16,184 nt of DNA, from NCBI GenBank assembly GCA_050288085.1, contig JBNKDD010000118.1:1-16184 (forward strand), read 5' to 3'. The position numbers were made by a program, and so were the translations under genes. Within the stretch, counting starts at the first letter, position 1; every line of letters starts with the position of its first letter. The notes under the pieces are model-generated. The model was given only the letters and a program-made list of their open reading frames with translations, made no database searches and was not told the DNA's origin. This document shows, in pieces, positions 1 to 16,184 of this stretch. Source of the DNA: Anaerolineae bacterium (lineage in GTDB: Bacteria > Chloroflexota > Anaerolineae > Aggregatilineales > UBA3940).

Positions 1-336
1 TTCGAGCGTGGGGCACATGTCATCTACGGGCCAATGGCAGATGTCCATGTCTCCGGGCATGGCAACCGCGAGGATATTCGTATTATGCCGGAGGCCGTAA
101 ACCCCCGCTTCCTGATCCCGGTTAACGAGCATGATCATCTGGTCGGTGAGCCGCAATTTGTCAGCCGGGGATTTGTGTACTTGAAAGAGGCAGGCGATCT
201 GCTGGACGCAGGCCGCGAGGCAATCAAGCAGCAGTACCATAATGGGGCACGCGACCTGGGCCGTGTGTTGGAGGACTTTTTCTATCGGGAGACTCAGTCA
301 CGGCCCATCGTACTGCCCCGTTACATTCAGGTGTAA
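1..336 (+). CDS. rnj: Ribonuclease J-like metallo-beta-lactamase/beta-CASP RNase, C-terminal fragment (5' end lies outside the window)
   Basis: The frame is open from base 1 (FERGAHVIYGP MADVHVSGHGNREDIRIM...FLIPVNEHDHLV...). The HVSGHG...(F/Y)IPVHGE pattern is the C-terminal His motif region of RNase J/beta-CASP enzymes. Stop codon TAA at 334-336. Confidence 0.6.
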   Translation, partial: FERGAHVIYGPMADVHVSGHGNREDIRIMPEAVNPRFLIPVNEHDHLVGEPQFVSRGFVYLKEAGDLLDAGREAIKQQYHNGARDLGRVLEDFFYRETQSRPIVLPRYIQV

Positions 337-389
337 TATGGCATGGAGCTTCGATAGAGTCCCGGTGCTCGATCTTATCCGTTTTTGGA

Positions 390-2738
390 TTAGTCCGGTG
401 GCAGTCTCCGCAGTTTGTCATACGCAGATTGTGCCTGCTGTGGTTGGTCGCTCAATTCATATGCCTGGGCTAAATGTAGATATAAGTCTCGAAGCTGAGA
501 TTGGACTTCAACGCTGCCGGGCAATTCTTCTTTAGCCAGTTGGAGCGCTTTTTCCAGATGTGCCTTCGCTTCGTTCACGGCAGCGAGGCGGAGCGCTTCT
601 TTCCCGGCAGCCAGGCTGTGGCGAAACGCGACTTCCGCCAGCCCGGCAGCGATCGCATGATAGGCCAACACAGCCTTCGAGCCCCCATCTACCTCAAGGA
701 CACCCAATGCGCGACGATGAAAAAGCCGCCGCCGCGCATCCCCGGCCTCGGTATAGACCACATCACGGATCATATTATGGGTGAATGTGTAAGTACTGGC
801 AGTACCAGTCTGTGCCACTTCAAGCAAGAGCTGCCCGCTGACTAATTCGTCCAGGGCTGGCAGCCCGATATCTTCTGCCAAGTTGGAGATGGCGCACAGG
901 CGCTCGAAAGTAAGCCTCAACTCGAGGACAGCTCCGGCTGCCAGGAGCGAAAATGCGTTCGGGCTGAGGCGGCTCAAACGAGAGCGGAGCACCGCCCGTA
1001 CAGTAGATGGGACGCGAATCGCCTCCCCCAGATCATGCTCCGCATCAACCTCAAAACCCCATTGGCTCTCCCTCAACAGTTTCGGGTGGAGTACCCTACG
1101 CTCGAGCATGTCCTTCAGGGATTCCATCAAATAAAATGGATGTCCGCGAGTTTCGTTGAACACCCACTGGGCGAAATCGGCATCGGAGGGCTCCAGTATG
1201 GACAGCATCATTTGCACTGTATCCTGTTCCTCTAACGATCCCAGCTCAAGATGAAACGGCCCCAATTCACGCCCCATCCGTGCCAGCCACTCAATCAGAT
1301 TTGACAGCCTGGGTTGGACGGGCGGCTGCAAGGCCTCTGAGCGCAGGCTGACCAACAACAGGATCCGCGCTTCGCTCTCTCGCCAGCGGCGGACGGCGTA
1401 CACCAACCAGTCCAGCGTCGCGCTGTCCGCCCACTGTAAATCGTCCACGAACAGCACCAGCGGCGACTGACCAGCCAGGGCCAGCGTCAACTGCACCAGA
1501 GATTCGAAAAGCTGCGTTCGACCGCCATCCACTTCCAAATAAGCGGCAGGCAGCTCAGCGTAAAGTTCGCGTAATTCCGGCAGCAGGTGACTCAACGGGG
1601 CTAACCAGGTTTCCCCTAACACATCCGCCGGTGTGTCTTCCCGATCAATCCAGGGGCGGACAGCCTCGATCAGCGGCTGGTACGACATGCGACTACCACT
1701 CTCAAATGCGCGTCCTTGCAGCACATTGGCTCCCTGGGAAACACTCCAGGCCAGGAATGCCCGAGCCAGCCGGGTTTTGCCAATCCCTGCCTCGCCGCGC
1801 AGCACCACGGTTTGGGGCCGACCTGTGGCAGCATATCCGTAGTGCACCACCAGGGCTTGGTACTCATTTGTGCGCCCTGTGAATAAGTTTCCAAGAAAAG
1901 TAACGGGTGTATCGGGCTGCCGCTGCTGGGGCACAGCGCGACGGGCAGGGTGTTGAGTGCGAATGCGCATAGCCAGTGCCTCTGTGTCTGGTTCTGGCTT
2001 CACGCTCAATTCAGCCGCCAGAATGGTGCGGCAGGCATCATAGGTCCCGAGAGCCTGACCCCGCTCGCCCGCTGCAAAGTGGGCACGCATCTTGCGGCGA
2101 TAGGCAACTTCGTTCAGCGCATCCAGTGAGATCCAGAGCGAGGTGGTCTCGGCTGTAGCAGCAAATTCGCCTCTCGTAAACTGGATTTCTGACAGCCGGT
2201 CGAGGATCAGGTTCAGGCGACGCCGCCAGACTTCGCGCTGGACGTTTGCCCAATCGTCAAAGCCGGGCGCGTCGCCCAGTGAAAACCCGGTGAGAAAATC
2301 GCCACGGTAGCAGGTTATGGCTGAACGCAGCAAGGGCAGGCTGGCCGCATTCTCCGGTTGTACACGGTTGGAGCGGTCGGCACGGGCCAGGGCATAGGCC
2401 TGTTCCACCGTGTGCAGATCAAGATCGATATCGGCGTCCGAATTCAGCGCCAGTGTATGGTGCGTGATAGAGAGGAAGAAGGCCTGGGCTGAACTCAGGG
2501 CGGTTTTCAGGTGACCGAGCGTGTTACGGAGTGACGCGTAGCTGCGCTCCTGGTTTGATTCCGGCCAGAGAAGGGCAGCTAGATGCTCACGCGGTTGTGA
2601 TCCACCCTCAAGTGCCAGATAGATTAGCAACGCCAGTGTTTTACGCGTGGGAAACGTCAGCAGCTTTTCACCAAGACGCACTTCTGGTGGCCCCAGCAAA
2701 TAGAGTTGTAACGATGGTGAATAGCCGGACACGATCAC
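390..2738 (-). CDS. AfsR/SARP-family transcriptional regulator with STAND NTPase domain (OmpR-type wHTH + BTAD + P-loop NB-ARC-like ATPase + C-terminal helical/TPR-like region)
   Basis: The N-terminus LLGPPEVRLGEKLLTFPTRKTLALLIYLAL matches the SARP winged-helix DNA-binding domain, followed by a BTAD-like helical region. Walker A GEAGIGKTRLARAF and Walker B LVLFVDDLQWAD (hhhhDD + LQWAD, typical of AfsR/LuxR-type STAND proteins) are present, then a long helical C-terminus. The first start in frame is GTG at 2738. The true start is uncertain; an alternative is the TTG at codon 14. Confidence 0.8.
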   Translation of the reverse strand: MIVSGYSPSLQLYLLGPPEVRLGEKLLTFPTRKTLALLIYLALEGGSQPREHLAALLWPESNQERSYASLRNTLGHLKTALSSAQAFFLSITHHTLALNSDADIDLDLHTVEQAYALARADRSNRVQPENAASLPLLRSAITCYRGDFLTGFSLGDAPGFDDWANVQREVWRRRLNLILDRLSEIQFTRGEFAATAETTSLWISLDALNEVAYRRKMRAHFAAGERGQALGTYDACRTILAAELSVKPEPDTEALAMRIRTQHPARRAVPQQRQPDTPVTFLGNLFTGRTNEYQALVVHYGYAATGRPQTVVLRGEAGIGKTRLARAFLAWSVSQGANVLQGRAFESGSRMSYQPLIEAVRPWIDREDTPADVLGETWLAPLSHLLPELRELYAELPAAYLEVDGGRTQLFESLVQLTLALAGQSPLVLFVDDLQWADSATLDWLVYAVRRWRESEARILLLVSLRSEALQPPVQPRLSNLIEWLARMGRELGPFHLELGSLEEQDTVQMMLSILEPSDADFAQWVFNETRGHPFYLMESLKDMLERRVLHPKLLRESQWGFEVDAEHDLGEAIRVPSTVRAVLRSRLSRLSPNAFSLLAAGAVLELRLTFERLCAISNLAEDIGLPALDELVSGQLLLEVAQTGTASTYTFTHNMIRDVVYTEAGDARRRLFHRRALGVLEVDGGSKAVLAYHAIAAGLAEVAFRHSLAAGKEALRLAAVNEAKAHLEKALQLAKEELPGSVEVQSQLRDLYLHLAQAYELSDQPQQAQSAYDKLRRLPPD

Positions 2739-2806
2739 ATTCCTTGTAACGCTCTTGAGACGCTACTTCATTATACTGAATTTATGAAGCTCAAAACCAG
2801 ACTTGA
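2684..2806. repeat. Copy 1 of a ~120 bp direct repeat. It spans the first ~18 codons and upstream promoter-like region of the SARP regulator gene.
   Basis: About 85-90% identical to 8590-8712 in the same orientation. The shared core is gagttgtaa(c/t)gatggtgaatagccggacacg(a/c)tcacattccttg..acgctcttgagac.ctacttcattatact.aattta.gaag..caaaacc. Both + strand ORF-track translations end in MVNSRTRSHSL, which confirms the duplication. Confidence 0.75.
2770..2800 (-). promoter_or_regulatory. Promoter-like element for the SARP regulator gene (perfect TATAAT -10 on the minus strand, weak -35 candidates)
   Basis: The minus strand reads ...tggttttgagcttcataaattcagTATAATgaag.... The TATAAT hexamer (plus 2770-2775) lies ~32 nt upstream of the GTG start at 2738. 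The -35 candidates TTGAGC (13 nt spacer) and TTTTGA (15 nt spacer) are suboptimal. The element is conserved in repeat copy 2. Confidence 0.3.
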
Positions 2807-2972
2807 GTCAGCCTGGAACAGGTCATATGAACCGGTTTGGCCGGATAAAAACTAACCCGGTTGACCCGTATTTCCGCCCCCTCAGATGTCAATCGCAATG
2901 AGGTTTACCGGCTCGTAGATGGGGCATTCAAGCTGGTTGTTAGTAAGAGAAACGTTCTGGAGGATACTCTCA

Positions 2973-3356
2973 ATGCCCGGCATTATTCTGACGTTCCCGA
3001 TTGTGACCGGCAAGGTTGAAGCCTGGCGGCGTTTTTGCCAGGAATTAGCCGGTTCTCGGCGGCAAATGTATGAAGCATCTCGCCAGCGGCTGGGTATCAC
3101 GCTTGAGCGGTTGGCGCTGGTAGAGAGCGCCTTCGGATCGGCGGCAGTGACTACTCTGGAAGCCCACGATGTAAGTCAGGCACTGGGCCAAATTATTACA
3201 TCCGACCTTCCATTTGATCACTGGTATCGAGAGAAAATACAGGAGCTGCATGGAGTCAATTTATCCAGGTATGAGGACTTCTCCCAACAAGCACCACCCC
3301 CAGAAAATCAGGAGCTGCTCTTTGAGTGGGTGTTACCTTCTGGCATTGGTGATTGA
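2973..3356 (+). CDS. Hypothetical protein (~127 aa), divergently oriented from the SARP regulator
   Basis: ORF 2919-3356. The likely start is ATG 2973 (MPGIILTFPIVTGKVEAWRRF...), preceded by GGAGGA at 2956-2961 with a 9-11 nt spacing. I recognise no domain. Confidence 0.5.
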   Translation: MPGIILTFPIVTGKVEAWRRFCQELAGSRRQMYEASRQRLGITLERLALVESAFGSAAVTTLEAHDVSQALGQIITSDLPFDHWYREKIQELHGVNLSRYEDFSQQAPPPENQELLFEWVLPSGIGD

Positions 3357-3493
3357 CGCGGCTTAGCTCAAAATCGGCGGGTTGACTAGGGGCACACTCG
3401 ACTGAGAAGCACCGGACGAACGCATCTTGAAACACTATCGATACTTCTAATGGTAACGAATAAGAAACGATTAGTGTGGGAGAAAGAAACCAA

Positions 3494-3772
3494 ATGAATA
3501 CCATTATATGGCTTATCGCAGGGGCGTTTGTCGGCTGGCTCGCAAGCGTCATCATGAGTACCAACAGGCGGCAGGGGCTGGTTATCGACATTATGGCCGG
3601 ACTCGTCGGCGCGTTTCTGGCGGGTTATTTCCTGGCGCCTTTCCTTGGTATCTCGATCATCGATCAGAATAGTTTCAGTATCCCGACGCTGCTCGTATCC
3701 CTCCTGGGCACAGTCATCTTGCTGGCCGTCGTGCGCTTGTTCAACCCCCATGGGCGACGACACGCAGATTAA
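3494..3772 (+). CDS. GlsB/YeaQ/YmgE family (transglycosylase-associated, PF04226-like) small stress membrane protein
   Basis: MNTIIWLIAGAFVGWLASVIMS...GLVIDIMAGLVGAFLAGYF is the characteristic glycine-rich double-TM pattern of this family. The RBS GGAGAAAG lies 8 nt upstream of ATG 3494. Confidence 0.8.
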   Translation: MNTIIWLIAGAFVGWLASVIMSTNRRQGLVIDIMAGLVGAFLAGYFLAPFLGISIIDQNSFSIPTLLVSLLGTVILLAVVRLFNPHGRRHAD

Positions 3773-4002
3773 TGGGGTGGTGGAATACCGGCTGAACAAG
3801 TGATTGATTAGCCTGGCAATGAGCAGCACGCTTCAGAAGCATGAGGCTTCGGCTGGTAGTCGGCAAGAGGTTCAACACGTATCGTAAACACAGATTACAT
3901 CGGCATCTAAAGATTGCAATGGGCGCAGCTGCATGCGCTCTGCGCCTATTGCATGGAATGTAGCACTCCCAATCCCTCGCATCGAAAAAAGAGGAGGCAA
4001 GG

Positions 4003-4374
4003 ATGGAACTCTCAGTCTCAATGATTTTCAGAGCCGGGATTGTCTGGGGGGTTGTGGCGATCTTGCTGGCTATTGTCAGCAGTGTGCTCGCGCCGTCCCT
4101 GACGGTGGTAGCTGGTCTCACACTGGTGACTTTTGCCTTCACGATGTCAGGTATCCACTACGCCGCCAAATCACACAGTGCCTCTTTGAGCAGCGGCCTG
4201 GGTGGTGCGCTGGCAGGTGTGGTGGCCGCCAATCTACTCTTGCTGCTCCGGTTTGTGCCACTGAATCTTCCCGTTCCGGGTGATTCGATGACAGATTTAA
4301 TAGGTACGCTGGTTGTTGGCTTACTGATAGGTGCAGCCGGAGGCCTGGCCTTCAACGTTATCGTACGAAAATAA
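4003..4374 (+). CDS. Small integral membrane protein (about 4 predicted TM helices), function unknown
   Basis: Strong RBS AGGAGG 5 nt upstream of ATG 4003. The protein is hydrophobic and Gly/Ala/Leu-rich throughout (MELSVSMIFRAGIVWGVVAILLAIV...). Confidence 0.6.
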   Translation: MELSVSMIFRAGIVWGVVAILLAIVSSVLAPSLTVVAGLTLVTFAFTMSGIHYAAKSHSASLSSGLGGALAGVVAANLLLLLRFVPLNLPVPGDSMTDLIGTLVVGLLIGAAGGLAFNVIVRK

Positions 4375-4431
4375 AGGAAGCCACCACCTACGATATGCAA
4401 AGTTTCGAGTAAACATAGGAATAAAACAAAC

Positions 4432-4776
4432 ATGAATGATCAAAATCAAGCTCTTAGTAATACAAAGTACTTCTTAGCCGGGTTGCTGGCAGGTGGCCTT
4501 GTTGGCATGGCGACAATGCTGCTGCTGGCACCCCAATCGGGGGAAAAGACCCGTGGCGAGATTCAGCTCAAAGGCATCAAATTGCGCGATCAGGCCACTG
4601 AGACTGCAAAAGGAGCCATGGAGCAGGCTCGCCAGACAACTCAGCAGATCACAGGCGATGTGCGCGAGAAGGCTGAAGAACTCCAGCAGCGCGGACACGA
4701 TTTGCTCGGCGAGCAACGGGAACGCCTGTCCACCTTCGTAGAAGGTAAGAACAAGGACATCGAGGACCCGACTTAA
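4432..4776 (+). CDS. YtxH-like (DUF948) general-stress protein with N-terminal TM anchor
   Basis: KYFLAGLLAGGLVGMATMLLLAPQSGEKTRGEI is followed by a charged, helical, Q/E/R-rich tail. This matches the YtxH signature FxxGxxxGxxxGxLxAPxSGxETR. Confidence 0.7.
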   Translation: MNDQNQALSNTKYFLAGLLAGGLVGMATMLLLAPQSGEKTRGEIQLKGIKLRDQATETAKGAMEQARQTTQQITGDVREKAEELQQRGHDLLGEQRERLSTFVEGKNKDIEDPT

Positions 4777-4876
4777 CAACCGGAGAGCTTTGCATAACTC
4801 TACCTCAGACTGGGGAGGGGACGGGGGACATTCTATAGGGGTCAGGTTATGCGAAGCCCTAAAAGACGAGGATGAC

Positions 4877-5896
4877 ATGGACAGTAAACAGAAAATCTCA
4901 ACTAAGAACAACCTGGTCTGGCGCGAAGCAGTGGCCAGATACCAAAATCCGGATACCTTGCGCAGCACATGGCAGATCATCAATTCAATTGGCCCGTACC
5001 TTATCTTGTGGGTTTTGATGTGGCTTAGTCTGAGCATAAGCTATTGGCTCACTCTGGGACTGGCAGTCGTGGCAGCTGGCTTTATGGTGCGGATCTTCAT
5101 TATTTTCCATGATTGCGGCCACGGATCGTTCTTTAAGTCGAAGAAGGCGAATAAGCTCTGGGGTGGCATTACGGGGATTTTGACCTTTACACCTTTTGAG
5201 CAGTGGCGGCACGATCATGCACTGCATCACGCCTCGGCAGGAGACCTGGACAGACGCGGCTTTGGGGATATCTGGACGCTTACTTACCAGGAATACCTTG
5301 CCCTGCCTCGATTAAAACGGCTTGGATACCGGTTATTCCGCCACCCTCTGGTTATGTTTGGTTTTGGCCCTATATACACATTTGTCATAAAAACGCGATT
5401 CGCAAAACGTCATGATAGCCCACAGGCGCGCAGGAGTGTGCTTATCACCAACCTCGCTTTGCTGGGGATCATCATCTCTGCACATTTCTTAATTGGCCTC
5501 CAGGCCTATATCCTGATCCAACTTCCAATTATGGTAATTGGTGGGGCGGTAGGTGTATGGCTGTTTTACGTACAACACACCTTCGAGCCACCCTACTGGG
5601 AACGTCATACTGAATGGGATTTCACGACAGCAGCATTGCAGGGCAGTTCCTTCTATAAACTGCCCAAAGTGTTACAGTGGTTTACCGGGAATATTGGTAT
5701 TCATCACATTCATCACCTAAGCCCACTCATTCCAAATTACTATCTGGCTCGGTGCCAGGATGAAAACGATATCTTCCACAACATTGAGCCGCTCACCATG
5801 CGGGCCAGCCTCAGGTCGCTGAATATGCGCGTCTGGGATGAAAAATTGGAGAAGATGCTAAGTTTCCGCGAGATGCGGCGACTCTATGATCAATAG
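4877..5896 (+). CDS. des: Membrane acyl-lipid (Delta5-type, Des-like) fatty acid desaturase
   Basis: Three histidine boxes are present: HDCGHGSFF, WRHDHALHHASAGDLDRRG and HHIHHL. TM segments and the overall layout are collinear with Bacillus subtilis Des. The ORF opens at 4790. Alignment to Des favours the ATG at 4877 (MDSKQKIS...). Confidence 0.85.
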   Translation: MDSKQKISTKNNLVWREAVARYQNPDTLRSTWQIINSIGPYLILWVLMWLSLSISYWLTLGLAVVAAGFMVRIFIIFHDCGHGSFFKSKKANKLWGGITGILTFTPFEQWRHDHALHHASAGDLDRRGFGDIWTLTYQEYLALPRLKRLGYRLFRHPLVMFGFGPIYTFVIKTRFAKRHDSPQARRSVLITNLALLGIIISAHFLIGLQAYILIQLPIMVIGGAVGVWLFYVQHTFEPPYWERHTEWDFTTAALQGSSFYKLPKVLQWFTGNIGIHHIHHLSPLIPNYYLARCQDENDIFHNIEPLTMRASLRSLNMRVWDEKLEKMLSFREMRRLYDQ

Positions 5897-6009
5897 CCAT
5901 GTGGCGCTAAAGGCACCACCAGTGATGTCTGCTGATTCTCATTGGTTGAGTGCCTATAGCAATTTGGACACCTATTTTGGTCAAGAGATCTATTAACAAA
6001 GGAAATGCT

Positions 6010-6870
6010 ATGAGAATAATAATTGGCCCACTCTATACCCTGCGACCTTACGAGCGGGGCATCCAGGAAACCCTGGGTAAGTACAGCCGATTTGTGATGC
6101 CTGGGCTGGGCTTTCAAATCCCGCTTGTTCATATCACTCGCGTGCGCGATGTCCGCGAGCATACGATGGATATTGAACCTCAACCGGTGATCACCAAAGA
6201 TAACGTTGAGATTACAGTAGATGGTGTCATGTGGGTGCGCCCCACCGTCGATGAAGAAGGCATCAAGCGCACTTTTTATAACATCGACAATTGGAAGCGA
6301 GCAGTCATCCAGTTGGCAATGACGAATCTGCGTCAGGAGTTTGGCGAATTGTCGCTGGATGAGAGCCTGGTGGCTCGCGAGAAAATTGCCAACAATTTGC
6401 AGCGAATCCTGAACAGCTTCGCTGTCGAATGGGGACTGACTGTCAGCAAGGTAGAAATCCGCCTGATTGACCCCCCCGACGATATCAAAAAGGCCATGCA
6501 TAAACAGAAGACAGCCGAGCAAGAACGGCGTTCCATGAAACTGCTGGCGACGGGTGAGTTCGAGGCCGCCCAACAAGAAAAGTTGGCACTCATCCAGCGT
6601 GCTGAGGGAGAGCGCGAGGCAGTGATTCAAGTAGCCCAGGGCAAGGCTGAGGCCATTCGCCTGGTCAATGAGGCTGCCCACCAATACTTCGTCGGCAATG
6701 CTCAGGCTCTCAAGCAAATGGAGATGGTCGAAACCTCCCTACGTGAGAATGCCAAGGTCGTCATCACTGAACACGGTATCAGCCCGACCCTGCTTCTGGG
6801 CAGCCTGCCGGTCAGTGTACCGAGGGATGGAAACGGTGCTGGAGTTAAGACAAGAGAAATGAAGGAATAG
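6010..6870 (+). CDS. SPFH/band-7 (stomatin/prohibitin-like) membrane microdomain protein
   Basis: YERGIQETLGKYSRFVMPGLGFQIPLVHI...PQPVITKDNVEITVDGVMWVR is followed by a long A/E/Q-rich coiled-coil tail, which together form the canonical SPFH core. The RBS AAGGAAA lies 5 nt upstream of ATG 6010. The ORF opens at 5950. Confidence 0.85.
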   Translation: MRIIIGPLYTLRPYERGIQETLGKYSRFVMPGLGFQIPLVHITRVRDVREHTMDIEPQPVITKDNVEITVDGVMWVRPTVDEEGIKRTFYNIDNWKRAVIQLAMTNLRQEFGELSLDESLVAREKIANNLQRILNSFAVEWGLTVSKVEIRLIDPPDDIKKAMHKQKTAEQERRSMKLLATGEFEAAQQEKLALIQRAEGEREAVIQVAQGKAEAIRLVNEAAHQYFVGNAQALKQMEMVETSLRENAKVVITEHGISPTLLLGSLPVSVPRDGNGAGVKTREMKE

Positions 6871-6898
6871 TTGATGAAAGACGTGAGGAACAAGAGTA

Positions 6899-6985
6899 AT
6901 GGAGACCACCCTGTATGCCATCGCATTATTTGTGATTGTGGCCCTTTCGCTGGTAGCAGTCAGACAGAATAGGGACAGGCGGTAG
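6899..6985 (+). CDS. Putative 28-aa hydrophobic micropeptide (METTLYAIALFVIVALSLVAVRQNRDRR)
   Basis: It sits in the 240 bp gap between the SPFH and radical-SAM genes. GAGGAA lies 8 nt upstream of ATG 6899. It has a single TM-like helix followed by a basic tail. An alternative overlapping 33-aa Cys-rich ORF (6874-6975, MKDVRNKSNGDHPVCHRIICDCGPFAGSSQTE) has its own AAGGAA RBS. Confidence 0.35.
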   Translation: METTLYAIALFVIVALSLVAVRQNRDRR

Positions 6986-7109
6986 CACACACACAAGATC
7001 ACACAGAAGATGAAATGACTTCCGAATACAGGAAGCGGAACGGCTCGAAGCTGAGATAGAGAATCCCGCCAATGACACCTGCTTATGCTCAAATCAGGAG
7101 GAAAAATCG

Positions 7110-8588
7110 ATGAGAATTTTGTTAGTTTACCCTGAGTTCCCGGACACTTTTTGGAGTTTCAAGCATGCGCTCAAGTTTGTCCGCAAAAAGGCGGTTGCAC
7201 CGCCATTAGGCCTGTTGACGGTGGCGGCTATGTTGCCTGCCAGGTGGGAAAAACGGCTGGTTGATCTCAATGTAACCGGCTTGAACCACGAAGACCTGGT
7301 ATGGGCTGACTATGTCTTTATCAGCGCAATGGCCATACAGCGTGATTCGGTTCAAACCGTCATTGCTGAGTGCAAAGAAGTCGGGGTGAAGGTCGTAGCC
7401 GGAGGTCCGTTATTCACAATGGAATATGAGCAATTCCCTGATGTTGATCACCTCGTACTTAATGAAGCTGAATTGACGCTGCCACCCTTTCTGGCAGACC
7501 TGGCTAATGGGTGTGCTCAACCGATCTACACTACAACTGAATACCCGGACATCAGCCAAACTCCAACACCCCTCTGGGAGTTGGTCAATTTCAAACATTA
7601 CGATACGGTCAGCATCCAGTTTTCCCGCGGCTGCCCCTATAACTGTGAGTTCTGCAATGTGACAACCCTATTAGGTCACCGTCCGCGTCTGAAGACCGCT
7701 GCACAGATCATCGCCGAACTGGATGGCCTGTATGACCTGGGCTGGCGAAAAGGTGTCTTCTTTGTGGACGATAACTTTATCGGCAACAAGAAGGAGCTCA
7801 AGTCCACGGTGCTGCCCGCCTTGATCGAATGGCGGAAAGGCAAGGTGGGGATGCCATTTAACACCGAGGCATCCATCAACCTGGCCGACGATCCTGGCCT
7901 GATGCAGCTTATGACAGATGCCGGGTTTACCACAGTTTTTGTTGGCATTGAAACGCCCAACGAAGATAGTTTGATTGAATGCAGCAAGACGCAGAACAAG
8001 GGCCGTGACCTGGTCGAGAGTGTCAAACGACTCCACCGGGCAGGGCTCCAGGTACAGGGCGGCTTCATTGTTGGCTTTGACAGCGATACCCCATCGGTCT
8101 TTCAGCAGCAGATCGATTTCATCCAGCAGAGTGGTGTTGTAACGGCCATGGTAGGGCTACTGCAAGCTCCTCGAGGGACACGTCTACATGAGCGGCTGCA
8201 GCGAGAAGGCCGGATCGCCGATGAATTTTCAGGGGATAATGTGAGTGGCTCGACCAATATCATCCCCGCAATGAACCTGGACACGCTGCGGGAAGGCTAC
8301 CGTGAGATACTCGATCATATTTATACTCCAAAGTTCTATTATGACCGGGTCATCACCTTTCTGCGTGAGTACAAACCACCTCAGATCAAAAGTCCTCTTG
8401 ATTTTCAACACCTGATGGCTTTTTGGCGCTCGATTTATCAACTGGGTATTCGTGGGGCAGAACGTGTGCAGTATTGGAGACTGTTTTTTTGGACTCTATT
8501 CCGGCGTCCGCGGCTATTTCCGCTGGCAATCACACTGGCTATCTATGGTTTCCATTTCCGCAAGGTAGCCGAACTGCATGTAGGCTGA
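7110..8588 (+). CDS. B12-binding domain radical SAM protein with C-terminal DUF4070
   Basis: The N-terminal cobalamin-binding region reads MRILLVYPEFPDTFWSFKHALKFVRKKAVAPPLGLLTVAAM. The rSAM cluster motif CPYNCEFC (CxxxCxxC) is present. The C-terminal FYYDRVITFLREYKPP region is DUF4070-like. Strong RBS AGGAGGA 7 nt upstream of the start. Confidence 0.9.
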   Translation: MRILLVYPEFPDTFWSFKHALKFVRKKAVAPPLGLLTVAAMLPARWEKRLVDLNVTGLNHEDLVWADYVFISAMAIQRDSVQTVIAECKEVGVKVVAGGPLFTMEYEQFPDVDHLVLNEAELTLPPFLADLANGCAQPIYTTTEYPDISQTPTPLWELVNFKHYDTVSIQFSRGCPYNCEFCNVTTLLGHRPRLKTAAQIIAELDGLYDLGWRKGVFFVDDNFIGNKKELKSTVLPALIEWRKGKVGMPFNTEASINLADDPGLMQLMTDAGFTTVFVGIETPNEDSLIECSKTQNKGRDLVESVKRLHRAGLQVQGGFIVGFDSDTPSVFQQQIDFIQQSGVVTAMVGLLQAPRGTRLHERLQREGRIADEFSGDNVSGSTNIIPAMNLDTLREGYREILDHIYTPKFYYDRVITFLREYKPPQIKSPLDFQHLMAFWRSIYQLGIRGAERVQYWRLFFWTLFRRPRLFPLAITLAIYGFHFRKVAELHVG

Positions 8589-8589
8589 A

Positions 8590-8712
8590 GGTGGCCCTGG
8601 TAGATGGAGTTGTAATGATGGTGAATAGCCGGACACGCTCACATTCCTTGCGACGCTCTTGAGACTCTACTTCATTATACTAAATTTAGGAAGTCCAAAA
8701 CCGACGTATAGT
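8590..8712. repeat. Copy 2 of the ~120 bp direct repeat (orphan copy; the SARP-like 5' end is decayed)
   Basis: Aligns to 2684-2806. The minus-strand reading gives (V)SVSGYSPSLQLHLPGPP versus the regulator's MIVSGYSPSLQLYLLGPP, so it is a remnant of a SARP N-terminus and promoter with no gene body behind it. It is followed by a perfect hairpin, AAAACCGAC gtata GTCGGTTTT, at 8697-8719. Confidence 0.75.
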
Positions 8713-8792
8713 CGGTTTTGAGTGAAAGTGGCGAAGGTTCAGTAGATAGTCGAAATCTCATAAATATAGTAACTCTACAAAAGAGGCATAAA

Positions 8793-9197
8793 ATGGCACA
8801 AGATGAGAAGAAGGTAAGTTTTAAACAAAGGTGGAATGAAATTAGACAAAGGTGGGATAAAGCCCGTCCAACGAAAAAGATTGTCTTCTGGATTTCGGTA
8901 GCCGTTAGTATTCTAACGATGATTGTTGGCTTCAGTTGGGGGGGATGGGTTACGAGTAGTAAAGCCGAGCTAATGGCTGAGGAGGCCGTTGTCGAGCGCC
9001 TGTCGTTGATTTGTGTTGACCAGTTTAAGCAAGATCCGGAGACAGAGCAGAAGCTCATAGAGTTTGTCGAAACAAGTTCTTACAAACAAGATGATTATGT
9101 CAGAGATCAAGGTTGGGCGACCATGTTTGGTGATGAGGAGCCCGATAAAAACGTTGCCGACGCCTGTGCAAAACTGATCGCGCAGATCGACCAGTAG
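8793..9197 (+). CDS. Hypothetical protein with one TM helix and an acidic C-terminus
   Basis: ORF 8718-9197. The likely start is ATG 8793 (MAQDEKKVSFKQRWNEI...) with AAGAGG upstream. It has a single hydrophobic segment, IVFWISVAVSILTMIVGFSWGGW. It lies in an AT-richer segment, and I recognise no family. Confidence 0.4.
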   Translation: MAQDEKKVSFKQRWNEIRQRWDKARPTKKIVFWISVAVSILTMIVGFSWGGWVTSSKAELMAEEAVVERLSLICVDQFKQDPETEQKLIEFVETSSYKQDDYVRDQGWATMFGDEEPDKNVADACAKLIAQIDQ

Positions 9198-9452
9198 ACA
9201 AAACAGTCTACCTCAAAATCAGCCTTTCACCAGTTGTCATAGTCCTATGTATCGCATTCACATTACTATGTCTACTCGACTTTCGCCGTTAGTGTAGCCC
9301 TATCTGGAGTTTCGCGTTCTTGCGTCCGTGGAATCGGCGAAACGGCAAATATTGAATATTGGGAAGTACAGGATATTTGTCCAGTGTTTGTTGGTGAGTT
9401 TGATAGTCATGTAGGCTAGTATACCCCTAAATGTCAACAAGACAGATGATGA

Positions 9453-9743
9453 CTCAAGATAATAAATGCAGGGGTGAATGGCCCGGTGATCATTGACAGA
9501 GTAAGGCGCGCCCAGGTAGAAGAAAACGATATGTGCCTGGGCTATGATGTGATGTCGGGTAAGCTTGTCAACATGCTCGAAGCAGGCATTATCGACCCGG
9601 TGAAAGTCACGTGTGGCGCTGTGTCCAATGCGACCAGTATTGCAGCTATGATCCTGACAACCGAGGCATTGGTGACAGACAAGCCTAAAAGGAAGCAGAA
9701 GCAACCCATTAGCCCGAATGGGTACGACGACTTCGATTACTAA
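9453..9743 (+). pseudogene. groEL: Relic of a chaperonin GroEL (Cpn60) C-terminus, ~96 codons, truncated at the 5' side
   Basis: LKIINAGVNGPVIIDRVRRAQVEENDMCLGYDVMSGKLVNMLEAGIIDPVKVTCGAVSNATSIAAMILTTEALVTDKPK is collinear with the GroEL equatorial C-terminal region (...IAENAG.EGSVIV.K.....GYNAATGE.V.M.EAGI.DP.KVTRSAL.NAASVA.L.LTTEA.V.DKP.). An in-frame stop lies immediately upstream at 9450-9452. No GroEL-like sequence is found in any frame of 9300-9450. The tail KRKQKQPISPNGYDDFDY replaces the usual Gly-Met repeat. Confidence 0.65.
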
Positions 9744-9901
9744 TAGGGCTTACGCAGTTGAGTATGGGACAAGGAGCTTAAGCCCTTTGCCCAGGCACAG
9801 CATCAACTTGAATTGCGTGAGTCCTAACCATGTGATCGTAGTATATGAGGTGGGGCAATGGCAGCCCCATGAGTCATTGACAGAATGAGGAGTTGACATC
9901 G

Positions 9902-10030
9902 ATGGCAAACAAAAAAGGCAAGGCCAAACGCAAACCATTATCCAAAGGATATCGCAAGTATGTGCGGCGATTGAAGCAAGAGGCTCGGAAGAACGGCACC
10001 ATTTACCGGGGGAATGTGAGGAACAATTGA
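9902..10030 (+). CDS. Putative 42-aa very basic micro-protein (MANKKGKAKRKPLSKGYRKYVRRLKQEARKNGTIYRGNVRNN)
   Basis: GAGGAG lies 9 nt upstream of ATG 9902. It is preceded by a tandem TTGACA...TTGACA and a 6 bp-stem hairpin (tggggc aatggca gcccca). The product is about 40% Lys/Arg. It is too short to appear in the supplied ORF track. Confidence 0.35.
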   Translation: MANKKGKAKRKPLSKGYRKYVRRLKQEARKNGTIYRGNVRNN

Positions 10031-10318
10031 TTTGATCCGGCGGGGAAGCCTACCTGGGGGATGGCAACCATCACCAGACAGTAAGAATGTTAGAAACTCC
10101 AAGAATACCTGGAAAAGCTCGGCGGTGGTCTGGTGGTGATTCAAGTGGGAGCCGTGACCCAAACTGAGCATAAGAGAAAAGCATTGTGCCGAGAACGTGG
10201 TGCACATGATTCATGCTGCAATTGAAGGGAGATTGCACCCAGTGAAGATGTAACGCTTATGAATATGGTAATGACACTTGTAGAGAGTGGCAAGAGTCTG
10301 AGTGAAGGAGAATGCCTC

Positions 10319-10630
10319 ATGACAAACAAACAAAGGATCAAAACCCAGCTATCCAAAAGCCAGATAACAACCGCTGCTCTGACACAGAAGGCGGAATCTG
10401 AACTAGTAGACGTATTCAATCGTATTAACCGTCTGCAGGTGCTTTTGCGCCGATTTGTCCCTTTCGTTGCGAGCGAATCCGCTCAAATCGTCACCCAGAC
10501 TCAGTCCACCTTGAAAACAGCCGGCCCCAAGCTCAGCCGAGTTATGGACTTCCAAAATGCGCAGAATAACCGAGATCGATTAGAGAATTGGAAAAACGAG
10601 GGTGAGAGAACTGAGCATGTCTCAGCATAA
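10319..10630 (+). CDS. Hypothetical helical/coiled-coil-like protein (~103 aa). It overlaps the start of the glycosyltransferase gene by 14 nt.
   Basis: ORF 10259-10630. ATG 10319 (MTNKQRIKTQLSK...) is preceded by GAAGGAG 7 nt upstream. The protein is Q/S/T-rich and I recognise no domain. Confidence 0.4.
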   Translation: MTNKQRIKTQLSKSQITTAALTQKAESELVDVFNRINRLQVLLRRFVPFVASESAQIVTQTQSTLKTAGPKLSRVMDFQNAQNNRDRLENWKNEGERTEHVSA

Positions 10631-12902
10631 TACCACGAATACATCGAGTAAACGCATCGGATTTATTGGTAACCATCTGCCGCGCCAGTGTGGCATTGCC
10701 ACTTTTACGACCGATTTGTGTGAAGCCATTGCAGCGGAATACAGCGAAACAACGTGCATTGCCTTACCAGTTAATGATATTGCTGGTGGTTATGCCTATC
10801 CACCCCGCGTTCGATTTGAACTTACAGAGAAAGACATTGCCTCCTATCGTCGTGCCGCAGACTTTCTCAATATCAACAATGTTGATCTTGTCTGCCTGCA
10901 ACATGAATATGGAATTTATGGTGGGCCAGCAGGCAGTCACATCCTTGCTCTTTTGCGGGAATTGCACATGCCGATAGTCACAACACTACACACTATTCTG
11001 GAGCAGCCCGATGCTGATCAACTCAAGGTACTACAAGAAGTAGCCACGCTATCTGATCGTGTAGTTGTCATGAGTGAGCGGGGGAGCGAATTCCTAAAGC
11101 GAATCTATGGTGTTTCGGCGAAGAAGATCGATTTCATTCCTCATGGTATCCCCGATGTACCGTTCACCGACTCCAGTTTTCACAAAGATCTATTTGGGGT
11201 CGAGGGTAAAATGGTCTTACTCAGCTTTGGATTGCTATCCAGCAATAAGGGAATTGAAGATGTCATTGCTGCTCTACCTACCATCGTGGCACAATATCCG
11301 AATGTGGTGTACCTCGTCCTCGGCGCAACCCACCCTCATGTTGTGCGAAACGAAGGCGAAACCTATCGCCTGTCTCTGCAGCGACTGGCACGCGACAAAG
11401 GCATCGAAGGCAACGTCATTTTTTACAACCGCTTTGTCACGTTAGGGGAACTAAATCAATTCATTAGTGCGGCAGATATTTATCTCACCCCTTACCTGAA
11501 CGCTGCCCAGATTACCTCCGGCACGCTAGCTTATACTTTGGGCGCGGGCAAAGCCGTGATCTCGACACCCTACTGGTATGCAGAAGAAGTTCTCGCCAAT
11601 GAACGCGGTGTACTCATACCCTTCCATAATTCGGCAAAGCTCGCTGAGGCGGTAATTGACTTGCTCGACAATGAAGCCGAGCGTGATGCGATGCGTAAAC
11701 GAGCCTATATGTTTGGCCGTCAGATGATCTGGCCGCAAGTGGCACGGCGCTACATGGAAAGTTTTGAGCGTGCCCGTGCTGAATGTCGGTATACTTTCCC
11801 TTCCAGCTTCGTGGTTAAACCGTTAGATCAACGTCCGGATGAACTGCCGCCCCTTAAACTCGATCATTTACATCATATGACCGACGACACCGGGATATTG
11901 CAGCACGCCAAATTCACAATCCCTAATTACTATGAGGGTTACTGCATCGACGATAACGCCCGTGCCTTAATTGTAAGTACCTATCTGGCAGAATTGGAGT
12001 TAGGGAGTGGACAAATTTTAGCGCTGACGACCCGGTATCTGGCTTTTATCGCGTACGCTTTTAACAGCGAAACCGGTCGCTTTCGCAATTTTATGGATTA
12101 TCAGCGTCATTGGCTGGAAGAAAATGGATCAGAGGATAGTCATGGTCGCACCTTGTGGGCATTAGGGACTGTGATTGGTCGTTCTAGCACACCAGACCTC
12201 ATAAGCATGGCGAGTTCGCTGTTCGAACAAGCTTTGCCCGCCATCGTTGACACGACCAGCCCACGTGCGTGGGCATTTACGCTGATCGGCATTCACGAAT
12301 ATTTTCGAAGATTTAATGGCGATCGCCTGGTCAGTCAAATGCGTGATGAATTGGCAGAGCGATTGCTCACCCTCTATCAAGCCAATCGTAGAGATGAATG
12401 GCGCTGGTATGAAAGTGGCCTGGCTTATTGCAATGCAGTGCTGCCACTTGCCATGTTAATGTGTGGGCAGTGGATACCAGACGCCAGCATGATGGCAGCC
12501 GGGCTAGAGTCACTCAAATGGTTAGCCAATATCCAACGGTCAGACGGGCCGGGGGGGCACTTTATACCGATCGGCTCCAACGGCTTTTATCAGCATGGGG
12601 GTGAACGAGCCAGATTTGATCAACAGCCAGTAGAGGCACAAACGATGGTATCTGCCTGCCTCGAAGCTTATCAAACTACAGGGGATAAATACTGGCGCAT
12701 GGAAGCCCAGCGTGCCTTCGAGTGGTTTCTAGGACGGAATGATCTCAATCTTCCCGTTTACGATCCGACGACAGGTGGCTGCCGGGATGGACTACACCCC
12801 GACCGAGCGAACGAGAACCAGGGCGCTGAGTCTACCTTAGCGTTTTTACAAGCCTGGTTGGGGCTGCGCCTGACCGAAAATACCTATCAATTAACACGCT
12901 AA
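10617..12902 (+). CDS. Family 4 (GT-B) glycosyltransferase fused to a ~370-aa C-terminal domain of unknown function (possibly (alpha/alpha)6-barrel glycoside hydrolase/phosphorylase-like)
   Basis: The N-terminal half shows the GT4 fold: RIGFIGNHLPRQCGIATFT..., VLLSFGLLSSNKGIED, and the E-x7-E-like region YLTPY...ISTPYWYAEE. The C-terminal half (from ~HLHHMTDDTGIL) is rich in W/aromatic helical repeats with DDNARAL, HGRTLWALG and NQGAESTLAFL motifs, suggestive of a six-hairpin glycosidase. The start is ATG 10617 (alternatively GTG 10602). Confidence 0.8.
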   Translation: MSQHNTTNTSSKRIGFIGNHLPRQCGIATFTTDLCEAIAAEYSETTCIALPVNDIAGGYAYPPRVRFELTEKDIASYRRAADFLNINNVDLVCLQHEYGIYGGPAGSHILALLRELHMPIVTTLHTILEQPDADQLKVLQEVATLSDRVVVMSERGSEFLKRIYGVSAKKIDFIPHGIPDVPFTDSSFHKDLFGVEGKMVLLSFGLLSSNKGIEDVIAALPTIVAQYPNVVYLVLGATHPHVVRNEGETYRLSLQRLARDKGIEGNVIFYNRFVTLGELNQFISAADIYLTPYLNAAQITSGTLAYTLGAGKAVISTPYWYAEEVLANERGVLIPFHNSAKLAEAVIDLLDNEAERDAMRKRAYMFGRQMIWPQVARRYMESFERARAECRYTFPSSFVVKPLDQRPDELPPLKLDHLHHMTDDTGILQHAKFTIPNYYEGYCIDDNARALIVSTYLAELELGSGQILALTTRYLAFIAYAFNSETGRFRNFMDYQRHWLEENGSEDSHGRTLWALGTVIGRSSTPDLISMASSLFEQALPAIVDTTSPRAWAFTLIGIHEYFRRFNGDRLVSQMRDELAERLLTLYQANRRDEWRWYESGLAYCNAVLPLAMLMCGQWIPDASMMAAGLESLKWLANIQRSDGPGGHFIPIGSNGFYQHGGERARFDQQPVEAQTMVSACLEAYQTTGDKYWRMEAQRAFEWFLGRNDLNLPVYDPTTGGCRDGLHPDRANENQGAESTLAFLQAWLGLRLTENTYQLTR

Positions 12903-12917
12903 CGGAAAGGTTAATCA

Positions 12918-13934
12918 ATGCGCATTGCAATGCTCTCGCCGATCGCCTGGCGCACACCGCCGCGTCACTATGGTCCCTGGGAAAGTGTGGTTTCCCTCTT
13001 GACCGAGGGCCTGGTAGCCCGTGGTTACGATGTCACCCTGTTTGCGACGGGTGACTCGGAATCGAGCGGCAAACTTCGGTTTGTCTGCCCACAAGGCTAT
13101 GAGGAAGATCGTTCGATCATACCGAAAGTCTGGGAATCGCTGCACATTTCAGAACTCTTCGATCACGCGGATGACTTCGACATTATCCACAATCACTTTG
13201 ACTTTCTGCCTTTGACCTATAGCGGACTGATCCAAACCCCTGTAGTTACGACAATTCATGGTTTTTCATCACCTGGGATTTTGCCGGTTTATAAAAAATA
13301 CAACGGAAGCGTGTTTTACGTTTCCATTAGTGATGCCGACCGAGCACCTGAGCTTGACTATATTAAAACCATCTATCACGGCATTGACTTACAACAGTTT
13401 GATTTTCAGTCCGAACCGGACGATTATCTGCTCTTTTTCGGGCGTATTCACCCTGATAAGGGTGCCAAAGAGGCGATTGAAATTGCCAAGGCTTGCAACA
13501 AACCGTTGATATTGGCGGGCATCATTCAGGACGAAGATTACTATCAGGAGGATGTTCAACCCTATCTTGATAACAGCCAGGTTGTTTATATGGGTAGTGT
13601 CGGACCCGTTCAGCGTGGCAAGTTGTTGGGTAAGGCATTGGCACTACTCCACCCTATCCATTTCGACGAACCCTTTGGGCTGTCGGTAATTGAGGCGATG
13701 GCATGTGGTACACCAGTCATCGCATTCAACAGGGGTAGTATGCCTGAGTTGATCGAACATGGAAAAAACGGTTTCCTGGTATCCGGGTGCCAAGAGGCGA
13801 TTGAACATATAGATCGCATAAAAACCATTAACCGGGCAGACTGCCGCCGAACAGTCGAGGACCGTTTCACCGCAGACAGAATGGTTGAACAATACCGCGA
13901 TGTTTATACACTGATGATGGAAAGTGTGAATTGA
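12918..13934 (+). CDS. Short family 4 (GT-B) glycosyltransferase
   Basis: MRIAMLSPIAWRTPPRHYGPWESVV is the typical N-terminal acceptor-domain motif of ~340-aa GT4 enzymes. The C-terminal donor-domain motifs are FFGRIHPDKG and EPFGLSVIEAMACGTPVIA (the EX7E region). It starts 16 nt after the preceding stop, with a GGAAAGG RBS. Confidence 0.8.
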   Translation: MRIAMLSPIAWRTPPRHYGPWESVVSLLTEGLVARGYDVTLFATGDSESSGKLRFVCPQGYEEDRSIIPKVWESLHISELFDHADDFDIIHNHFDFLPLTYSGLIQTPVVTTIHGFSSPGILPVYKKYNGSVFYVSISDADRAPELDYIKTIYHGIDLQQFDFQSEPDDYLLFFGRIHPDKGAKEAIEIAKACNKPLILAGIIQDEDYYQEDVQPYLDNSQVVYMGSVGPVQRGKLLGKALALLHPIHFDEPFGLSVIEAMACGTPVIAFNRGSMPELIEHGKNGFLVSGCQEAIEHIDRIKTINRADCRRTVEDRFTADRMVEQYRDVYTLMMESVN

Positions 13935-15418
13935 TGGTCAAAGATACCGGATCGCAGCCCAGGGTCAAACGTAAACGGGAGAAAATCCTGGGTGATTCCT
14001 CACGTGTCATTACTCGACTTCACCTGCCTGATGACCCGCAACGTATCGAAAAAATCATTCAACGTGTACTCGATTTACCGGATACAACAGCCGAAACACT
14101 GCTTGCCCAGGTGATGTTTGATTTTTCTAATCGGCACGAAGACATCAACGTAGTTTTTAACCGGCATCTGAATAGAGTAAAAGACTATATTGCTGAAGAC
14201 ACAGTACTCAGCGAGACTAAGAAGGCACTTATTGGGGCTTATTTCACTATGGAGTATTCTATTGAATCCGCTGCCCTTTTCAACCCTTCAATCGTTCCCC
14301 ATCCTGACCAAAGTAATGTGCAAAACGGCAGTCTGCGTTTTATTATGAGTCTGAGAGCAACCGGTGAAGGTCACCTGTCGTCGATTGTGTTTCGCAGTGG
14401 TGTACTTGACTCGAATAGCACGATCCTTTTCGACCCACTCAGCGAGTATGTTGTAACCCCCGATGTTTACCTGGACCCGGTTTACGTTCTGCATCTTTTT
14501 CGCCTGAAGCTCAGAGAAATGGGGGCAGATAATGACGTAATGCATCATCTGCTCAACCAACTCCCAGACGAGTTCTCCTATCACAGATTAAGAGAAAACA
14601 TTGAAGACCTTCGCGCAAACCCCGTTTTTTCTGTAGTTCGCCAAAACAGAACCTTTGAGATCATCTTCTGGCTTGCCAATTCCAATTACGAAGTATATTT
14701 CGAACGTGATCATTTGATCTCCGAACGAGTCATCTTTCCTACATCAAAAATTGAAAGTCGTGGTATTGAAGATGCTCGGTTCGTACAGTTCTTCGATGAT
14801 ACTGGCCAGGTAACCTACTATGCAACTTATACAGCTTATAATGGGGTGAGTATTCTCCCCCAGTTGATTGAAACGAAAGACTTCATCAAGTTCAAAATAT
14901 CAACACTTAATGGGAAGGCCGTGCAGAACAAGGGAATGGCACTTTTTCCGCGCAAAGTTCAGGATCGTTATGTAATGCTCTCACGCCAGGATGGAGAAAA
15001 CAACCGCATTATGTTCTCGGACAATATCCATTTCTGGCAAGAGTCTGAAATCATACAGGAGCCCATATGTCCCTGGGAATTAATTCAACTAGGTAACTGT
15101 GGTTCACCTCTTGAAACCAATGAAGGCTGGATTGTACTTACTCATGGTGTGGGACCCATGCGTCAGTATTGCATTGGTGCTGTACTCCTCGATCTTGAAA
15201 ATCCGGCTAAAATTATCGCCCACCTGGAAGAGCCATTGCTGGTCCCTCACGAGGAAGAACGCGAAGGATATGTACCTAATGTCGTTTATTCCTGTGGATC
15301 ACTTATCCACAATGGTGAGTTAATAATCCCCTATGCCATGTCCGATTTCATGTCTGGTATAGCAACTGTGAGAGTAGATGAGTTGATACGCTGCATGCAA
15401 CCGATTGGGGTCAGTTAG
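13934..15418 (+). CDS. GH130-like (PF04041, formerly DUF377) beta-propeller glycoside phosphorylase/hydrolase with ~250-aa N-terminal extension
   Basis: The C-terminal ~240 aa (GIEDARFVQF..., YYATYTAYNG, NKGMALFPRKVQDRYVML, EGWIVLTHGVG...YCIGAVLLDLENPAKII, NVVYSCG, IPYAMSD) are collinear with GH130 mannoside phosphorylase motifs (EDPR, Y.TYTA, NKN.ALFP.KI.GKY.ML.R, T.EGW...YHG, LLDL.DP, NVVF..G, YYG.AD). ATG 13934 overlaps the upstream TGA (TTGATGG), which indicates translational coupling. Confidence 0.7.
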   Translation: MVKDTGSQPRVKRKREKILGDSSRVITRLHLPDDPQRIEKIIQRVLDLPDTTAETLLAQVMFDFSNRHEDINVVFNRHLNRVKDYIAEDTVLSETKKALIGAYFTMEYSIESAALFNPSIVPHPDQSNVQNGSLRFIMSLRATGEGHLSSIVFRSGVLDSNSTILFDPLSEYVVTPDVYLDPVYVLHLFRLKLREMGADNDVMHHLLNQLPDEFSYHRLRENIEDLRANPVFSVVRQNRTFEIIFWLANSNYEVYFERDHLISERVIFPTSKIESRGIEDARFVQFFDDTGQVTYYATYTAYNGVSILPQLIETKDFIKFKISTLNGKAVQNKGMALFPRKVQDRYVMLSRQDGENNRIMFSDNIHFWQESEIIQEPICPWELIQLGNCGSPLETNEGWIVLTHGVGPMRQYCIGAVLLDLENPAKIIAHLEEPLLVPHEEEREGYVPNVVYSCGSLIHNGELIIPYAMSDFMSGIATVRVDELIRCMQPIGVS

Positions 15419-15649
15419 ATTCCGTTGCTGTATATGGGAACGATAGATAATAAAAAAGGGCCATGTGAAATGGGCGTAGGGTACAAAAAAATGGTAGTCA
15501 TGTGAGATTATCACCGCCCCCTGACGAGAAAACGGGGGTGAGGAGAAGGTCTCGGATCGACCAAATGAAATCGGTAAGCCCCAGCGCCATCGCCGGCGTC
15601 TGGGGGTGATACTTTTTTTGCCCTGAGGTTCAGGTAAGGCCTGTCGCAG

Positions 15650-16184
15650 TGAGCGATGAGGGCGGCACCAGTTGTAGACAGTTACCCCCCACCAGCCGAG
15701 CGCCAGTTTGGTGTCTGAGCGATGGGCGAAGGCTAGCGAACGACGGACCTGATGAGCGCTCATGCGACGGGCCGTGCCATTGCGACGTTCAATGGCCGAG
15801 GTGTTGGGTTTGGCATAGCCTAGCCAGCGCAGAGTCTGATGAACGCGAGTGCGTGAGCCATGTGTGTAACGGATCGTGGTCTCCACGACACGACTGCCCT
15901 CTCGATGCTTGATAATCTGGACGTGGGCCAAGCTGCGCGGGATACGATAACGCAGCGCTGGAAAACGTCCCCGACTGCCCTGCCGACTGGGACGGTAGGG
16001 TTGCCCAAAAATCTCCGGGAACAGAGTCGCATAACTGGCATCACCGTCGGTGAACAGCACCAGTTTGTGACGATTAGCCAGGCGGCTGGCTCCGTCCTCC
16101 AGCAAGCGAGGGTGTAAGATTTTATGTGTAAATGGCATGGGGTAAAACAATGGAAAAGAAGGAGAAAAAACCATGCCAGAAGAA
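15650..16184 (-). mobile_element. IS1-family DDE transposase gene (partial in window; possibly a remnant)
   Basis: The minus-strand ORF 15320-16174 continues open past the window end. The segment VLFTDGDASYATLF...NTSAIERRNGTARRMSAHQVRRSLAFAHRSDTKLALGWWGVTVYNWCRPH is collinear with the IS1 InsB C-terminus (W.TDGW.LYE ... [40 protein letters not shown]). The distal ~115 aa of the ORF is low-complexity and probably not coding. A possible terminal inverted-repeat-like sequence, GGTGATACTTTTTTTGCC, lies at 15605-15622. Confidence 0.5.

Follow-up and report, generated by a model that had tools for sequence, protein, structure and literature searches.

The locus considered here raises the question of what two long direct repeats on either side of a block of membrane and stress genes represent, since a preliminary description of this DNA took them either for the scar left when the block was inserted or rearranged, or for copies of a dispersed cassette consisting of a promoter and the start of a gene. 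The window, by which the whole analysed stretch of 16,184 nt is meant, comes from an Anaerolineae bacterium. A repeat search across it returned positions 2686–2798 and 8590–8702 as direct repeats of 113 nt, ungapped and 88% identical, with a start-to-start spacing of 5904 nt. All other direct repeats in the window measure merely 20–25 nt at 72–85% identity, and the pair is therefore attributable neither to chance nor to low complexity. The direct orientation and the identity of about 85–90% given previously are thereby borne out, as is the assertion that the similarity extends beyond a short low-complexity stretch, whereas the limits first assigned (2684–2806 and 8590–8712) reach about 10 nt too far at the right end, the likeness of the copies ending on both sides in a MAFFT alignment. 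Both copies recur at the corresponding places in L001, which was assembled independently (Logan ERR15087767), and copy 2 is also found beside the 3' end of the same B12-radical SAM/DUF4070 (rSAM) gene in a third one (L130, JGI 3300077083). An assembly artefact was ruled out, as the structure recurs in three independent samples. The homology is continuous and includes 16–18 passenger codons without the gene body to which they belong, as in a segmental duplication. Copy 2 resembles copy 1 (86.7% identity) about as closely as it does the ortholog in L002 (85.1%), so that either an old duplication event or the genome of a relative may have supplied it.

The gene to which copy 1 belongs (390–2738, minus strand; 782 aa as listed, with Pfam matches to BTAD at 5e-19 and AAA_16 at 1.5e-22) is, judged by its sequence, an AfsR-like “large SARP” regulator of an Anaerolineae (Chloroflexota) bacterium. 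Residues 8–265 match the SARP domain of AfsR (PDB 8hvr_I, E=7.6e-8), and the domain order is the same as in AfsR, namely a SARP domain (winged helix plus BTAD), a P-loop NTPase (Pfam AAA_16) and a long C-terminal region. Orthologs with 63–92% identity occur in Anaerolineae/Chloroflexota MAGs; an exact-protein look-up returned no identical records for the rSAM and SARP proteins of the window. The listed ORF opens with MIVSGYSPSLQLYLLGPP; by comparison with the 780-aa ortholog P0001, translation probably begins at its second GTG (2732). Copy 1 (2686–2798, minus strand) comprises the promoter region of the regulator, a leader of about 25 nt, the Shine-Dalgarno sequence, the start and the first 16–18 codons; the earlier claims that the repeat bears the regulator's promoter-like region and first codons, and that copy 1 spans the SARP gene start together with a minus-strand TATAAT at 2770–2775, are thus accurate. 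Between the window and L001 this copy is 99.1% identical and its flanks 91–93%, and it is therefore under constraint. Its core (2744–2777, plus strand; PWM score 49.9) consists of two 11-bp repeats, DR1 TTGTAACGCTC (2744–2754) and DR2 TTGAGACGCTA (2755–2765), a 6-nt spacer and a -10-like TATACT (2772–2777), which is overlapped on the opposite strand by the regulator's own -10 element, the TATAAT mentioned above.

Copy 2 (8590–8702, minus strand) starts one base past the rSAM stop codon (8586–8588) and is an orphan duplicate, with promoter, leader, start and 16–18 codons but without the regulator body. As had been described, it encodes a decayed regulator start, a 42-aa ORF (8514–8642, minus strand; VSVSGYSPSLQLHLPGPP) with no gene body behind it, which runs antisense into the rSAM 3' end because copy 2 begins one base after that stop codon. 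The suggestion that the orphan copy could still fire a transcript antisense into the end of the rSAM gene is tenable, the predicted -10 element, Shine-Dalgarno sequence and start all being intact. The core (8648–8681, plus strand) again contains DR1 (TTGCGACGCTC, 8648–8658), DR2 (TTGAGACTCTA, 8659–8669), the spacer and TATACT (8676–8681), and its PWM score of 51.6 is the highest in the window; besides copies 1 and 2 no further boxes were found there, the next scores lying within the range of shuffled sequence. The plus-strand TATACT faces a gene of 134 aa, here called MAQ (8793–9197, plus strand; one predicted membrane helix, no Pfam family), and the minus-strand TATAAT (8674–8679) faces the rSAM 3' end.

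Several elements follow copy 2. At the right edge of the copy lies a hairpin (8696–8720) with a 10-bp stem, CAAAACCGAC-GTATA-GTCGGTTTTG, which remains paired in the window, L001 and L130, a single loop base differing in L130; the region 8686–8800 folds with z=-2.2, and the hairpin is absent from the calls of a terminator scan. It may be a terminator-like element acting both ways or a leader hairpin of MAQ. Next comes a 3' remnant (8743–8792, plus strand): a 115-aa gene stands before MAQ in L004, and its 9 final codons survive here, blastn homology to L004 starting at 8743 and tblastn finding 9/9 residues identical at 8762–8788. Beyond MAQ, a C-terminal pseudogene fragment of groEL (9465–9743, plus strand; aa 456–538) forms the right end of the variable segment; its Pfam match to Cpn60_TCP1 (3.1e-11) covers profile positions 426–489 only, and tblastn agrees. 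In L130 a groEL N-terminus stands where the window has this fragment. The palindrome at about 9750–9795 of the window might be the native terminator of groEL, which would mark the indel as a deletion in L123; a homologous palindrome was not found after groEL in L021 or L004. Copy 2, the hairpin, the gene remnant, MAQ and the groEL fragment are a separate, indel-prone segment (8598–9738) that moves and decays alone. Within it, several features weigh against transcription of MAQ from copy 2: the hairpin, situated between the predicted plus-strand start and MAQ, could terminate the transcript, and MAQ has a sigma-70-like site of its own, TAGATA-16-TATAGT, which a promoter scan placed at 8743–8770, inside the 115-aa gene remnant. 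Moreover, MAQ in L004 directly follows another gene with no box, seems frameshifted or split in L001, and in L129 has lost the box to an IS3 element.

Whether the repeats delimit the genes between them can be judged from the relatives. The block (2973–8588, plus strand) is operon-like and divergent from the regulator, and comprises p127 (2973–3356), Transgly_assoc (3476–3772), a membrane protein (4003–4374), YtxH (4432–4776), a fatty-acid desaturase (4790–5896), SPFH/Band_7 (5950–6870) and rSAM (7110–8588), all on the plus strand and in an order shared with L001 and partly with L002. If the repeats were the scar of an insertion or rearrangement of this 5.8 kb block (a long target duplication, att-like sites or Campbell-type junctions), the block would be a repeat-bounded unit, and indeed the repeats are in direct orientation and flank it exactly, and its gene content varies, the desaturase being swapped for other genes in L001. 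However, in most mapped loci the gene that diverges from the regulator is p127, and the left part of the block is therefore ancestral. In L002 (SARP 84%), p127, Transgly_assoc, the membrane protein and YtxH adjoin the regulator, in a contig that stops short of the copy 2 position. At the other end, the proposed comparison of synteny speaks against a unit as well: close relatives L123 and L124 (rSAM 95% identical at the amino acid level) have the SPFH-rSAM end and lack copy 2, indeed the whole segment bearing it, and conversely L129 has a copy 2 remnant with MAQ, and no rSAM gene, on a contig of 7.4 kb. Copy 2 is likewise absent after rSAM in the more distant relatives L125–L128, and a copy-2-like motif follows rSAM in 0 of 80 metagenomic rSAM loci obtained by a protein scan (best identity 80%). 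As a side observation, the adjacency of rSAM and a small basic ORF is widespread across these 80 loci. Domain searches detected no integrase or transposase in any ORF between the repeats, nor does the block possess terminal inverted repeats; the sole IS3 transposase lies in L129, beside MAQ. Neither an all-or-none unit with an empty site nor a recombinase inside or beside it was thus encountered, and duplicates elsewhere differ in end points and orientations, which argues against a site-specific mechanism. Hence, the reading of the repeats as a scar of the des/SPFH/rSAM block is largely refuted, and we regard it as very improbable.

What the two copies share is better understood from the orthologous regions. 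The core, AGTATAAT-N8-GTCTCAAnAnCGTCaCAAGGA, hardly changes in front of about 40 regulator orthologs, even where these share as little as 59% identity, although the sequences on either side of it diverge. Its operon strand shows the 11-bp unit TTGnGACnCTn twice in direct repetition, followed by 6 nt and TATACT, the variable positions sitting at the ends of each 11-mer, and over 60 unique sites the family consensus is TTGtGACgCTn TTGaGACtCTa. The SARP gene starts directly at 40 of the 60 unique boxes. The repeat pair is present at about 20 further sites in roughly 1 Mb of related loci, where a calculation gives about 0.03 expected by chance, and the spacing AGTAT(A/G)-N10-GTCTCAA is exact at every one of them. 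It is important to stress that the genome scan demanded TATAAT and AAGGA, so that the conservation of these elements is partly built in for scan-derived sites. Sites unlinked to the regulator keep the box and TATACT, and most of them lack the AT of TATAAT as well as a Shine-Dalgarno sequence; this retention of operon-side and loss of regulator-side signals dissects two overlapping promoters on opposite strands. Wherever the sequence is readable, a gene or ORF lies shortly downstream of such a site in the operon direction, those with a name being Transgly_assoc, a YtxH-like protein, an RRM protein, a small basic protein, a Zn-ribbon protein followed by rSAM, rSAM itself and MAQ. For instance, a box precedes Transgly_assoc in L001 and L002 and is mutated in the window. 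In several genomes the p127 or Zn-ribbon gene begins 35–60 nt from the core, and for this reason its promoter must overlap the core. The 39-nt core alone is duplicated in L024, one copy serving the Zn-ribbon/p127 side and the other the regulator together with an inserted DAGK-PAP2 pair.

A conserved non-coding core present twice might also encode a structured RNA (an sRNA, riboswitch or leader). However, the whole window yields 0 Rfam matches at E<=1, so no known structured RNA family was recovered there; both copies on both strands fold no better than shuffles (z = -0.9, -1.05, +1.4 and -0.8), the leader has only about 22 nt, and the variable positions disrupt the sole small potential stem, the 11-nt periodicity being what persists. 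We therefore give this possibility hardly any credence.

The periodicity points instead to the targets of SARP regulators, which carry direct repeats at a period of 11 bp (or 22 bp), one helical turn, near the -10 element (PMC10936776). Such repeats are present in copy 1 and copy 2. The afs box measures 22 bp, lies at -40 to -19 and overlaps a poor -35 element (PMC10936776); its centre is near -29.5, and at SARP-dependent promoters the 3' repeat is about 8 bp from the -10 element. Like the afs box of Streptomyces, the candidate box is made of two 11-bp direct repeats and concentrates its conserved bases in the first 7–9 positions of each repeat. It ends 6 nt before a -10-like hexamer with no usable -35; if TATACT is at -12 to -7, it would occupy -40 to -19, as the afs box does, and no -35 match exists at 16–18 nt, the spacing being invariant at all sites. 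The heptamer is 10 nt from TATACT instead of the textbook 8 nt, whereas 8 nt separate the heptamer CTTGAGA from an alternative hexamer, CATTAT; the distance would fit only if CATTAT is the -10 element, or if the 22-bp box is taken as the reference. In other respects the system differs from AfsR-afsS and from the targets of ActII-ORF4 and DnrI: the host belongs to the Anaerolineae (Chloroflexota) and is not an actinomycete, the apparent targets are small stress and membrane proteins and not an antibiotic cluster, and the box is in addition part of the leader of the regulator itself, two -10 elements overlapping there on opposite strands. The heptamers of Streptomyces SARPs are of the TCGAG type, unlike the TTGnGACnCT repeat found here. 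To our knowledge, work on SARP regulators has dealt almost exclusively with actinomycetes and with antibiotic clusters, and a literature search for SARP regulators in Anaerolineae/Chloroflexi found nothing relevant.

Binding of the box by the adjacent regulator, as well as its promoter activity, is inferred from architecture and co-location, and some boxes, as in L055, have no SARP gene in the available sequence. The box could accordingly be functional and yet be bound by another regulator, or be the element of an alternative sigma factor. This we hold to be rather improbable, given the many boxes at which the SARP gene directly starts, the agreement of tandem 11-bp repeats with winged-helix SARP/OmpR-type binding and afs-box geometry, and spacings from repeat to TATACT of 11 and 22 nt, which are unlike those of a -35/-10 pair.

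For copy 2, we favour, as moderately probable, the interpretation that it is a duplicated bidirectional promoter-operator of the SARP regulator and its divergent stress operon, now facing MAQ, and not the end of a block; most likely it is a young member of the core promoter family. The functional 39-nt core would be the two 11-bp repeats, the 6 nt and the -10-like TATACT of the operon strand, and on the opposite strand TATAAT, a leader of about 22 nt made of the repeats, and AAGGAG would drive expression of the regulator itself. The regulator would bind the 22-bp box as a dimer, through its SARP domain; with TATACT as the -10 element, binding at about -40 to -19 would activate a promoter without a -35 element that reads away from the regulator, and the same binding would cover the regulator's own transcription start, resulting in negative autoregulation. 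In copy 2 this unit stands before the small membrane-protein gene MAQ (8793–9197), which would bring that gene under the same control, with the first 16–18 regulator codons as a passenger of the duplication and a possibly active regulator-type promoter left antisense to the rSAM 3' end.

Alternatively, copy 2 may be a neutral relic that regulates nothing, a pseudogene fragment of a collapsed second regulator locus, duplicated or imported, whose core is intact only owing to its youth. The surroundings favour this view: copy 2 lies amid gene wreckage, and the order of regulator stub, box, 115-aa gene remnant, MAQ and groEL is colinear with an intact locus in L004. With its coding stub, what is left of the 115-aa gene and the pieces of groEL, the region has truncated remnants of a typical kind, comparable to the gene-remnant pseudogenes of indel-prone intergenic zones. 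The segment is missing in L123 and L124, a comparable decayed second locus exists in L015, and in L001 MAQ is split and the once-coding stretch of copy 2 has a 2-nt indel. Considered as a whole, copy 2 diverges between the window and L001 at the background rate (93.8% identity, nearby sequence 91–94%), which fits this view and counts against the favoured one. In contrast to such remnants, however, its non-coding part retains all family-invariant core positions, and only 1 of 12 variable columns among three copy-2 sequences falls in the 39-nt core (binomial P=0.046, a marginal value of about 0.05 from the window, L001 and L130). In addition, boxes outlast all other regulator-side sequence at many older sites, as if retained as promoters, and the linkage of copy 2 or its remnant to MAQ is kept in four genomes (window, L001, L130 and L129) and two genomic contexts. 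We consider the neutral relic unlikely, although by no means negligible.

On the interpretation as a duplicated promoter-operator, the dispersed cassette proposed at the outset survives in part: the core is dispersed and recurrently duplicated within this class, and the “start” is a decaying hitch-hiker, with its 2-nt indel in L001 and its complete absence from older sites. Duplication of a promoter-operator before another gene is an ordinary route by which a regulator gains a target. As in promoter capture, a short regulatory segment with a coding stub was copied before another gene, the stub decaying and the core persisting; here the same core was duplicated repeatedly, with varied end points and orientations (window/L001/L130, L015, L021, L024 and L039).

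More tentatively still, the Anaerolineae AfsR-like regulator might control a small stress/dormancy regulon (p127, Transgly_assoc, YtxH, the small basic protein, the RRM protein, B12-rSAM and MAQ) through an afs-box-like 22-bp operator, and this regulon might grow by duplication of the 39-nt unit. The operator would act as a compact two-way switch, its -10 elements overlapping on opposite strands and the operator itself lying on the regulator's leader, and each duplicate would begin as a promoter with a gene stub, as in copy 2, then lose the regulator-side signals and keep the operon-side promoter. The main result is nevertheless a correction: the repeats do not delimit a mobile stress-gene cassette, and annotation of the window as an island should be avoided. 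Beyond this, a candidate operator (TTGnGACnCTn twice, 6 nt, TATACT) is defined for an uncharacterised and widely conserved Anaerolineae regulator, and the list of boxes supplies a set of small stress proteins whose membership in a regulon can be tested directly. Operator duplication and regulon growth are unsurprising in kind, and the duplicates, ranging from young to old, provide a natural series on how a regulon may gain members; in L016, L021 and L040 such duplicates lie, inverted, right after the regulator's own stop codon.

A repeat search of the whole window returned a single long direct-repeat family, whose two ungapped members, copy 1 (2686-2798) and copy 2 (8590-8702), are 113 nt long and 88% identical, the remaining direct repeats being 20-25 nt long and 72-85% identical. 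Similarity is lost sharply at either end of the pair in a MAFFT alignment; the direct repeats of about 120 bp reported in the preliminary description are thus real, although their right-hand ends had been placed about 10 nt too far out. As that description also held, copy 1 carries the promoter-like region and start codons of the regulator gene: along the minus strand, a weak -35 region precedes AGTATAAT, after which a leader of about 22 nt with AAGGA at its end leads to the GTG starts and the opening 16-18 codons of the ORF at 390-2738 (782 aa). The second GTG (2732) is the more likely start, since the listed one (2738) lies only about 4 nt past AAGGA and the 780-aa ortholog P0001 uses the second. 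BTAD and AAA_16 domains are found in the 782-aa protein, whose residues 8-265 resemble the SARP domain of Streptomyces AfsR (PDB 8hvr_I, E=7.6e-8); every homolog, at 63-92% identity, is from an Anaerolineae/Chloroflexota MAG or metagenome. Copy 2 repeats this arrangement and begins one base past the stop of the B12-radical-SAM gene (rSAM, 7110-8588); ORF reading agrees with the earlier observation that its frame continues, in antisense, into the 3' end of rSAM, the remainder of the regulator gene being absent. Copy 2 is most likely a duplicated promoter-operator plus a passenger stub of the regulator gene. That the repeat represents a structured RNA is unlikely, as it has neither an Rfam match nor a fold better than shuffled sequence.

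Between the repeats, the + strand encodes in order p127 (a 127-aa protein without Pfam family), Transgly_assoc, a 123-aa membrane protein, YtxH, a fatty-acid desaturase, SPFH/Band_7 and B12-rSAM/DUF4070. The proposal that the repeats are the scar of an event that inserted or rearranged this 5.8 kb block beside the regulator finds no support in related loci, all of them MAG or metagenome contigs. In most mapped loci p127 stands divergently beside the regulator, and in L002 (regulator 84% identical) p127, Transgly_assoc, the membrane protein and YtxH adjoin the regulator, the contig stopping short of the copy 2 position. Two further loci, L123 and L124, have the rSAM gene (95% aa, 92% nt) without copy 2; in L123, which also has SPFH (98%), a homolog of window 9739-10436 begins at most about 30 nt past the rSAM stop. 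Copy 2 was likewise not found after rSAM in L125-L128 (rSAM 87-90%) or in 80 metagenomic rSAM loci, and no recombinase genes are encoded in the block. The relatives' gene order and the lack of a recombinase all but exclude a mobile block with the repeats as its bounds; synteny shows that the repeats do not delimit a unit, the variable segment being 8598-9738 instead. The Logan assembly L001 (regulator 92% identical, DNA about 90-92%) has the window's gene order with both copies in place, so that the duplication is older than the split of the two strains; in the copy 2 of L001, what was once coding sequence carries a 2-nt indel. Where the window has the desaturase (4790-5896), L001 (3507-4461) has a 132-aa ORF and a DUF5661 gene, and internal duplications there cover 127 nt from the 3' end of SPFH and 92 nt from the start of DUF5661. 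The position is a variable slot within the operon.

Upstream of regulator orthologs, AGTATAAT-N8-GTCTCAAnAnCGTCaCAAGGA is almost invariant at 73% protein identity, while its flanks are unalignable. A scan of one genome per species for TATAATN8GTCTCAANANCGTNNCAAGGA found 38 stretches, all in Chloroflexota MAGs and nearly all directly preceding a regulator ortholog. Read on the operon strand (+ in the window), this 39-nt core consists of two 11-bp direct repeats (consensus TTGtGACgCTn TTGaGACtCTa, together the box), 6 nt and TATACT. Searching related loci for the repeat pair only gave extra sites beyond the strict pattern, and a position-weight-matrix scan yielded 67 sites in total; the unique ones comprise 40 linked to the regulator and 20 unlinked, plus one upstream of rSAM in L125-L127. 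All unlinked sites keep the AGTAT(A/G)-N10-GTCTCAA spacing, most lack the AT that completes TATAAT and the regulator-side AAGGAG, and wherever the sequence is readable a gene or ORF lies shortly downstream in the operon direction. The nameable ones encode Transgly_assoc, a YtxH-like protein, an RRM protein, a small basic protein, a Zn-ribbon protein followed by rSAM, rSAM itself, and MAQ, a protein without Pfam family. Moreover, in several genomes no more than 35-60 nt separate the core from the start of p127 or a Zn-ribbon gene, so the promoter of that gene must overlap the core. Comparison of the sites suggests that the core comprises two separable, overlapping promoters: one in the operon direction, predicted to consist of box and TATACT, at all sites, and one in the regulator direction, predicted to consist of TATAAT, leader and Shine-Dalgarno sequence, at regulator genes and young duplicates. 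Weaker boxes precede Transgly_assoc in L001 (5940, score 25) and L002 (1901, score 22); at the corresponding window site (3425-3465), which has ceased to score, TTGAGAC of the second repeat has become TCGATAC.

In its two 11-bp direct repeats the core resembles SARP target promoters, in which direct repeats are spaced at 11 or 22 bp and the 3' repeat lies 8 bp from the -10 element; the afs box of AfsR, for instance, spans 22 bp (two 11-bp repeats) from -40 to -19 over a poor -35 element, each protomer contacting the first 8 bp of a repeat (PMC10936776). With TATACT placed at -12 to -7, the Anaerolineae box would likewise span -40 to -19, and no -35-like hexamer was seen at 16-18 nt; in contrast, heptamer and TATACT are 10 nt apart instead of 8. 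On the strand of the regulator gene, the box spans about +1 to +22, where binding would be expected to repress that gene. The regulator may bind the box, activating one side and repressing the other; less probably, another protein occupies it. Of mechanistic interest are a putative afs-box-like regulon under an uncharacterised Anaerolineae regulator and the recurrent copying of a compact two-way promoter.

On the + strand, the box (8648-8669) and TATACT (8676-8681) of copy 2 face MAQ, 112 nt downstream, with a hairpin and a second sigma-70-like site (8743-8770) in between; the minus-strand TATAAT (8674-8679) points towards the 3' end of rSAM. Copy 2 retains all family-invariant positions and scores higher in the box model than copy 1 (51.6 against 49.9); the same scan found no further box in the window above the shuffled-sequence range. 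Among the copy 2 sequences of the window, L001 and the third assembly L130, 12 of the 113 columns vary: eight in the former coding part (including the 2-nt indel), three beyond the -10 and one in the core, a marginal depletion with three sequences (binomial P=0.046). Copy 1 is constrained along its whole length (1 difference in 113 nt vs 8-9 expected). That copy 2 is a purely neutral relic is the less probable reading, but the gene wreckage around it, its overall rate equal to background, the split MAQ of L001 and the marginal core test all speak for it. Identity to copy 2 is 86.7% for copy 1 and 85.1% for the L002 ortholog, about the same distance (copy 1-L002 86.0%), which points to an old duplication or a related genome as its source.

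The variable segment contains copy 2, a 10-bp hairpin (8696-8720), the last nine codons of a 115-aa gene (8743-8792), MAQ (MAQDEKK..., 8793-9197, 134 aa) and a groEL C-terminal fragment; a 45-aa basic ORF and glycosyltransferase genes follow. The 115-aa gene is the one preceding MAQ in L004. In L130, the rSAM 3' end, copy 2, hairpin and MAQ are followed by a groEL N-terminus, at the place where the window keeps just the C-terminal fragment, so the window's version has been shortened further. In L129, MAQ (87% aa) has another context, with an IS3 transposase directly upstream, and homology to the window begins at 8675, exactly at the copy 2 TATACT. Linkage of copy 2 is hence with MAQ and not with the block on its left. 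The L129 neighbours (3464-5233), an IS3-family transposase (HTH_Tnp_1, rve) and an actin-like ALP_N (ParM-type) gene, suggest that the setting of the copy 2-MAQ module is a plasmid or mobile one; in L004, too, an rve_3 fragment is found two genes from MAQ. Exchange is hinted at by the MAQ piece, which shares 90% of its DNA sequence with L004 although the two regulators share just 74%. As for L123 and L124, the adjacency of rSAM and the small basic ORF, widespread in distant relatives, favours insertion of the segment, whereas a possible 13-nt remnant of the copy 2 end in L123 favours loss.

The zone from rSAM to the glycosyltransferase genes is a gene-fragment graveyard. groEL pseudogene fragments stand in the wrong order, aa 456-538 (9465-9716) preceding aa 363-425 (10094-10279), the latter past the small basic ORF and common to L123. 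A 21-nt tandem duplication at 8821-8861 (TTAAACAAAGGTGGAATGAA / TTAGACAAAGGTGGGATAAA) gives MAQ seven in-frame residues more than in L001 and L004 (127 aa). A long palindrome (9744-9830, GGGCTTACGCAGTT...AAGGAGCTTAAGCCCTTTGCCC), directly 3' of rSAM in L123/L124, is probably a bidirectional terminator originating from groEL or rSAM. The small, very basic ORF (about 45-80 aa, ...KKGKAKRKPLSKGYRKYVRRLKQEARKNG; 9893-10030), without Pfam family, lies directly 3' of B12-rSAM/DUF4070 in many Chloroflexota loci (L027, L046, L049, L055, L057, L123) and has a putative box promoter of its own in L021 and L037.

Duplication has recurred elsewhere. In L024 the core alone is duplicated (87% identity), the copies lying 2 kb apart with DAGK-like and PAP2-like genes between them; one would serve the Zn-ribbon/p127 side and the other the regulator. 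L021 has an inverted copy of about 205 nt immediately past the regulator stop, facing the small basic ORF, with TATAAT already TATAGT; boxes occupy the same inverted position in L016 and L040. An inverted pair flanks a cation-efflux gene in L039, and L015 has a box with a p127/Transgly fusion remnant but no regulator, the intact pair being on the same contig in L025. These independent duplicates differ in their end points, and with the older sites devoid of regulator-side signals they look like a young-to-old series, in which young-type sites are over-sampled among primary matches because the primary scan demanded TATAAT and AAGGA, old-type sites being secondary matches in their flanks. The regulator gene looks fragmented or frameshifted in several MAGs (L046, L012, L020, L026, L040), being reduced in L046 (5610-6388) to fragments (aa 315-769) beside rSAM; in part, this may reflect indel errors of long reads and not true pseudogenes. 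Finally, one MAG (JAHDLB01; L014, L022) encodes on different contigs two full-length regulator paralogs, 70% and 68% identical to the window's and each with its own intact core; the regulator locus thus does occur in second copies, from which orphans such as copy 2 could stem.

Follow-up and report, generated by a model that had tools for sequence, protein, structure and literature searches.

Does a run of co-directional genes for a fatty acid desaturase, an SPFH-domain protein and a radical SAM enzyme make up a single membrane-lipid remodelling system, and what does the radical SAM enzyme act on? The question is raised by a stretch of 16,184 nucleotides from an Anaerolineae bacterium (the window), for which the first-pass annotation had proposed a coordinated module of these genes and a micropeptide. 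We find a stress/cold membrane neighbourhood whose genes are loosely linked, with no obligate desaturase–SPFH–radical SAM module, and these genes are not successive steps of one pathway. The features described earlier were confirmed in part, and their interpretation is partly supported.

Gene content of the window

The neighbourhood occupies 2.9–9.2 kb of the window. Divergently transcribed from it is a SARP-type regulator (390–2,738, minus strand) with BTAD (Pfam, 69.5 bits) and AAA_16 STAND ATPase (81.3 bits) domains, which is kept in two relatives (L003 and L088); in three loci (L130, L147 and L137), pieces of its 5′ end are found upstream of the radical SAM gene in divergent orientation. 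A repeat search found a 113-nt direct repeat (family D1), the copies of which are 88% identical to each other: the first (2,686–2,798, plus strand) covers the 5′ end of the regulator as well as the divergent promoter region ahead of orf127/145, and the second (8,590–8,702, plus strand) directly follows the stop codon of the radical SAM gene, upstream of orf134. L003 and L088 also carry both copies.

All remaining genes described here are on the plus strand. The first encodes a conserved hypothetical protein, 127 amino acids long as called in relatives (2,973–3,356, with a possible start at 2,919), followed by a GlsB/YeaQ/YmgE-type small membrane stress protein (Transgly_assoc; 3,494–3,772; PF04226, 36 bits) with three hydrophobic segments by hydropathy, a membrane protein with four transmembrane (TM) segments by hydropathy, TM123 (4,003–4,374), and a YtxH-like general-stress protein (4,432–4,776; PF12732, 53.7 bits), which begins with a TM helix at its N terminus. 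The Pfam matches bear out the GlsB-family and YtxH-like proteins reported previously. Pfam searches gave no match for the hypothetical protein or for TM123, which has no family assignment; both have orthologues in L003, L084 and L087. Next come the four features that had been named as the module, each found in place: a Des-type membrane-bound acyl-lipid desaturase (Des; 4,877–5,896), an SPFH/Band_7 protein (6,010–6,870), a 28-codon hydrophobic open reading frame (ORF; 6,899–6,985) and the radical SAM enzyme (rSAM; 7,110–8,588). Finally, orf134 (8,793–9,197) encodes a hypothetical protein with a single TM helix (residues 30–48) and no Pfam match, homologues of which adjoin rSAM in L003, L117 and L056. 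The stress, Des, SPFH and rSAM genes are spaced by 100–240 nt, and a plus-strand scan predicted no terminator between them.

The radical SAM enzyme and its relatives

The assignment of the enzyme (492 amino acids) to the cobalamin-type radical SAM proteins of the DUF4070 class holds, and we describe it as an HpnP-like, class-B-type member. An N-terminal B12-binding-like Rossmann domain (38.1 bits), a radical SAM barrel (58.1 bits) and a C-terminal helical DUF4070 domain (137.9 bits) all score above Pfam cut-offs; the CxxxCxxC motif is formed by C175, C179 and C182, and a strong AGGAGG ribosome-binding site lies 8 nt upstream of the gene. A hydropathy scan detected no TM segment, and the protein is predicted to be soluble or peripheral. 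The AlphaFold2 (AF2) model is confident (pLDDT 89.8), and its best Foldseek matches (AprD4, MgmA, CysS, OxsB, TsrM and TokK) place the predicted fold among cobalamin-type radical SAM enzymes. A search of NCBIfam reached no curated cut-off (best 88 bits versus 600). The orthogroup is very large, with 59–97% identity among members, and is found in Anaerolineae, Desulfobacterota, anammox Planctomycetes, Sedimentisphaerales and other anaerobes; the closest relatives outside it are at most 49% identical.

Three known systems are informative. The hopanoid C-2 methylase HpnP, compared by architecture, has the identical B12-binding, Radical_SAM and DUF4070 order (PMC10697835) and is likewise encoded on its own, outside any conserved operon; homologues of ~530 amino acids in hopanoid-producing Alphaproteobacteria and Cyanobacteria are 36–42% identical to our enzyme over the full length. 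HpnP is longer (~530 amino acids) and almost confined to aerobes with squalene–hopene cyclase, whereas our orthogroup is mostly from anaerobes and the window has no cyclase gene. Clades of 'HpnP-like' proteins are acknowledged to be uncharacterised (Hoshino et al. 2023, PMC10697835), and methylated hopanoids have been linked to stationary-phase and stress survival (reviewed in PMC13459092). At the superfamily level, the enzyme can also be likened to the archaeal ring synthases GrsA/GrsB, the Gmm and GDGT methylases and the tetraether desaturase Ted, class-B-type radical SAM enzymes that modify membrane lipids at their inert hydrocarbon tails. Archaeal B12-radical SAM enzymes methylate, cyclise and desaturate such tails, and the methylation is stress-responsive (PMC13459092; 10.1101/2025.10.20.683597): membrane stress induces it, and Ted desaturates independently of O2 (PMC11214058; PMC13459092; 10.1101/2025.10.20.683597). 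Their substrates are isoprenoid tetraethers, whereas the window enzyme is bacterial and has no tetraether genes (tes, mss or gms) beside it.

The third system, AprD4, is the radical SAM 1,2-diol dehydratase of apramycin biosynthesis. It is both the best sequence match among solved structures (PDB 6fd2, E = 1.8e-9) and the top structural match (Foldseek E = 2.5e-19, TM 0.68/0.73), with a common layout of N-terminal Rossmann domain and radical SAM barrel. It is only 19% identical to the window enzyme, acts on an aminoglycoside from inside a biosynthetic cluster and is a dehydratase rather than a methylase; the window enzyme has in addition the family signature of the DUF4070 helical domain. To our knowledge, the B12-like domain of AprD4 binds no cobalamin, and methyl transfer and cobalamin use by the window enzyme are therefore not assured.

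Recurrent neighbours of the radical SAM gene

We surveyed 164 loci with rSAM orthologues, comparing genes near rSAM (within 2.5 kb) with those farther away (2.5–10 kb). SPFH genes occur in 15 loci, every copy within 2.3 kb of rSAM, and none was found at 2.5–10 kb in 991 kb of sequence (P = 5.7e-7). These loci span Chloroflexota, Desulfobacterota and Planctomycetota and represent at least seven lineages by clustering of the rSAM sequences at 80% identity. Cold-shock (Csp) genes are the most frequent neighbours (17 near, all within 1.2 kb, 0 far; P = 8.5e-8). Zn-ribbon genes (9 near, 0 far; P = 1.8e-4) and genes for a baeRF-like protein, p132 (14 near, 4 far; P = 7.8e-4), are also enriched. GlsB lies directly upstream of rSAM in seven loci (L002, L011, L013, L015, L131, L164 and L170), YtxH, CsbD and DUF5661 recur as well, and a lipid phosphatase/kinase pair (PAP2 and DAGK/YegS) adjoins rSAM in ~6 Anaerolineae loci. 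The earlier idea of a stress unit is thereby supported and extended. The context is otherwise highly variable, with ~490 neighbours in several hundred Pfam families, a pattern consistent with an enzyme that works alone on some general constituent of the cell. In ~80% of loci, none of the recurrent neighbours is present.

Of the proposed three-gene adjacency, the SPFH–rSAM pair is an evolutionarily recurrent core; Des adjoins it in the window's own lineage only. Since only the SPFH–rSAM pairing recurs elsewhere, the locus is better described as a stress/cold neighbourhood than as a fixed three-gene lipid pathway. Like the SPFH family at large (stomatin, HflK, HflC and flotillin), the window protein has a Band_7 domain (121.5 bits) followed by a coiled-coil-like Ala/Glu-rich region. 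Unlike that family, it and its orthologues directly upstream of rSAM in L003, L006 and L008 (83–91% identity) lack an N-terminal membrane anchor or hairpin, and a hydropathy scan of the window protein revealed no TM segment (19-residue maximum 1.22). The SPFH assignment thus stands, whereas 'microdomain scaffold' is a family label only. Other SPFH subtypes also occur near rSAM, which follows a canonical NfeD–stomatin-type pair in L042 and adjoins HflK/C-like tandem pairs in L043 and L065; by contrast, the window protein has no NfeD partner and scores 63 bits for HflK against a cut-off of 159.

The 28-codon ORF (translation METTLYAIALFVIVALSLVAVRQNRDRR), previously read as a tiny TM peptide, did not hold up as a gene. 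In a 90%-identical relative, L003, it has three non-synonymous versus one or two synonymous changes and a premature stop; it is absent from L006, where the SPFH–rSAM gap is ~25 nt, and replaced in L008 by a different small gene, a Zn-ribbon ORF. An overlapping 32-codon ORF (6,874–6,972) is equally plausible, and an ORF as short as 28 codons is expected by chance in a 240-nt spacer.

What the enzyme and its neighbours may do

Homologues of the enzyme do co-occur with SPFH and lipid genes, and the lipid idea thus survives in a weaker form. By analogy, a lipid substrate is plausible, and we tentatively favour a stress/cold membrane neighbourhood with an SPFH–rSAM core in which the enzyme modifies a hydrophobic membrane constituent. 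SAM would be reductively cleaved at the [4Fe-4S] cluster, and the resulting radical would remove a hydrogen atom from one of that constituent's unactivated carbons. The carbon would then most likely be methylated via methyl-cobalamin, as by HpnP, HpnR and the archaeal Gmm/GDGT methylases, or might undergo another radical outcome such as desaturation. In organisms often lacking O2 for desaturases, the enzyme would tune the membrane during cold or general stress, with SPFH as an associated membrane-organising partner. Domain content, fold, conservation, the proximity statistics and the history of Des are established here, while regulation by stress or cold, use of cobalamin, transfer of a methyl group and a lipid as substrate are inferred. 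This reading is favoured by the architecture shared with HpnP, by the activity of B12-radical SAM enzymes on lipid tails, by the proximity statistics for SPFH, Csp, Zn-ribbon and p132, and by the abutting GlsB genes and the PAP2–DAGK/YegS pair. Furthermore, three of six inspected plasmid-borne paralogues (~40% identical) adjoin lipid genes, namely an acyl-CoA desaturase (on a Chroococcidiopsis plasmid), a fatty acyl-AMP ligase and a lipid A lauroyl acyltransferase. It is weakened in that no orthologue has a characterised function or substrate, the enzyme falls far below every curated NCBIfam cut-off, neither it nor SPFH spans the membrane, most loci lack any recurrent neighbour, and the window genes are only putatively co-transcribed, given gaps of 100–240 nt and uninformative promoter and terminator scans.

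Csp, RNase II and the release-factor-like p132 fit RNA or translation as readily as membranes. The enzyme might instead modify RNA or a ribosome-associated protein, sharing a cold/stationary-phase regulon with these RNA chaperones, RNase II and release-factor-like protein, while SPFH, GlsB and Des would be co-regulated stress genes biochemically unlinked to it. The predominance of Csp (upstream on the rSAM strand in 16 of its 17 loci), the abutting of p132 in several phyla, RNB/RNase II genes near rSAM in ~9 loci and structural matches to the tRNA and ribosomal-protein modifiers MiaB and RimO point this way. We nevertheless consider it unlikely: the likeness to MiaB and RimO is limited to the Rossmann and barrel core that such enzymes have in common (TM ~0.55), RNB genes adjoin rSAM in Anaerolineae only, apparently through inherited synteny, p132 matches baeRF_family10 at a sub-threshold level (E = 0.057), and HpnP, the sole characterised family of this architecture, acts on a lipid. 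We know of no enzyme with B12-binding and DUF4070 domains that acts on RNA.

Less probable still, and in our view doubtful, is a small gene-encoded substrate, such as the four-Cys Zn-ribbon protein (70–80 amino acids) or the window micropeptide. The Zn-ribbon ORF ends a few bases before the rSAM start in seven of nine Zn-ribbon loci (L007, L008, L012, L017, L137, L141 and L156; 0.75 and 1.4 kb upstream in the other two), NCBIfam gave weak matches to the RiPP enzymes ApyD and rSAM_ocin_1, and many class-B radical SAM enzymes are RiPP methylases (PMC9204698). However, Zn-ribbon genes mark ~5% of loci, in one Anaerolineae subclade (rSAM identities 73–93%), and might just as well encode an electron donor of the rubredoxin type; no such gene is present in the window, where the micropeptide ORF is itself not conserved. 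Among the surveyed neighbours there was no gene for a protease, a transporter or leader recognition (RRE), and a RiPP system is hard to reconcile with an enzyme that keeps 60–80% identity between phyla but has no conserved substrate encoded beside it.

The desaturase itself was correctly recognised (FA_desaturase, 106 bits; His boxes HDCGH, HDHALHH and HHIHH) and is of the di-iron, O2-dependent type. It matches the Bacillus subtilis Delta5 acyl-lipid desaturase Des (NCBIfam Delta5 DesA, NF052548) end to end at 444.6 bits, sharing its three His boxes and at least four hydrophobic segments. As the equivalog cut-off is 500, we assign no regiospecificity, and unlike B. subtilis Des it is adjoined by no DesK/DesR two-component genes. 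An identical copy (100%) is present in L088 and L089. It is highly improbable that Des, SPFH, micropeptide and rSAM form an obligate operon in which one enzyme's product feeds the other and SPFH and the peptide assemble a complex, a reading that comparative sequence data have already largely refuted: the genes are co-directional and close, with no terminator predicted between them, their order is identical in L088 (99.6% identical) and a paralogue adjoins a desaturase in Chroococcidiopsis, but just one of the 164 loci has Des within 2.5 kb of rSAM, the micropeptide lacks conservation, and rSAM hosts are mostly strict anaerobes, where an O2-dependent desaturase cannot supply substrate. Two further loci have a Des homologue 3–5.5 kb away, and L084, L087, L006 and L008 have rSAM without Des. 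In the nearest relative, L003 (rSAM 97% identical), only the first nine codons of Des remain while SPFH and rSAM are intact, and this remnant shows that the gene order is older than the divergence of the window from L003. Des orthologues elsewhere (70–77% identity) never adjoin rSAM or SPFH and lie in CSD–Des–RRM_1 contexts, cold-shock-type surroundings that recall B. subtilis Des and show that Des and rSAM associate with cold-shock genes independently. Des is a dispensable, lineage-specific addition to the cluster, with its own cold-shock affiliations elsewhere.

Gene content and the radical SAM protein

A desaturase, an SPFH protein, a micropeptide and a radical SAM protein were proposed in the first-pass annotation to form a coordinated membrane-lipid remodelling module. 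Its gene calls are upheld by ORF listing and profile searches, all genes of the block lie on the + strand, and the gene families of the block were already known. ORF listing gives a conserved hypothetical protein (2973–3356) and, with profile searches, a GlsB/Transgly_assoc protein (GlsB; 3494–3772) and a YtxH protein (4432–4776); with hydropathy, it gives a 4-TM protein (4003–4374) between these two and a single-TM hypothetical protein, orf134 (8793–9197), at the end of the block. Between YtxH and orf134 are a membrane fatty-acid desaturase (Des; 4877–5896), an SPFH/Band_7 protein (6010–6870) and a 492-residue protein with B12-binding, Radical_SAM and DUF4070 domains in Pfam (7110–8588), hereafter rSAM. 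A SARP-type regulator with BTAD and AAA_16 domains (390–2738; profile search) is divergent from the block. A search of the window against Rfam returned no RNA families, and promoter and terminator scans of the window were at background level, with no + strand terminator placed within the block. The conserved unit is rSAM alone.

rSAM is a member of the radical SAM superfamily, scoring 58.1 bits against Pfam PF04055 (cut-off 29.5), with a CxxxCxxC motif at C175, C179 and C182 that is invariant in 95 homologues. In radical SAM enzymes, this motif binds a [4Fe–4S] cluster in a (β/α)6 partial TIM barrel. The N-terminal Rossmann-type domain expected of class B is also present (PF02310, B12-binding; 38.1 bits, cut-off 32.1). 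From an alignment of 95 sequences, AF2 gave a confident model (pLDDT 89.8, pTM 0.88); an earlier model from 35 sequences of 78–97% identity was set aside (pLDDT 59). All Foldseek matches of the model are radical SAM enzymes, the best being AprD4 (TM 0.68/0.73), followed by the cobalamin enzymes MgmA, CysS, OxsB, TsrM and TokK, on all of which the model superposes, and then by MiaB and RimO. The architecture of rSAM is that of a class-B radical SAM enzyme. However, AprD4 is a diol dehydratase and not a methylase, and the class-B-type fold of rSAM therefore guarantees neither cobalamin use nor methyl transfer. To our knowledge, the AprD4 domain equivalent to the B12-binding domain binds no cobalamin, and we know of no sequence motif diagnostic of cobalamin binding in class B enzymes.

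The relatives of rSAM are numerous, and their source annotations are generic. A word-indexed protein search returned at least 8,000 proteins at E ≤ 1e-10, the best 120 of which are 78–97% identical to rSAM and nearly all exactly 492 residues long. At least 590 relatives were found in a scan of species-representative genomes; the best 80 are 64–79% identical, and their hosts include Anaerolineae and other Chloroflexota, Desulfobacterota, the anammox genera Brocadia, Kuenenia and Scalindua, Pirellulales, Sedimentisphaerales, Latescibacterota and Acetothermia, among others. Metagenomes sampled from anoxic sediment, groundwater and bioreactors contribute thousands of relatives, near full length and ≥59% identical. 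In a library clustered at 50% identity, rSAM matches its own cluster with 674 bits and the next with 507 bits (49% identity), beyond which lies a long tail of paralogues at 36–49% identity. By these sequence comparisons, rSAM belongs to a tight orthogroup within a large superfamily; it is no rare oddity, the orthogroup being very abundant and highly conserved in anaerobes.

rSAM misses every NCBIfam equivalog cut-off (score/cut-off: PhpK 88/600, HpnJ 74/578, rSAM_ladder_B12 70/360, BchE 52/481, HpnR 40/650), scores that say nothing on HpnP, for which NCBIfam holds no model. No Tes/GDGT-MAS chain is among its PDB sequence matches. Squalene–hopene cyclase makes the substrate of HpnP, and no gene for it was found within the 16-kb window or in L088, a 22-kb contig from a close relative. 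All three domains of rSAM score above their Pfam cut-offs, and this B12-binding/Radical_SAM/DUF4070 architecture is exactly that of HpnP and of several ‘HpnP-like’ clades, the function of which is stated as unknown; HpnP itself occurs almost exclusively in aerobes (PMC10697835). The mainly anaerobic hosts of rSAM and its identity of ≤42% to homologues in hopanoid producers argue indirectly against its membership of the HpnP clade.

Neighbours of the orthogroup

Neighbourhoods were compared in two independent locus sets, 84 non-redundant genome loci and 80 metagenome loci for which a Thermodesulfobacteriota orthologue served as seed. An HMM for each candidate neighbour was run on all ORFs, and matches near rSAM (≤2.5 kb; 617 kb total) were counted against those further away (2.5–10 kb; 991 kb). 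This test is more informative than greedy ORF calling with Pfam, which yielded no dominant partner among ~490 neighbours: the context of rSAM is extremely heterogeneous, with hundreds of Pfam families among these neighbours, and about four-fifths of the loci have no recurrent partner.

Nevertheless, the tendency of rSAM to have SPFH, cold-shock and small stress-protein genes as neighbours is statistically real. SPFH genes were found near rSAM in 15 loci and far from it in none (P = 5.7e-7); these loci comprise at least seven rSAM clusters (80% identity) in three phyla, and the proteins are TM-less SPFH proteins, HflK/C-like pairs and an NfeD–SPFH pair. Cold-shock protein (Csp) genes are near in 17 loci and far in none (P = 8.5e-8), at 120–1,200 nt from rSAM, and 16 of the 17 lie upstream of it on the same strand. 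Their hosts are Desulfobacterota, anammox bacteria and other non-Chloroflexi carriers of the orthologue (for example, loci L049, L056, L057, L064, L067, L078, L110, L154, L160 and L178). GlsB abuts rSAM in seven loci and in Anaerolineae is also common further upstream, and a PAP2 and DAGK/YegS pair lies alongside rSAM in about six Anaerolineae loci.

Two further families are enriched. A conserved Zn-ribbon protein of 70–80 residues with four cysteines (CPxC...CxCGERI.YW), missing from the window, is encoded near rSAM in nine loci and far from it in none (P = 1.8e-4). All nine are from Anaerolineae (L007, L008, L012, L014, L016, L017, L137, L141 and L156); in seven of them the end of the ORF falls only a few bases from the start of rSAM, and the copies in L014 and L016 are 0.75 and 1.4 kb upstream. 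The Zn-ribbon protein may supply electrons to rSAM in the manner of a rubredoxin, or may be its substrate. The second family, p132, comprises proteins of ~130 residues (MKKE.GLWIDH...) with a sub-threshold match to the release-factor-like baeRF_family10; it is near rSAM in 14 loci and far in four (P = 7.8e-4). Members occur in L003, the nearest relative of the window (6713–7111), and in L005, L014, L021, L077, L082, L113 and others, and the gene adjoins rSAM directly in Chloroflexota, one Pirellulales MAG and one unclassified bacterium. The supported neighbours (SPFH, Csp, GlsB, baeRF-like and Zn-ribbon proteins) suggest that rSAM acts in cold or stress. New here are the delineation of an abundant, conserved HpnP-like orthogroup in anaerobes, its quantitative link to SPFH and cold-shock genes, and the demonstration that Des is incidental to its neighbourhood.

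Desaturase, SPFH protein and small ORFs in the window

Des is a family-level desaturase (FA_desaturase, 106 bits, three His boxes); it matches the Bacillus-type Δ5 desaturase equivalog NF052548 end to end with 444.6 bits, below the cut-off of 500. Part of the proposed des–SPFH–rSAM adjacency stands and part does not: SPFH accompanies rSAM in 15/164 loci, always at ≤2.3 kb, whereas Des is near in one locus and far in two (not significant) and has been lost in L003. L003 shares 90–92% DNA identity with the window, and its rSAM is 97% identical. The two are collinear apart from window 4907–5941, where L003 has two other genes, encoding a 132-residue, weakly baeRF-like protein of the p132 family, at the position of Des, and a DUF5661 protein. 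Of the desaturase gene, the ribosome-binding site and the initial nine codons survive in L003, and these codons agree with the N-terminal sequence of independent Des orthologues; behind them lies a 127-nt vestige of an SPFH 3′ end, diverged (83%). L003 6512–6718 corresponds to window ~4877–4906 and a copy of window 6753–6879; past the remnants come the baeRF-like gene, the DUF5661 gene and an intact SPFH gene. These remnants record past deletions and duplications in the island. The Des 5′ remnant and the conserved orthologue N-termini place Des in the common ancestor, with deletion in L003, and contradict a recent insertion in the window.

SPFH and rSAM remain intact in L003 despite the deletion, and rSAM occurs without Des in L084 and L087 (rSAM 83–90% identical) and in L006 and L008 (78–79%). 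Des orthologues of 70–77% identity are found in CSD–Des–RRM_1 arrangements with neither SPFH nor rSAM nearby. Des is an incidental, dispensable neighbour that joined rSAM only in the lineage of the window, which rules out an obligate des–rSAM pathway; because most rSAM hosts are strict anaerobes and Des needs O2, such a pathway is also biochemically implausible, and it should not be assumed in experiments. Des and rSAM are each associated independently with Csp elsewhere, in agreement with the membrane or cold-stress unit pictured in the first-pass annotation.

The SPFH domain itself is clear (PF01145, 121.5 bits; cut-off 23.6), as the first-pass annotation had it. The microdomain-scaffold part of that description is a family label: no N-terminal TM helix or hairpin was found from either start codon, the maximum 19-residue Kyte–Doolittle average being 1.22 and no window reaching 1.6. 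Unlike stomatin, HflK/C and flotillin, which are anchored in this manner, the protein has no membrane-spanning segment and so lacks the anchor that defines classical membrane scaffolds. Membrane segments are seen by hydropathy in Des, GlsB, the 4-TM protein, YtxH and orf134 and are absent from SPFH and rSAM, both of which are predicted to be soluble.

The putative micropeptide between SPFH and rSAM is unsupported as a gene. A 28-codon hydrophobic ORF does exist at 6899–6985. In L003 (90% DNA identity) it carries three non-synonymous and one or two synonymous changes and a premature stop; in L006, SPFH and rSAM are ~25 nt apart without it; and in L008 the spacer is taken up by the Zn-ribbon gene. 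An alternative 32-codon Cys/His-rich ORF (6874–6972; MKDVRNKSNGDHPVCHRIICDCGPFAGSSQTE) begins 4 nt past the SPFH stop and overlaps the 28-codon ORF in another frame. Its full length is preserved in L003, where the 28-codon TM ORF is truncated; neither ORF is preferable.

Candidate substrates and flanking sequence

B12-type radical SAM enzymes have recently solved several old puzzles of archaeal and hopanoid lipid chemistry. HpnP and HpnR methylate hopanoids. rSAM is a B12-type radical SAM enzyme of likely membrane function, and we tentatively favour a lipid as its substrate, by analogy with HpnP and HpnR and with archaeal Grs, Gmm and Ted, and given its neighbours SPFH, PAP2 and YegS and the lipid genes beside its paralogues. 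The targets of these archaeal enzymes are lipid tails, and the methylation is stress-responsive (PMC13459092; PMC11214058; 10.1101/2025.10.20.683597). Three of six plasmid-borne paralogues inspected, each a ~530-residue DUF4070 protein ~40% identical to rSAM, adjoin lipid genes: an acyl-CoA desaturase on Chroococcidiopsis plasmid pB (L095), a fatty acyl-AMP ligase on Acaryochloris pREC3 (L097) and a lipid A lauroyl acyltransferase on Bradyrhizobium pCB82_1 (L098). The plasmid-borne ~530-residue homologues have no NCBIfam equivalog matches. In acetic acid bacteria, the copies stand alone amid mobile elements.

More specifically, although we consider this doubtful, the 492-residue HpnP-like orthogroup might modify the lipid tails of bacterial membranes without O2, serving homeoviscous adaptation to cold or stress. 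rSAM would C-methylate lipid tails using cobalamin, or desaturate them as archaeal Ted does, with SPFH proteins as its membrane-organizing partner; functionally, it would stand in under anaerobic conditions for a desaturase such as the adjacent Des. Its users would be anaerobic Chloroflexota, Desulfobacterota, anammox Planctomycetes and others. Our literature search revealed neither an equivalent enzyme for the ordinary membrane lipids of anaerobic bacteria nor a B12-type radical SAM enzyme producing mid-chain methyl fatty acids. If the proposal is true, rSAM could supply the missing origin of certain methyl-branched or otherwise modified bacterial lipids that serve as biomarkers in sediments.

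The main rival is that rSAM is an RNA or translation cold-shock enzyme, as Csp, RNase II and the release-factor-like p132 among its neighbours suggest; we consider this unlikely. Action on a peptide or protein, namely the Zn-ribbon protein, is less probable still. The gene set does not have the make-up of a RiPP maturation system: conservation of the micropeptide is lacking, no more than 9/164 loci carry the Zn-ribbon ORF, and RiPP accessory families (protease, transporter, RRE) are absent among the ~490 neighbours. An obligate des–SPFH–rSAM module as originally proposed is very improbable, with Des near rSAM in a single locus and deleted in L003.

Returning to the window, L088 is 99.6% identical over 292–10118 with unchanged gene order. 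Past ~10.1 kb the two diverge abruptly, the window continuing into two GT4 glycosyltransferases and one GH130 enzyme and L088 into a sigma-70 factor and a Na+/H+ exchanger; this is a strain-level variable region, and the GT4/GT4/GH130 genes are unrelated to the rSAM/SPFH finding. Homologues of the 766-residue GT4 protein are also close to rSAM in L082, L041 and L151. At the window end, a 284-residue Arg-rich ORF with no Pfam match (15320–16174, − strand) overlaps the GH130 3′ end and looks like a degraded mobile element or a spurious ORF.

A 113-nt direct repeat (88% identical) flanks the entire stress-gene/rSAM block. One copy (2686–2798) comprises the 5′ end of the SARP regulator gene and its upstream region, and the other (8590–8702) lies directly 3′ of the rSAM stop codon, upstream of orf134; both are kept in L003 and L088. 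Such a repeat may reflect duplication of a promoter/operator region, or an earlier rearrangement. Fragments with 69–77% identity to the N-terminus of the SARP regulator of the window are found 600–1,200 nt upstream of rSAM on the opposite strand in L130, L147 and L137, all short metagenome contigs. These hint that the divergent SARP–rSAM pair may be the older arrangement and that the SARP regulator may control rSAM.

Follow-up and report, generated by a model that had tools for sequence, protein, structure and literature searches.

Results

Layout of the locus

The window, by which we mean the whole 16,184-nt stretch of Anaerolineae DNA that was analysed, carries three same-strand open reading frames, here called g1, g2 and g3 (Table 1). 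Together with the junctions, which were read directly, the ORF list confirmed the translationally coupled three-gene operon put forward in an earlier sequence-only reading, and homologues of the genes are co-localised in other genomes. The g1 stop codon (TAA, 12900-12902) is separated from the g2 ATG at 12918 by a spacer of 15 nt, not 16 as first given; this spacer, cggaaaggttaatca, contains a Shine-Dalgarno-like GGAAAGG run. The g2 TGA (13932-13934) and the g3 ATG (13934-13936) share one A, giving the TGATG overlap already described. Taking the ATG at 10617 as the g1 start agrees with a database protein (P0121) and with the N-termini of homologues, and the 494-aa g3 product is identical to another database protein (P0001). 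Residues of g3 are numbered throughout on the 495-aa form counted from the TTG at 13931.

Table 1. Features of the cassette and its flanks (window positions)
Feature	Position	Strand	Basis or remark
B12-binding radical SAM protein (DUF4070)	7110..8588	+	Pfam; recurrent upstream neighbour of g1
Upstream ORF	10259-10630		103 aa from internal ATG 10320; overlaps g1 start
Conserved leader, ~130 nt, directly 5' of g1	10487..10616	+	nucleotide comparison with L081/L082
g1	10617..12902 (ORF 10602/10617..12902)	+	761 aa from ATG 10617
g1 GT-B (GT4-like) domain, residues 1-390	10617..11786	+	Pfam, PimA match, motif alignment
g1 (alpha/alpha)6 barrel, residues ~441-761	11937..12899	+	outside every Pfam model
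g2	12918..13934	+	338 aa
g3	13934..15418 (ORF 13931/13934..15418)	+	494 aa from ATG 13934; extended GH130, core partner of g1
g3 N-terminal extension, residues 1-104	13931..14242	+	AF2 model, conservation
g3 beta-rich segment, residues ~105-186	14243..14488	+	contains FNPSIV (N118) and RFIMSLRATGEGH (R136/R142)
g3 helical insertion, residues ~187-262	14489..14716	+	AF2 secondary structure, pLDDT 78-93
g3 remaining GH130 propeller, residues 263-495	14717..15415	+	alignments to 9FJ8, 7FIP, 9ERG
IS1-family transposase fragment, cut off by contig end	15420..16184	-	tblastn; outside cassette

The leader is ~88-90% identical to its counterparts in L081/L082, and farther upstream the sequences are 73-76% identical or unalignable. 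Substitutions in the leader lack a third-position bias in the ORF123 frame, and no Rfam match to it was found. The 103-aa upstream ORF noted before does exist and does overlap g1, but it is not conserved even among 89%-identical relatives and had no homologue in 80 loci; it is probably spurious. Homologues of the radical SAM protein lie on the same strand directly upstream of g1 in Desulfobacterota, Bacteroidota-type and Verrucomicrobiota loci (L005, L028, L032 and L063; 61-62% identity), and the homologue in L081/L082 reaches 81%.

Downstream, an ORF on the minus strand (15320-16174) gave only a weak rve_3 match in Pfam, and by tblastn it is 50-60% identical to regions of Acaryochloris plasmids that carry an IS1 family transposase annotation. 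The presence of an abutting IS had been taken to suggest an acquired module. Our results do not support this, since 89%-identical relatives keep the synteny Band7-rSAM-g1-g2-g3 without the IS; because homology to these IS-free relatives breaks off exactly at the g3 stop codon, with its end at 15419, the IS is a later local insertion.

Domain architecture of the three proteins

Three Pfam models (PF00534, PF13439 and PF13692) match g1 residues 26-364 above their gathering scores, and no Pfam model matched residues 400-761. Among PDB sequences g1 best matches PimA and PimB, both GDP-mannose enzymes, and for the GT-B domain PimA comes first (E 2e-10). When 23 family members at 39-100% identity were aligned with PimA, TeGSS and g2, the donor site of g1 proved degenerate: at the positions of the EX7E glutamates it has Q298 and Y306, and at that of the conserved, diphosphate-binding Arg it has G205, with K211, H125 and G26 retained. 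This loss of Leloir GT4 residues is family-wide. Judged by its residues, the g1 GT-B domain is atypical and has lost the nucleotide-sugar signature, and it could be catalytically dead.

The C-terminal part of g1 is homologous to YPO2471 (PDB 7TEM), and GH76 alpha-mannanases are closest by structure; among characterised folds the nearest are alpha-mannanases, mannose/cellobiose epimerases and the alpha-endomannosidase MmpH. Within the barrel D445-D446-N447 is invariant, and an NQGAES motif lies at the C-terminus. No sequence-level link from the barrel to GH76 or another CAZy family was found. The proposed fusion of a GT4-type domain to a six-hairpin barrel is borne out.

The same three GT4 models also match g2, whose entire length can be aligned with the glucosylsucrose synthase TeGSS (42% identity; PDB 7FG9/8X3Q, E 6e-81). 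It keeps the catalytic residues Y18, R176, K181, E251 and E259, whereas its acceptor-rim residues deviate from those of TeGSS (PMC9909042). By this signature g2 is predicted to be an intact, canonical retaining GT4 of the group that holds TeGSS, an alpha-1,2-glucosyltransferase, and pteridine glucosyltransferases. Of the "two retaining GT4s" proposed for the operon, only g2 therefore carries the catalytic signature; in g1 the two EX7E glutamates are gone, as is the Arg that binds diphosphate.

For g3, PF04041 (GH130) matches only residues 262-489 (114.8 bits; cut-off 26). In structure searches, however, ~255-265 of its residues align to whole GH130 enzymes of 300-350 aa over ~395 columns, which indicates that the fold starts at around residue 100 and that the helical insertion breaks it up. 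This insertion, absent from canonical GH130 enzymes, sits between the first beta segment and the remaining propeller. About half of what had been described as a 250-aa unknown N-terminal domain, residues ~105-186, accordingly probably provides the otherwise absent first portion of the GH130 propeller. For residues 1-104 neither PDB nor Pfam relatives were found. They consist of a basic segment followed by three to four helices, with R14, D22, R25, R68 and H69 invariant. Confidence is only moderate for the two AF2 models (pLDDT 71 and 66), with values of 86-96 across g3 residues 31-110 and of <50 within some of the g3 propeller.

Aligned residue by residue with 9FJ8, 7FIP and 9ERG, g3 shows a phosphorylase signature (E280-D281, K334, R352, H405 and D472), the diagnostic positions being taken from Table 2 of PMC7660257 and from PMC12814180. 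By alignment D281 would be the proton donor, E280 and K334 are beta-1,2 markers, and R352 and H405 would bind phosphate; the set corresponds to the "GPs-beta-1-2" pattern of that table. [quoted passage not shown] In sequence and structure searches the beta-1,2-mannoside enzymes that come closest to g3 are Teth514_1788/1789, Uhgb_MS and Lin0857, and its top NCBIfam match is beta-1,2-mannobiose phosphorylase (E 2e-42), although this, like every NCBIfam match of the cassette proteins, falls far under the equivalog cut-off. Q386 of g3 occupies the position of Uhgb_MS R242, and since an Arg of this type touches the phosphate(s) in characterised beta-1,2 enzymes, the donor of g3 may differ. No signal peptide or transmembrane segment was predicted in g1, g2 or g3.

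Distribution of the cassette

Among 80 species-representative loci g1 adjoins g3 in 66, the exceptions being mostly contig-truncated, with a modal g1-to-g3 spacing of -4. The two genes are an invariant, translationally coupled core, and the trio proposed from this single window is strongly co-localised elsewhere. Optional members are g2 (39 of the 80 loci), a second, short GH130 similar to beta-1,2-mannobiose phosphorylase (33 loci, E 1e-52 to 1e-72) and the B12 radical-SAM gene. Around the cassette no further conserved gene was found in these loci, and no transporter, exporter or regulator was conserved alongside it. In nine loci from at least four phyla the g2 homologue bears a C-terminal mannose-6-phosphate isomerase (PMI) cupin (PF01050), and one extended GH130, P0308, carries a fused HAD-IIB/PMM-like domain. 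Such PMI and PMM-like fusions suit a catabolic route (Man1P to Man6P to Fru6P) equally as an anabolic one.

Homologues of g1 number >8000, and the best 120 of these are 78-88% identical and 744-777 aa long. The g1 and g3 architectures, which the sequence-only reading called not textbook, are indeed not textbook as far as the literature goes, in which no paper on this cassette was found, but they are not rare: both are very common and highly conserved, with homologues that number in the thousands, belong to different phyla and show 50-89% identity. As the same genes recur jointly in dozens of unrelated genomes, the arrangement is far from chance. The cassette is a very widespread bacterial gene set, of which the operon described here is one local Anaerolineae-type copy.

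Discussion

We propose, with about an even chance of being right, that the cassette is a self-contained, cytoplasmic system that builds and turns over an intracellular mannose-containing oligosaccharide or glycoside. In such a system g3 would catalyse a reversible mannose transfer, with alpha-mannose-1-phosphate (or possibly GDP-mannose) on one side and a beta-1,2-linked acceptor on the other, a reaction that the short canonical GH130 paralogue of other genomes would share. Where present, g2 would use an NDP-sugar to attach an alpha-linked hexose to this same glycan or its primer; its closest characterised relative moves glucose, not mannose (PMC9909042). The g1 barrel may cleave or transglycosylate the product and so serve in processing or priming, much as MmpH does in the recycling of mycobacterial methylmannose polysaccharide, and the altered GT-B domain could bind the glycan or use a non-nucleotide donor. 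The PMI and HAD-IIB/PMM-like fusions seen elsewhere tie the cassette to mannose phosphates, and further links to mannose are the short GH130, the PimA and PimB matches of g1 and the characterised folds nearest to its barrel. In outline the proposal keeps to the sequence-only reading, in which the genes could make and recycle a glycoside or oligomannoside. Precedents are the self-recycling pair of ManT (GT4) and MmpH ((alpha/alpha)6) (PMC9883506), dual GP/GT beta-1,2 GH130 enzymes (PMC12814180), and mannogen (PMC8950772, PMC12814180).

Catabolic salvage would account for part of these data. The GH130s would release Man1P by phosphorolysis of beta-1,2- or beta-1,3-manno-oligosaccharides taken up by the cell, such as those of yeast or fungal glycans, and PMM and PMI would feed this Man1P into glycolysis, as proposed earlier for Thermoanaerobacter and Listeria GH130 loci. 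The phosphorylase signature of g3 fits, the fusions supply precisely the Man1P-to-Fru6P enzymes, and characterised beta-1,2 GH130 enzymes belong to salvage clusters (PMC4264767). We nevertheless consider salvage unlikely: unlike in the Thermoanaerobacter cluster, an ABC transporter, SusC/D, solute-binding protein or secreted glycosidase was conserved in none of the 80 loci, the invariant partner is GT-like, the protein that bears the PMI domain is a glycosyltransferase, and known salvage enzymes have neither such cross-phylum conservation nor extra domains like those of g3. The match of g2 to TeGSS, in turn, could suggest a glucosylsucrose-type (sucroglucan) or other alpha-1,2-glucoside compatible solute that g2 would make in the manner of TeGSS/Alr1000 and that g1 and g3 would trim or recycle. 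Alpha-1,2-glucosides are common substrates of (alpha/alpha)6 enzymes (GH15, GH63, GH65), which favors this reading, and glucosylsucroses are known stress solutes (PMC9909042). Yet TeGSS adjoins a sucrose-phosphate synthase, and neither this enzyme nor the phosphatase lies in the window or is conserved in the loci. Sucrose-contacting and rim residues are changed in g2 (W10A, Y70 to a gap, R117F, N122I), the gene is missing from roughly half of the cassettes, among them most of those in Verrucomicrobiota, and the GH130 signature and PMI fusions indicate mannose; this reading is thus distinctly improbable.

A role in cell-envelope glycan, glycolipid or exopolysaccharide biosynthesis is suggested by the JGI names ("glycosyltransferase involved in cell wall biosynthesis"), by weak NCBIfam matches to EPS glycosyltransferases and by PimA, the top PDB match of g1, being a membrane-associated lipid mannosyltransferase. 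The names, however, are generic COG labels, g1, g2 and g3 all come out as soluble in the predictions, phosphorylase-type GH130s are cytoplasmic (PMC7660257), and no flippase, polymerase, polyprenyl-phosphate transferase or exporter was conserved in the 80 loci, which makes an envelope role very unlikely. Least probable to us is the analogy drawn in the sequence-only reading, a mannosylglycerate or mannosylglucosylglycerate (MGG) type cycle around a glycerate-based compatible solute. In its favour, the MGG pathway includes a GT4 alpha-1,2-mannosyltransferase, MggA, one family member has a fused HAD-IIB domain, of a superfamily that includes sugar-phosphate phosphatases, and rare GH130-GT81 fusions are listed in CAZy (PMC7660257). 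But MGG, alpha-Man-(1,2)-alpha-Glc-(1,2)-glycerate, has alpha linkages only and is made by GpgS (GT81), MggA and a phosphatase, with no GH130 step (PMC3736172); GpgS/MpgS (GT81, GT55, GT78) or a phosphatase was neither in the window nor conserved in the 80 loci, and no NCBIfam match to glycerate-solute enzymes was obtained.

Set against its closest known counterparts, the proposed mannose-glycan cassette differs in several respects. Teth514_1788, Teth514_1789, Lin0857 and Uhgb_MS (GH130_4, GH130_6) share 21-28% identity with g3, which has in addition a ~100-aa N-terminal helical extension and a ~75-aa helical insertion within the fold, has Gln386 for Uhgb_MS R242 and is always partnered with g1. 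TeGSS (tll1591)/Alr1000, a GT4 UDP-glucose:sucrose alpha-1,2-glucosyltransferase, has Y18, R179, K184 and both EX7E glutamates in common with g2, but the acceptor-cavity residues are changed in g2, no sucrose-phosphate synthase adjoins it, and its orthologue is PMI-fused in other genomes. YPO2471 of Yersinia pestis is a structural-genomics (alpha/alpha)6 protein with 20% identity to the g1 barrel; it is stand-alone, ~400 aa long and putatively exported, whereas the barrel is cytoplasmic and GT-B-fused, and no paper mentioning YPO2471 was found.

In the mycobacterial methylmannose-polysaccharide system ManT, a GT4 alpha-1,4-mannosyltransferase with the ribose-binding Glu that g1 is without, and MmpH, an (alpha/alpha)6 endo-mannosidase, are separate proteins, in contrast to the g1 fusion. 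GH130 enzymes are absent from that system, and the methyltransferases in it do not belong to the radical SAM class; sequence homology between ManT/MmpH and the cassette was not detected, and the likeness is one of functional analogy. A further parallel, one of functional logic, is Cgs, whose domains run in the order transferase, (alpha/alpha)6 transglycosylase, phosphorylase. Cgs is a single membrane protein of GT84 and GH94 type, and the cassette combines GT4-like and GH130 domains, GT4 chemistry being retaining. The two would be alike in combining three parts, a transferase domain, a transglycosylase with the (alpha/alpha)6 fold and an inverting phosphorylase for beta-1,2 links, around a beta-1,2 glycan made in the cytoplasm (PMC10834661).

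Gene layout and distribution of the cassette

The genes g1, g2 and g3 lie on the same strand and are tightly spaced (see table). We place the start of g1 at ATG 10617, since this is also the start of the database protein P0121 and agrees with the N-termini of homologues; the alternative start, GTG 10602, would add five residues. As read from the sequence, the g1/g2 junction consists of TAA, 15 nt with GGAAAGG, and ATG, and the TGATG overlap that had been noticed between g2 and g3 is present.

Features of the window and of homologous cassette loci in other genomes (L handles); rSAM, B12-binding radical SAM/DUF4070 gene; PMI, mannose-6-phosphate isomerase cupin domain
Feature	Sequence	Coordinates	Strand	Remarks
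SARP/BTAD-AAA(STAND)-type regulator	window	390-2738	-	
DesA-like fatty-acid desaturase	window	4790-5896		
Band7/SPFH protein	window	5950-6870		
rSAM	window	7110-8588	same as g1	directly upstream of g1
1.28-kb insertion	window	8594-9875		between rSAM and g1
ORF in insertion	window	8718-9197		159 aa
17-nt direct repeat	window	9490-9506, 9874-9890		ends at right boundary of insertion
Leader	window	10487-10616		~130 nt before g1
g1	window	10617-12902	+	ORF, 761 aa from ATG
g2	window	12918-13934	+	ORF, 338 aa
g3	window	13934-15418	+	ORF, 494 aa, identical to database protein P0001
Putative IS1-family transposase fragment	window	15420-16184		starts right after g3 stop; cut by contig end
PMI-bearing g2	L003	7327-7686		
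PMI-bearing g2	L024	6386-7738		
PMI-bearing g2	L048	6356-7732		
PMI-bearing g2	L020, L021, L023, L036, L038, L045			
rSAM	L005	1232-2705		
rSAM	L028	14083-15567	-	
rSAM	L032	2203-3675		
rSAM	L063	4129-5595		
rSAM	L081	2455-3933		
Band7 gene	L024	10614-11549		after cassette

Homologues number at least 8000 for g1 and at least 8000 for g3. The best 120 for each share 73-89% identity and do not vary in length, with sources that include Chloroflexota, Desulfobacterota, KSB1 and Bacteroidota; among the matches listed, the closest named relatives are Anaerolineae. Such high identity across phyla suggests an older horizontal spread of the cassette. The N-terminal region of g3 alone retrieved 1498 clusters (50% identity) at E<=1e-3 and 999 at E<=1e-10. 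We scanned one genome per species, obtained at least 589 loci and retained 80 of these. Cultured carriers include Desulfobacter vibrioformis DSM 8776, Verrucomicrobium sp. BvORR034 and Alteromonadaceae M269. The homologues are indeed co-localised in other genomes, as the sequence-only reading required, with g1 beside g3 in 66 of the 80 loci; the 14 exceptions are mostly cut by a contig end, and those at L072 and L075 are genuine. The commonest gene orders are g1-g3, g1-g2-shortGH130-g3 (with or without PMI), g1-shortGH130-g2-g3, and g1-g2-g3 as in the window, and the modal g1-to-g3 spacing is -4. The short GH130, a canonical paralogue of g3 (~310 aa) that is not found in the window, resembles beta-1,2-mannobiose phosphorylases (E 1e-52 to 1e-72, matches that fall short of the cut-offs); one such gene is that of Desulfobacter vibrioformis (L024 7758-8699). 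The copy in the window is intact and ordinary for this cassette.

A Promethearchaeota MAG (L010, JAIWHJ010000032.1) carries the full g1-g2-shortGH130-g3 order at 57-82% identity to the window proteins, and this Asgard copy is either a horizontal transfer or a binning contaminant. Some genomes have the cassette in duplicate, namely L028 (see below) and L058, the latter with two long GH130 genes.

The GH130 enzyme g3

The Pfam GH130 match in g3 is confined to residues 262-489 (numbered along 495 residues from TTG 13931) and the five-bladed beta-propeller is found in the protein. The best solved relatives, Teth514_1788, Teth514_1789, Uhgb_MS and Lin0857, are all beta-1,2-mannoside enzymes. We mapped diagnostic residues from Table 2 of PMC7660257 and from PMC12814180 onto g3 alignments. 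The signature comprises the proton donor D281, the beta-1,2 markers E280 and K334 (+1 subsite), the phosphate pair R352 and H405, and the C-terminal D472, which is the “GPs-beta-1-2” pattern of PMC7660257, and we infer that R142 is the equivalent of the +1 Arg (UhgbMP R59). With this residue set g3 is predicted to be a beta-1,2-type GH130 phosphorylase. However, known beta-1,2 GH130 phosphorylases are single modules of ~300-390 aa with an Arg at the site of Uhgb_MS R242, whereas g3, at 494 aa, is extended at the N-terminus, has helices inserted within the fold, and carries a family-invariant Gln (Q386) at that site. In Uhgb_MS, R242 touches the donor phosphates and weighs more in GDP-mannose use than in phosphorolysis (PMC12814180).

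The first 250 aa of g3 had been described as a domain of unknown nature, a description that has to be narrowed. Since the sequence alignment spans only 213 residues, the fold must start near residue 100, and the region reads as a helical extension (~1-104), a beta-rich stretch that would provide the otherwise missing start of the propeller (~105-186), and inserted helices (~187-262). Within the beta-rich stretch the motifs FNPSIV and RFIMSLRA line up with HNAGVV and RYIMLFRS in canonical GH130 enzymes. In hhalign comparisons with the short GH130 the beta-rich segment aligned in the expected register at only E 0.02, and the whole N-domain gave a negative result; the N-terminal 262 aa had no meaningful match in PDB and Pfam. 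Sequence support being weak, the assignment of blade 1 rests on structure searches.

The glycosyltransferase g2

The g2 protein, the most clear-cut of the three, aligns end to end with TeGSS, the glucosylsucrose synthase of Thermosynechococcus (PDB 7FG9/8X3Q; E 6e-81, 42% identity over 338 aa), and UDP-glucose:tetrahydrobiopterin glucosyltransferases are more distant relatives. The TeGSS residues for catalysis and UDP binding, Y18, R179, K184 and E256, are kept (Y18, R176, K181 and E251 in g2), together with the EX7E glutamates. By its residues g2 is an intact retaining GT4 of the TeGSS/alpha-1,2-glucosyltransferase group.

The fusion protein g1

Residues 1-390 of g1 match GT4 sequence models and have a GT-B fold, PimA being matched weakly. 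Our motif alignment covered 23 g1-family members (39-100% identity) as well as PimA, TeGSS and g2. The EX7E motif is absent from all 23 members, which have QITSGTLxY in its place; family-wide, the first Glu is replaced by Gln298 and the second, ribose-binding Glu by Tyr306. In the same alignment EX7E is kept in g2, TeGSS and PimA (E274/E282). Of the donor-diphosphate Arg/Lys pair (PimA R196/K202, TeGSS R179/K184) g1 retains the Lys as invariant K211, and the Arg is replaced by an invariant Gly205; the HT-motif His (H125) and the Gly-loop are also kept. The equivalent of the guanine-binding Asp253 of PimA is a hydrophobic Leu, from which we draw no conclusion on donor specificity. In ManT, where EX7E is E313/E321, the second Glu binds the nucleotide ribose and the E321A mutant is inactive (PMC9883506). 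Since this second Glu is replaced in g1, its GT-B domain is not a standard Leloir GT4; the domain may use another donor, bind glycans, or be inactive. Thus, of the “two retaining GT4s” assigned earlier to the operon, g2 is intact, but the GT-B domain of g1 lacks both EX7E and the diphosphate Arg.

The C-terminal part of g1 (residues 441-761) adopts an (alpha/alpha)6 fold and has no Pfam match at E<=1. A profile of the barrel family matched a single PDB entry, 7TEM, the uncharacterised Yersinia protein YPO2471 (E 3e-18), and with this match the earlier guess of a six-hairpin domain proved right. Many polar and aromatic positions of the barrel are invariant, among them D445-D446-N447. GH76 alpha-mannanases have the (alpha/alpha)6 fold in common with it; however, the Pfam search places the barrel outside the GH76 sequence family, and its invariant D445-D446 pair is a candidate counterpart of the GH76 catalytic Asp-Asp pair.

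Domain fusions and the radical SAM neighbour

The g2 orthologue carries a C-terminal PMI domain (PF01050, E 1e-30) at nine loci in at least four phyla; the window g2 is without it. Extended GH130 proteins are fused to an N-terminal HAD-IIB/PMM-like domain in P0308 (751 aa), which has Arg at the Q386 position, and to a C-terminal response-regulator receiver domain in P0313 (622 aa), both of these database proteins being rare types in a representative search. The PMI and PMM-like fusions tie the cassette to the Fru6P/Man6P/Man1P pool.

In close relatives, and at 61-62% identity in four distant loci, rSAM is likewise the gene directly 5' of g1 and has the same orientation. Consequent on this neighbourhood, the glycan may be methylated or otherwise modified. 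The metagenome chromosome OW818676.1 (L028) holds two sets, g1-shortGH130-g2-g3 and a divergently placed mini-cassette, rSAM-g1-shortGH130, which rSAM heads.

Interpretation

[quoted passage not shown] According to this reading g3, and elsewhere also the short GH130, would act as a reversible beta-1,2-mannoside phosphorylase or transferase, g2 would be an alpha-hexosyl transferase, and the g1 barrel would serve as a processing hydrolase or transglycosylase.

We weighed this synthetic and recycling module against catabolic salvage, glucosylsucrose synthesis, mannosylglycerate or mannosylglucosylglycerate (MG/MGG) solutes, and envelope glycans. The direction of flux, on which salvage and synthesis differ, is not fixed by the domain fusions. 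All-against-all clustering of flanking ORFs from the 80 loci returned no further conserved flanking gene, be it a transporter, regulator, exporter or phosphatase; all three products are free of hydrophobic segments and of signal-like N-termini, and in g3 no signal peptide or transmembrane segment is predicted. Glucosylsucrose synthesis is what the likeness of g2 to TeGSS would suggest, and sucrose-phosphate synthase is absent from the window and not conserved across the 80 loci. In contrast to the catalytic residues, the acceptor cavity of TeGSS is altered in g2 (W10A, a gap at Y70, R117F, N122I and W254F), and because of these differences the acceptor need not be sucrose.

An MG/MGG-type cycle, as proposed from the sequence alone, does not survive the comparison. 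GpgS (GT81), MpgS (GT55/78) and a specific phosphatase are all absent from the window, and none of them is conserved across the 80 loci. According to PMC3736172, MGG is alpha,alpha-linked and is made by GT81 and GT4 enzymes together with a phosphatase, and no step uses a GH130. The reading fails since the pathway has no place for a GH130 and the glycerate/3-phosphoglycerate synthase and phosphatase that it requires are missing. Two candidates for a GH130 of the MGG pathway were also rejected, MggA/MggS because MggA is a GT4, and TM1225 because it is a beta-1,4-specific GH130_2.

The module of mannoside synthesis and turnover can be extended to a more specific reading, which we regard as a long shot. 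Here g1-g3 would be a machine for a cytoplasmic beta-1,2-mannan, similar to Leishmania mannogen or to cyclic beta-1,2-glucan, in which the extended GH130 builds the chain up from mannose-1-phosphate and breaks it down again, while the barrel, as founder of a new glycoside hydrolase or transglycosylase family, sets chain length or cyclises the product. The EX7E-less GT-B domain would then represent a new non-Leloir GT4 branch, either sugar-1-phosphate-using or glycan-binding, and in some lineages rSAM would further modify the glycan.

Novelty and significance

The literature searched, in which subscription journals are thinly covered, held no description of the cassette, of YPO2471, of GH130+GT4 operons or of a bacterial mannogen, and to all appearances the cassette is uncharacterised. 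Three variant features come together in it, namely a GH130 with extension and insertion, a GT4-like domain devoid of EX7E, and a YPO2471-type barrel. It makes a well-defined and testable target for carbohydrate enzymology rather than a categorical surprise. If our reading is true, it would give a function to a cassette represented in about 1000 or more 50%-identity protein clusters, in Chloroflexota, Desulfobacterota, Bacteroidota, Verrucomicrobiota, Planctomycetota, Gammaproteobacteria, Spirochaetota and one Asgard MAG, many of the carriers being sediment anaerobes. It would also point to an intracellular mannoside so far unrecognised, either a reserve or a stress solute, and would set up a GH130 subfamily marked by additional domains. 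The YPO2471-type barrel family would receive its first function, and g1 would exemplify a GT4-like domain in which the signature of Leloir donor binding is lost. For making oligosaccharides, enzymes like GH130 phosphorylases and TeGSS-type transferases are also in demand.

Surroundings of this copy

Two relatives (L081 and L082), about 89-90% identical at the nucleotide level, share the order Band7-(RRM)-rSAM-g1-g2-g3 with the window, and their homology stops exactly at the g3 stop codon, 15419. The element downstream is 50-60% identical to regions that carry the annotation IS1 family transposase, and its Pfam result is a weak rve_3 match only (E 0.002), with no IS1 DDE. This element had been taken to mark an acquired island, a view contradicted by the same synteny in L081 and L082, which are free of the IS. 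Assemblies typically break at repeats, as in a contig that ends inside a putative IS1-family gene, and the IS at the end of g3 is a local insertion or assembly break point.

The insertion between rSAM and g1 is missing from L081 and L082. Its ORF encodes one predicted transmembrane helix and has no family match, and a repeat search around the insertion recovered only the 17-nt direct repeat. A 103/123-aa ORF upstream of g1, noticed earlier, was rejected as part of the system: it has no Pfam/NCBIfam match, occurs in none of the 80 loci and is not conserved in the 89%-identical relatives. The leader before g1 is about 88-90% identical to L081/L082, i.e. conserved like coding sequence, with substitutions that are not of the coding type. 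It may be a regulatory leader; Rfam gave no match at E<=1 over the whole window.

At the far end of the window the SARP/BTAD regulator lies in a stretch of higher GC (0.57-0.60, as compared to 0.44-0.52 over the cassette), and the DesA-like desaturase is assigned by an NCBIfam match (E 3e-133) just below the cut-off. Desulfobacter vibrioformis (L024) likewise has a Band7 gene after the cassette, probably by coincidence.
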